Notes under the pieces: generated by a model
Database searches by the model: none
What the model saw: only the letters and a program-made list of their open reading frames with translations
What the model was told of the DNA's origin: nothing
Shown: in pieces, positions 1-64,000 of the stretch
Layout of the letters: every line of letters begins with the position of its first letter
Numbering within the stretch: the first letter of the stretch is position 1
Position numbers and translations under genes: made by a program
NCBI GenBank assembly: GCA_951406725.2
Contig: OX597814.1
Coordinates: 118,544,001-118,608,000, forward strand
DNA: 64,000 nt
From: Octopus vulgaris
Lineage: Eukaryota
Reading direction: 5' to 3'

Positions 1-192
1 TACACCATGCAAAACAGTAAATTAAGTTCCTTCCTTTTAGGACCCGTGCTAAACAATTATTTCGACATATAAAATAAAGTTTAGGATATTTGACGAGTTT
101 CTCCGTTACGTAGATTTCATTAATAGATGTGTGGTAAAGGTTGATCATTAATCACAATTTAACCAGGCACTTCGCTAATTACTATACAGATT

Positions 193-237
<45 letters not shown>

Positions 238-264
238 GAGAAAAAAAGCAACAAGAATGGATTA

Positions 265-360
265 GTTTTTAGTACAATTGTTTCATACAAAGACAGGTTT
301 TATTAAAAGTTGCAAATATTGCAGCAGATAAAAGTGTCCCGTACTCATCAGCTAAAATAC
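265..360 (-). ncRNA. Type I hammerhead ribozyme (PLE pLTR type, palindromic stem III)
   Basis: Minus strand reads GTATTTTAG-CTGATGA-GTACGGGACA...TGTCTTTGTAT-GAAA-CAATTG-TA-CTAAAAAAC. Core CUGAUGA is at 345-351 and GAAA at 282-285. Stem I pairs 8/9, stem II is long with G-U pairs, stem III is the palindrome ACAATTGT, and the cleavage triplet is GUA. Confidence 0.8.
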
Positions 361-727
361 ATATGAGTTCTCCAAACATCTTAGTGGGTGAGGCTACACT
401 CATGAAGTATTGGAGATAATTTCATTAAAAGCAGATTCAGGTTGTAAACAGACTTCCAAAGTTCTTTAATGATGATGCACAGTCTTATCACAGGTTTTAA
501 AAAGCTTATTAGTTTCACAGAGAAGTTTAATCCATCCATAGTGTAGGTGTAAATTTCCAGAGATATGAGGAGGTATTTCATACTCACAGACGATGAATTT
601 ATCCATGGTTAATCCACAATGAGGTGGGTATAATTTCATGCTATATTATAAGGTATTTGCCACATTACTGTTCTCTTCACAAAACTGCTATGTTATGACT
701 TCTAAAGGGTGAAGGAATTTTGTGGAG

Positions 728-878
728 CAAAGAAAAGAAAAGGAAAGATAGGAGAAGAAAAAAGAAAAGAAAGAAAAAAGAAGAAGAAAAAAAGAAAAAA
801 AGAAAAAAGAGAAGAAAAAAAAAGAAAATAAGAAAAAAGAAGAAAGAAGATAGAAAAAAGAAAAGAAAAAGAAAAAAA
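728..878. repeat. A-rich polypurine low-complexity tract
   Basis: Degenerate (AAAG/GAA)n run; source of the Lys-rich and Phe-rich pseudo-ORFs. Confidence 0.9.
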
Positions 879-1322
879 CGCCCACATAGAGTATACTGTG
901 ACAACTGAGATGGGAAAGGGTCGCAGGTAACCCTCTACACAGAAAAAAAGTCTCTTAAATATGGAGACGGTCAGGCTGGCTAAAAATTTGCAGGAATCTA
1001 AGAACTATAAGGAGAATATTATTTTTGACCAGTAAACAGCTATTAATTGCCAAACTGACGTAGCTAAAGCAGATATGAGAATCTAAAGAGAGAACAGGGT
1101 AAGGGATTGAGGGGTCAAAGGCTATCATTAAAGGGAAATACATTAAGTGAAAATAAGTGCAATACTAGAAAGAGGTCATTTAATTTAATTTATTTATTAC
1201 TGTTACTGCATTATATTGTTGATATTACTATCTATACATTGACAGACTATAGGTTTATACTTAGAAGTCAGTTTACAAGGTGTGAGGGAATTGCTTATTA
1301 TATTGAAATTTCTTATACTACG

Positions 1323-1503
1323 ATATATATATATATCAATATATGTATATATATATATATGTATATAAATATATATATGTATATATATATATATATATAT
1401 ATGTATATGTATATATATATATGTATATATATACATGTATATATATATATATATATCAATATATGTATATATATGTATATATATGTATATATATATGTAT
1501 ATA

Positions 1504-1555
<52 letters not shown>

Positions 1556-1669
1556 AATATATGTATATATATACATATATATGTATATATATATATGTGT
1601 GTGTATATATATATATGTATATATATGTATATATATATATGTATATATATATGTATATATATATGTATT

Positions 1670-1742
<73 letters not shown>
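1323..1742. repeat. Compound (TA)n/(TATG)n microsatellite
   Basis: Directly visible. Confidence 0.95.
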
Positions 1743-1745
<3 letters not shown>

Positions 1746-2917
1746 GTTATCCTATAGTGTTTGTGTCAAAAATTTGATGGAGGCATTTAGCAGGGAAAAT
1801 TGAAGATTTTCGTTCATTTTAAAGCCCAAAATGAAGAGCTGGAATAACGATCCAACTCCTTAATATAAACAAATTAATTTTTAGATTCTCAGATATATAT
1901 TATGTTATGGTGACCAAACCTCCCTTTGTGTGAACGAAAGACATTTTAATATTCCATTATTACATAACTATCAATTGCGATTACATACCCCACCTGCAAA
2001 CTCATTTATATTTTGCTTTCAAGCACTTTTAACGAATACATTTGCTACAACGTCGAAATTGTTAGACGAAAGTGAGTTATCGATTTGATCTTCAATAAGG
2101 CACCTGTTAAAGAAGATTACATATCCTTTCTTTTACCTTTTTCAATTACTTCAATAGCAGATGTATTCTTGACAATGAAGTTAATTTTCTCTTTGAAACT
2201 GCTCATTTATTATCTTTACTAATGTAAACCTTGTCGTATCATCTAGAGTTCCTTTAGTAATTATATTTTACTTATTTCGCTGATTGTATTTTTAATGATT
2301 GTATATGTTGATTAGATTTGTAGTCGATATCTCTCTTTGAATCTTCATTCCTCAATAGGGTTTACATCAGATTATAGTACATTCTTAAGATACTTTAAGA
2401 ATTTCGCTAATCTTCAGCTCGAAACAACTGTATTCCTAAATAAGATATTCATCTGTTTGCTTGATGTTTCAAAAAGTGAAATATACTTATGTTCGTCGCT
2501 ATTCTGTTGCTCATTCTCAGAAAATTAAAGCCACTAATTAGACCTACCTCGACTAGATTTAACTCGCCTTGTTTAATATTGTCTTAGTGCACCAGATACT
2601 CTTCTCTGTTACAGTCCAATGCTAATGTGTGAATGTTTCTTCCTAGTCGTAAACAAAATCATAAATTCAAATATGTAAAGCAATGAAAACGAAGATCAGA
2701 ACACATTTTCAAACTTCCTGGTTAACGTGTGGTAATAAATTTATTAACGGTTGTTAGCTTTATAATGTTTGCAGACCGAAATAAATTTCAACTCCTATCT
2801 CAGACGACAGAATTTTAAGTAATAAATCTTGTAAATTCGCAATTACTGCCTCAAAGAAAATTTCTTTGAAACAAACATCAATGGAATGCATGAAACTGGT
2901 ATATGTATACATACATG

Positions 2918-2955
<38 letters not shown>

Positions 2956-3019
2956 CATACATAATACACACATTCATATAGGTATATATATATATACATA
3001 ATACATACATACATATAGT

Positions 3020-3062
<43 letters not shown>

Positions 3063-3105
3063 ACATTACATATATATGTGCATATATATATATATATACA
3101 TATAT

Positions 3106-3419
3106 TGTGTCTGGAGAGAGTAATTTTCTTTTTGTGCCTTCTAATTTAACACACTCACTGCTAAGATTTCCACTTATTTCTTATTTTTATTTTCCTAAAA
3201 TTATAGTTGCGTCTTGCAACCTTTTCAATAGTCTTATTCATATATATATATATATATATATATATAGTGCACCATATATATATATACAAAAACAGAAAGC
3301 TCGCAAGACGCAATGCAAATTTTAGGAAACTAAAAAAAGAACAAGAACTAAGTGGCTATTTTACTGGTGAGTATGTTAAATTATAAGGCACGAAAAGAAC
3401 GTGACTCTCCCCAGACACA
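3106..3419. repeat. Imperfect fold-back (inverted repeat) element with ~115-bp arms and a (TA)n loop
   Basis: TTGTGTCTGG..GTGCCTTCTAATTTAAC..TTGCGTCTTGC (3106-3220) is reverse complementary to GCAAGACGCAA..GTTAAATTATAAGGCAC..CCAGACACAA (3304-3420). An unpaired tail runs to ~3482. Confidence 0.8.
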
Positions 3420-4182
3420 ACAGAATATGCTTCAACATACGAACTCACATAAAAAATCTTGTAAACCAAATCTAAAAACGAAATATATATATATATATAT
3501 ATAGATAGATAGATAGATAGATAGATGTTGTTTTATGTAACTAAGAAAATGTATATTTTCGAACATAATGTTGCTGATAAAACAGCAGAAGTATTGGGTA
3601 AATTACTCTTACAAGGCGGAAAATAATTGTCAGCAAACATCCATGGGACTTCAAACCCTATCCCTCAAGGTCTCTGTCTGAGGGCTTTGACACTATGCTA
3701 AACAGTCAGTCCTCTGACAAATTTCCCACTGAATTTAGACTGGAACAATGCAAATTAAAACAAACAAATATTATTTCTTTTTTTAGAAGCGCCGAAAAAG
3801 TGTATTGTATGATACAAGCAAGAAGATAATATTTTTCTAATGCAAAGTTTCCGTTAGAACATCAGAAATATTGTAATGGTAATTTAACCAATATTTCTGC
3901 TCTCCTGACAAAATACTTCGAAAAAATATCAACTTGTTATTTGCATTATACAATACACATTTTCTACGCTTTTAATAAAACAACAAAATGCAGCCAACCT
4001 AGGAATTAACAACACACATAACTTGCGTATGTGCGTTGGATTTTGTTTAAATATATAGAGCTACTTCTAAGTATATTTCAATATATAATCTCACCTTAAA
4101 AACCCATCATATACATGCATACAAATATATATATGGCTGACGGTTAGTAAGGAGAGACACAAATAAGAAAGAAGAAAACAAA

Positions 4183-4227
4183 GGACCACTGATGCGGTCA
4201 CAGGAGTGTGACGAAAAAACTCTGGCC
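4183..4227 (+). ncRNA. Degenerate minimal type I hammerhead ribozyme
   Basis: GGACCA-CTGATGC-G-GTCACA-ggag-TGTGAC-GAAA-aaac-TC-TGGCC. Stem II is a perfect 6 bp, stem I is CCA/TGG and the UC site is present. A9 is replaced by C and stem III is decayed. Confidence 0.6.
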
Positions 4228-4345
4228 GAAATAAGATTAAGTTTAATGTAAAAAATAAATAACACTGAAGCAAAGTATCACCAAATATATAGATATATAG
4301 TGCGTGTGCTTTTATTGGCTAAACTGGCAAAATGACCATTCCGAA

Positions 4346-4510
<165 letters not shown>

Positions 4511-4696
4511 TGATACACATACACACCGCGCGCGCATACACACACATATATCGTGTGTTGCGTGAAGTACACGAATTCCTACACAAATAATTCTTGTCTT
4601 TGATTTCCAGTTTCCTTAGCTCGTTGTCTAGAACTGATATTTCTCAATGTTTCCAATTCAATTTCTTCTTTTTGCACTTGTTGTTGTTTTTGTTGC

Positions 4697-4794
4697 TCTT
4701 CTTCTTCTTCTTCTTCTTCTTCTTCTTCTTCTTCTTCTTCTTCTTCTTCTTCTTCTTCTTCTTCTTCTTCTTCTTCTTCTTCTTCTTCTTCTTG
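4697..4794. repeat. Perfect (CTT)n/(GAA)n trinucleotide repeat, ~32 units
   Basis: Directly visible. Confidence 0.95.
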
Positions 4795-5014
4795 TAGTGG
4801 CGGCGGCGGCCTTGTTGCTTGTTGGTGGTTATGATGGCGTTGGTCTCAGCAATATACCGTTTAGAATCACTGTTATGATTGTTAGTACTCTTATACGTTG
4901 AAAAATGGTGAATTGTAATTGTTGAAATGCTCTTCATATTACATTTGTTTGATTTAACAAAAACCCTCAGAGCTGGCTCAGCCCTGTGTTTATATCTTCG
5001 TTGGTGTTCATATA

Positions 5015-5760
5015 TTTTTGAATTATTTCCAAATTTTCGATTCAAAAAACCAACTCTTTTTTAAAGATGAGGTTTGCTTCCAAAATGGAGGAAGAGATAA
5101 GAGATAACCTACAAAGGCAGGTGCTACACATGAAAAATAAAGACGTTTATTTCCAAGCTCAGGCATTTTCGAAGGTTCATATAATTGCATTACTCGTTCA
5201 GATTCATGTGTTGCCGCAGCAACGAGGAACAATAGTACCAATTGCAATATAAACGGCATGTCACTTAAAGGAGAGGAATGATGTTTCCTCATTGAAAGAT
5301 CAATGTTTAAATTTCTAACATTGATATTCAATGAAATCCGTGTAGTACTAATGAGAACAGTAGAACAAAAGTCGCAAAAAGAAAACAAAAACATTATCAA
5401 TATCGACGGCAGAATTGAAAAGACGGCCTAAAATGTTTCTGTTGCCAAATTTTTCTGCTTACATCTTTGTCTTACTCGATAGTTTGTGTGATTATTTGGG
5501 ATGGGTGAAGAAATACTCCATCAGATTTAACAGAAAAGAGTTACGGTCAATATCGTACAGAAACTTTAAGACTAAACAGGAAAGATTACAAATCTTATCA
5601 ACGAGGAAGCACACAAGAATGTATCGCGATAGATGCATATGGGTTCTGTTGAAAAAGAAGATGTCGATGCATTATTTTGGTTGGAAATATCCATAAATTT
5701 GTATACATCCCAATTAGTTTCTAATGCAAATCCGAGAAAGGGGAGAAGATTAAGCGAATA
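5015..5760 (+). mobile_element. Highly decayed non-LTR retrotransposon RT fragment (RTE-like)
   Basis: Frameshifted remnants resemble RT motifs DF.KAFDS (NYFQIFDS, ~5021-5045) and G.QG..LFII (GIFEG, ~5162), with many stops. Confidence 0.3.
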
Positions 5761-6414
5761 AGGAGAATGTATAAATCAGAAAATGCTTCTACTTCTTAAC
5801 CCAGGTATAAATGAAATTGTATTTTCATAAATAATTTGTCTTAATGTGCGTAATACCTGGAATATCTGTTTAGGAAATGAGTGTAGAGGACGGTTTAAGA
5901 ACAAGTTTCTCTTAGTGATCATTACAGTTTCATACCGTAGAAGGTATAATTTCACACCTTTTTTTTCTCCAATTACAGGTAGCTAAATTGTAGCATTAGC
6001 TGCACTGATAATTTCAAGGAACAGAAATATTTTTTTCATTACAACAAATGTATACAGCAAATAATGAGTATTGAATATGAATAATAGAAGATTTAATAAA
6101 TGTAAGAATTATTGCAGTTTAGATTTAATTCACTACATGTCGATGGTAATGTGATATATATGATTATATGCTGGTTATCGTTTGAGAGAAATGTAATATT
6201 TATTTCGGCCCAAAATGAAAACAAAAATAAGTCAAAAAATCACATTCGAACTTCATTACTTTGATATTAAATTAATTAATATGTGCTTCACTCAGAGTAA
6301 TTTCAGGTGAAACATAGAGCTGCAAATATATTTTTAACAGAGAAGAGTAAAAACACTTAAACATGGTAAACAAACATAAAATGAATGAAATGAAAAATGG
6401 AAGCAGACCAATAA

Positions 6415-8375
6415 TCCATATATATAAAACAAAGGATGTATGTGTGTGTGTATGTGTATGTGCGTGTGTGCAATACGTCTGTATTTCTACAGCTTTGAAC
6501 CGGTTTTCGCCAAAATTTACACGCATTACTTATGTGTCATGGATGCCCATGCATTACAACATTTTGCCCAGCGCTCCCGTGTAATGCGACAAACCGACTG
6601 TAAAATTGTTTTCACATAGGATTTCTGAAAAAAAACTGCAGCTTTCAAGCGATTATCTCCCTTCTCTCTATCACCATTTCTTTTTCTCACTGTCACATAT
6701 ACATATATCTGTTTCTTTCACTCACTCACTCACTTATTCACTAATTCACTCACTCACTCAATCTCTCACTCCCTCCATGCCGCGCTCTCTCTCCCCCTTT
6801 CTGAATATTTTCTTCAGAGTATTTCAATATTGTCGTTCGCAAATATCTTCGTCTTCACGTTATTCGTACGTTCTCCACACAACATTACTTTACTTATCTT
6901 ATATTTTCTGCACTCCATCTATTTAAACAGAATATTTGCATTTCTCCCCCTATCGAAAACCGTTGTTTAATATTGCTTCATTTTTATCCTTTAAATTTTG
7001 TGCGTTTGTTTGCGCGTTCGATGTGTACGTGGTAGCAAAGAACATTTGAAACCACGACGACGACGACGTCACAAATATGAATGTGTATGTGTCTGCGTTT
7101 ATGCATGTGCGTGTATGAATGTGTATGCCTACCTTATCGTGCGTGTGTTTCCGAGTTAGGTACGTTAATAAACATACACAAACATCCACAAATACATATA
7201 CAGGTGTGACGACTGACATGCTGGTATGTATGTCTTCATGGGTCTTTCTTACTAAATGTATGTGTCTGTATGTGAGAGCGTAAGTGTGTGTATCGTCAAT
7301 TTTTTTTAATTTGAATGTGTATGTGTCTGAGAATGTGTGTATGTTTACCTGCCCGTTACATAAGTCAATGAATACAGACATACATCTACAGAAACTCTTA
7401 ACAAAAAAATAAGTACGTGGAAGTTCGACGTTACATAAAAATACGCACCTACCATTCCATTAACAATTCATAATTATCGTAGCAGTTTCAAGGTTGCAAG
7501 GTATTTACAATTCGCTGAAATTTGGTTACGTTACACTACATATGGACATACTGCATACATACAAGTGCTTACAAAAATAGATATTAATATATATTATTTT
7601 CTATATACATACGTTTTTGCTTCAAATATTGAATAAATTATGCCACCAAAGGAAAAGCGTAATCTCTCCAGAAACACTTATATAGCAACGGGGAGAGCAG
7701 AAAACCGAAGGCGAGAGTCTCAAGAGATAAGGAACACGAGACTTTCTCAGTACCAGGAAAGGCATGCTGCAGAACGTCAGGTGGTCTCAAGAAGGGGCAG
7801 GATCCTTTCCAAAGGTCACCAAATGTAATCTGCAGCACAATGAATTAAGATAGAAGAGAAAGGAGACTTTCTCAACATCAGCAAAAGCATGCTACAGCAC
7901 GTCCGATGGAGTCCCAAGACAGAAGGGATTGAGACTTTCTCAACATCAGCAGAGGCATGCTGCAGTGCATCAGATGGAGTCTCTAGAGAGGAAGTGGATA
8001 AGACTTTGCCAAGATCAGCAAAGACATGCTGCACGACTCAATACTGACTCGTTAACACAAGGTTTAGCACTCCATATTACATAGATTACAATAGAATAAC
8101 TCTTCGCAACAGACCACGTACAAATTCGTTATGCACAAAACATGCAGCTGCTTTCCGATATTATCCCTCTCATTCTCTCATTCTTATAAAAATGATAATT
8201 CTGTCCAATTTGGTGTACTAAACTCAAATTGTCGATAATACAAAAGCTTTGTCGTCACCTTTTTCAATATGGATATAACATAACATAATATAATATAATA
8301 TAATATATATATATATATATATATATTTAAAACCTATGCCGTTTTAATCCCGAGCAACGCCGGGTATTTTTCTAG
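6415..8375 (+). mobile_element. Non-autonomous, internally deleted Helitron
   Basis: 5' end is A|TCCATATATATAAAA followed by (TG)n and GCTTTGAACCGGTTTTCGCCAAAATTT. 3' end has hairpin CCCGAGCAACGCCGGG (8349-8364) then CTAG|T (8372-8375). Insertion is between A and T with no TSD. Confidence 0.75.
7640..8035 (+). pseudogene. N-terminal charged-repeat region of a Helitron RepHel ORF (relic), ~63-69-bp tandem units
   Basis: MPPKEKRNLSRNT...RRRESQEIRNTRLSQYQERHAAERQ. The unit GAGACTTTCTCAACATCAGCAGAGGCATGCTGCAG recurs at ~7738, 7801, 7863, 7931 and 8000, with frameshifts. Confidence 0.55.
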
Positions 8376-8859
8376 TTACTAACTATTAAAGGTGAAATAG
8401 CATCAAACTATTTAAAAAATATTAATTACTAAATAAATTAATAAAGTACTTAATGCAGAGCTTAAGTAAGAGAGCCTCACTAAATCAGAAACATTCCTTC
8501 GACGCAGAAAGATAGAATTAGTGGCAAATAAAATAGATATTCAAGCAGTTCAGAATGCGAAAACAACAAGCGAGAAGGTTATTGATCGAGTCGATGGCAA
8601 TGACAATAATTTTCCGATCAAGTGCATCCACTCAACAGTGTTATGAAAACACCTTCTCAAGAAGTAGAACACTCGATAACTTTGTACTTATCGTTCTAAC
8701 TCTTAACAGGTACACACGGAAGTGTCTAAAATACATTTTCATTACTGATCTGCATACGATCGGTAAACATAAACAAAAAATATCTTTAGTGTTAAGAGAC
8801 ATCAAACAGCGAAATCTAATAATCCATACGGAGCTTCTTTACACCTAAAAGAAAGATAA

Positions 8860-9118
8860 TGCTCGATCATCCACGGTGGTAAGTGTTTCAATTGATCCAA
8901 ACAAGGGAACCGCTGGCTCGTGAATTTTAAGTGTAATTGGCTGAGCAATCGACAGACACATTATGTGACAATGATAACGTCTTGAAAAACAGGTGCAACT
9001 CATTTTTGTTCCAGCGGAGTGGACAGGAAAAACAGAAAATAGAGTGTTATGCTCAAGGACAGAGCGTGCTCCCAGGTATCGAACTCACGAAGTAAAGCTA
9101 ATAATCTAACCACCGATT
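8860..9118 (-). mobile_element. Old tRNA-derived SINE (same family as 45535-45842)
   Basis: Reverse B-box GGTATCGAACTC and CORE-like TGCTCAAGGACA. Shares the GTCCAC..GCTGG..AAAATGAGT block with the 45.6-kb copy. Confidence 0.55.
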
Positions 9119-9204
9119 GCAAGTAATGCAGTCTTCACTGTAATAATATCGTAGGAGATAAATAGTACCTGGATATCTTGTTGAAATATTTTTCTATATT
9201 GCAA

Positions 9205-9434
9205 TGAAGGCGGCGAGCTGGCAGAAACGTTAGCACGCCGGGCGAAATGCGGTATTTCGTCTGCCGTTAAGTTCTGAGTTCAAATTCCGCCGAGGTCGAC
9301 TTTGCCTTTCATCCTTTCGGGGTCGATAAATTAAGCACCGGTTACGCACTGGGGTCGATGTAATCGACTTAATCCGTTTGACTGCCCCTGTTTGTCCCCT
9401 CTATGTTTAGCCCCTTGTGGGTAGTAAAGAAATA
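9205..9434 (+). mobile_element. tRNA-derived SINE with Nin/Deu-like central domain, full length, with TSD
   Basis: Head GGCGGCGAGCTGGCAGAA, B-box GAGTTCAAATTCC, core GCCTTTCATCCTTTCGGGGTCGATAAA. 18-bp TSD TATTTYTCTATATTGCAA at 9187-9204 and 9435-9452. Confidence 0.9.
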
Positions 9435-11035
9435 TATTTCTCTATATTGCAAGGGCAATTTAAAAATATTTCTGTATTCCATTTTAATTTGTTATGGTTG
9501 ATGTACTGGATTAGTATTTGGGCGGTTTTATGCATGTAGAGCGTCTCTAATATCAAAGTGGTGGTGTTTATCAAATGCATTTATGTAGACAATCAATAAC
9601 GTGTTAACATTCGTTTTCCGCTTGTTTCTTTACAGTTCTCTGAATACTCCTGCTGCAAATTCATGTACACTGGTTAGGTGCTTCAGTCAGGAATTTGAGA
9701 TATTTTCAATGCTGTGAGTTTGTTAGTGGTCTGTAGTGCTTTATGCAACAGTGAATTTATTTCGAATATAGTTGTCTATGCCTGAGGCGTCATTGTATTG
9801 TGTTTTTCTCTTAATTTCCGAGCCATTGCACTTTTTGATCGTACTGAATATTACTGCTTTTCATTTTTGCCAACATGCTCAGATCACTCTTGTTCATATT
9901 CGTTCCCCCAGCGCCGTTGTTTGGCTTGTTTGTTAATATTATTGCAAAATAGTTTGATGTTTCATCTACGTTCCTTCTTCGCGAGATTTAACGAGCATGA
10001 ATTCGTCATTATTTTTATTCAAAACGTCCGCTTTTGTTGATACATATACAAACACAAACTCACACTCACACATACACACGCACACGCATACGCGCACACA
10101 CCCGCATACACTCGCACATACACACATACGTGTGTGTGCGTGCGTGTGTGTATGCCTGTGTTTGTGTAGGCATATTCTTTATTTTTAATTCTTTAAGAAT
10201 TTCTTTTGAGGAATGAAATGCTCCGTCACTAGAATGTAGATAACAAAATCATAGTCACATTTTTATTGTTCAGAAAAGTCTTGAGTATTTCTATTGTTCC
10301 TCGTACACATACTGTTTATAATGCACTGGTTAATTTTTGAGTAACATTTTTGAAAAACGTACCTGATCCAGATTGTTGCTTAGGCATATGCACACAAAAA
10401 CAAAAGTACCAATAAATATTGGTATGAAAGTGAATTTATAATCTGGTAATAGTGGCTGGAGGTTTCGAAGTCATTGGCCATAGTTATCCTCTTTCTGTTT
10501 GATTCTCGTAGTGATAATCAGTTCAGCAAGAATTCTATGATATATATATATTTTTCTTGTTAGTCCTCCAAAATAGTATCCGGCTTGTTAAATTTACACT
10601 TCACTGGTGTTAATTTTTTTAGGTTAGCATTTCTTTTTACTAACATTTCTTTTTCCTACATTTATTCCACATTTCTCTTCATTATTTACTAAAGTAAAAT
10701 TACTCTAACAACTTCTAATTATATAAGTTTAGTCTGTCATGTTTTGTATAGGATGTAAATAGCAAAATATGTTCATATAAGGTAGGCCTGAAGATTGACA
10801 ATATAATCGGTTCAATATGGTATTGTATTTAGAGAGTTTCTATTTCAGCAATATCGCGGAATATGCTGTCATGAAAGGCGCGTAGTCTGCATAATGTAAA
10901 GTATATGATTCGAAATAAGAATTGTAGGTATTAGTTTTGATAATTTTAATATTTAGTCCTATATGTACCTATTGTGGATAATGTCATTCAATGATGATTG
11001 AGTTACTTGAGGGTGATTCTCTCTCTTAAAACTAA

Positions 11036-11036
<1 letters not shown>

Positions 11037-11132
<96 letters not shown>

Positions 11133-11153
11133 TATATATATATATATATGTAT

Positions 11154-11236
<83 letters not shown>

Positions 11237-11247
11237 TATATATATAT
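11037..11247. repeat. Compound (TA)n/(TATG)n/(CA)n microsatellite
   Basis: Directly visible. Confidence 0.95.
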
Positions 11248-12297
11248 GATCGAATCATAATTTGTGATCACCAAGCCCTCAGAAACATTTGTTGGACTCG
11301 TTAACTCTTATTCAACTTCATTAATTCCATATATCGTTTCAATTTTATATGTAAACATGTATACTTTCTTATTAAATATGTTCCATATTAATCGACTTGA
11401 TTAACTTGCTCATCCTTACAGTTATTCCTTGCTGAAGTGTAAATCTCGTCAGCACTATGAAGAGTATTTCACACGGAGAGTAATTCTCAATTTTCAGTTT
11501 CTCTTTTAAATATTTCTTCCTAGCATTTCCAATTCGTTCAATGTTGATATGACCTGCCATTTCATTTTCAATATCACGTAGTACGTTTCTTTTCATTTAC
11601 TATGTAAAGGCGTGGCAGAAGAAATGTGTTATCGCTAAAGATTGAAGCCACATTCACTCAGCCTTTACAGAATAAATTGAATTGTTTAGCCTTTTATACT
11701 TTGGAAATGTGTTTTAGTGTTTCATGTTCAATTATATTTTCCCATTTTCATCTTATATCAGCTCTATTCTTCTGTTTTAGAAGCCTTCGATTCTAACTAT
11801 TATTAATCAGTTTTATAAGGCATTACTACTCTCTTTGCTCTTAAACCTGTCACTAATGATGGAGATTTTTTACACCTATGAATTGAGATGAATATCCCAT
11901 GTCCTGAATATTTATAATTGCCTTTGGGTTTCAGATCTTTTTGTTACAGCATGTCTATTATATTGCTATAAAGGGTTCTTTGCATGTTATAAAATTGGTT
12001 CCGTAGAATTCAATTGTGTTTTGTGGGTGATTTGTTGCATGCGACTTCGACTCTGTTTTACTGTTTACACTCTCGGTGAATTTTGAATAAAACAGCAGTT
12101 CGTGATATTTCCTTAGCTTCTGCTCCTTTTTATGTTTATTAGAATAGCTGATTGTTTTATTTTCCTTTCTGTATTCCCCTGTGAGTGCCTGTATTTCCTT
12201 CTAGTCATCCCCTTAAATTTTATTTTAACAATCTGTGATTTTCCTCGTGCCATGTTATTTTGTCATAAGTACATTGTTAACGGTGCTTGATGCAGTA

Positions 12298-12407
12298 TTG
12301 GTGTGTATAACGAATGTAAGTATTGAATTTTCCATTGGAAATCGTGCGATTTTGGTGTGTATAACGAATGTATGTATTGAATTTTCCATTGGAAATCGTG
12401 CGATTTT
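12298..12407. repeat. 54-bp tandem duplication
   Basis: TTGGTGTGTATAACGAATGTAWGTATTGAATTTTCCATTGGAAATCGTGCGATT occurs twice with one mismatch. Confidence 0.9.
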
Positions 12408-12599
12408 CCCGTTGTCTTTATCATTTATAACTCATTTTACAATGCCTTCCTCCAACAAATATATCACTGACCTTCTAGGCTCAAAACTTCATATCTGTTT
12501 GACACTTCTGTTCTAGGACCTCCATTTCTAGGACCTGTGCAGATACGAATTGTCAGTGGTTGGAAACAGATATTTCTGGCATAATGACCTGTTGAAGTG

Positions 12600-13744
12600 T
12601 GATGAAATTTTATTGTAACGCCGTTTCTTTTCTCTCTGCATGCATGATATGTGTCACACTTTCCCCCTTCATGCAACATAACCCATACTTATTTGCGCCA
12701 TCTGGATTATACATATACCTTCTCAGATTTCTTGTTAGTCCTTGATCTTAAACAACCATCAACAAAAACGTTCCCTCTCTCTCTTAAAATCATCTTTTGT
12801 CAACCAATTCCACGAAGATTGTGGTTTAACTTCCCTCATTTATTTTTCGAATTGAATTTGCACACTTTCTTAGACAGCGGACTAAGTTTGTAATTTTATT
12901 TCTTTTCAGCTGCCTCAATGCATAAGCCTCTGCTTTGGGCAACATCCCTTCAGAGCTCTCTTCTGCACCACTGAACAAATACAAGTCTAAGAATTGTATC
13001 CAGTACCCACTAAGTATTTCAAAGTTCCTCTTCCACTTCGTTCTATGGTGTATCTAACCATATAACAGTTGCTTATGGATGTGATGCACTATTAAAAAAA
13101 CATTTTCTTTTGCATTTACCTATCCATCTTTTCTACTTCTTCTTTGATCCAACACAAAAAATTCTTCCTTTATATAATAACTGCGACCGCCAAGCTTTTG
13201 ATAGTGGTACCCAAGTTCATCCCATTGAATTTTGTTTTCATCTACAGCTCTAACCTGTTAAGGTAGACATCCTTCACGCTCTGATTCATCTTTTCATTAA
13301 GAATTTTTCCTAGTTGCCGACTACCAAGATACTTGCATCCACAATCCTCTAGGTTTCTTTTGAATCTCCATCATGTAACGCAATCATACAGCAGCATAGA
13401 TACAATAGCTCTCTTCATAGTTAGGATTGCACATCTTCAATACCAAGCTCATTAGCGTCGTTTTTATTGCACCAGTGAGGTATGACCAGTGATCCAGACT
13501 GCGATTTTATCCTGCCAAAAGTCTTCATATCATCTATGAAACATCCGTGAAATTATACCCTCGAGCTTATATCCTCTACTTCCAGTTTCATAGCTGTCTC
13601 CTGTAATATCATCGATAAGGGATGCATTACGATTACAAACAGTAATAACATTGGGAATGGATCTTCTTGGAAAATTCCTCTTCTAGTATTGGCCACGCCT
13701 ATGTGTATATTCTTTGCATACATGTTTGTCATCCACAAAGTCAA
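12600..13744 (-). mobile_element. Decayed R4/Dong-like non-LTR retrotransposon (RT domains 4-7, thumb, CCHC)
   Basis: Minus-strand remnants: RRGIFQEDPFPMLLLFVIVMHPLS (RGIFQGD motif), FIDDMK, KYLG, W..EEVEKMDR..HP, SWNWL..DQGL and HI..AC. Confidence 0.7.
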
Positions 13745-14322
13745 GCTAGCAGATTCAAGTTCTTAGTCGGTTTGTAATTTCCATAACAGATCGGTCCTGA
13801 AAACCGAGATGAACTTTCAGCTAAAAACCACCTGGCAATAACAGATGTCCAGTATAGCCTCAGAGTCAGCAATTGGTGTCTGAGTGATCTCAAGCGTATC
13901 GACACAAAGAGCTGGAAACAGCTGATATTAAACAGGCTGCCCCACCCCAAACCAGGCAATCACAGGCTATATGTCCTACGGAAAGAAGGCGGCGGAGGTC
14001 TAATCCAGCTTGAAACGTCCTATAAAACGACCAAGATATGACTTCAAGTGTACATCCAGAGCAACACAGCCTGGCTGATACAGGTGGTAAGGTAACATGA
14101 ATAGAGAAAGAAACTGCACTCAATCTCAAAGACAGCATATAAATACAGACGAGAACTTAATTTCCGTGATTATGATGATGATAAGGAGAACATACCACCC
14201 TCTTAGGCTGAAAAAAGTGTAAAACAAAAGCAAAAAGAAATGCTTCAAAGAAAATATGAAGACTGTGGCAATAAAAAATATTGTATGTGCAATACCCCAA
14301 ACGACTTGGGGAAGTTCATATA

Positions 14323-15596
14323 TCAGGTCATCTCATAAGTTCTGTCCAATTTTACCATTTTAAAAAAATTGAATGAAATTAATTGTATTTTAGAATGTCT
14401 AATGGAATTAAAAATTATTTTATGCATTTCCGTACATTTAAACTAATTATATATTATTTTACAGAATAATAGAATTAAAATCTCTATCATTAAGACCCTT
14501 TCTAACATGAAAGTATCCAAATAGCATTTAAGGCACATAATGCTTTATGAGTACAAGAAAGGAAACTCTGCAGCCGAAGCGACCCGAAACATACACTCAA
14601 TTTATGGGGAAGAATGCTTTAATTAAAGAACTTGCAGAAGATGGTTTGCAAAATTCAGCCTTGAAGATGAAGATCGAATAGGAAGTCAAGTTATGTGTGA
14701 TGATAAGCTCGTCGAAGCATTACCTGAAGAAAATCCTGCATTGTCAGTTGAAGAATTGACAACAAAGCTGAGTTCAAACTATACAACAATTCATCGCCAT
14801 CTTCAACAACTTGGAAAAGTTCCTAAACTTGGAAAATGGTGCCTCATGAATTGTCCGAAAACAACCGCAAATTCCGAGTTGACATCTGCTCTTCTTTCTA
14901 TTCTCGCGAACTCATTTCATCCTTTTTGGATAGACGCGTGACTGGTGACGAAAAATGGATCTCCTATCGAAATGTTAAACGTCGTAAACAGTGGCTTAGT
15001 AAAAGGGATGAAGCTCAACCAGAACCGAGATGGGAACTTCATTGGAAAAAATATTCTTCTCTCTATCTGGGGGGATTTCAAAGGAATAATTCACTTAGAA
15101 TTGTTACCACTTAATGCAACAATCAACGCTCAAGTCTTCTGTCTATCAGTAATATGAGTGTTTCAACCAAGATTTGAAGACAAAAAACTAGCTGCTTTAG
15201 TGAATCGAAAAGGAGTGATGATTCATCAGAAAAATGCGTGACCCATCACTGCAAATACCACGTTGCAGAAGATCGAAGAGCTTGGTTGGGAAAAAAATAC
15301 CTCATCCACCTTATTCTCCCAACCTTGTCCTTCAGACTACCATTTGTTTTGTAGTTTACAGAATTATTTGGGGGACATAACCTTTGCAATCCAAGAGGAG
15401 GTCGAAACTGACATTTCAGAGTTCTTCGCTTTGAAAAGAGTTTTACATTGATGGGATTAAAAAGCTTGTAAATAGATGGAAGGAAGTCATAGATAATCAG
15501 GGAAAGTACATTGATGATTAAATTTCAATTAAATATAACATTTGATCACTTGTTTTCTTTATTCAAAATTCGGACAGAATTTATAGGATGACCTGA
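14323..15596 (+). mobile_element. Full-length mariner (DD34D) DNA transposon, inactive
   Basis: TIRs TCAGGTCATCTCATAAGTTCTGTCCAATTT and AAATTCGGACAGAATTTATAGGATGACCTGA. TA TSD at 14321-22 and 15597-98. Length ~1.27 kb. Confidence 0.95.
14507..15521 (+). pseudogene. Mariner transposase pseudogene
   Basis: ATG at 14507. Motifs (W)VPHEL, VTGDEKW and YSP.L.PSDYHLF are present, with several stops and frameshifts. Confidence 0.9.
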
Positions 15597-16137
15597 TAAA
15601 TATGAGAAGAACTGATCAGTGTTATTGGTGTGAAAGCCGAAACAGAAGAACGTATCCTAGCGGCACAAGATCAGAGATTCCTCGCTCGGAGCTATCAAGG
15701 TAATATCACACACAATGATATTGACGCAAAGTGTAAACTGTGCAATGATAAACTGAGTGCACAGTACAAATGTTAGAAAAGGTTTGCCTCCTTGGCACGG
15801 CCAGAATAGTATGGTAAGTATGAAATAGTTTACAAGAAAAGGTAGCATGGTACCGTTATCGTTATATTGTTCAAGCTACGTTTACAGATATTCTATAGAA
15901 AATAAAAGCAACCACGGATGCTTTGATACAACATTTCCTAACACTACTTCAAATGTATACAAACAATGAGATCGAAGAGAAAAATGGGTAATGGTTTTAT
16001 ATGCCATATTTCGAGGTTTCTACCCTTGCATCAGCACTCATGGAATCCATTCTCAACTTTGAACACATTGCTTATATAACCACTAGATACCATGGTGTTA
16101 GGTGATTGGATATATGTTACCTTATCGTTATACTTAA

Positions 16138-16325
16138 GGCGAAGAGCCGGTAGAATCGTTAGCACACCTGATAAAATGCTTAGTGATATTTGGTCTGACT
16201 GTACGCTGTGAGTTCGAATTCCGCCGAAGTAGTATTTTGGTTTCACCGATCAGATAAATAGCAGTCTATCAGATAGTTAGTAGTGGAGCACTGAAGTCTA
16301 TGTAATGTGCCTACAGTAGAAATGA
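16138..16325 (+). mobile_element. Decayed copy of the Nin/Deu-like SINE
   Basis: GGCGAAGAGCCGGTAGAATCGTTAGCAC..GAGTTCGAATTCCGCCGA matches the head of the 9205 copy. Confidence 0.75.
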
Positions 16326-16787
16326 TTCTATTTATTGATATTGTCATCACAACCTCCTTCCCTACTACTATTTTTACTTTTATTAATTAAAATATCAGTT
16401 GAATTTATCCGGAAAATGATCTGACAGATAAACTGTCAAAACAAAGACACACAAACGCATCCACACGCGCGCATTTTAGACAAAAATGCACAAACCTACT
16501 TACACAAAAGTGTCAATAAGGAATAAACGATAAATTATAGACAACATGTCTTTAATGAATAACAATAAACGATGTAGCTTAAATGAAGCAAAACATTCGT
16601 ATATTGTATTGACAGCTGCATTTCCCATATCATATATAAATGCATCTCACATAGCAATTGGCTAATGAGAAAACTGAAACAATATTGTTGTATCACACTT
16701 GAAATATCAACATCATTTCTGTTTCTGTCCAAAATTTCTCTAAAGCATATGATTAAAGTATACTTTTAGTTGTCTTTCTAAAATTAC

Positions 16788-16822
<35 letters not shown>

Positions 16823-16837
16823 AACCCACTTCGTATA

Positions 16838-16889
<52 letters not shown>

Positions 16890-16896
16890 CATACAT

Positions 16897-18132
16897 ATAT
16901 GCAAGAAGTAAATAGACACATTTAATTTTCAAAATGTCTGAGCTAAACGTCTTAATATGTTTTCAACGTGTAGAATTTACAATTGAATTATTCTTTGTCA
17001 TTCCAGGTGCCGTTGTATCAAATATATGCGAAGAGTAACCATGCTAAGCACAAAAAATTCAGCAGAACCGCCAAATGTTCAAAGAGGTTTTATTGTTGGG
17101 GAATCTGAGGCTGGTCTTAGTCAGTGAAAAATTGCCAAAAAATTTTCGAATTCCTATTGCTACTGTTAATAGAATGATAGTGCAATTCAAAAGCCAAGGA
17201 CAGGAATCAAAAGATTCTCGTCCCGGGCGACCTGGTCCCTTGGAAAGGAAGTTTCGCTGTTTGAAGAGAATTGTAGAAAACGAACTTCGTTCAAAGGCAT
17301 CTGACATTGAAAAACAGCTAGAATTTAGTGCAAGAACGTGTGTTACATATTTGCATAAGCTTGGGTATTATGGACGAGCAGCTTCAAGAAAACCTCTCCT
17401 TTAACCAAATAATATCATGAAAAGAAAGAAATGGGCTAAGGAGATGTCAGAAGAATCCAGTTCATTTGAGTGACTTTCTCAGATGAATCCAGATGAGCAT
17501 TATTTCTAGACAGCGGACGTGTTTGGATTTGTGGGGGCTTCCCAATAAAGAATTTGATTTGAAACGACTCTAACCGACTGTTAAACATGGAGGTATCTCT
17601 GTAATGGCATGGGGAGCTGTCATCAGCAATGATCGTTCTGAGCTGATCGAATGTGTCGGAATCATAAACTCTGGAAAAACATCGAAATACTTAAGAAGGG
17701 GATGCTTCCGGTGTATTCACACGATAACATAACGGAAAATGAGATTTTACTGATGGACGATGTGGCTCCATGCCAAAAGGCGAAAAGGGATCAACAGTGG
17801 CTGACTGAAAATGGGATCAAAAAGCTTCCTTGGCCGAACCAATATCCTGAAATGAAACCAACTGAAAATCTTTGGAGCATACTAAATAGAGCTATACGAA
17901 AATCTCGACAGAACCCTAAAACTAATGATGAATTGTTTCGATTGTTGCGTGAAAAGTGGGCAGAAATTCCACAAGGAACAGTCACAAGCTCATCGGTTCA
18001 ATGCCAAGAAGAGTTTCTGAATTAAAAACTGCAAAGGGAATGTCAACTAAATACTAATGTACTCCTATCTATCGATTACATTTCAATTGTTCGCTTTGTG
18101 TATTAAATAAAAGATTTTGAAAATGAAAAGTG

Positions 18133-18137
<5 letters not shown>
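16897..18137 (+). mobile_element. Tc1-like (DD34E) DNA transposon, inactive, embedded in (TA)n
   Basis: TIR remnants ATAGACACATTTAATTTTCAAAAT (16912) and ATTTTGAAAATGAAAAGTGCCTAT (18114). Transposase motifs [37 protein letters not shown] and WPNQYPEMKPTENLW, with stops and frameshifts. Confidence 0.92.
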
Positions 18138-18183
<46 letters not shown>

Positions 18184-18196
18184 GTATATATATATG

Positions 18197-18229
<33 letters not shown>

Positions 18230-18521
18230 GCGTATATATATATATATATACGTATATACATACATATATAGGTTTGAAGATGCAAACAGGTTAAGTAGAA
18301 CTCAAAATATGTGTATATTTTTTATTCATAATTAACAGAAGTAACAGAGTGACTCAAGGTCCAAGTCTTTTGTGCTTTGGCGAGCATATAGGGGTATGGG
18401 TGTACACACACACACAAACAAACACACACACGCTGACACACATAGATACATATACATGATAAGTGCCAACGTACGAAATTCTCGGAACTTGAGTCAGTTT
18501 GCTACTCCTGCTAAATGTCAT

Positions 18522-18587
<66 letters not shown>

Positions 18588-19599
18588 GTATATATACGCA
18601 TAAATAATTAAATAATTGCATACGATTATACATATATATGTTTGTTTCTCTATTTGTGCCCATTTCTTTCGTTAAAAAATGACTCTAGACATGCTTATAA
18701 TTTCTTTTATGTGAATAAATATGTCGATTTGTGTTAATGCCAACATTAAGCACTGCATACATCTGTGTGCTGTGCTGTTACTAATATCTGGACATTATAT
18801 TGCTTCATTTACGACCGATTTGTTGAATTATTACCTCTTCTATAGATAATGGCCAGGCGAAATTATACTGAGAACATAAGCTATAAAATGCACGGCAACA
18901 TGAATATCCCACATGTAATACGACTATACTTTATTTATAGGAATTCTAATGTATTATTGTGCTATTAATATGAAAAAGCGTATGCTAGTACCGGAAAAAA
19001 TATAAGAAAATTATAGTAGAGTTTTGAAAGTACTAACGATGCGTAATTGCAACGTTATCAATAAAACTGTATTATTGGTTTCTTTTCGAGATATTTCCGC
19101 AAATATTAGCAGTAAAATGAATAGATTAAAAATGCGCTCAGACACATATAGCAATGATGCTTTCCTACAAATGTTTCGATTGAAAATATCTTTGTGTGCT
19201 TCGTCTGGGGACATAGACATAGTACTTGCATTTAACCTTACGTGTACAATAAAGAATTTGTTTGATGTCATGCAAACATAAGCAGTTTTTTCTTCAAACA
19301 CATTTGAACCTGTAGTAAAGCAATTACTACACATTGCGTATTTCTGTAGAGGGTAGCCCATATAATTTGATCTTTACCATACTTTTATCACTTTAGTATT
19401 GATGGTTAAATGATATACTCCTTTAAATCGCTAGACACGATGAAACTTTCAAACATCTTTATATCTTGAATTTTTTTATCTCGTTACAGTCACCTTGACA
19501 GCCCATAGATTATTGGATAACTACATGCAAGACAACATGCAAAACTTTCTCCGCTGCTTTAATTTCTACAGATTTTCGACTTTCATAGAATTTCTGGAA

Positions 19600-20260
19600 A
19601 ACCCTGCTTGAGATAATGCACTTGACACTTGATAGATTAGTTGACTAACATCATGGTTCTGTTCTCATCCTTCTTTATCCACCAGGCAACAGAAGCTCGT
19701 AAAACCATCACTTTGACTAGTTCAACCACAGCTGAGTGGCACAATAATGTTTTGGTGACCCAAAGGATTTCCCTTGACTCATCTGCTCCGTTAATTTACA
19801 CTTGTTTGACATGTAAGACAATCATGAAAGGAAATGATAGAGATTTTAACGCTACGGGACCGCTATTTACATCACATTGTAAGCTATAGCAAAGAATAAC
19901 CTTTAATTTCTCCCACAAGCCGGAACACTTTCACATTTTAGCACACTTATTTTGGTTTTATAAGAATCAGATGATCTCAAAGCCACTTCGCTTACTTTAT
20001 TCATCGGCTCTAATCACTGAAACAATGAGGAATTCGGAGAAAGAGTTTGTATTCGAATCAGCAACACTTTTGAAAGCTTTAAAACAATTTTGCTTCATGT
20101 TTGGCTTCTTGATTGGTTCTTTCTTATAAGGCAATTTATCTTCAAGGTGGAGTATATAATTAGCCATAATTTCCTATAGCAACTCTGATGAACAGCAATG
20201 GCTTTCAAGACCATTTGTCAACTTTGATCTAAACAAAGTAACATTTTCACTGTCACTTCT
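19600..20260 (-). mobile_element. Possible ancient LINE (L1/Tx1-like) 3' relic
   Basis: Coding-like composition with a weak 'KE.+W.T' remnant near 19760. No intact frame. Confidence 0.2.
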
Positions 20261-20396
20261 AAAAATACACATTTGTATAATGCCTACAACTCTATTGTCA
20301 CTCCTTAACTATTCTCGTTAATAGACTTGAATATATCAAATAAATGAAAATTTATTTTACGACATTATCATGGAGTTAATTTCTCGATGCGTATAA

Positions 20397-20645
20397 GGAG
20401 CTCAGCTGGCAGAATTGTTAGCATGCTGTGAAAATACTTGGCGGCATTTCACTTGTCTGCGTTCGAATGCTACCTGGATCAATTTTGGCTTTCATCTTTA
20501 CGGGGTGGTGTCGACAAAATAAGTGCCAGTGGAATTTTGGGGTCGATGTAATAGACTTAACTCTTAAAATTTGATATTGATTATTTGATTAAAGGGAGTG
20601 CTCTAGCATTGCCACAATCAAATGATTGAAACAAGTAATAAAGTA
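20397..20645 (+). mobile_element. Decayed Nin/Deu-like SINE
   Basis: AGCTGGCAGAATTGTTAGCA..GCTTTCATCTTTACGGGG..GTCGACAAAATAAGTGCC. Confidence 0.75.
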
Positions 20646-21198
20646 TCAAATAGACTGCCTTATACCACACCGCGTTTACACATGTAGAATACGGAAATAA
20701 AATATTGAGAATCCCAGCAAAAATTAGGTCGCACGCTTTTCCTTGATTTCTGAAAGAAATTTCTACATCCGCCCTCGGTTGCAATTATTTTCCGCTTTCT
20801 TTCGTAATTCCTACAAGAATCAAAATAGTTAGCCAAGTGGGCCAATAAGGAATATCCGTTTTCTTTCTCTTGGAAGCAAAACTCTATTTCAGCAAGAATT
20901 CTTCCTAATTATCTCTTCAGTGATTGATACCCTCTAGACTTCGGATTAGAATGAAGGAAAGATTTCCACTTGCATTAAATAATACATCAGCTGCTACGCC
21001 ATTGTATCTCACGGCTTTTGTGATGTATCCTGACGCATTGATCACTGGTTTAAACCTACGCAATGCTACCTATCTAATTTTATATAATTATGTCCCATGG
21101 TAAATAGAAATATTAAACGTTTTATTTAATATAAGACAATGTGAATTTCATTCACGTTTTGGAATACATTTTGCTTTGTAGTATTCTTCGTTTCACCG

Positions 21199-21227
21199 CT
21201 ATCTATCTATCTATCTATCTATCTATA

Positions 21228-21320
<93 letters not shown>

Positions 21321-21434
21321 GTCTATCTATCTATCTGTTTTTCTATCTATGTATGAATCTATCTATCTATCGGTTTGTCTGTCTGTCTGCCTCTCTATCT
21401 CACTATCTGCCTTAATATCTATCTATCTATTCTG

Positions 21435-21469
<35 letters not shown>

Positions 21470-21538
21470 CCTATCTATCTGTCTCTCTATTGGTCTCTCT
21501 GCCTGTCTATCTGCCTTTCTATCTGTCTGTCTATCTAA

Positions 21539-21583
<45 letters not shown>

Positions 21584-21615
21584 AATCTATCTATCCATCT
21601 ATCTAGCTAGCTAGC
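21199..21615. repeat. (TATC)n/(TGTC)n tetranucleotide microsatellite
   Basis: Directly visible. Confidence 0.95.
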
Positions 21616-22404
21616 TATCAGTCTATCGGTCTAGACATCTATCTACTTATATATCTATGTGTGTGTCTGTCGTGTCCGTCTGTCTGCTTGTCTTTGTATC
21701 TACCTGACATTTTATATAACTATGCAACATGCTTTGTAGCCGTCTGTACATCATACTCTTTACCTCTTTAACAATCTATCTCCGTACCAATTACCAATCT
21801 CTCCTTCTCTCTCCTTTTTTTCTCTTTCAATCTTTGTGTATCTCTGTACCTCTGTTTTTGAAATTTTCTATATTACATTACATTAGACTATGGTATGAAA
21901 CGGCGTCAGCTTCGCAGAGCAGGAAATTAAAGAAGAATTTTCACAAAACATCTTCAAAAAATAGATGAAATAAAAAAAATTATTGTCAAAGCTAACTAAA
22001 ATATTAATGTAAACCTAGACTGAAATATTTCGTGCACGTCTAAATATTTCGACGTTTCGTCGTATTGTATATGAATGGGGAAAAGAACCTCATTGGTTTT
22101 AAATACATTTTTCACAGCTTGCTTTAACATTTTCTATTGAGTAACTTGCAATTGTATAGGAGAAAGAGAGCCTGTATGTGTGCACGTTTTTACAAGCATG
22201 TCTCACAAATACGTAAAAAATCACTTTTTATTCATGCTTGCGTTGAGGAGTAGCATAAGTGTGGTGCTTGCTTCAGGTTAGCTTTCTATGGTTGGATTCT
22301 GTTGACATGTAGTGACGTGTAATTATGAAGAAATTTCCTTCATCGTTAAGGCCCATTTCTGTTGATATTTAGATGTGTAAAAACATGACTTTCACACATT
22401 GCAC

Positions 22405-22848
22405 CTTTTTTTAATCGTTTATCTATTATTTGTTTCAGTCATTAGACTGCTGCCATGCTGATCCACCGCCATGAAAGTCTTTTTGTTCGAATAAATCGAC
22501 CCCAGTGCCTGTTGTTTCAGCCTGGTGCTTATCCTATCGCTCTCTTTACCGAATCGTCAAGTTACGAGGGAGAAAACACACCGACACCGATTTTCAACCT
22601 CTCCCGAGGGACAAACTCTCACACAAACACAGACACACACATGCGCACACATACATATATGCATATACATGACGGGATTCTTTCACACATACATAGACAC
22701 ACACTCACACACACATATATAAATACTACGGGCTTCTTTCAGTTTCCATCTACCACATCTACTCATAAGGCTTTGATAAGCTTGAGCTTATACCAAAAAA
22801 TACTTCCTTATGGCCCCACGCAGTGGGACTGAACTGAAACCATGTGAT
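22405..22848 (-). mobile_element. tRNA-derived SINE, second family (internal CA/TA microsatellite)
   Basis: ACGGGCTTCTTTCAGTTTCCATCTACC..CACGCAGTGGGACTGAAC is the reverse of the 53781 copy. Confidence 0.85.
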
Positions 22849-23946
22849 GTCCCATTTTCAATAACACAGATCTCAGTCGTAAAGGGTCGACAGTGTTGCA
22901 AACAAACTACCTATTAATGATTTGAATACTGCAAGTGGTTATTAATAATTAAGCATACTGCAGATTCTAAGAAGTTCTTAGCGTCCGTTTCCTCATTTTA
23001 ACAGAGGTATCTCCAGGTGCGAAAATTAGTGATAATTGCGCAAGACAGTCAACATAACTTATTGAATGTCAGTTTTGCGCTCATCTGCTATACAAATCAG
23101 TTGTTTTGTGCATTTCCAAGGTTACTAAATTCTGACAACTGATTGAGTTTTAGAAGTAGCGACTATATGTGTATTATTAAGAAGTAGGTAATCCTACTGA
23201 TGTCAAATTACTTTACTTTAAAATGCTTCACTTCCACATCTTAAAACAGATAAAATAAATTGGTAACATTCTTATCACCAATTTTCAACATGCTACGGTT
23301 CCTACTAATTATAGTTTTTACATCCTTCTTATCATTCTGTTTGCTACTCAAGTCTATAATTTGTCTTGATATTTCTTTATCGCAAGTTCCTCTTCCGTTT
23401 TGATTTGTTTTAATGCCAGAATACGCGTTCCTTCGCGAACATGTAATATTACATTCATTCCTTTCTGTCCATGATATATGATCACAGGCTATGATTTCTT
23501 GGTAGCTCTTCTACATCTTCCACTATAGCTACTTCGAAATTGTTTGATCTGCACAACATGTATCGGCGCAATGAAAAGAATATCTCTTACACCACAAAAA
23601 GAAAGTTTAGATAATGGTCCTCTGGTAACCTGAAAACTATGTTGTCAGGAGGAAAGATCGGCTAATAATAGCAATGCAACATACAAAGAATTTGAAGTGA
23701 CTAGATGTCAAATCATAAACTAACACAAGCTGTCGCATATCATTTACTGAATGCATAAAGCTGTGATCATATTTCTCCATAAGAAACGCCGTCAAATCGA
23801 CAAAACATCAGCGATCAGAATTATATGCATCCAATGGTGATGTTCTTGTTTTCGTTAATAAATTTCCGTCAATGATAAGTTAGCGCATGCTTATCAAAAT
23901 AAAACATTCAGCTAAAGCTTCTTTTAATATTGCATGTATCATGTAG

Positions 23947-24006
23947 ATGCAGCACGGAATTTTGTCATTGAAGAGGTCGCTGTTTCAAAGCGACGAAAAC
24001 ATTTTG
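23947..24006 (+). CDS. Candidate 60-nt internal exon, (D)AARNFVIEEVAVSKRRKHF(G)
   Basis: Acceptor CATGTAG|, donor |GTAAGT, open in phase 1-1, in unique sequence. No homology recognised. Confidence 0.35.
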
Positions 24007-24119
24007 GTAAGTTAAATTTAAATGTTGAACTGAATCTAACGGTTTTTGTGTGTTTCTTAAATGTCTTATAAGCACCTTCCACTCTGCAATTGTGCTCATT
24101 TATAACTATTAATATTATA

Positions 24120-24491
24120 ATCTTTTACTTGCTGCAGTCATTTGTCTGCGGTCATGATAGAGAATGGTATGAGTCGAAGTAATCGACCCCAGGACATATC
24201 ATTTGTAAACCTGGTACTTCTTCTAGTGTCACTTTTGCTGAACCGCTAAGTGACGGTGTCATAAACACACCATATGTGTGTGTGTGTGTGTGTGTGTGTG
24301 AATATATATATATATATATATATATACGACAAGTTTCTTTCAGTTTCCGTCTACCTAATCCACTCACTCAGCTTTGGTCGACTCGAGGCTATATTAGAAA
24401 ACACTTGCCCCAAGATGCCACGCGGTTGAATTGAACTGGGAATCATGAGGTTGAGAAGCAACCTTCTTAACATACAGCCACGCTTGCGCCT
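24120..24491 (-). mobile_element. tRNA-derived SINE, second family
   Basis: TTTCAGTTTCCGTCTACC..ACACTTGCCCCAAGATGCCACGC..GCCACGCTTGCGCCT. Confidence 0.85.
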
Positions 24492-24640
24492 AAGTTTATA
24501 TTTTTTTAAATATTTTTCATGATATTCAATTTTTACATACTCTATTTTTCTTCCTCATCTTACTGACTAAACGAACTTAAATACGTACATTTTCGGGCTT
24601 CCATACTTTGTATATCATGATCGTCTGATGATCGCATGTA

Positions 24641-24878
24641 TTACCTATTTCTTTACTACCCACAGGGGGCTAAACACAGAGAGGACAAACAAGGACATAA
24701 AAACGGAATAAGTCGATTACATCGAGCCCAGTGTGTAACTGGTACTTATTTAATCGACCCCGAAAGGATGAAAGGCAAAGTCGACCTCGGCGGTATTTGA
24801 ACTCAGAACGTAACGGCAGACGACATACGGCTACGCCTTTCGACCGGCGTGCTAACGTTTCTGCCAGCTCGTCGCCTT
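24641..24878 (-). mobile_element. Nin/Deu-like SINE, full length
   Basis: Close reverse complement of 9205-9434, with degenerate TSD GATSGCATRTATTA on both sides. Confidence 0.9.
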
Positions 24879-25394
24879 AGATGGCATATATTATCTTTCT
24901 TTATTTGCATTAATTTGCAAATATACAGTTGTATTGCATAATGCTGAGCTTAGATAATGATGCAATCATAAGAACATAATTTCGTCCATAACAAAATTGA
25001 TACTACACGAAAAGGTTGCCATATTGCTGTAATCCTAAGAATGTTATGGGGTTGAATAGAAATATATTCATCTCTCATACCTCTTGAAATTATTGCTCCA
25101 TATATTCCACATGAAATAATTTCATTGGTCGAATTTTATGGATTTTCAGTTACATAAACATTCTATGTTGCTCTCTTTAGTAATTCATAACTGCGTGGTC
25201 GGTTTGCCACGTCTGCAGAGGAACTTTCTGTGTTAGCTGCACAATTCTCTGAATCCACATCATTCATACATACTTATATACATACATGCATACATACATA
25301 CCTACATAGGTAGATCTGTAGGTAGATATATAGGTAGATAGTTATATAGATAGAGGGATAGATGGATAGACACGCAGCCAAACAGATATACATA

Positions 25395-25612
<218 letters not shown>

Positions 25613-28600
25613 GATGACACATGTTTGAAAGCGGTTGCCAAAATATAACCGATTACAACCACACAGTTCAAAATCAGAGAAGTAAAAAGCCCATTGGCGT
25701 TGTGCTCCTTGGATTGGGAACAAAATGTACCTCAACGCTGTGGGGGGATATTTGCCCACAGAAGAACGAGAGACTGGAGGTAATAGTTTGGTGGAATTAG
25801 AGATATTTTGAGTGGAGTTCGAACGGAACTAGTGTTTGAGGATTCCTTCTGTAATCATCAGTGGTCGTGTATATGTGTATGTGCTTATATTTATCATAGA
25901 TTTACCGCAAGGCTGAAAATTGCTGAGACAGCTTGACTGCTTAAATTCAGAATAAGTATGAGTTTATTATAGAAGATATTAATTAGACAGAGTATAGTTT
26001 TGATTCATAAATCATGCGCACGTGTTTATGATTTTTCCAGAGGAATACTATGGAACAAGAAGAGTAGTTAATCGATATTTTAATGAAAACCTGTAATTCA
26101 AGTTCGTATAAGTTGAAGAGCAAAAACATAAAAACTTCAGGCTTATATAGAAACTCATTATTCTTCGACAGAAGAGTAATTTTGAAAGTTGGCATCCCTC
26201 GGTCAAGTTGGCATCCCTCATGACTCGGTCAAGATTATCTTCAGTATTGAGAAATCACGAAAAACCAGACACCGGTAATGACTATTGTCACGTAGGTTTT
26301 CAAGAGATTATGTGCTGTAATAAAACACGAAAGAAAGAAAAGAAAAATGCGATCTTAAACTATTCAATTAGGTTTCCTGCAAGCAAACAAATGTATGTCT
26401 GCAGAGTTACATGATCCGTTCTCCAAACTCCAATTTGTTATATTTACCCCCATTTTATTTGTTAAACTTGGAATCATGGAAATGTTTTCTAAGTTTCTTG
26501 CAACATTACTGCATCATATACACCAAGGCTGAATAGATGTCTGTGTTCATTGTATATAACCACAATGCATCTGTAGAAATCTGCATGGTAAATCAACCAA
26601 GCACTTCCAAAACACTCGGGCTTGAGTGATTGTCGCTGTTGTAGTGCGAAAATGCTTTGCATTCTAACTGGATCATTAATGATTGGCATCACAACTAAAT
26701 TTAATTGAGAATTTCTGTTGAGATGTGTGTATGTGTGTGCAATATGTGTATGCATGGAAACACAGGCCCAGACGTACACACAAATTACATACTCATTCCA
26801 GATTATTTGTAGCTCTGTTTATTCTATAGCATAAGACTGATTTAATATTTTTAAAATTATTTTTTATTATCAGGTAAAATTTTAATTCGTTATCGTATAT
26901 ATTATTATATGATTTGTAAAGATTTTTAATTGAAAACATTTTTCAGTGATAAATGAATATTGTAAATGTATCAAAGTTTTCACTAAGAACGAAAGAGAAG
27001 CAAATTAGATTTCATTATCGAATAATCAAATCATTTCTGTATATTAGGATTATTTAATTTTTATTTACTTTGCTGTAAAATACATAGCTTCGGGGAAGGG
27101 CAAGTTAGCTAACCTGCAAATAATGAATTACTCTCTATTTGTAAAGATGTTTTTATTTTAAATTCATAAACAATGTAAAAATTATTATTAAAAATTTTCC
27201 TAATATTTTCCACAATATCTGGGAATTACAGTCGAATAGAAAGTTGTTTAGCTTACAGAAATCCTGATGTTACATACTTAACATATCGAAGTTAATTAAA
27301 CCTGCATCTTGTCATCTGACATTAGATTTTAAATATTTACAGCTTTATAGTCTTAGATGGTCCCATATTTTATTATAAATTTTACTCATTAATTTTAATG
27401 TCAAAATGCTTTTCCATATGAATGGATATATTGCCGTCTTTGAAATAATTCTTTTTGACAGTATAGTGGCCCTATATAATATAAAAAGAAAACATCATGA
27501 CACATTTCCCATATCTTGAAGCTGCTTATGTGAGATGTATAGCTTAATATCTGAATATATTCACTTTGGATTTCTTTTGTTTAATTTGAATATTAGTTAT
27601 TATAAGACGAGCAACAACACAAGCAACGCTAATTAAACTGGAATCGACCAGAAATGTTACACAAATGTGGAGGAAAATTACCACGTCTGAAATACCTATT
27701 TTGTTTCATTTTATATAAATGTGGATAAGGTGTGTATAAGACGGAGATATTATTACAAGAAAACAAAATGGTTGTTTTTATTTTGAAAAAGCTGTTATTT
27801 TATATAAATCGTTAATAGAAGACTACTCTGGTGATTTCGATCCGCGAATATTATTCGAAAAAGTTTTCAAAGTTATGCCTTTGTATTTATTTATCTGTTG
27901 TGCATCGAGTTGAAAACAACCTGGCATTATTATTCACTTAAATTATGGAAACGTTTTTATTTTCAATGAAATACAGAAAACATTCTACCTCTGATGTTTT
28001 CGTACAAGTTGAAATCATGTAACGTATCAGCTTAGGAATCTGTAATGATAATTCTAAAATGGACATTTAAGTGAGTTACCTAACCACGATGGCTTTTGGA
28101 GAAAGTAAAATTATAAAATTCCGATCAATATTACTGAGTTAGTTTGCTTGAATTTTCAATAAACTTACCATATCTTATCTATGTTCTAAATTTATATTTT
28201 CAGTGGTATACGTTAGTATCAGAATGAATATATAAAGATCTAGCGATTACACTTTCCTTTAATATTAAATTTAAAAAAATATTTATTAATATAAGTAAGC
28301 CTTATCGACAATGATTGTTTAGACGTCGGTATGATAATATGATTGAATAATATTCAGATGGAATATTATGATGGTTGTATAAACGTGCTGCGGTTTATGA
28401 AAATAAATCTGATTTTCGCTACACGTGCTATACATTATGTTACTCGAATGAAATAGAGATATTCATCTGAGAGTCGTTTTTAAAGAAGTTTACTTTAAGC
28501 TTGTTTGCACATGTAAATATGCGCATGCAGAATAAAGTAATAAAATATCAACATCTAGGGACAAACGTGGGTGAGGTTTACCGTGATGTATCAGTTGCTG

Positions 28601-28741
28601 CCATATTTTCTCAATATCGTTAGTTTTTTAAACAGCATCATTTTTGCATCAACATCTGTTGTAACACTTCCTAACTGCAGCTCACCAGTCATAATTATTT
28701 GAAATAAAAGAATGCTCATTAGATAAATTTATTTTTTTCAG

Positions 28742-28779
28742 GACAGTACTATGCAGTTGCAGCTGAAAGACGTTTCTAA
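28742..28779 (+). CDS. Candidate terminal coding exon, (G)QYYAVAAERRF*
   Basis: Strong acceptor TTTATTTTTTTCAG|. Phase 1 fits exon 23947-24006. Followed by repeat-poor, UTR-like sequence. Confidence 0.3.
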
Positions 28780-31041
28780 ATATTTATAAATAAGATTGTC
28801 CAAAGACTACATAATTTATCACAAAGCGCATTGAAATGTAGTGTACGGCTGACATAAGACATACGGTTGCCAAGTAGTTTGTCGAGCTATACGACATGCG
28901 CTTAAACAATACGGTCTCCTTTTTCTTCTGGTAGATGCTGCGAAATCTATCATAAGTATTATCATTGATCTTCGGACTCATTTAAAAAGTATCGAGTTGA
29001 GTATTTCATCGGTTCTTTCTTTATAAACCTTGACTTATAAAATTCCCACGTGAGGTTAGAAATGAGAACACAAAGGGACACAGCTAATGCGACACTAATA
29101 TTTACCCACGCCTCTTCTGATTCTGATTCTGCCAACTCATAAATTGTGCTTGTAGCATAGAATATAACATTCTTTAAATCCTATTTCTGGAAATAAGGAA
29201 AGCGATAATGTTTCTTCATATTTAAGTTTCATTTCAAATCATAATTATATATTTTATATGTCAGAAATCTTAGTTTTTAAAATGATATCAGACAAGTTTT
29301 TCTTCTGTTTATCTTTGAAGCTTTGAATAAATATATGACAGAATTATGTGTCACAAAATAATAGCAATGTTGACGAACAGAGGATATACAGACAGCTTGT
29401 AATTATACCCTATTCTAGAGGGTTCTATCAAAGAGTTGTGAACCAAAATGCTTCAATTTAATTCGAAATAAGTTGGAATTTGTGTTACAAAGTAAAAAAG
29501 TTCTGTATATTTTCTAGAAACCATAAACAGGATGTTTCGAACCAATAATTACCACAAAGATAATAACGACGTAACCTTTGCTACCCAAGAAATCAATCAC
29601 CTTTTTTTAAAAATATTTTTCGTTTATGTCAACAATATTGCATTGATTTTATATTTTGAATATTAAAATAGAGAGAATCGGATGATTATAGATTTGAAAT
29701 AAAAATAATAGAGGTGATTGTGATATGATGGGAATCTCTGTTCCGCGGTTTGCAGTGTCATGTCTCTAGTAATGTAGCTTTCACATTACGTATCATTGAG
29801 GTGTGACAATTTTACAACAGTATAATCACATGCAGTCACATGCGCGGTAATTAGGATAACAAATCGTATATAAAGTAATCTTGAAGGCAGTCTCAGTTGC
29901 AATCTGGAGGTCACATCAACTTGAAGAACCCTCGCTAACTAAATACGTCTAACTGTTAAATTAGATTACATATAATATCATGTGTTGTCTGAAATGAACA
30001 GTAACGCGATGCGCCTGTCATATCTTTATGAATATAATGTCTAATGTTGCTTTATACACCAGACAGACGTCCGCATATTTTCTTATCATAAATGGAAAGA
30101 AATGTGTGATAATATATTATTCCATGACACATTTATTAACGTAAATGACACTTGGCTTCATAAAGTAATCACTTGACACTTATTTATAATTGACAGTTAT
30201 TGTGTGGCTAGCATTGGAAATGATATCTCACATTTCACAAGAACCAGAATAAGTAGTGATACTGAATGAAGTTGAAATCAAATCAATGTTTTATTTTTCA
30301 GAATTGGTATGTGTGTTCAGTTATTGTGGAGATACATCGTATATGTTTCTAAATGTTTTCTGTTCCACCAACAAACAACTGTCTTCTCCCTTTACTGTCT
30401 TGATAAACGGATATAATGGCCAAACAGCTCGAAAGAATTTGGCATCGATATTGTATGGAAGGGGAAGCGAAGCTAATGTTCAGTAAGCTGTGATTGTGCA
30501 TATACAATGATGCCCTTTTCATTAGGTAGAGGTCAGATGTATAGATTTCAGAGATATGCTATGTTAGTAATTCGCCCTTGCAATGGAAAGGAACTGTGTC
30601 CGATATATATAAGGAACATTTTATTAAATTGCCTGTAAAATTAGTGTTTGAGTGCGGACGGTTAATCATTGAATAATCGCAAGCATATCCACCTTCATAT
30701 CTACCTAATATATACTCAAAAAAAGAATTTAACATGTTATGTATTCCTAGTTACAATGTTTATGAACAAAGTAAGAAAAACTGGACTAGTTGTTTTTGGA
30801 ATATCTTGCTTCCTCTGTCAGCATTATTATCTTTAACCTAGATTGACACAATAGTTGCATGCATAATGAAAATAATACATTGAAGGAGACAGATATGATT
30901 TCTTTTATTAATAAATATTATAAAACTATGTATTAGATGGACTCATATTATGAGATATATGGGTTAAAATTTCTGAAACGCTTGCTGGTGCATGTCGTCA
31001 AACGTTATAAATAATAAACGTTTAAATATTACGAAACCTCA

Positions 31042-31082
<41 letters not shown>

Positions 31083-31139
31083 TATACGCAGTCAATGAAA
31101 TTACAGCCTAGTCTGATTTTCATGTATTAATCTTTAAAT

Positions 31140-31550
31140 TCCTTAAATGGTTTACAATTTTTACAATTTTACATATTATCATAATAGAATATTAAATATT
31201 TATTGTGATAAAACTAGTACCTTCATGTTTTACGCACTCAGCAGTAGTAGGGGCGGTTGTTTTCCACAATTGACATCTGTATTAAAATGATGAAATGTGC
31301 CTTTTAAATAACTCCCGATATGCTCAAGCAGGCTGAATCTTATGAACTGTCTTTTGACCAATAATTATGCAGCTTAGATATCACTGTTTGGTGAGCGCAC
31401 CACCTATGGTAGAACTGTATTTAGACCAATCAGTACCTGCTTGGATGTCACGGTTTGTTGAATGCGCCATATTGGTTCGGAGTTATCTCACATTTTTTTT
31501 CAGCAAAATATTTCAGCCAATTGATGTGCGGCTTAGACGTCACGTTTTTA
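31140..31550. mobile_element. Unclassified interspersed repeat (MITE-like end), copy 1
   Basis: About 250 bp similar to 32200-32452, including the identical block AGCAGGCTGAATCTTATGAACTGTCTTTTGACCAATAA. Confidence 0.65.
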
Positions 31551-32164
31551 CTTTGACCGCATCCTTACTTTGTCTGCACCTAAAGAAATAATTGTTTGGC
31601 TATACTCTTTTACTCTTTTACTTGTTTCAGTCATTTTGACTGCGGCCTGTAAACAACATTTGTGTTTTCATTGAATTCTATTGCTACTATTCCTGCAATC
31701 GTCCAGAAATTATATATTATATATTTTAATTATATATATTATATAATTATATATAATATAAATTATATATTTCAATCAAGGTTGATATGGCAAACTCTAC
31801 CACCAATACCACCATCACCAACCTTTTTTGTTGTTGTTGTTGTTAGAGGTGAGGTGGTGGTGGTACTAATAGTTATAGAAGTAGTACTTATCATTATTAT
31901 CATTACCGCCATTACATCTATCACCGTTCCTATAAGTATTATTATATTTGTTCATTTGAAAGGAGTTTAAATTTATCAATAAATTTCGTTTCTCTGGCTT
32001 TTCTCTCGACTTCACTTGAGTTGTGTAGCTTGGGGAATTGGAATATTAGAAACATTTTGTGACCACATGTTGCCAGGTGGTTGATGACAGAGATGCGATG
32101 CATATCAGTGTCCATAATTTGCTGTGAGTGCACACGTGTGCGCTCTCATAATGCATTCAGATAA

Positions 32165-32452
32165 TGTTGGTGTGTTTATAGTATTATGCTTTAAATTATT
32201 TAAAGATTCTACCATTTTTTACAATTTTACATGATAATAATAATAGATTATTATACATTTATTTTGATAAAACTAGTACCTTCATGAGTTACACAATAGG
32301 CATTAGTAGTGACGGTAATTTTCCATAACTGAAAACTGTATTGAAATGACGAAAATTGCCCTTTAAATACTTCTCGATAGGTTCCAGCAGGCTGAATCTT
32401 ATGAACTGTCTTTTGACCAATAAGTACGCGGCTTAGATATCACTGTTTTGTG
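32165..32452. mobile_element. Unclassified interspersed repeat, copy 2, inserted in the PLE GIY-YIG
   Basis: Similar to 31140-31390; interrupts the endonuclease coding remnant. Confidence 0.65.
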
Positions 32453-32604
32453 CATCCCAGTATGACCAGCATATATCTGTTTTGCAATTCGGACATTTGA
32501 TAGTGTAATTTAAATTTCTGCTTTTGCAGATCTTATTTGAATTTGCAAATATTCTTCCTCTTTTTTATTCATATGTTGGCCGTTATATATGAACTGACAT
32601 GTAC

Positions 32605-32844
32605 CATATCGATTGTCAAGCAATGCTAGGGGGAAAAACACAGACATACAAACATACACACATACACACACACATATATATATATACGACGGGCTTCTTT
32701 GAGTTTCCATCTACCAAACACACTCACAAGGCTTTGGTCGGACCGAGGCTATGGTAGAAGACACTTGCTCGATGTACCATGAAGTGGGATTTTACCCAAA
32801 ACCATGAGGTTTGTAAGCAAGCTACTTACCACACATCCACTCCT
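32605..32844 (-). mobile_element. tRNA-derived SINE, second family, inserted in the PLE
   Basis: ACGGGCTTCTTTGAGTTTCCATCTACC..GCTACTTACCACACATCCACTCCT. Confidence 0.85.
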
Positions 32845-33488
32845 TTGGTTACTCGGATTTTGTGTCACGAAATTGTATGGCATGTTCTTCTTTGTCTTTA
32901 TTGGGTTGCCCTACGTTGTTGTATCGGTATTTCTATTCCACGCACTATACCATTTTCTATAGGCAGAGACGTGTATTTTTGTTTGCGTAGAAATTCTTTG
33001 AGGCGTTTTTCTCTGGTATTTACATCTTCCACAATGTAACAAATATTTCTGGTTAGGCCGTATGGGATATTCCGTTTTATATTTGTTGGATGGCACGATT
33101 TAAAATTCAGATATCGATGTATGTCTGTTTGTTTATAATATACTTCATTGGTGATGATGGTATCCCTTTTAATTAAGAATTTATCTAGAAATGGTAATAT
33201 GGTATTACTCATTTTTGAAAATTGGAAAGTCGGGTGCAGATTGTTCAGGAGGATATTGAATTATTCCAGAATATCTGGCGATTATGTCTATATTATGGTG
33301 CAATCGTCAAGATATCTCTTCCATGCATCTTCAATATACTTTCTAAATTCAGTGCCGTAGTTTTTCACTACTCTCTTTTCTAACTATCCTGATACGGATT
33401 TCCATAAACGGGAACAAAATCTCTTTCCTATGGCTGTACCTCTAGCTTGCATGTAATTCTTTCCATAGATTATATATATATATATATA

Positions 33489-33610
<122 letters not shown>

Positions 33611-33722
33611 GTATGGATGTATGTATATTATCAATAATAATAATAAAGGGTAAAATTAATTAATTAATTATAAATAATAATTTTACAAAGTAGTTCGGTA
33701 TGTTAAAAGAACCATTATCGGT

Positions 33723-34112
33723 AAATTTCTATAATTATGAGTATAATTATAATTAGGGTTCAGCAAAATTTGCTTCACCACATACCGACATTTAGAAATA
33801 GCAGCTATAACTATTCTACTACCATAAAATATCTCCCGGATAGCAATACTCAACAACGCACGCAGTTAAAGAGAAAAAAATAACGAATCCACGCGGCTGT
33901 GATTCACTGTATACGTTTTTCGTAGTTAGAGATATGTGAAAAATTTTAAATCATATTTCTACTCACTCATTCGTGAGATGATGAGTATTGCTGTCTGAGA
34001 GAAATCTTTTGGTAGTAGAATAGAAGTTTAATTGCTATTTCTAAATGTCGGTATGTTGTGAAGCAACTTTTTCCGAACCCTAATTATAATTATACTCATA
34101 ATATAGAATTTT
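33723..34112. repeat. Fold-back element with ~140-bp inverted arms between (TA)n tracts
   Basis: Arms 33723-33862 and 33972-34112, for example ACATACCGACATTTAGAAATAGC versus GCTATTTCTAAATGTCGGTATGT. One-sided tail at ~33645-33722. Confidence 0.9.
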
Positions 34113-34124
34113 TGTGCGTGTATA

Positions 34125-34161
<37 letters not shown>

Positions 34162-34172
34162 GGAGAGAGAGG

Positions 34173-34214
<42 letters not shown>

Positions 34215-34249
34215 GACAGAGAGAGTGGGGGAGAGAGTGATAAGAACTG

Positions 34250-34280
<31 letters not shown>

Positions 34281-34819
34281 TCTTAACGAAAGTTATACCT
34301 TCTTGCAAAGTTAGTAATTAATTATAAAGAATCACAATAACTGTTCTATCTGTATACGATATACCAAAATGTTTCATACGCTTTATACTTGATATACGAT
34401 TTACATTTTCTATGATATGCAGGTTTCCGATTAGTATGAGTTAATACACTGATATAAGAATAAGTTTTGTGTAATTGTCACCAATATAAAGGGAAATATT
34501 TTTTTTCTAAATAATGCAGATCTGTTGATCACATTGAAGCTTCTAATCTCATTAGAAGCATAGATACATCTGATTAAATTCATTCTTATATTTTCGAAAT
34601 AAGGACTCTTTTTTCTTGTAGACTTATTTTGCAGTATAACGTGAAGCTGATATGTCTGCAGATTATTCGATTAGATGTAATGAAGAGATTAACATAATAT
34701 TTGATTACATATATTGAACGTCAGCTTTGTTGCGATGCATGAATTGTTTTCACTTCTATTTGCCATGATATCGGCATCAAAAGAAAAAGTACATAAATAT
34801 AAGAATTTACACAAATTCA

Positions 34820-35060
34820 TATATACGTGTGTATGTACGAGCATGCATATGCACCTTTGTTTTGTGCCTTCCCATCCATCGCTTGACAACCGGAGGCGGT
34901 TCAATCCCATCCCTGTAACTTAGCGTTACGTTAAAAGAGACCGAGAGAATAAGTAACAAGCTTCAAAATAAATTAGTACTGAGGTTTACTTCTTTGTCTA
35001 AAACTCTTATGCAAATGCCCCAGCATGGCCAAGATTCTATGAAATGAATGAAGCAAGCAA
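34820..35060 (+). mobile_element. 3' half of a second-family SINE
   Basis: CATCGCTTGACAACCG..GTAACTTAGCG..CCCCAGCATGGCC matches 53975-54120. Confidence 0.75.
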
Positions 35061-36249
35061 GAGAGAGGTTATGTATGCACACGCACGCCCACACATACAC
35101 ACATGCGTCCACACACACACACACATACATACATATACATCTATGCTTATATACAGATATTTTCATATATGTGAGTGTGAGAGTGTATGAGCGTGCGTAT
35201 GTATATGCGTGTGTCTTTGTGCGTGAGTGAGTGTGTGTGAGTGAGTGCGTGTGTGCGCATGTATAACGTAAAGAAATGGGAATTTGAAATTTAAAGAAAT
35301 GCTTTATGAGAGATGTGATACAATCCACATTTGGCTAACCACATCCAATGATATGCAAGATTCCGAATCGTTTAGATAAACAATTAAACTGTACTTCCTC
35401 AGTTCGCTTTATTGGATTTTCTATAGCAAACAAAATATATAGTCAAGATATCGCCTAGAAGTATGGAGAATTGTACACCGGCAAAGTTTATTTATTAAAG
35501 TATCAAATTCCAGTCAAACACTTGAAGTGACTTACTGTCCTTCGATGTAGCACTTATGTGTATTTAGTTTATTATTATTAAATCAATTGAAATATATATT
35601 TATCAAACGGTTGATATTCCTATGCAGCTTTGTTCGAGGTGTTACCTATATGGGTAGGTACAGCGACCTGAATATTCTTGTATAGATGTGCATTTTTAAA
35701 GCATACTTTTGGTTAGAAATATAAAATATCAAGGTGCAGGGCAGTAAAGATAGTAGTGAAATACGATTTGATTATAGTTCAGGTATCATTTAAACTTAGA
35801 ATGACCTCTTTAAATATTATGAAAAACAAAATATTTTATTACACTTAGTAGTGGAAAAAAAGTATTGATTGCTCTTAGTGAAGAAAATATAATACAATAC
35901 AAGATATAAGTAGTATCCTACAAATATTACTAGTATCGTTTATAATATTTCTAATTGTATATCTAAATTATAAATCATCTGCTAAAGATGAGATATGCAA
36001 AACTAATGAAGGTACTACAATAACGCTCTAACTGAGGTTCGCTATAAGGACACATTCTACAATACTCCTAAAAAGGAAATTAAGGAACATATGATTGTGG
36101 TTAGTATCATGAATCAAATAAATATATGTAGTAAAAATGTGCACATAATACAAAAATCATTAACAATGATGATGGGGTTTCCAAACATCACAAAAATATG
36201 AATAGTTAAAAAGAAAACTCATTATGATATCATTTATAGTAAAGTAATG

Positions 36250-36940
36250 CCCATAATAAATGTATTAATGGATACTATAAGGAAACATGCACAAACACCA
36301 GTAATAATACAATCACTCCTTGTTTTTAACTTCAAACTGGTGGACCATGATGAAATCTCGTCAACTATGTTTGACTATTTTCACTGGAACATTAGCAAGT
36401 CGAAGGACACATAGCAGCAATGAATAAGTGATTTATTTCAAAGCTTCCCTGTAGTCCAGCCACTTTGAAATGAGGTTCCTCCTAGGCTCCTGCACCTCTG
36501 ACATTATTGTTTTGTCTATGAATAGTTGCCAGACACATCCCAAGGCAACCTTTTTCCGAGTTGCTTTTTCTGTTGAGAGGAAGCGATTACTTTCTCTTTT
36601 GTCTTGGAGGAAGAAGTTGAAACACATTGTTTGTATTGTATACATTAGGTTCACGCATGCAAATGACCGGTAGTTTTTTTTTTCCATGTGGTTGGTTCTG
36701 CATTTAGGATTCAGTTTTGACTCTGCCATAGCTAAACGGTGTGTTATGGTTCTATTCCCATTGGGAGGTTGCTGGTATATGTTGATAATATATGGTCGGT
36801 AGAAGGCTAGCTTCTTGTACCAGTATGCAACAATCAAGTCTCCCCCAAGTGCATTTCCATCCTTAACTTTCTGGGTCACAGATTTCTCGATCATTTGTGT
36901 TACTGAACCAATAAGCAATATCTGTCGAGAGTATCCCAAT
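36250..36940 (-). mobile_element. Possible decayed piggyBac-like transposase fragment
   Basis: The minus ORF shows piggyBac-like spacing: K+KDG..GDLIVAYW.KK, then KLNPKC, then RKKVAL, then WQLF..RRNLI. No catalytic residues or TTAA-bounded TIRs were confirmed. Confidence 0.3.
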
Positions 36941-39798
36941 CTGAATGGTTTTAAAATGCATCTTGTGTGCTGCTACAGATTTTCCCTCATCCCAATGTTA
37001 CCCACAATGTGTATTTCTATCAAAGGCTACGGAGAAATTAAATTGGTTCAATTTAAATTTCATACCGATATTATGCTCCTGAATAATATATTCTTCAAGC
37101 AAACGAGAAATGCTTTATCATGAGAAAATGTCGAGTTTCCATTTCCAGGTGTTTCTAAAATACTCATTTGATTTTAACGATGTACATAAATAAAATATAA
37201 TACTCCTTCTTCATACATAAAATATAAGCGGTGTTTTATATGAAGACATGTAACTACATCAACTGTTACAAGCTAATCGGATAAAACAAAATATAAATTG
37301 AGCATTATATATAATTTGCAAAATATGAAGTAAACAACACTCGTCAATCGTCTTCTTAATGCCGTATAAAATGCAATAACCTTTTTATTTCCTATTAATA
37401 TTGCTTTTTAATGAAAATCAGCCATTACACATGAGCAAATCGTCACACATTTTGAAGGATGAATGCATTCATCAGCAAATTATAACCTGTGACATACTGG
37501 TATACACTAATAATGGATTAGATATCATTTTATTGCCATATAGTATACAGAAATCACTACTCGTTAAACGTATTGAAATTAAGTCTTTCCACAGTCAATT
37601 TATCACCACATTCTCCCAAAAAAGATTGCTCTGAATATGTTTTGAGAACTTTCAAATTATAGAGCACCATTTTTTTTATGAAGAAGGGAGATGACACAGC
37701 ATAATAACTAGAAGTAAAATTAACGAACCCACGCACATAGGCTTCAGCAATAAACTCATAGATACATACATAAACACATACAAATATGCATTCATACATA
37801 CACGCACACACACGCACCCACACACACACACTCATATATATGTGCTTGTGTGTCGGTATATATACGCATGTATGTACACACGTTAGAATATGTCGCTTTG
37901 CAAAATCATGACAGCGCTATGTACATATCCTTTCCTTTGTAAATAAATTGTCAATCTATGTTGAAAGAGAATTTTCAGCTATGTTTATGAGTGTGAACAA
38001 CCATTTAGTGGCTTTTTCATTAGTTCGTCCATATACAGTGCACTGATAATTAAATTCTAACACAAAACACTTGATCTCAGGCTGAACCTACTGAAGATAA
38101 TTATAATAACATAGAAACCAACTCAAATTAACTATGTATGAATGTTGGTTCCGTTCACATATAAGAGAGAATGAGTTTAGGATAATAATCATAAATATAA
38201 AATTCATACCGCTCTTAAAATAAACACAGAAGGAAGAGTTGTTAGGAAAATGTATCGTCAATTACATACCACTATTTAACAGATAGTTTACCAACCATGA
38301 AATTAGGAATGTCAGAATTGCGACAAACGGGATTTGAATGCCAACGTATATCAGTTTAACTTAATGACAAATCTCTTTCTCTGCGACTATTTGGATTTAA
38401 TGATGTGAGTTCCGTAACTGCCATGTCACTACCATAATATGAGCCATCATAGAGGCATCAGCACGCCCATTCGACGTGCGAACAATAGCAATTTTATTAT
38501 TATCATATACAACAAACATTTCTCGCAAAAAAAAAAAAAATCAAAACAATTTTTGTCATAAAACAATAAGCCTTCCAGAAAAATTAAAGCAAGATTATAA
38601 TGAAAATGAGAGTAACATTTGGACTTTATAGCTCCGTTGTGATTCCAATGTTGTATTCTTCGATGAAAATATCATTAATGCTATTGGGAATATATATGAG
38701 TCCTACTGACATCTGGAGCTTTTGTAAAATTTGTGTTTAGCTTTCGTGGAGTGCACGATATTGTTCCATTGTTTCTCAAAAAACCTTCAGCATTGCCATA
38801 TCTTTTGTCTATTTCTCGTATAGCTGCATATTAGTATCTCTGGCTTTTGTCTCCCGAGGATTCATGTAGAGTGAAATCATAACAAAATGTCTACAAGTAG
38901 TGTTCTCCATAAGATACTGATTGTTACATATTCCACAAGCTTACCTGTAATTTCAGGTTATTAAATCGCAGAAACGAAATAGCAATAAAATGTGCACATC
39001 AGCTGTTAATACATCTAAAATCCAGGTTTTTGTCCCGAGGCATTGTTCTACAAGCAGACATAATACTTTGCTCTTACAGTTACAATAATGTGATTTAACT
39101 TGAATTTAGCTATTTCAAAAGGTTGACGCAGCTGTATATAAGCTGTTATAACATACGACATTTACAGACTGTGTCTGGGTGTATGAATAGCGTACATATA
39201 CTACATATAGGTATACATACATTAGAAATACATTCCTTATTTTGAAATAATGTACTTTAAGAATACATGTTATGAAGGAACACTAATTATCGCAATGAAT
39301 TAGATATGAAATCGAATTAATTTCTGATTACTTTGAATTTCCCAGGATGAAATTATTTCATATAATTAAAATTACCGTTTTACTGAATTTCAAATATTCA
39401 AATGTTCTTCGTCTCTCAGAACTCATGACGTACTAGAAAATATCTGGTTGGATTCAATTCCACATATTGATATAATAATATCATAATGAAGTTAGAGCAA
39501 TCGCATTTCTTGTATTCTACGTAGCGACACGTAGGTTCTAGAATTATGACAGGCGAATTACATTATCACTAACAACTGTAATAAATCACAGTGGAAATGT
39601 ATCATATGAAACCATTTTCGCTTATTATGTTAAAGTTTTGACGTACGTCAAATAATTAACTTATACTTTATTTAATTAATATGTCTGTGTATCGAATTAC
39701 TAGCTGTTGTATATAAGATCACACACACACACTCAAGCATAAGCATACACATACACACACACACATACATACATATATATATATATACATATGTGTAT

Positions 39799-39842
<44 letters not shown>

Positions 39843-39873
39843 GCATATAAATATATATATATACATACACATA

Positions 39874-39919
<46 letters not shown>

Positions 39920-40029
39920 TACAAACTCAAAACGAAAGATATAGTGATGGAAATCTCTATGCACAATCACTCTAGTACTTAAGAAACAATTTGCACCAAA
40001 TACGACAATAGAATCGGTTTCAAATTCAG

Positions 40030-40210
40030 CAATGTTAGGGAAGGTGACAAGTCTATTACATCGACCTAGTGTCCAACAGGTACTTATTTTATCGAACCCG
40101 AAAGGATGAAACGTAACGTCTACCTCGTCCAAATATTAATCGAGTACATTGAGACGGAGAAAATACTTCTAAGTATTTCTCCTAGCGTTCTAGCGATTCA
40201 GCATTGCCAT
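40030..40210 (-). mobile_element. Decayed Nin/Deu-like SINE
   Basis: GGTACTTATTTTATCGAACCCGAAAGGATGAAA. Confidence 0.75.
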
Positions 40211-43200
40211 CACTTTGTATAAGAAAATAATATTGAGCCAAGTTATCAAAGCAGAAACTTCACATGTCGATTATAAATGATTATAAATGAATATTCAACC
40301 ACTAATATTTTAGATGTATATATGTATGTATGCACGCGTTAATTTTTTTTAGAGCACCATTTCTTGCTTTTTCCTACAAACTGGACTACCAGCCCTCCCT
40401 CCATTTTATTTTTCCCTTGTGTTTTCTTGTACGTATTAATTCTGTGACTTTTTCGCACATCAGATGTTCACCTCTATAGCATAACCTAGAATTCAAGAAA
40501 CATTGGCCGAATGACATCAATAAGTAGTCGTATTTGATCGTATTACGTAGAAGAAGCATTGCTTCCTATTGCTTCTCTTTTTCATGCACCTCATGCAATA
40601 AATTTTCCATCCTAAATTTTTACATTATCAACCACCTGTTCGTTGATATCAGTGTTGCGTTTCAAGCGTTTCAAATGTCTCTGCCGAAGCTTTCAGAGAG
40701 TGCTACGATTTGATCCATATCTTTCCATTATTTCATAACAAAATCATTCCAGCAAATGTTTGAGTAAAAAGTGTGATTACAGACGTTCTTACCTGCAAAA
40801 CCTTACATACTTCAAACCTCCACCACACTACCCTCATAAATTTTGTGCAAACTCCCTGTAGCTTGTACTATCCAGCTATCTGTACACACAGTTATTATTA
40901 AATTCCTATTGTGTTTGTGCTTCAAATTACTTTTTTGCATCATTTATATCCCGAAATATATAAACCACATTCAGTGTACATCCACTACGTCTAAAACTTA
41001 ATTAAGTTACTCCCGTTAATTATTTCGTTTGACTCTTCCATCTGACATCGAAGAATCTCTGGTGAAATAATGGAGAATTTCATGAACTTAATCAAATATA
41101 TTCTAATTAGTTCCATGGGAAATTACTAAATTTACTGTTTATCTACTTAATCACATACTCATTAGTGAAAACGAATTATGCAGCAACTTAAAGTGATTTG
41201 ATTGAATACAAGTGGAAGATGTAAAACTAAGAGTATAGCTAAATAAATAGAAAATAATGCATATTTTATAAATCGTACAAATCAAAAATGTAAAACAATT
41301 ACTTACAACTCAGCCTCGATCTATAGATAAAAACATATAAAAAGTATTGATTGTTTCTGTCAAAATAAATTTTACAAAGAAAAAAATATTCAATCCGTCA
41401 ATCAGAAGCTAAGATCACACGATGGGATACGTGAAGCTTTCGCTGGTTTAAATGTCGTCTTTGCCGATAAACGCATAAACAATGAGCTCAACCACGCTCG
41501 ACTCGACGGAAAAGCCAGAAAGGGACAGGTATAGCGAGTTAGACCTTGAATCAATGCTGAACTGCTACTCATTTCGGCTGAGTATATTTTTGAAATATGT
41601 AGGGAACAGACTTGTTCAAGGGCGAAATATCCTGAACGATCTTGGAATTGAACTGATGACCCATATTACGGAGCCTACCTCATCAACCTCTATGTTACAT
41701 GGATTCGCACAAACTAAAAATATTAAAAAAATATTATGAACAGTAATAAGAAATTTAAAACTATATTACTACTAATCAGGGACGTAAGTTTGCAGAATCA
41801 TTAAAATATCATTAAATGAAAAATGCCTTGCAATATTTACTCTAGTTCATTATATTTTGGGCTTTATATCCAATCGTGCTCAAAATTGCTCAGATCCATA
41901 TAATACTGAGAACCGTGGAGTCCACATAGACTCTCCACACGTTACCGTTTATTTTACACACAAAGTAGAAACAATAACGACTGTTAACTATTGTGTTCAG
42001 AAGTGTGAAATTATAGAAAAGTTTCATTTTAGTTTATGCTACATTGTGATGTGGGCGGAGGTCTTGCAGTGGTCATTGCAGTCTTGAATCATACATCGGT
42101 AAAAGACCTATTGAAGTTACTTCAAACGTGTTATCCACTTAGTGGTTGTGAATTTTATATTTATTTCTCACGGGTATCATCTTGTTTTGAGGACTGGTGT
42201 TACGCCCAAATAATTTTCGTACTTTTCGAGGCAGGGTAGATAGGGGAGACATATATTTAGTACTAATATCTGAAGGTATATAACTCCAATAAAGAGAGGG
42301 CCCAAAGGGTAGAATAGGCAGATTTTATAAGGCCATAGTTGTATTGAAGCATCTTCGTATATTATCAAATGCTGTCTTCATTTGCAATGGGAACGCCTTT
42401 ATTCAGTGATTCTATACATAGTGCATCTATTTTATTGCGTTACATAAAAGGCTTTGTACTAGCATCCGTCACACAGCTAATACTTTTTTGGGAAGCGATT
42501 CATTCGATTACATTGACACCAGTATTAGATTTCTACTTACTTAAACGACGCCGGATGGATTTTGCTCAGATTGGACGCTAGAGCATATAAGGATGTAATG
42601 TGATAAGGCATTTTATCGATGCCACATAATCATAAGAATAGTATTATACACTGAAAGACTTAAAATCCGTAGCATAGTGTTTATGAGTTAGGAGAGCATG
42701 CGCATAAATTGGTGGGCAAATTCCCTACGCCAGTCGGTGCATTTTAACAACGTACGGCTTCAATCAATTAGAACTTATATGTCATATAATCATTTAAACG
42801 GGAAAATATAGAAATATATAAAACATTTGAGCATTCGCTTCTGTTATAATAATTAATGCATTAACCAGATAGAGAGTCGTGAAATAATCGGAGTCGAGAT
42901 TGATGAAGTGGTTCTTTGATAATGTCTTAAGCCATCCCAAAGAAAATCTATTTATGTTCTGAAAGATAGCTCGATATTATGTTTAATTTACTTGTGTTAT
43001 TTGAACTAGCTACCTCTTGAATACGACAAACATAAGTACATGATTCTAAGCTATATATAATATCTGATTTATTGTATATGCAGCTGCAAACTTAATTAGT
43101 ACAGTATTAAGCCCGCTATAGATTACTTTACATTTTTTTAAATAATGTATTTCTTAATACATTCCTTCATCTACTTTTGTTTTGATGATTCATAATTCTC

Positions 43201-43243
43201 TTTTGGTCATAGTTGTAAATACATATATACATACATACATACA

Positions 43244-43274
<31 letters not shown>

Positions 43275-43279
43275 TTACA

Positions 43280-44560
43280 AGGCACAGGGAGTAGGTTGTG
43301 TAGAGTAGCATAGGACTCTAGTAGCTGCTAAAGATGAATTTACAGGTCTATTGTTATCAAGCGTGTGCCTGATGTATTCATTATCTGCAGCAGCATTAGT
43401 GTTGGTATTTTCTAAGGGTGTTGAAGGAGTCCTCACCTCCTGAACGTTCTCTTTTCTAACTGTCTTATTTCAATCATTCCCTATTTAAGTATTGGGTTTC
43501 CCTTGGTCGTAAGGTAGGTTTACGGTACAGATGTTAGTAATAGAGTTAGAGTAGGAGGTGTGACGGTCATTATTCGTGTGGATGTTTAAGGTTATGTGTA
43601 GGGGGCTAGGAGTTAGTGTGAGTTGTGTCATTATGATAAAAATCAATTAATTGACGGTTCCTAAGATTCTTACTGTTCAGATGACGTTAGCAGTGGTGGA
43701 GTAGGAAAATTTAATCAATTGAGGAATAAAGATTTTTCTAAGGGGACTGGACTTAGGGATATATTTCTCAAGTAGGGCTGAACATTAAGGGCAAAGGTGG
43801 AAGAACTAGATAGCGTCATGCGTCGTGGTCCGCTTAAGAAGATTATCCGAATATCGGTTGGAGTATGGAGGTGCACGCTGGCTTTGATTTCGATGAGCGA
43901 ATACTGATTCGGGATTAGGTTTTCTGTTACTGTAAAATTTGGAGGGATAGGAGGGAGAGCCAGATGTATCCGTGGTGCTTGGTTTTCAAGGAGGGTCAAG
44001 CCATATCGGGATGTATTTCATCGGTTTCTTATATCCGGCGCGTTGTAGGGCGCAGGTATAATAATCGGCGTATTACTTAAATATTTCCTTACTGGCGGGC
44101 GAGGGTTAAATTCTGTAAGATACGCTGTCCATCATGTATTTTTGAACAGATGGGTATGACTGGAGGAAACGCTTACATTGTTAAGGTGCTAGCTACGTTT
44201 ATGGTACGGGTAGAAAGTGTTATTTTTAAAATTTAGAGTGGTATTTAGGAAATTAGCTGTTTTAATGTTGTGGCTAAAATAAGCTCTAAGGAACATGTTT
44301 TTAAATAAATGCCTGATTCTTTTACTAAATAATTCTATTTCGCAGTTACTAGAATTCTGGATCGAAAACAGAGCGTCCTCCACATATACACAACCAGAGA
44401 TATTACGGAATTATGCTTGGAGACATTGAAAGATGTAATAACCTACGTGGTCGGTAACTTGAGCCGAGTCACACGCCGTCATTGCGAGAACTAAATTGTT
44501 AGGGATGCATTTACGGACCTAGAATTTCGCAGCAAATTGTATAATGGTTTCAGGGGCTGA
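43280..44560 (-). mobile_element. Penelope-like retroelement RT fragment with low-complexity downstream region
   Basis: DSAQVTDHVGY (GSYDGAE-type motif), (C)VY(V)EDAL at the YxDD position, HLFKNMFL..NIKTANFLNTTLNFKNNTFYPYHK, VSSSH and YYTCALQRAGYK. Confidence 0.8.
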
Positions 44561-45056
44561 CGGACGCACAAATGAATACGCGCATTCACGTCAATATGTA
44601 CTTATGTAGTTTTAAAATTAAGCATTAAAATTTGCTTACTGACCAAAAATATTAACTTCCACTTCTCTCTACTTCTCCCACCTCCTCCTAACAAAGTCTA
44701 ACTTGATACCACTCCTACATTTTCTTTTTCTTTAACTGCTGAAATGTATTTACAGGGTGCCATAATATATCTACTTTATTGTCTACAATTGACCCAGTAA
44801 ATGACCACAGCCTGAATTCACAAAGACGTTCCTCTAGCCAGCTTCAATAATACCACATTCTGTACCTCAACTCGTTCTCCTCTTCTTTTCTTTTTGGTAT
44901 TGTTTTTATCCGTAAGTTTAGACATTGACACATTGCTACATATTACGTCTTTACAAATAGGGTTTCTCTTTTCTTCTCAAACTCTTCGGTCTAATCTCCT
45001 ACGAGTTAACAAGTGATATTTTGACCACAATATAAGCTTCAAATGATTCACATATT

Positions 45057-45135
45057 TTTGCCCCGAGGAGTAGCTAGTAACTTGTTCGAGCAATTACTAT
45101 TCCTAAGGTTGTGCTAGCTATGAAACATATCTAGC
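45057..45135 (+). ncRNA. Decayed type I hammerhead, antisense to and upstream of the PLE RT
   Basis: CCGAGGA-GTAGCTAG-TAAC...GTTG-tg-CTAGCTAT-GAAA-CATAT-CTA. Stem II is 8+4 bp. U4 is replaced by C, stem III is one change from ACATATGT, and stem I is poor. Confidence 0.5.
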
Positions 45136-45534
45136 CTGGATTATATCTACAGTATTCCCTCATTTTGGGTTTTTTTTTCGTATATATCGCAAAATTAGCT
45201 GCTAACCGTAAGCGATATAATAACTTTCTTCAGCTTATAGAACTTCGATACGGGAAACATTTACAATCTACCACCTCAATAAATCACTACTGCTTCTGAA
45301 AGTTGCTTTCGTATATATTCAATGGACTGTGTGAAGCTTACTAACTTCCAACACCTTGATCTTTTGATGTTATCTTTACATGTAACATGTGGGTGAGTCT
45401 ATTTGTGTGTATATATGTATGTATGATTATATGTTTATGTGTGTGTGTGTGTATGCACTACACATACATATAAATATATATATATATATATACACATACA
45501 TACATACATACATGCATATACGTCTATAATAGAA

Positions 45535-45842
45535 GGCAGGCTGTTTAGTGCTAATAGTGTTCGGTTCATAAGGACGTTTGACTGAAAACTGGCGTCGCGT
45601 GTGAGTGCTTGAGCAAAGCGCTTCATTCTACGTTGCCCCAGTCCACATAGCCGGTGAAAATAAGTCTTACCTGTATTTCAAAGGGCCAGCATCGTAACAT
45701 TCTCTTCCGTGCTTAATCTTTCCAAAAACTACGTCAATGGCACGGCTGCCATTGAAATGCTCAGTCACTTTCAGGTTTCACGAACAAGCTGTTCGCTTAA
45801 TTTCCTCAACTGGAACACCTATCGCCGTAACCGACGGAGTAC
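45535..45842 (+). mobile_element. Old tRNA-derived SINE (third family)
   Basis: GTGCTTGAGCAAAGCGCTT..CCCCAGTCCACATAGC..TTTCAAAGGGCCAGC; related to 8860-9118. Confidence 0.6.
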
Positions 45843-46795
45843 AGGATATGTGCGTGTGTGTGTGTGTGTGTGTGGTCTGACTCTCTCTCTCGCAATCTCT
45901 CGCCTCTTCTCTCTCCTCCCTCCCTATCTCTGTTTATATATATATATATGTAAATATAGCTTTAATCTGATTGCGGCAGGAATAACCGGAAGATAAAACA
46001 CATACACGCATGTGATCTGAAAGCCAAAATGTTTCTTTCTGGAGTCTCAGCGTTTTGAAATAATTCTCCTTGACTGAAATATCTTGATGCTTTCAAATGT
46101 ATAAAATTTTATACGTTCTTAAGGATTCTTCTATTGTTCTATGTATTTTAGTTTTAATAATCTCATTTTCTGCTCATATTTATAGATTTGGTGCTTTTGT
46201 GAAAATATTTGTGGGTTATTGTTCTTTTAAATTAGTTTTCTTGCTAATTTCAGCGATCTTTTATAGCAATACGTATGTTTTCTGTCACATGGGTTTTGTG
46301 TCACCGTTATCATTGAAAAGAAAAACAGAGTCGCAAATATTAATGTTATACACATCATACAAAATTCAACGTGTTTAGTTGTCAGACAAAAATAATACAT
46401 AAATATATAAACAAGTATTAAGACATAGCTGTGAAATGACGAAGTTATTTGCACATATGTCAAAAAAAATGAAAGCGAGTGATTTGATATCTAAAGATAC
46501 ATAATGTAATGACTACAAAGCATTATAAAAAAATATGAAAAATATCATTTTAACTATGTTTGGAATATATTTTCTGCATTGAAAAAAGAAATGTACTGCT
46601 TCTGAATTGCATTCATAAACATAAAATATTTTTAACAAAAGGAGAATGTGATAGACGTATATACGTTTCCTTAACACAACACATATATACACACAATTAT
46701 ACACTCACACACACACACACACAAATGTGTATAGTGTGAAGGAGTGAGAAATACATACACGCCTGCATATGAATTTATATATATGTGTGTTCATA

Positions 46796-46855
<60 letters not shown>

Positions 46856-47628
46856 TGTGTCTGTGTCTGTGTGTTCAGAGATTCCGCCTTGTATTCAGTT
46901 TCGACAGGTTTGCTTATATGTACAGACAAATCAACATTACCTATTTATGAAATTGATTTAGTAAATACTAGACAAAACACACTGAAGATATAACAGTATA
47001 TATATTAAATATATAAACAATAGAATCACTACCACTGCGTGAATATACTCCATTGGTTTACATTATTAATATAATAAGAGTTATATATACACGTACATAC
47101 CGACAAAAGTGCAAATACACTCACACATACACACATATCCATGCAAATATATATACTTGTGTAAGTCTGTTCGTGTATGTATGTTTATTATATTTATTTA
47201 TATAAAACACCGACTAATTCAGTATGCCTGGAACATATATTATTAAGATAACACAAGAGTTATTTCTTTGAAAGTCTTATCTGTGATGTGGAAACATTAT
47301 TTTGCTCTGAAGGAAACTGAGAATGTTTTTGGAAATCTTCATACAGATATATTTTCTAAATGATTGCCCTTCACTAGAGGAGATACATTTCACCTCTTCG
47401 ATTACACATAGTTATATGAATCGAAACCTCTATATATACAGTAATGAATTATATTATATGAAATCAGCAGTCTTGATTTAGCAAATTTCCAGATAACAAA
47501 GGTGTTATCTATTGGATTATGTTATATATAAGACTGTATTATTGCATTCTATTATTGTATACTACTTTGTGATAGTAATTCCCCTACAGAACGCGGTTAG
47601 TAATACACCAGAAAACATTATTACTTAC

Positions 47629-47698
47629 ATTGTGCACCATGCAAATGTACTCGTCCAGGCTGGAGAGCATGTCTACAGAGTGATATTCCAAAGAAGCT
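47629..47698 (-). other. Candidate 70-nt exon
   Basis: Acceptor TTTTCTCTTCGTTGCTACTCAG|, donor |GTAAGTA. Two frames are open (ASLEYHSVDMLSSLDEYICMVHN and SFFGISLCRHALQPGRVHLHGAQ). Confidence 0.35.
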
Positions 47699-48657
47699 CT
47701 GAGTAGCAACGAAGAGAAAACATAAATATACACAACCTTCTTCCTTTCTCAATATCTGGAGATTCATGTCTTAAAATTAATGGATAGCATGTATATCTTG
47801 CCAGTTATTCAAAATAGAAACTCCTTGTGCAGTTTTTATAGAAACCACCTAATATGTAATTAATTAAGTACATGAATGGATGTTAAACTGCCCTATGTAA
47901 TCTTCCTTTTTAATGTTTATAATTGATATATACACACTTTTTACTTATTTTGATTATGATATCAGATTTGTAATTCTTAAGTTTTATTTTTGTATAACAA
48001 AACAATATTGTTTATAATCCCCCGCTAGCGCCCTTAAATAAAATTTCCATTGTAATAAGATCTTAGGTTTCTTAGCCTCTTGCCCCTTTAACTGGAAATC
48101 AACATCATGATATAAAGTTTATCCGCACCCTGCATCTTTATATAGACAGTTACTTATATCCAACTGACTACTCCTAATATCTTATTTCCTCCCTGGGCTA
48201 AAGGGATACATATGATAATATCTGTGGCGATAACTAGCTCTCAGGTGTCAACTCACTCTTGTGATTTATTCAAAATAGATACACCCTTCTAGCCTTAGAT
48301 TTAGTAGTTGATAAAGAGATAATTGTATTAGAAAGTAACTGCAACCAACAATGTGATACTTAGTAATGAACTATGACCCCATAATGCTGCATGTGATTCT
48401 TAGAATTTGTAGTCTATACTTAGCTACAATAGCGACAATAAGAATTTCTTCCATCTTCTTGGTTTGTTAAAATATTTAATAAAAAATATATTATTGTGGC
48501 CTACTAGTTAAAATTTCATACATTTATTTGTGGAGCTGAAGATGACATTGCCTTTAAATTTATGTAATGATTGCATTGTTCAGTCAAATGGAACCGCTTG
48601 AAGCGGTTGTACTGCATGATATCCCGTTGCTCACACACACACACACACACATACATG

Positions 48658-48714
<57 letters not shown>

Positions 48715-48724
48715 GTATATAATC

Positions 48725-48779
<55 letters not shown>

Positions 48780-49427
48780 TAAAGAGAGAGAGAGAGAGAT
48801 AATTATATGTGCCCGGACACACATGCACACACTCATACGCCCGCACACACTCTAATAGAAAGAATCAGGAATTTGAATAATAAACTCCCCAAAGTACAAT
48901 CGGGGTTAGCGCAATTTTGTGATAACAATATGTACTGACATATACATACTTATTTAAAGTAAATACAGATATATTATTCCAGTTTTGCATATACCTGCAA
49001 GTGATAACAGTATATACAACGTGTCATCAAAGTCATACTGCGGTGCGTTGGCTGCATGTATTCCACAGCCAACTACAGACTGCAGATCAAAACTTCTGGA
49101 AGCTTTTGAGCTACAGTCCAAGGGGGAAAGCTCAAATCTCCCCTGTTGCTTTTTTCTGTATTTTCTTTTTTCCTTTTCCGGTTTGTTTTTACCTGCCCCC
49201 TTTTCTATAGACTTCTTTCTCGCCTTCTCTCGCTTCTTTTCTCATCCGTTCGTAGTCTTTAACATCATTTCAGTGTGTGATAGAAGATTGTGCTAGGATA
49301 TCAGATGTGTCATAAATGCTGTCTAGCATGCTCTCATCACATAAAATTAATAGTAGTACATAAGAACATATATTATGTTAATCAAAAAAATACTTATCTC
49401 TCACCGGAAAGTACACAGTATATGTGC

Positions 49428-49477
<50 letters not shown>

Positions 49478-49535
49478 ACGTATATATCTGTGTGTGTCTA
49501 TATATATGTATCTATATATATGTATATACACACAA

Positions 49536-49590
<55 letters not shown>

Positions 49591-50247
49591 ATTCTTATTT
49601 TCCATTATTTTCCTCCAATCTTTCTCTAATGACCGAATATCCCATACTGGAATATATCCCAGGAAGAGATGTAAGATTTTGAATTACTTCCTCAAATAAT
49701 ATCGTATATGACTTGAGATGTTTGCCTTGCCTTAATGTTTGACGTCCTGTTTAACACACATACACACACACATATATATATATATATTCACATATGTATA
49801 TATATATATATACATGCATACATATATGCATCTGTGTGGTGTAGATGTGCGTATATGTATGTTGGTTTGTGTGTATATATTTGTGTTTTATATGTTTGAG
49901 CGGCAATAATTCTAGCGAAAAAAATATTACACGAATGTCTATGTAAATATGTTCTCGTGTTATATTTCGATGACTATATTTATTATTGAATAATGTATAA
50001 GATATAGCTGAATATTTGGAGGTTCCTACATATGATTATTTAATATCACATAGCATGGCGTTATCTGTAATGTTGTTGCTGCTGATGGCTAAACCAAACT
50101 AAGTCATAGATATCATATACACTCATATACATAGAAATATAAATGCAAGCAAGTGGGAATTATTCCTAAATTACAACGGCAGACAAATGTCTGTACATAG
50201 ATATGTATATCTATTTTGCATACGTACACCTAGGCGAGCACAGACAT

Positions 50248-50460
<213 letters not shown>

Positions 50461-50771
50461 AATATATAGACATATCGAAAGATAGATATATTTTCCAGCG
50501 TAATTCATAATAGCTAAAACGTGTACAATGTACATATATCTACAGTTACGTATTGGAATGTTTTATAGCTGTAACGATGTAGCTTATGTGGAAATAGCCT
50601 GATACTGCCTTATATAAATAAAAATGATTTGGAAACGTTGAAGTCATATTTGTCCTCTTAACTGACATCCCTAACTCATTTACACCAATTTATTTTCCAG
50701 CTGCAATCAGTGACACCTACATTTTTTAGTTGTAAAATATACACCCATATAACTTAAGCAACTACAATATT

Positions 50772-50823
<52 letters not shown>

Positions 50824-51169
50824 TATACATACAAACATATATACAGACTTATATATATGATTAAAATACATATATGTATGCATGTGTGAGTGTGTGCATC
50901 TGTATGTGTGTATGTATGTAAACGATAAGGGAGGCTTGTTCGCAATTTTACCACCGAAAAGTCGAAATAGGTAAGTCATTAAAGTGAATGAGTGCCATCA
51001 CCGTATTCTTCAAAATAAGACTTCGAAATATTCTTACCCACAACAGTAACTGATCTTTTTATCGTAAGTCAGTTATTAATTTAAGTGCTTCTTGTGACTA
51101 TAAGTTGGTTTAACTCTTTTTCCTATATGTATGTTTGCATTTATATATATACACATATATGTATGTATG

Positions 51170-51200
<31 letters not shown>

Positions 51201-51217
51201 TATACATATATACATAC

Positions 51218-51265
<48 letters not shown>

Positions 51266-51271
51266 TTATAT

Positions 51272-53760
51272 AAGAAACATGAGAAGTGAGAAAATTAATG
51301 ATTATTTATTAATTACAAAATCTGACATAATCTGTGACAGCTGTTTCGATTACTGTCCATTAGAAATTATCATCATTAAACCCATTTAAAAGTGAATATA
51401 CCATTAGGGGTTCATTTTCCAACTTGTTTAGGTTACGGCTCCAAACCGTTGACAGATAACATTGATGTATAAAGAAACATGGTATAAACCTTGCAGAGGA
51501 GTGGAAGGTATTATATTTATTGGGGTTATAAAAAACAATGAGAATAGAATAACATATCTTGCTAGGGTGTTAAATAAAAGAAAATGCGGAAGTAGGTATA
51601 TGAGTATAATTGCAATATATTACAATATATTATGCACCAATATGTAGTGTGTACTTATTAGTAAAGTGACAAGATATGCAAATAAAGTTAAAAATTGAAA
51701 AATAAAACTAAAAGTATAAATCAAATCAAAAATAAGAGTAAAAGCATAAAATACCTTATAATTAAAGATTAAATATCTATACAATCAAAATACTGACAAT
51801 GGCTAAAGGTGTATTGTTTTGAGTGTATTATAATATAAATAATAAAAGATTATTAAATATTATAGAAATGAAGGGGAAAAAACCCTAAAATAAAATAAAA
51901 TAACTTAATAACAGAGGATATAGTATGTTATTACGTAGTCAAGTGATAGTGTGTTATATGTAGGTAGAAACATAAACAGAATAAAATACGGAACAAATGT
52001 ATAAATGTAATATTAGTAATTAATTTTAGGTGAAAAATATTCTAAAATATGTTACACTTAGTATGTACCTAAGGAGTTAAATAACGTAAAAGATGTAAAA
52101 TTTAAAGCTAGGGTTAATTAATTTATATTATTCTTATATACATGGTTACGGATGATAAAATATGTTCATTAATGTTAGAAGTGTTTAATATAGTAGAATC
52201 AAATACTATATAATAATGTGTAAGCAGAAAAATACAATATTGTAATAATATAAACATAAAAAATAAAAATTAAAATTAAATAAAAAACATTTATTAAATT
52301 CTATCTCTCCTAAGACTAATTTTGATTTGGGCAAATAAAAAGAAATGAAAAAATCTATTGGTGAAAATACTTAAATTTTCAGCTTTCCAGAGAAAATACC
52401 GGAAACAAATATGGTCGAATATTAATGGAAGTTAATGTTTCAGGTTAAAAACTAAAAGTAAATAAGAAGTAAGTACGTCCATGTTTATAAAGATAAGAGC
52501 ATAAAGTGGGTCAATATATCGGGATTAATTAAAATCATTTAAGTAGGTTGCCTTCAAAACCTGCATTGGGAATTTATTATATAGAGAAGACTGAAAATAT
52601 TGTGTACAAGAGTCTTATATTTAGGTAGAACTGGGCTGTAAAATAATATAAGCTTATCGATAGGTTAATAATATAGACTAAGATATGTTTCTGCAGAACA
52701 ATGCAATATTAAAGTATAGTAAATCATTAGTATACATAAATAAGTAATGGGTTTGATGGAATTACGAGGAGTAAAAAAAAACGTAAATAAATTACTATTA
52801 TTAAGAAGGGGTGAATAAATTCAAGGAAAGGTAATTTAAGAAATATACCAATACTTGAACATTGACCCGGAAGATAATTAAAGAAATATACAATATACAT
52901 ATATTTATATCTTGTTATCTACCAATATACCAATATACCAATAAAAAGCCAGTGGATGCGGGGAATAAGTGTATACTTTAGTCTAAAATAAATTGTAGTT
53001 ATAAAACACATGGATATGAATAGGCATAAATAAAAATTGATAGTCAAGGGAAGGTAATAAATTAATAAATTACTGGAACCAAGCCAAAACAGATTACAGA
53101 AATTTGTGAATGAGATAAAAAAAGTGAAGGAGATCTACAGGAATATCACTTGTAATTAAGTATTTTCGTCACTACCAATAACTAAATTAACTAATTATAA
53201 ATAAATAAAAATATATGAAACATATAAATACAGAAATAAATAAATTAGTAAATAAATAATTAAATTAGTTAGATAAATAATTAAGTTCACCATAACAGAA
53301 AATATAGAGGCTAGATAAAATAGAGAAATTTATATATAAGTTAGTGCCTTATGAGATAAGTGCAAGGCATAATAGCGTGTTTATTTATAAGGTGCATGTA
53401 GTTAAAACTATATATACATGTTCAAGTATTAATATGTGAAATAGGAAGAAACTAAAATACGTTGTTATGTAAACAAAGGCTACATAAGAAAAGAAAATAT
53501 GTTAGAGTCTTGTGAGATATGTGCAAGTTATAATACAAGTATAGTATGTTTATAAGGCATATGGATTATATAACTATATAAAGGTTAAAGTATTAAACCT
53601 AGTAATAGGCAAAAATCTAAAATGAGTATCTATATAAATATAAATGTGAATTAACTTACATGGTTAGGCATAAATATAGCGGGAGGGGATAAAAAGTGTG
53701 CAAAATTAATCTAGTGTCCGAATTAAATTTGTGGTGGGATGTGATACACAAGTTAATCAA
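51272..53760 (-). mobile_element. Long AT-rich, strand-biased element with a decayed terminal HHR (putative non-coding PLE derivative)
   Basis: Abuts a (TA)n tract. Minus strand has CGAAACAGCTGTC-ACAGAT at 51330-51348. No microsatellites over 2.4 kb and a strong A/G bias on the plus strand. Confidence 0.4.
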
Positions 53761-53780
53761 GATACCTCATCTTGTTCCAT

Positions 53781-54148
53781 AGGCGTAGGAGTGGTTGTGT
53801 TATTAGTAGCTTGCTTAGGAACCACATGCCCCCGGGTTCAGTCCCACTGTGTGGCACCTCGGGCCAAGAAAACCCTTGTGAGTGGATTTGGTAGACGGAA
53901 ACTGAAAGAAGCCCGTTGTATATATGTATTTATGTGTGTCTATATGTTTGTGTGTCTGTGTTTGTCCCCCTAACATCGCTTGACAACCGATGCTGGTGTG
54001 TTTACGTCCCCGTAACTTAGCGGTTCAGCAAAAAAGACGATAGAATAAGTACTAGGCTTACAAAGAATAAGTCCTGGGGTCGATTTACTCTACTAAAGGC
54101 GGTGCTCCAGCATGGCCACATTCAAAGGAGTGAAACGAGTGAAAGAAT
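53781..54148 (+). mobile_element. tRNA-derived SINE, second family, near full length
   Basis: AGGCGTAGGAGTGGTTGTGT..B-box GGGTTCAGTCCC..GGTAGACGGAAACTGAAAGAAGCCCG..GCTCCAGCATGGCC. Confidence 0.9.
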
Positions 54149-54480
54149 ACGGAGAGATATATTAGTAAACAGAATAGAAATAACTAAATATATCTCTATA
54201 TTTAGATAATACAAATTTGGCCATGAAGATACGAGAAATATTACGCTCATCACGGTGTTTAAGAATAGGATATTTTACAGAGAAAATGAAAAACGATTCC
54301 TTTCAACATACAAAGGATATTTATTCATATTAATTCGATAAGAAGGTGCGGAGGCTAGTATCTCCCATTATATCATAATGTATATTCTTACCTTTTAACT
54401 CCCAAATAAATTTACCTAGACCTGTACAGTTAGATGTGTTTATCGCTAAAAGTATACAGATGGGTTGCTATGTGTTTCTT

Positions 54481-54529
<49 letters not shown>

Positions 54530-54585
54530 TGAGTGTATGAGTGTATATATGCACATACACAGACAGAGACACACTCACACACGCA

Positions 54586-54643
<58 letters not shown>

Positions 54644-55794
54644 CATAGACATACATAAACCCATAAATATACACATTCATACATATATATACACTCACTT
54701 ACGGTACAGAATAGATTATGTTCAATGAGTCCATAACGCTTGCAATTTCTCATTAGTTGTGTTGGTTGCAATAATAATATGTAGATATAGGTATGTAACT
54801 CGTTGTATTCATATGTTTGTGTGTGTTCGTGCGTCCATGCTTTTATTTTTATCTGTGCTTCTACGTGCACCGTTCTGTTCCTCATAGAGTTGTTGTACTT
54901 TTGCATGCAAAACGTGTGAATGTGGTGATACCTACCTAGTTTCATTGCTTTGAATAATGTATATTCTGCCTTTCTATTTCGTATATCTGATGATGGTACG
55001 ATATCGTGCATACACATTTGGCAGCAATTTCCATCTGATAGCTCGTTACACCAGTCATGCAAGTAACTTATTTTCTTTGATTATCGTATTATATAGTGCT
55101 ATTTACTTTAGCTTTAGCTTTTTTTTTTATAGATTACCCATGAAGTCGTTCAGGGATTGGATCTTTTCAAGTGGGAAATTCACTATATAGTTTTTTTTTA
55201 CAATCATCTTTACATGTATTTTTTCGCGATTCTTAAATTTCTTTTCATGTCCATGATTGCTTACCCATTCAAAGTAGTGGTGCATAGGAAGCATATATTC
55301 GCCCTATATATTTATGTATAATTTCGTATAATATCGTGCACTTCATTCATTGTTTACACTTCAATGCATTTCATTATACTTCAGCCTCAGACCTATATAT
55401 AATATACAGTTTCCGCCAAAATTCTTTATCTGTTCTTTGTAAATTTGCTCTTTAGATGCTCTACGAAAATCCCTTGTTACAATTTCTTGGTAATGTGCAT
55501 TTGTTTCAACCGTCTTACGTTATCAATTATTATGATATTTTGAAATCATATTTCCCTGGAGGTTTACCAGAATATTTATTCTCAAAATTTATCGCATTAC
55601 TTTGTTTTTCTAATAAGTTTATGTAAAGTCTCAACACACAAAGAAACACGCTCAAACACACAAGCGCACAAACGTATGTATGTATGTATGTGAGAGTATG
55701 CATGAGTGTAGTGTGCTCGTATAGCATCCATATATATTTGATACGTATATACATATGTAAATATATATGCATACATATATGAATATATACATAG

Positions 55795-55845
<51 letters not shown>

Positions 55846-56559
55846 TAGATAGATAGATAGATAGATATAGATATATATATACTTATACATGCATTCATAC
55901 ATACATATAGTGATCAATACGTGCGCAGATTTGTAATTAGTTTGAAACTTGTTGGCTCAGATCTACAGAATACAAAATGTCACGAGAGAAAATAGGCGTC
56001 TTCATCTCCAAACGTGCGAAACGAGGCTAATATATGTGAACATTTTCAGAGATTGTGCCATTCATTATTTGTGTAAAGTGGACGAAATTTTTAAACGAGA
56101 TACACCGATATGCAAGAATGTATTATATGAGATAGTTTTGATGCATTAAGCCGTTAGCTCCCATTGGACTAAAGGTTACGAGGAACTGGTAGTAAGAGGA
56201 GGTAGCTATTTCATGAGAGATAACCTATGTATGAATGTATGGATATAATTTATGGGTGACATAATTTTAGCCGAGTGCTGGAAAACGATGAGGGTTGTAT
56301 GGGAAAGAGAAATAACCTCACTGTGAGCAGATACTAGATTTTTGCCAGGCTGTCGTATATGGGGTTGCTTAGCCCAATGTATTTTTCGCAGACATCTGGG
56401 ACCTCTGCTCCTTTACAGAGCATCATTGGTTTTTAAGGCAGAGTAAGCAATTAATTCTGCATGTCTGTGCTAGTTATTGTTTCTCACTAGAGCATAATTT
56501 TCAGTTATGAACATCAAATTGTTAGATTGATAGGAACCCTATCAAAGCGATATAGAAAC

Positions 56560-57090
56560 ATTCCCCGGCTGGTTATGTTCAATACAAAATTATTTATTTA
56601 CCTAAGGTTTCACATCATGCCCTTCGAAATAGTTACCTTGCATTGCAATACACTGGTCTCAGCTTTCCTGAACCACTTGGAATCCAGCCTGGAAGTCGTT
56701 TTCCGTAAGACAGTCATTGACCTTCTGTGATTCACTCTGGATTTCGACAAGGGTGTTAAGACGGTGAACTTTGAGATGCTTTTTCATCTTGGGGAAAGGA
56801 TCGACGTCCACAGGTGATAAATCTAGCGAAAAGGGTTAGTACGGAATCAATTCCGTGTTGTATTTCGAGAGAAACCCTCGGGTGATGAGAACTCAATAAC
56901 AGGGTCCATTTTCGTTGTGAAGAATCCACGTTTTCGCCGATTATCCTCCATGAAACGCTTCAAAACGTCGTTGATTTTCCTCCAACGTTCTCCAGGCACG
57001 AATGAATTTTCTCCCTATTTCTGGGCTCAATCTTGCGTCAGCTCTTTCAGATCTCTCCTCAGCTTCTAGAAACTTTTGCATGCATGGTGG
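56560..57090 (-). mobile_element. Mariner transposase C-terminal relic (second subfamily)
   Basis: Minus strand PFSLDLSPVD..FPKMKKHLKVHRLNTLVEIQSE..DFQAGF..DQCIAMQGNYFEG matches the PYSPDLAP-type C-terminus. Confidence 0.8.
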
Positions 57091-57124
57091 GGGAGAATGT
57101 TAATAGTAATTTAGCTGGCACCTT

Positions 57125-57182
57125 TTTGGCTGATGAGAAATCGGTTGCCAATTTGGCGCTAAATTTCGAAACGGATACCAAG
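57125..57182 (+). ncRNA. Type I hammerhead ribozyme motif
   Basis: TTTGG-CTGATGA-GAAAT-(TGCCA/TGGCG hairpin)-ATTTC-GAAA-CGGA-TA-CCAAG. The core is perfect, stems I and II are 5 bp each, and stem III is imperfect. Confidence 0.65.
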
Positions 57183-57475
57183 TTGAGCAGCATTTAATTG
57201 TTCTGACCCATTTAATTGTTCTGAGGTAAGACAGTATTGTTCACTGATAGTTTTCCTATCATGTCAGTATATAAATTTGTGGCTACACAGTGGTACGGAA
57301 GTATTTTCTGACTACTACATTTTCGCCATTATGGTTACTCATGTAGTAACCTAGTGTATATATGTACATATCTACTATTGTATGTATATATTTTATTAAT
57401 TTGCATGTACACTTAATAATTCGCTTACCACTCGTGATAGTATTTCAATAATACCATCCCTATATTCATTGAAAT

Positions 57476-57516
<41 letters not shown>

Positions 57517-57529
57517 CAGGTAGATAGTT

Positions 57530-57583
<54 letters not shown>

Positions 57584-57616
57584 TGATCAAAATAAAAACA
57601 TGATGCCAAGGATTCA

Positions 57617-57694
57617 GCGGTACATATGTTTCGGGCCTTTATTAGACAGATTTATAACAATGCATAATGTATGTCTGGGGCCTTCTTCAGCCGC
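57617..57694 (-). ncRNA. Type I hammerhead ribozyme (left arm)
   Basis: Minus strand GCGG-CTGAAGA-AGGCC...GGCCC-GAAA-CATATG-TA-CCGC. Confidence 0.8.
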
Positions 57695-57791
57695 GCACAA
57701 CAGCTTCCACAAGGACATGTGGAATGAGAGGATTTGCATCCCCAACCAATAATTTTTGATGTAACACATGTCCTTGTGGAAGCTGTTGTGC

Positions 57792-57869
57792 GCGGCTGAA
57801 GAAGGCCACAGACATACATTATGCATTATTATAAACCTGTCTAATAAAGGCCCGAAACATATGTACCGC
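57792..57869 (+). ncRNA. Type I hammerhead ribozyme (right arm)
   Basis: Stem I GCGG/CCGC, CTGAAGA at 57796-57802, stem II GGCC/GGCC extended by AGACA/TGTCT, GAAA at 57854-57857, palindromic ACATATGT, and GUA cleavage after 57865. Confidence 0.8.
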
Positions 57870-57971
57870 TGAATCCTTGGCATCATGTTTTTATTTTGAT
57901 CAATTTACTCCACCACCTACACCACCAAACGGTATACACAGGTGCTTATAATTATCAAGTACTCACCCCGA

Positions 57972-58020
<49 letters not shown>

Positions 58021-58045
58021 GATAGATATATATATATATATATAT

Positions 58046-58113
<68 letters not shown>

Positions 58114-59472
58114 AGATAGATACGTAATTATACCCGTGTATTCGACACCAATATTTGTTGCTCTGTTCTATCCCATATACGATCTGTCTAAATATACAGA
58201 TTAGGCTATGGACAAAGTTTTCTATTCATCATGCAGAAATAAACTACACGAACATTGTCAATGTTAATTCACTTAGTCTCGACGGGTCCTTTGAATATAA
58301 TACATTCTGTCTCTCATTTCGACTGTACGCTTTGATTTCAGAGCGATTTAGCAGTTATTTCTTGCAGCCCTTAGAGAATTACTTTCCTAGATAAATATAT
58401 TGATTAATTATTTAGATCTATTACCATAAATCTTGAGATTCTCTTCCCTTTAGTCACATATTGTAGCGTTTATTGCTTCAGATTAAGTCTCAGACTAATA
58501 ATTGTAGTGTTAAGGGAATATATTAATATATCAATTGAGGCTCCATAATCATTTCATGCATTCTTATAATACGAATTATAATTACATTAATCAATGATAT
58601 CCGAATAATTAAATATCAAATCACTAATACAATTACATAATATGTTGATACAACATACTAAAAGGTTATCTCATTGAGAAATGCGTTATGTTTTAACCAG
58701 CGTCGAAACCGTACGTTCGAGTTAATGCTCTAATTATCTCCGATATATCACACAATAACACTTCTGTTCATTAGAAGCTTAAAATGTTGACCCTAACGAA
58801 AAACTCATTAATAATATTGCTAGTGCTTGTCGAAATATCTGGATGTAATCGTTGAAATATTTCAGAATAATAACCTTTCTGATTATATCTTATGGTAACC
58901 ACTCATACATAACATAGCAAAGCCTGCACCGAAGAGATTATCGTTTCTTCTCAAAACCAGAAGCTGAATTCGTAAATCTACAACGCCTCATCTTTACCAC
59001 AATTCACATGCTTCATATTAATCTACATGCAGAAAGATGCCACCTCAGGACTTCTCAAATGATTCTAGTCAACCAACTAAAATCTTAGCTATATGCACAT
59101 TGATTTCTGTGTTATATTATTTGAATTTTACTACAGCAGACATCATCGCTTTTCAATTAGATATTTGTCTGGTAAATCTACCCATGTCCTCACACAGCAT
59201 CCATTTGTCAATCAGCTACTCAACTGTATCCTTCACACAGCTCCTAAAATGTTTCCCCCACACATCTCCTCAACTGTATCAATAATATGATGCCAATCTA
59301 TGCAGACAAGACTTTGAATACTGCAGAATTCCTTCCCAGATTAGGTCACTCTTGTATATCAAAAACTCAACGCCCAAACGGGGCACATGTATTTCAATCT
59401 TATCTTGATTCTGAGGGTTCATGATGTCTTTTCATTACTAAACAATAGAAACAATATATTTGAGCTTTATTT

Positions 59473-59935
59473 TTAGTGTATGTTATGATTTGTTATGTCA
59501 ACGATTATATTTAGATGCCATTGCTGACCTTCAGGAATATTGTGTGCTCTAGGACTAACTTTAATTTGGCATTTGCGGCTCCGTTGGTGGCTAATTAAAA
59601 AGCCTGCTCTTGACAAGCATCCACTACTGCAAACATTGCAAACCAAGCTTTCCCCATTCACTACACCAGCAGTGTGCTTTCGAGCAGCACGCTTAAGTTC
59701 TTCATGCAGAATACGTACTATCTCAAAAGTGTTGACCCCCTCTTTAACCTGCTTCCTCCAACTGTGGCGATGACATGCATTGCTCTCCCAGTCAGCGTCC
59801 TGTATATCACAGATTTTCAATGAGGATTTGATACTGTCCTTAAATCGCAGCCTTGGTCTCTGCCGAGGTCTCTTCTTTCTATTCACAAGTTCCCCATAGA
59901 GCATCTGCTTAGGGTTCCTGCTATTCTTCATTCTA
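59473..59935 (-). mobile_element. RTE-clade LINE 3' end (5'-truncated)
   Basis: RNPKQMLYGEL..RPRQRPRLRFKDSIK..WESNA..R.SWR..KRAARK..CNVCSSGCLSRAG..SHQR is the typical RTE/BovB-type C-terminus with zinc finger. Confidence 0.88.
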
Positions 59936-59972
59936 ATAATGTGTCCAGTCCAACATTACGTTGGATTGGACA

Positions 59973-60038
<66 letters not shown>

Positions 60039-60538
60039 GTGTTTGTGTGTGTACGTGTGTAGTGGGTAGGGAACTCTTGATTAAACCGGTCTATGTTATC
60101 GATTCGAGGGATAGTGCAGCTGAACATATGCTCATAGCGCAAAGGAAAGTAGCTAAATAAGCTTGACTTTTTGTTATCAGCTGTAGTGACTTTTACATTT
60201 TTCCGGAATGACTAATATATTTTGTTCCTTATAAAGCGGATTGCTATGTTGTGCAACACGGCACAATGCCAAGATGATACTGACAAACAAATAATGTGAC
60301 CAATAAAAAAATATTTTTAGAATATATTCCTATTCATGGAAAATCGATAGCTTTAAGCAAACTACCAGAAAGCATTTGCATGGATTTCGTTCAAAGTGAA
60401 ACTATTGGATACCATGTATTTCCCTATAATGAACAAGTGAAGCAAAATAATTCCACTACAAATGCTTATATAATGCCAGGCAGTTGTTTGAAATGAGGCC
60501 CACAAAATGTACATGGAAACACACACGGTTTGTTTACT

Positions 60539-60582
<44 letters not shown>

Positions 60583-61272
60583 TTTTCTATACACAATAAA
60601 TTTTTCGATTTATGCTCAACTAATCTCATGCAATGTTATATAACATTTCATTTCAATTTTAAAATCTAAACTTAAATCAGATCGTTTCTCTTATCTTGCT
60701 CATAAATGCATACTTGTGTTGTTTCCATTCAACTGGATAACAGAAATCTGAAGTTCAGGGAAAATACACACAGTGCTGAAAATTTTATTTTGTCCCTTGC
60801 TTTAGAGCTCTGAACGTGAACGGTTACACATCAACTAAGAAATCTCTCTTCTGAGTCGCTGTTTGCATGTTTAAAAATGACACGGTAAATGTATTCAATT
60901 ACAATCATAAAACGAAACATTAAACTTGGCTTGGTTCTTCTGTCTTATTGCACACAACCATACAAGTCGAAAGAATATACCTACGCAAATTATTTCGCAA
61001 ATATCTACATCAGGTACACTGACACTAAATAGTCAAATACATCAAGACAGTAATTGAGTTCGAACCTATATTAAGGTTGATGTAAACAGCAGAATATGAA
61101 ATATTGTGGTGAACTTCTTCAAACAGAATGTAAGTTAAATATAAAATATAAGAGACATTTTGTGCAGTGTTCTGTGGAGTCCACTTTTTCTTTCCTCCTA
61201 AATATTTGAAGGAAACAGAAGTGTTCAAAGATTATGATTTCGGGGCATTAAGATGCGTTAACGGAAGATGCA

Positions 61273-62003
61273 CTAGAATGATAGTGACACATTGTGAGAC
61301 AATGGGGTACATGGATATACAAGCATCAAGGGACGCCAACACATTAGATACCTGCAGATATAAACCCAGCTTAGCATAAATTTGTATACATTCATGTGTA
61401 TATATATATATATATATATATATTTTTATATATTTATATACATATGAGCAAAACGCCTCTCGTCCAATGGACGGTGCTGAGTTGTTAAATATGTAAACCA
61501 AATTTTCTCAAAACAACTTGTCCGACCCTGCCATAGGCCTCCCCTTTGAGGAACACTGACTTAACCTCCTAAATTTGAGACACCAGCAAAAGAAGGAATA
61601 ACGATAGACATTTTTTTCTATTCCAAAGAAAAACGATTTTATTCACATAAATATGCGACCGAAGATTTTAAAGTACCAGTAATGATAAGGATGTTGACTG
61701 GGAGAACACAAACATGGTTTAAACGGTAGATGCACTACGAAAGAAACGCGCCTTTAAGCAGTACAAATACAACAAAAAATGGAAGGTGCAGTTATGTACA
61801 GGTTGACGGCAGAAAAGCGAGACAAAAGCAGCTTTATCGATAGCATTCTCACCTGGAATCGATTTTTGTAATATTTTCAAGACGTATACACGCCTAGATA
61901 CCGTCGGTATCTATATATCAAATTTGAGGGCAATCGGATGTAGAATGCCCGAGATCCTACAAGACACACACACAGACAGACAGAACGGATTTTATATAAT
62001 AGA
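61273..62003 (-). mobile_element. Short non-autonomous Helitron
   Basis: Minus 5' end A|TCTATTATATAAAATCCGTTCTGTCTGTCTGTGTG..CATCCGATTGCCCTCAAATTTG. 3' hairpin CATTGT-ctc-ACAATG is followed by CTAG|T at 61273-61276. Confidence 0.7.
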
Positions 62004-62862
62004 TATAAACCAATATATATACACATATAAATACACACACATATATGCACACACATTTGCACGTGTTCACCCCTCATCCACACAGTGCTTTATCTGTTCA
62101 TATTTTGTCGGACCTGTTAATTACAAAAGATAACCCACCCTACAAAAATGTTGACTTGTAATTTTGAAACACGATCTTCAAGTAAGGCAAGTACACAGTA
62201 TGAGACATTTTATGCGACGTTGCAAATCCTCAGACCATTCAATCTCCAATATTGGAGTTCAATATTTCAAGTAATACGAAACAAAACTATGCGGGATGAA
62301 ATCGATGTTTTGGAAGCAAATGTATTTTCCGGCTTCGATTCCACCTTAGTGTATTTGTATATCTTGTTACACCTCACGTGAACAATATTGGAGAATGGTT
62401 CGATCGATATACTGTTTAGAACAGCAATACACGAAATAATACAGCTTCGATCAGAGGTATTCGATTATGTCATCATTGGTATAGATGTATACACGTATTT
62501 GATAAATACTGCTAACGAAAATCGATAGAAATTCGCAAGAGGTTCAAATCATTTTATTATATAATTCTAAGCTGATTCCCTTAAAACATGGCACTCAGCT
62601 CATTTGTATGCATTCTTTATTTTGAAGTATCCCGCAAATATGCAATTATCTAATTGAAGGGTTCAATGTTGTTAAATATTCACCTATAATTGCTTCAGTT
62701 TTATATATTTATATATGTCTGTGTGTGCGTATGTATGTATATATATATATGTATAATTATATAGATAGATATATAGATAGTTATATATATATATATATAT
62801 ATATATAAATATATATATAGAGAGAGAGAGATAGAGAGATGGATAGATAGGAAGATAGATAG

Positions 62863-62949
<87 letters not shown>

Positions 62950-63007
62950 GAAATATTGAATTTGTAAATGTCGCAGAGAGACATGAGAAGTGGTGGAGCG
63001 ATAGATC

Positions 63008-63458
63008 GGTTGTATACTGTCAACATAACTTGACAGTCCCGTAAAGGGAATTACCTCACCGCTATTTAGCCCTAGGAAGCATCGACGCTTCCTGTCGCCT
63101 TTGACACTATTCCTGTGTCCTTATATTTGCGAAGGGGAGGCAAGCACCCCCACCAGCTATATTTGTGGAGGTGACCAGTGAATAGATTTCACTGTAAATA
63201 TATATATTTGCGAAGCCTTGGCAGGCATCTCAACTAGTAGGACTGGGTACCCTGGACTGATGACAACCAAAGACTCAGAAACATCCATGTCTCTAGGTGC
63301 TAGGCCTAGCTGGTGGGGGTGCTTGCCTCCCCTCCGCAAATATAAGGACACAGGTAAAGTGTCAAAGCCGACAGGAAGTGTCGATACTTCCTAGGGCTAA
63401 ATAGCGTTGAGGTAGTTCCCTTTACGGGACTGTCGCGTTATGTTGACTGTATAGAACC
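63008..63458. mobile_element. Fold-back element with 152-bp GC-rich inverted arms (~92% identical) and a 147-nt loop
   Basis: 63008-63159 is the reverse complement of 63307-63458, with about 12 substitutions. Confidence 0.92.
63247..63300 (+). ncRNA. Type I hammerhead motif in the loop of the fold-back element
   Basis: GTACCCTGGA-CTGATGA-caaccaaagactca-GAAA-CATCCATG-TC-TCTAGGTGC. Stem I is 9 bp with one bulge, the core is perfect, stem III is ACAT/ATGT and the site is GUC. Stem II is unpaired. Confidence 0.65.
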
Positions 63459-63889
63459 ACTCTCTCTATATATATATTTGTAAATGTGTCTTTGAGTGTG
63501 CCTGCTTGTGTGTGTGTGTGCGCGACCGCATGTATTTCTGTTCTGTCTCAAAATAAAAAAAGATTTTACATTAACCTGATAGGTTTAGCTGTCGCCGGTG
63601 GTGATTTACTTTGAAGTCACTGTCAATGATATTCTTGTTGCAGAATAACCCCCCACACACACACACACACATATATATGTGAGGGAGAGAGTGACAGACA
63701 GATAAACAGACCGTGTGTGTATGATTGTATCAATCTATATAAATCGATATATACAAAGAGAGATAGATATATATATACAGGTCTACAACAAACGCAAATG
63801 TAGGAGAAAATTTACCAGCATTGACCCCGTCAATTAAATTATTGCATAGCTGCTATATTATCTCACAAAACATTTTTCCAGTATAATCT

Positions 63890-64000
63890 CAACTCCTGGA
63901 AATTTGGGGAAAGTGTCAACTCCTATACTGATACTTATTTCATCGGCGCCAAAATACTGAAAGAAAAATTGACGTCGAAAGAATTTGAACACAGAACCCA
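63890..64000 (-). mobile_element. Decayed Nin/Deu-like SINE, running off the window edge
   Basis: CTGATACTTATTTCATCGGCGCC..GAATTTGAACACAGAAC. Confidence 0.6.

What the first reader, a model, noticed from the sequence alone, without database searches (positions are those of the whole stretch)
57579..57976. ORF-less palindromic element encoding a complete hammerhead ribozyme on both strands
Seen: 143-bp arms with only 3 mismatches, each holding a full type I HHR (CUGAAGA, GAAA, GUA site, palindromic ACATATGT stem III). The two ribozymes point outward, there is a one-sided ~70-nt tail, and the unit sits in (TA)n. Established: PLE pseudo-LTRs carry dimer-type HHRs and can occur inverted. Inference: this is a recently mobile minimal unit, a PLE-parasitic or retrozyme-like RNA that can self-cleave in either polarity. 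In a full transcript the ribozyme would be trapped in a ~140-bp duplex by its own antisense arm, giving a built-in switch and a likely ADAR/Dicer substrate.
Basis: partly seen in the sequence, partly recalled or inferred. Interest (0 to 1): 0.9.

Follow-up and report, generated by a model that had tools for sequence, protein, structure and literature searches.

The report
Mirror-image stub of a Penelope retrotransposon
This palindrome is a single-copy, cut-short, mirror-image stub of a common Penelope-type jumping gene whose end carries a hammerhead ribozyme motif, likely left when the element copied its end into both strands of one DNA break, so it is an ordinary by-product and likely not a self-standing mobile RNA.

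Summary
In detail: 143-nt arms with 3 mismatches, a type I hammerhead motif in each, a 69-nt one-sided tail, (TA)n on both sides. The inversion junction occurs once in the 2.8-Gb genome, while the hammerhead core occurs 1,780 times. Both arms, the spacer and the tail are pieces of the terminal repeat of a young 4.7-kb Penelope-like element (Hydra clade by motifs; telomerase-like RT, GIY-YIG-type nuclease). All 47 two-armed loci examined have arms of 32 to about 4,500 nt, and the 23 short ones have 23 different junctions. The copy lacks the family's likely start site, and its ribozyme is predicted to be locked in any read-through RNA. The family is the useful part: in 47 of 47 loci one arm ends at one fixed site and the other about 70 nt further on, both arms carry the same donor's variants, and many stop at an initiator-like A with an extra G. 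This supports two-strand priming on capped, uncut RNA.

The parts
57532..57580 (.). left (TA)n target run
   Evidence: no target-site duplication can be read inside TA runs
57579..57721 (-). inverted, 5'-truncated copy of the PLE terminal repeat, ending at the family's 'short' end site
57617..57694 (-). type I hammerhead motif of the left arm; predicted cut 57621/57620
   Evidence: motif anatomy; cleavage untested
57710..57731 (+). inversion junction (blunt, between 57721 and 57722), unique in the genome
   Evidence: 1 exact match genome-wide; overlap 0
57722..57764 (+). 43-nt spacer = sense terminal-repeat sequence present only in the longer arm
57765..57907 (+). sense arm, 3' part of the PLE terminal repeat up to the 'short' end site
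57792..57869 (+). type I hammerhead motif: helix I 57792-95/57866-69, CUGAAGA 57796-802, extra A 57803, GAAA 57854-57, palindromic helix III 57857-64; predicted cut 57865/57866
57908..57976 (+). 69-nt PLE 'tail' = start of the leader that runs into the ORF in tandem copies; ends at the family's 'long' end site
   Evidence: L084 reads through it into the ORF; 100% to the first 73 nt of the unit
57977..58016 (.). right (TA)n target run

Best explanation
The element is a single-copy, 5'-truncated, two-armed insertion of a young Penelope-like retrotransposon family, likely made when the element's protein cut a (TA)n run and started reverse transcription from both DNA strands, and its two hammerheads are passengers predicted to be silent here. 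Shown: identity with the parent's terminal repeat, unique junction, variable arm lengths, two fixed outer ends, same-donor variants in both arms. Inferred: one strand primed at the 'long' site (255-nt cDNA, 57722-57976) and the other at the 'short' site 69 nt upstream (143-nt cDNA); both stopped early; their ends were joined head to head by end-joining. The template was likely capped sense RNA not yet cut by its hammerhead. Odds: about 0.93 that it is a one-off truncation product, about 0.65 for two-strand priming over fold-back.
For: Junction 22-mer: 1 copy; hammerhead-core 24-mer: 1,780 copies. Parent: L031 has an 835-codon open frame whose model best matches telomerase RT (3du5_A, E 4e-9). 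L084 shows inverted copy + pLTR + ORF + pLTR + tail, unit 4,684 nt. 47 of 47 outward pairs have one short and one long end; 27 of them came from the chromosome-1 list not selected for a tail. Arm lengths 32 to about 4,500 nt; junctions blunt in 11, 1-4 nt overlap in 16, 1-5 nt insert in 9, longer insert or unresolved in 11, of 47. The short-site arm is longer in 14, the long-site arm in 16, within 10 nt in 17. Recurrent variants on both arms in 62 of 65 cases, 95% against 12% for shuffled pairs (maximum 29% in 1,000; 45 pairs). 54 arms genome-wide have a non-genomic base before one initiator-like A (by eye 25 G, 21 T, 8 A; the genome has C), against 630 that read through. G-ended arms occur on both the short and the long side. 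No comparable pile-up at the hammerhead cut site: 23 hits against 22 at a control site. In vitro, a PLE protein extends both strands from two internal start sites that bound the tail, on uncut RNA (PMC11167929).
Against: Arm lengths are correlated (Spearman 0.74) and 17 of 47 pairs are near-symmetric, some at short palindromes (L012), which fold-back priming also predicts. Later deletion inside a long palindrome could shorten either arm. Gene conversion between arms could also make them share variants. Many copies are one-armed: of 37 unpaired-arm rows only 4 showed a short inverted piece (4 had no upstream room; some rows repeat one locus). The start site and cap are inferred from DNA only; the DPE-like GGACG sits at +27, one base off the +28 I recall for insects. 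Pfam gave no RT or GIY-YIG hit for the parent protein (GIY-YIG in 1 of 16 aligned proteins). The window's junction was not seen in the listed pieces of four public runs (most pieces were not shown).
Confidence: 0.85

Rival explanations
1. Same parent, other route: one cDNA folds back and primes on itself, giving a perfect palindrome that later loses part of its centre (self-priming, as proposed for rotifer Penelopes).
For: 17 of 47 pairs are near-symmetric and lengths correlate; arms share variants; palindromes at inverted junctions were read this way in PMC3846280 (passages).
Against: In 14 of 47 pairs the tail-less arm is the longer one, by up to about 4 kb (L051, L087, L031). Tail-less arms end at the initiator-like A plus G in L013, L029, L059, L066; in L013 the partner arm runs 164 nt past that point. 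The window's junction is blunt, with no local palindrome.
Confidence: 0.2
2. One reading: a minimal non-autonomous unit (retrozyme-like or PLE parasite) that moves as a 400-nt palindrome and self-cleaves in either polarity.
For: Outer ends are constant across copies; 7 of 26 outward pairs on chromosome 1 cluster at 399-414 nt spacing; retrozymes derive from PLE pLTRs (bioRxiv 10.64898/2026.07.22.740005).
Against: Junction single-copy; 23 short units have 23 different arm-length pairs; the 400-nt cluster is both arms stopping near one site, each with its own junction; no tandem array; no circular joint in two RNA-like runs (one contig each, weak); the two hammerheads can never be sense in one RNA.
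Confidence: 0.03
3. The stub is a by-product but now acts as a double-stranded RNA source (ADAR or Dicer substrate) through host read-through.
For: A read-through RNA would fold into a hairpin of about 140 bp; about a quarter of listed hammerhead hits open such an outward pair (26 of 101), so the family offers many such hairpins.
Against: No evidence that this locus is transcribed: the two RNA-like contigs continue into parent sequence at 57722, not into this junction. No A>G bias among copies. Arms have 2.1% mismatches, above the family's 0.63%, so no sign of kept pairing.
Confidence: 0.07
4. Assembly artefact (chimeric fold-back read).
For: Junction not seen in the shown pieces of four public runs.
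Against: Arms differ at 3 sites; ends fall on the two family-wide end sites and on TA runs; 46 other loci share the layout with their own junctions.
Confidence: 0.02

Closest known systems
Hydra-clade Penelope-like elements (Craig et al. 2021, PMC8557442), including Hydra-1_Obim of Octopus bimaculoides
   Same: C-terminal nuclease, DKT, CxCX5C linker, CxxC and CxH around conserved E and N, hammerhead in the pLTR, (TA)n targets, inverted 5'-truncated copy with a tail on one end.
   Different: Unit 4.7 kb with a 2.1-kb 3' UTR (reported Hydra elements generally under 3 kb); RWA instead of RWK; tail about 69 nt instead of 30-40. I did not see the Hydra-1_Obim sequence, so whether this is the same family is open.
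Opposite-strand minimal hammerhead pairs of truncated PLEs in Schistosoma mansoni (Cervera and De la Pena 2014, PMC4209133)
   Same: Two hammerheads 100-700 bp apart on opposite strands, read as truncated PLEs; short helix I, long helix II, unpaired base between 9 and 10.1, palindromic helix III.
   Different: Other host and PLE clade; here the family is young (median 0.9% from column majority), so junctions can be mapped to the base.
Poseidon PAc of Anolis (Frangieh et al. 2024, PMC11167929)
   Same: Two internal RT start sites bounding the tail; both strands cut and extended; AT-rich targets; uncut RNA used as template.
   Different: In vitro no difference in start site between strands was seen; here 47 of 47 two-armed loci use one site each. 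The parts I read do not address how inverted arms form.
Non-LTR retrozymes (animal type I hammerhead tandem repeats)
   Same: Short, non-coding, type I hammerhead, PLE pLTR origin.
   Different: Retrozymes are head-to-tail tandems with a hammerhead per unit; this is head-to-head, single-copy, with one sense hammerhead per strand.

Membership tests
Penelope-like element, EN+ (parent family) | Single ORF with telomerase-like RT | tested here: met
   835-codon frame with YRDD; model pLDDT 77, best fold match TERT 3du5_A E 4e-9; weak profile hit to a retron RT, E 0.003; no Pfam RT hit
Penelope-like element, EN+ (parent family) | C-terminal GIY-YIG endonuclease | tested here: inconclusive
   Y...YIG motif at 716-731 aligned with homologues; Pfam GIY-YIG in only 1 of 16 aligned proteins, not in the query; domain not searched alone by fold
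Penelope-like element, EN+ (parent family) | Partial tandem forming pseudo-LTRs, inverted 5'-truncated copy, one-sided tail | tested here: met
   L084 layout; 47 two-armed loci; matches Fig. 2 legend of PMC8557442
Hydra clade of PLEs | DKT, CxCX5C linker, CxxC and CxH flanking E and N | tested here: met
   DKT at 125, CNCICASEC at 695, CQLC at 792, CIH at 822; definition
Hydra clade of PLEs | N-terminal RWK motif | tested here: inconclusive
   RWA at 38 in the query; RWK, RWR or RWM in homologues
Hydra clade of PLEs | (TA)n insertion preference | tested here: met
   outer ends of the 47 pairs run into TA repeats, bar the L084 inner arm and a few TC or TG variants
Hydra clade of PLEs | Placement in an RT tree with reference clades | not tested
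   reference sequences not at hand
Type I (PLE minimal, dimer-type) hammerhead | CUGANGA and GAAA core, NUH site, helices I-III, extra base after A9, palindromic helix III | tested here: met
   all present in both arms; G10.1-C11.1 needs a 1-nt bulge; monomer fold about 5 kcal/mol above the ensemble; intermolecular helix III 8 bp, -7.0 kcal/mol; no Rfam hit
Type I (PLE minimal, dimer-type) hammerhead | Self-cleavage | not testable with these tools
   no run-off peak at the cut site among copies, which is indirect
Non-LTR retrozyme / non-autonomous minimal family | Head-to-tail repeats with two sense hammerheads | tested here: not met
   head-to-head arms, one sense hammerhead per strand
Non-LTR retrozyme / non-autonomous minimal family | Many copies with the same internal structure | tested here: not met
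   junction single-copy; 23 of 23 short units differ
Non-LTR retrozyme / non-autonomous minimal family | Circular RNA intermediate | tested here: inconclusive
   no joint in two RNA-like runs, one contig each, contigs only

The most novel reading that the evidence does not exclude
These stubs record a strict rule of Penelope insertion: a dimeric RNP primes both strands of a (TA)n break on capped, uncut RNA from one donor, with one subunit always at the short site and the other always at the long site 69 nt on, and the two cDNAs are then end-joined. That would explain the inverted pseudo-LTR and the one-sided tail in a single step, and would leave the hammerhead's palindromic helix III free to act as an RNA-pairing handle rather than as scissors.
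Probability: 0.3. Interest if true: 0.6.

Novelty: new member of a known kind. Interest (0 to 1): 0.3.

Why it matters
The locus itself matters little: it is one of an estimated few hundred such stubs (my extrapolation from 26 outward pairs among 101 listed hits of 1,780). The family matters somewhat more. How PLEs form inverted repeats and one-sided tails is described as unresolved in the papers I read (PMC8557442, PMC3846280, PMC11167929). This young family gives base-exact genomic predictions that an existing in vitro assay can test: one start site per strand, same-donor arms, a capped start 214 nt before the cut site, and uncut templates.

Tried and rejected
Rfam scans: no hammerhead family hit at E<=1 on 2.7 kb or E<=10 on one arm; miRNA hits only reflect the hairpin. 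Unconstrained folding of one arm does not give the hammerhead fold (z +1.25). Pfam on the parent protein: nothing. The 399-414 nt spacing cluster looked like a constant-junction family but resolved into separate junctions. Three hits 8.1 kb apart on chromosome 1 are a segmental tandem duplication holding one 270-nt stub, not an element tandem. First covariation count was inflated by two misaligned loci (L081, L101), dropped. Control site for the start-site test: 191 hits, but about 97 of the 100 listed are one point-variant class; about 3 are junctions; 91 not listed. Cut-site test: about 10 of 23 hits cannot be told from point changes. Sequencing runs: no RNA holder is on record; four runs laid as contigs cannot show ends, strand, editing or level. 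ADAR footprint: none. Earlier findings: none by sequence or by words. Base counts for one search were made by eye and have no significance test. Flank fragments gave no Pfam hit.

Full report
OBSERVATION. The palindrome is real: arms 57579-57721 and 57765-57907, 143 nt, 98% complementary, 43 nt apart, three mismatches, between TA runs. It folds at -264 kcal/mol, z -30.6. Each arm, read outward, holds GCGG/CCGC helix I, CUGAAGA, one extra A, a long helix II, GAAA, self-complementary ACAUAUGU and a GUA site, with predicted cuts at 57865/57866 and 57621/57620. Rfam found no hammerhead, so this rests on anatomy. The anatomy matches the PLE minimal hammerheads of Cervera and De la Pena 2014: short helix I, long helix II, extra base after position 9, palindromic helix III (PMC4209133, parts 1-2 of 4 read). 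The monomer fold is about 5 kcal/mol uphill; two copies can form an 8-bp helix III.

WHAT IT IS. The genome is 2.8 Gb in 227 contigs. Its size, its microsatellite load and the cephalopod names among protein hits suggest an octopus; that is my inference. A 24-mer of the hammerhead core occurs 1,780 times. The 22-mer across this locus's inversion junction occurs once. Top hits to the right arm plus tail are 98.6-99% identical and continue upstream into shared sequence for up to kilobases. Locus L031 holds an 835-codon open frame followed by a 2.1-kb 3' UTR that ends in the hammerhead. Locus L084 shows the full layout: inverted truncated copy, pseudo-LTR, ORF (frameshifted), pseudo-LTR, tail, with a 4,684-nt unit. 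There the 'tail' reads on into the ORF leader. Homologues suggest the true start lies about 13 codons upstream of L031's first ATG, in the frame seen in L084, so neither copy is shown to be intact. The protein model's best match is telomerase RT. Motifs DKT, CxCX5C, CxxC and CxH and TA targeting fit the Hydra clade (PMC8557442, section 11 read), for which an Octopus bimaculoides family is listed (supplement rows). Pfam did not recognise the protein, and no tree was built.

NOT A FAMILY OF MINIMAL UNITS. Among the first 100 listed core hits plus this locus's partner arm, 26 form outward pairs 229-9,842 nt apart. From 105 loci I recovered 47 distinct outward pairs. The sample is not random: it is the 40 best hits plus chromosome-1 hits. 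Arm lengths run from 32 to about 4,500 nt; junctions are blunt (11), overlap 1-4 nt (16), have 1-5 nt inserts (9) or longer inserts or unresolved joints (11). The 23 short units have 23 different arm-length pairs. This locus has arms of 155 and 112 nt upstream of the anchor end and a blunt joint. Cervera 2014 already reported hammerhead pairs 100-700 bp apart on opposite strands as truncated PLEs, and Craig 2021 gives inverted copy plus one-sided tail as the typical layout (passages).

HOW IT WAS LIKELY MADE. Four results bear on this. (1) In 47 of 47 pairs one arm ends at a short site (-21 to +11 around 57907) and the other at a long site (+68 to +86); L084's inner arm reads through and its final end is long. 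Twenty-seven pairs came from the list not selected for a tail. (2) Either arm can be the longer: 14 short-site, 16 long-site, 17 within 10 nt, Spearman 0.74. (3) Arms share donor variants: 62 of 65 recurrent-variant cases on both arms, against 12% in shuffled pairs (45 pairs; L081 and L101 dropped as misaligned). (4) 29 of 94 arms stop 210-226 nt upstream of the anchor end, at a TCATTC motif that I recall as initiator-like. Genome-wide, 54 arms have a non-C base before its A: by eye 25 G, 21 T (12 straight from TA runs, 2 point variants), 8 A; 630 read through. A control site gave about 3 junction-type hits in 100 listed of 191. An extra G at a 5' end is what copying a cap gives (established for other retroelements; recalled). 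No such peak lies at the hammerhead cut site: 23 hits against 22 at a control. Frangieh 2024 showed in vitro that a PLE protein cuts and extends both strands from two internal sites bounding the tail, uses uncut RNA, and needs protein for hammerhead cleavage (PMC11167929, parts 1-2 of 4 read). Together: both strands of a TA break likely prime, one at each site, on capped uncut RNA from one donor, and the cDNAs are end-joined. Fold-back self-priming (PMC3846280, passages) explains the near-symmetric pairs but needs large later deletions for the 14 pairs with a longer tail-less arm, and does not explain L013. Gene conversion could add to arm likeness. Many copies have only one arm.

WHAT IT DOES NOW. 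Probably nothing. Both arms stop short of the likely start site, the longer by 68 nt. Internal promoters lie in the pLTR of Drosophila Penelope (PMC2377424, passages). On either strand a read-through RNA makes the antisense arm first, and forming the hammerhead would cost about 110 kcal/mol. The two motifs are never sense in one RNA, so they cannot dimerise in cis. Two RNA-like runs each give one contig that continues into parent sequence at 57722, not into this junction, and shows no circular joint; the runs are contigs and only guessed to be RNA. Rare changes among 131 arms show no A>G excess. The first core box varies less than its surroundings (2 of 888 calls against 1.3-2.1%), a weak hint of selection in the donors.

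NOVELTY. The structure is known. The family is a new or unconfirmed member of the Hydra clade. Five literature searches turned up no paper, among those I read, that counts one start site per strand or cap-G ends in PLE copies; subscription papers are missing from the library, I saw only search listings for most hits, and the supplements of the bioRxiv retrozyme preprint (part 1 of 5 and passages read) were not seen. Earlier scan notes held nothing.

VERDICT. Observation confirmed; interpretation partly supported (PLE origin yes, mobile minimal ribozyme unit and switch no). Interest 0.3, resting on the family-wide insertion rule and not on this locus.

Noticed in passing
G000 family-wide; L013, L020, L026, L029, L044, L059, L066, L089, L093: Arms pile up at one initiator-like A with an extra G before it, which likely marks the capped transcription start of the element.
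   Followed up: partly
L084:387-8461 (G000:C1, near 13.05 Mb): Complete natural copy with inverted arm, two pseudo-LTRs, frameshifted ORF and tail; a good reference for the family.
   Followed up: yes
L031:1451-3955: 835-codon open frame with two low-confidence inserts of about 65 residues rich in N, R, T and P (485-547, 627-694), absent from most homologues; recalls the N-rich inserts reported in rotifer Penelopes.
   Followed up: partly
window 43905-44557 (-): Older fragment of a related PLE ORF, 26-36% identical to the parent protein, E 6e-23.
   Followed up: no
window 56560-57170 (-): Broken frames that resemble a mariner transposase C-terminus (recalled motifs; no Pfam hit on two fragments), just left of the element.
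   Followed up: partly
window 17642-18025 (+): Tc1-like DDE transposase fragment, Pfam DDE_3 E 6.5e-5, below the curated cut-off.
   Followed up: partly
window 32898-33260 (-) and 59473-59955 (-): Frames that look like another PLE thumb region and a LINE C-terminus (by eye; no Pfam hit).
   Followed up: no
L102-L103 (G000:C1:57296500-57316499): 8.1-kb segmental tandem repeat, over 99% identical, carrying one 270-nt stub of the family per unit.
   Followed up: partly
L097, L098, L047: Junctions with 48-292 nt inserts made of further element pieces, suggesting template jumps before joining.
   Followed up: no
L074/L075 (G000:C1:19712338-19712846): The only inward-pointing hammerhead pair among 101 listed hits; both arms have long ends, probably two insertions into one TA run.
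   Followed up: no

Follow-up and report, generated by a model that had tools for sequence, protein, structure and literature searches.

The window analysed in the present work is a stretch of 64,000 nt from Octopus vulgaris (assembly GCA_951406725.2, contig OX597814.1, positions 118,544,001 to 118,608,000, forward strand), taken from a host genome of 2.8 Gb that is rich in microsatellites. It contains an inverted repeat whose two arms, 63008-63159 and 63307-63458, are complementary at 140 of 152 positions and have a G+C content of 49-50%, compared with 33% for the window as a whole; the repeat is also scored as 160 nt at 91%, and the fold z-score of the locus is -26. A type I hammerhead ribozyme (63251-63297, forward strand) lies between the arms, with a core (63257-63281) that includes CTGATGA at 63257-63263 and GAAA at 63278-63281, a helix II at 63264-63277, and a GUC site at which cleavage is predicted after 63291. 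A sequence-only reading of this DNA, which took the locus for a hammerhead displayed in the loop of a GC-rich inverted repeat of 152 bp, described the arms, the complete core and the GUC site correctly, and a small arm hairpin GGAAGC..GCTTCC, which it also reported, is found at 63075. The 9-bp stem I of that reading is present in a shorter form: CCTGGA/TCTAGG at 63251-63256/63292-63297 provides only six contiguous pairs, which are followed by a bulge and then by a long imperfect stem.

The locus is composed of two pieces of a 353-nt repeat unit in opposite orientations. Insertions of this unit have ends that cluster at unit positions ~174 (site A) and ~229 (site B), 55 nt apart. The left piece (62948-63159, reverse strand) is an inverted, 5'-truncated copy that runs from unit position 227, at site B, back to position 16, and it matches the family majority at 200 of 212 positions, while the right piece (63170-63466, forward strand) is a direct copy that runs from position 233 through the ribozyme to site A (175) and matches at 271 of 297. 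The “arms” are the stretch in which the inverted and direct pieces overlap in sequence, and the inverted repeat is asymmetric because the left arm continues for a further 55 nt, to 62948, through the “tail” between A and B (62948-63001, reverse strand), whereas the right arm stops at A. The 10-nt gap between the two aligned pieces (63160-63169) holds junction filler, which together with its neighbours (63158-63171) amounts to a further short copy of the motif at 63122 in the left arm. The repetition of an arm motif inside the loop, as claimed in the sequence-only reading, is accounted for in this way: TATATTTGCGAAG occurs at 63122 and at 63203, where it serves as a stem partner within the unit itself, and the copy with two mismatches at 63158 is the filler. 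A small hairpin at 63176-63194 (forward strand), which recurs with changed pairs in a sister family, precedes a putative Pol II promoter at 63199-63232 (forward strand), suggested by the sequence and by the insertion points of a cassette described below, which comprises a TATA-like box at 63199-63206 and an initiator-like TCA ~30 nt later. The insertion lies in a (TA)n repeat (left, 62906-62947; right, 63467-63478), within which any target duplication would be hidden from view.

The repeat unit wraps head to tail in its mapped copies, has a G+C content of 47%, and in dimeric form has a longest stop-free frame of 73 codons, so that its size, composition and want of a coding frame all lie within the range of retrozyme units (~150-450 nt, G+C below 50%, non-coding). 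Exact matches to the hammerhead core pattern and to an arm 22-mer number 302 and 660 genome-wide, with none for the reversed controls, and a loop search of the genome gave 648 candidates, of which 40 were scored; the median identity of copies to the family majority is 90%. The statistics that follow are based on a sample of 83 insertions obtained with the arm pattern in genome order, of which 27 come from the first 30 matches (three double listings being dropped) and 56 from further stretches, with L213 added as a known pair and matches already present under other identifiers skipped. Direct pieces longer than one unit occur in 10 of the 83 insertions and none reaches two units. Two exact helix III motifs one unit apart are found at only six places in the genome, one of which holds four units, so that head-to-tail tandems with at least two ribozymes, which are expected of retrozymes, are a weak feature of this family. 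Sequence continues past the predicted cut site in 51 of the 83 insertions, which fits circular templates but also uncut (multimeric) RNA. Upstream of the ribozyme the sequence re-enters sites B and A of the preceding unit, for up to four units. In six dimers, the similarity between repeats exceeds that to the median other copy in every case, but that to the best other copy in only three, which is not decisive for copying from the same molecule. Pieces of the unit occur in 15 public runs, presumed to be RNA, in all cases as contigs; one contig returns after 353 nt, for which a genomic tandem accounts equally well. No contig in these runs bridges the arm junction of the window copy, a result that is neutral either way. 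A shared sub-repeat, which uneven depth along the unit had suggested, was set aside, the unevenness being put down to local identity and 5' truncation.

The ribozyme of the family is conserved in structure. In an alignment of 41 motifs (40 distinct), 93.8% of stem cells pair, and cells changed on both sides number 33, compared with 11.4 +/- 2.5 in shuffled alignments (none of 500 reaches the observed count), although two of five covariation measures failed against the shuffles (140 and 431 of 500). Three of the six stem I pairs and the middle pair of helix II are swapped in other copies, a covariation which, for stem I, the sequence-only reading had asked for. Helix III is the palindrome ACATGCATGT, which in 25 of the 41 rows was preset by the pattern used for searching; palindromic helices III mark dimeric hammerheads in Penelope-like elements (PLEs) and animal repeats (PMC4209133). 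Helix II in the other copies consists of three pairs, GGG/CCC or GAG/CTC, above a basal C.A (20 motifs), U.U (14) or U-A (7), and the restored helix GAGTC-caaa-GACTC predicted earlier is absent from them. Since the basal pair is in none of the 41 motifs the G-C (G10.1-C11.1) of the canonical fold, the activity of the family ribozyme is not assured. A type I hammerhead is nevertheless found in each unit, as in retrozymes, with the copy in the window in a decayed state. There, as the earlier claim of a decayed stem II had it, two of the three helix II pairs are broken, the active fold has an energy of 0.0 compared with -6.4 kcal/mol, and the helix III palindrome is also broken, with its duplex energy weakened from -13.3 to -3.2. 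Because of these broken pairs and the weakened duplex, the ribozyme of the window copy is probably dead, and the proposal that its cleavage opens the hairpin into a long dsRNA is unlikely to apply to this copy. A search of the window locus against Rfam, both at the gathering threshold and at E<=10, left the hammerhead unmatched and returned chance hairpin matches only. The possibility that arms stop at the ribozyme cut was rejected: nine direct arms begin at unit positions 1-12, compared with three and one in the adjacent bins, yet two further bins hold nine and ten, and one arm only begins exactly at position 1.

Some units carry additional sequence. A cassette consisting of a leader, a single frame of 440-463 codons and a 3' UTR that ends a few bases after AATAAA joins the unit just before the ribozyme in 8 of 89 one-armed copies and in 5 of the 83 sampled insertions. 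Its frame encodes a single CCHC knuckle and an acidic middle, with no reverse transcriptase (RT). The cassette loci (L364-L433, for example L379:886-2268 on the reverse strand, L400:1218-2549 on the forward strand, and the arrays L394 and L395) include young intact copies and 1.8-kb arrays, and the cassette is also found in hammerhead-free hosts and in head-to-tail arrays. Duplications of 9-21 bp flank it in 36 of 44 units (array-internal units included), compared with 13 of 1000 shuffles, and their position differs between subfamilies. One open reading frame, no RT and flanking target duplications are the features of a HAL1-like element. The zinc knuckle is below the Pfam cut-off and PDB matches are to knuckles only; the Atlas gives, as a lead, ZCCHC3-type RNA-binding clusters at 0.90, a word-seeded protein search for its relatives found none, and a HMMER search found 399 unnamed relatives. 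Rfam, applied to 18 cassette loci at the gathering threshold, gave no match. The cassette may be derived from a LINE of which it keeps ORF1 only, and may insert at start sites, with the identity of its frame as an ORF1 being a lead only.

The position at which the cassette lands is related to the TATA box. In 20 loci chosen for a clear duplication, a perfect TATAWA lies upstream in 13, and the duplication begins 28-32 nt after it in 12; this spacing is seen in the 353-nt family and in three other hosts, and among loci of the 353-nt family with a perfect TATAWA the duplication starts 30-32 nt after the box in six of seven. The spacing is weaker in a second sample of 20, selected with the flanks out of view, in which a TATAWA lies 26-33 nt ahead in 4 of 12 and 25 nt ahead in two more, with two lying within arrays, against a background of 6%. 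In L382, at ~1065-1090 and before the cassette, there is a short stretch which we take to resemble the 5' end of U1 snRNA, and the arrays L394, L399-L402 and L432 share ~500 nt of upstream host whose start is presumably Helitron-like. A sister hammerhead family (L376, L378, L381, L386) is of similar size and shares with the 353-nt family its hairpin series, with altered pairs, and the basal C.A of helix II; it has a CTGCAG palindrome and two end sites ~50 nt apart. Hammerhead families with altered cores (CCGATGA, TTGATAA, TTGACGA) stand directly behind the cassette in L414, L416, L417, L419-L421, L423 and L426-L429.

These associations raise the question of whether a 2-kb coding form, the unit plus the zinc-knuckle frame, is ancestral, with the 353-nt unit a deletion derivative that arose between the short repeats flanking the frame. 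A search for the frame gave 11,943 candidates, of which 150 were scored, and among the best 30 of these 18 adjoin the 353-nt family and four the sister family; the hammerhead starts 26-34 nt behind the cassette AATAAA in 7 of 16 loci of the second sample; and the chimeras were integrated whole. Of 11 chimeric or related two-armed units, eight are clearly A/B or B/A, one is borderline and two are unclassed, and integration of the chimeras left the PLE footprint that is seen for the unit alone. A coding ancestor is nonetheless unlikely, because the flanking repeats vary in position and in length (9-21 bp) between subfamilies, because the cassette with its duplications also occurs in hammerhead-free hosts and mixed head-to-tail arrays, and because just 5 of the 83 insertions are joined to it. 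The hammerhead-free hosts, the arrays and the subfamily-specific duplications likewise demote the cassette as part of a parent element.

The footprint left by insertion bears on the origin of the arms. An inverted 5' arm is present in 44 of the 83 insertions, a share that is inflated because a copy with two arms could be picked up by the search pattern through either of them, and is absent in 39. The 44 two-armed insertions contain no hammerhead core in 22 cases, one in 16 and two in 6, so that the architecture of the window copy, which had been regarded as the design of the element, is one outcome among several; a loop hammerhead is retained in some armed copies and lacking in half of them. 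Arm lengths and junctions differ freely between copies, and the regularity lies in the outer ends: 21 of the two-armed insertions are B/A, 15 are A/B, one is A/A, one is B/B and six have an unclassed end. Among the 38 with both ends classed, 36 have one site per arm (binomial p 5e-9), and in a first set, which was pre-selected and overlaps with the 83-insertion sample, the figure is 27 of 29. Outside microsatellites, duplications of at least 10 bp are found in 16 of 19 two-armed insertions compared with 1 of 13 one-armed insertions; 15 of the 16 are 11-15 bp long, several of them of low complexity, and one is a 19-bp simple repeat. In the first set the corresponding counts are 14 of 19 and 5 of 33, against a mean of 0.04 in a mismatched-flank control. 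These lengths exceed the 4 bp beyond which duplications count as a retrozyme trait. Targets that are AT-rich or (TA)n are preferred, with 51 of the 83 insertions touching a microsatellite and 32 not. The two arms of one insertion are closer to each other than to the median other copy in 26 of 29 cases and are in the top tenth in 18, although in arm-to-arm resemblance the window copy comes no higher than 22nd of 83. PLE-type insertions are marked by an inverted 5'-truncated copy and by two end sites with a one-sided tail, and both features are found here. Twin identical hairpins behind A and B were rejected, since hairpins exist at these places but differ from each other.

The same arms could in principle be formed on a PLE-mobilised unit by self-priming or fold-back on the antisense template, as has been proposed (PMC3846280), or by LINE twin priming. 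Several junctions, for example in L033, L041, L122 and L130, sit inside the unit's own hairpins or long stem, as fold-back would have it. Fold-back, however, would copy one end and so produce A/A or B/B insertions, which make up just 2 of the 38. LINE twin priming leaves non-overlapping pieces and a poly(A) end, whereas here the arms overlap and poly(A) is absent. Priming of either kind is accordingly a quite improbable source of the inverted arm.

A candidate for the enzyme is present in the window itself. The hairpin at 57579-57972 is the head-to-head end pair of a young autonomous Hydra-type PLE, with a left arm that ends at its site A and a right arm that continues 74 nt further to its site B. 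This family, for which an 850-aa frame with DKT, CxCx5C, YRDD and, near the end, CxxC and CxH is complete in L329, has the Hydra-clade features (DKT, CxCX5C, CxxC/CxH, a hammerhead and a (TA)n target), with RWA in place of RWK; a Pfam search with the frame left RT and GIY-YIG unmatched. Its motif has 1,818 exact matches genome-wide, its copies are 99% identical, and in 19 of 19 two-armed insertions the ends are A/B or B/A, with a 74-nt tail and a (TA)n target throughout. The unit and this family share a 10-mer immediately behind A as well as a 7-mer at B (shuffle P 5e-5 and 3e-3, for motifs that were spotted by eye before statistical testing), with 5 nt shared by the best other window; the family repeats a similar motif behind its own site B, whereas of the motif behind A the sister hammerhead family retains no more than CTTCAC. 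No alignment between the unit and the Hydra end loci reached E<=1e-3, which agrees with the earlier statement that the arms are unrelated to the 57.6-kb element. A Hydra-clade PLE is the best partner candidate for the unit, with somewhat less than an even chance of being the right one on these sequence comparisons; neither the 57.6-kb family nor an older relative is more than a candidate, because the motifs were found by eye, alignable homology was not found and the targets of the family are all (TA)n. A second young PLE family (L214-L217), which has a 765-aa RT/GIY-YIG frame, a 36-nt tail and inverted 5' copies, and whose 3' end holds a TTGATAA-type core-like string, was rejected as a partner because it has no homology to the unit and its end motifs share just 3 and 4 nt with it. 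Decayed fragments resembling the 765-aa PLE protein (41%) and the Hydra-type protein (35%) lie in the window at 32922-33455 and 43905-44557, respectively. An 8.1-kb tandem duplication at L238-L239 (G000:C1:57.30-57.31 Mb), 99.6% identical, carries a Hydra-type end in each unit.

The agreement of the insertion footprint with that of the autonomous Hydra family also suits a reading in which the unit is merely the pseudo-LTR of an undetected autonomous PLE and its copies are 5'-truncated insertions of that element. Such a parent could have been missed, since 150 of 6,136 GIY-YIG candidates and 150 of 18,284 Hydra candidates were scored. The search for an autonomous partner sharing the arms, which the sequence-only reading had recommended, found no element homologous to the unit among 30 GIY-YIG loci (best E 0.69); no RT plus GIY-YIG frame of the kind that marks an autonomous PLE was found joined to the unit, including in the 89 upstream flanks of one-armed copies; and the best 150 of the 18,284 Hydra candidates held the young family only, with no older one. 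Diverged Hydra-type fragments lie beside a few loci, without shared ends. The pseudo-LTR reading is very improbable, because the sequence upstream of the ribozyme is that of the preceding unit, with its sites B and A, rather than a coding region, and because the only extension shared among the 89 flanks, apart from the pair L182/L204, which shares a common repeat, is the RT-less cassette in eight copies.

The reading of the locus as an element of MITE or DIRS type, with genuine terminal inverted repeats that serve to display the hammerhead in a loop and to release dsRNA, can be dismissed as next to impossible. The window copy does have 152-bp arms around one hammerhead, and 16 of the 83 insertions look similar. 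All copies of a MITE, however, carry one and the same terminal inverted repeat on either side and a duplication of fixed length, and in DIRS-type elements the terminal repeats, inverted or split, are fixed and the target is not duplicated. Here an inverted arm is missing from 39 insertions, the arms differ freely in length and in their junctions, the outer ends are two different sites rather than one terminus, the duplications vary over 11-15 bp, and the units wrap head to tail. Of the earlier proposal of a ribozyme-bearing non-autonomous element, the non-autonomous character and the tie to PLEs stand, and the MITE or DIRS affinity does not.

Very probably, then, the locus is the decayed remnant of an insertion of a non-coding 353-nt repeat that is dispersed in the genome and belongs with the animal retrozymes, and its arms are likely to have been formed in one integration by a PLE RT-endonuclease acting in trans. 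In this mechanism, transcription would start ~30 nt past the TATA box of the unit, leaving ~25 nt between the start and the ribozyme core, and the ribozyme, probably as a dimer formed through the palindromic helix III, would cut the read-through RNA into units, which may then be ligated into circles; that a circle served as the template for cDNA copying is a proposition on which the evidence is evenly balanced. The PLE enzyme, probably also a dimer, would make staggered nicks ~12 bp apart, and cDNA would be primed from both target ends, with one start at A and one at B. The two cDNAs would stop at variable places and be joined through short homologies or filler, which would generate head-to-head arms with a one-sided tail, and whether a hammerhead comes to lie in the loop would depend on how far each cDNA ran. 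A point on the other side is the length of the tail, which is 55 nt in the unit, compared with 74 nt in the Hydra-type family and a published 30-40. A longer chain with three tiers can be put forward tentatively, as a reading with rather more against it than for it: a Hydra-type PLE would copy a ribozyme-processed RNA ring with its own TATA promoter from two fixed start sites, one per target strand, and an RT-less ORF1-only element that homes to Pol II starts regardless of sequence would colonise the promoters of many retrozyme families and so become cargo carried by the PLE.

If the arms were formed as proposed, then the flagged inverted repeat is an ordinary by-product of retro-integration, and the 353-nt family provides a countable genomic record of PLE integration, with one start site per target strand and staggered cuts ~12 bp apart. 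PLE insertions typically consist of an inverted 5'-truncated copy with a 30-40-bp tail on one end (Craig et al., PMC8557442). For one PLE protein, predicted to be dimeric, both target strands were shown to be cut and extended, with synthesis starting from a pair of internal sites that lie on either side of the tail. Ribozyme cleavage was dispensable for insertion in that system (Frangieh et al., PMC11167929); duplications of 8-10 bp around inverted pLTRs and mobilisation in trans have also been described (Arkhipova et al., PMC3846280). The pairing of A with B in the octopus insertions would extend the two-start-site result beyond one in vitro system. The cassette, for its part, marks the unit's likely transcription start, and its chimeras indicate that the signals of the 353-nt unit can accompany 2-4 kb of cargo; if it is true that the cassette targets start sites by position, such a rule of target choice would be unusual among LINE-type elements.

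The 353-nt family itself is of a kind already known, the animal non-LTR retrozymes, and its tie to PLEs is already in a 2026 preprint. Such retrozymes are 170-400 nt long, with PLEs named as a strong candidate for the mover (Cervera and de la Pena 2020, PMC7229834), and vertebrate retrozymes have been interpreted as non-autonomous PLE derivatives on the basis of co-occurrence and pLTR homology (Li, Clavereau and Pollet 2026, bioRxiv 10.64898/2026.07.22.740005). As set out in the accessible portions of these two papers, the published link rests on shared ribozymes, co-occurrence and pLTR homology, not on insertion ends, and the present counts add support at the level of insertions to the arguments from homology and co-occurrence. 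A literature search, mostly outside subscription journals and Repbase, did not find the 353-nt family or strict A/B pairing, and a search that was narrower on this point did not find an ORF1-only element targeting start sites.

The octopus unit resembles published retrozymes in its length (mussel 350-390, axolotl 330/350) and its non-coding sequence of 47% G+C, in the single type I hammerhead per unit with a 6-bp helix I and strong self-pairing, and in having duplications of more than 4 bp and coexisting PLEs; the weak basal pair of its helix II is reminiscent of axolotl HHR_Amex2, which has U.U. It differs in that its copies are mostly sub-unit and dispersed with few tandems, in that half of them have a 5' inverted arm, and in its two fixed end sites. 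Expression, cleavage and circles have been shown for published retrozymes and are predictions for the 353-nt unit, and an alignable counterpart of the pLTR homology to PLEs reported for Xenopus retrozymes was not found for the unit among the 30 GIY-YIG loci and the Hydra end loci.

The cassette, compared with HAL1, an ORF1-only L1 derivative (PMC5753468), and the target-specific Tx1 (PMC4494074), shares the single frame with one CCHC knuckle and no RT, the 3' AATAAA, duplications of 9-21 bp and insertion into other mobile elements. It differs from both in having no poly(A) tail at most ends, and homology of its frame to the L1/Tx1 ORF1p is a lead only; its targets, in unrelated sequences, often lie ~30 nt behind a TATA box, a property that does not figure in the portions of the HAL1 and Tx1 papers that are accessible.

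The unit's insertions are also closely matched by those of endonuclease-positive PLEs, with which they share the inverted 5'-truncated copy, the one-sided tail and two internal start sites, as well as AT-rich or (TA)n targets and variable duplications (PMC8557442, PMC3846280, PMC11167929); a hammerhead upstream of the start sites with a palindromic helix III is likewise common to both (PMC4209133). Unlike PLEs, the unit has no RT or GIY-YIG frame, has a tail of 55 rather than 30-40 nt, and wraps onto itself where a PLE would continue into an open reading frame. The Hydra-clade PLE of the 57.6-kb hairpin and L329 differs from it in being autonomous and younger (99% identical), and in its long helix II, its 74-nt tail and its restriction to (TA)n at 19 of 19 insertions; it resembles the unit in the alternation of A and B at 19 of 19, in CTCCACCACC behind site A, in ATTTCT at site B and in the CAT..ATG palindrome of helix III.
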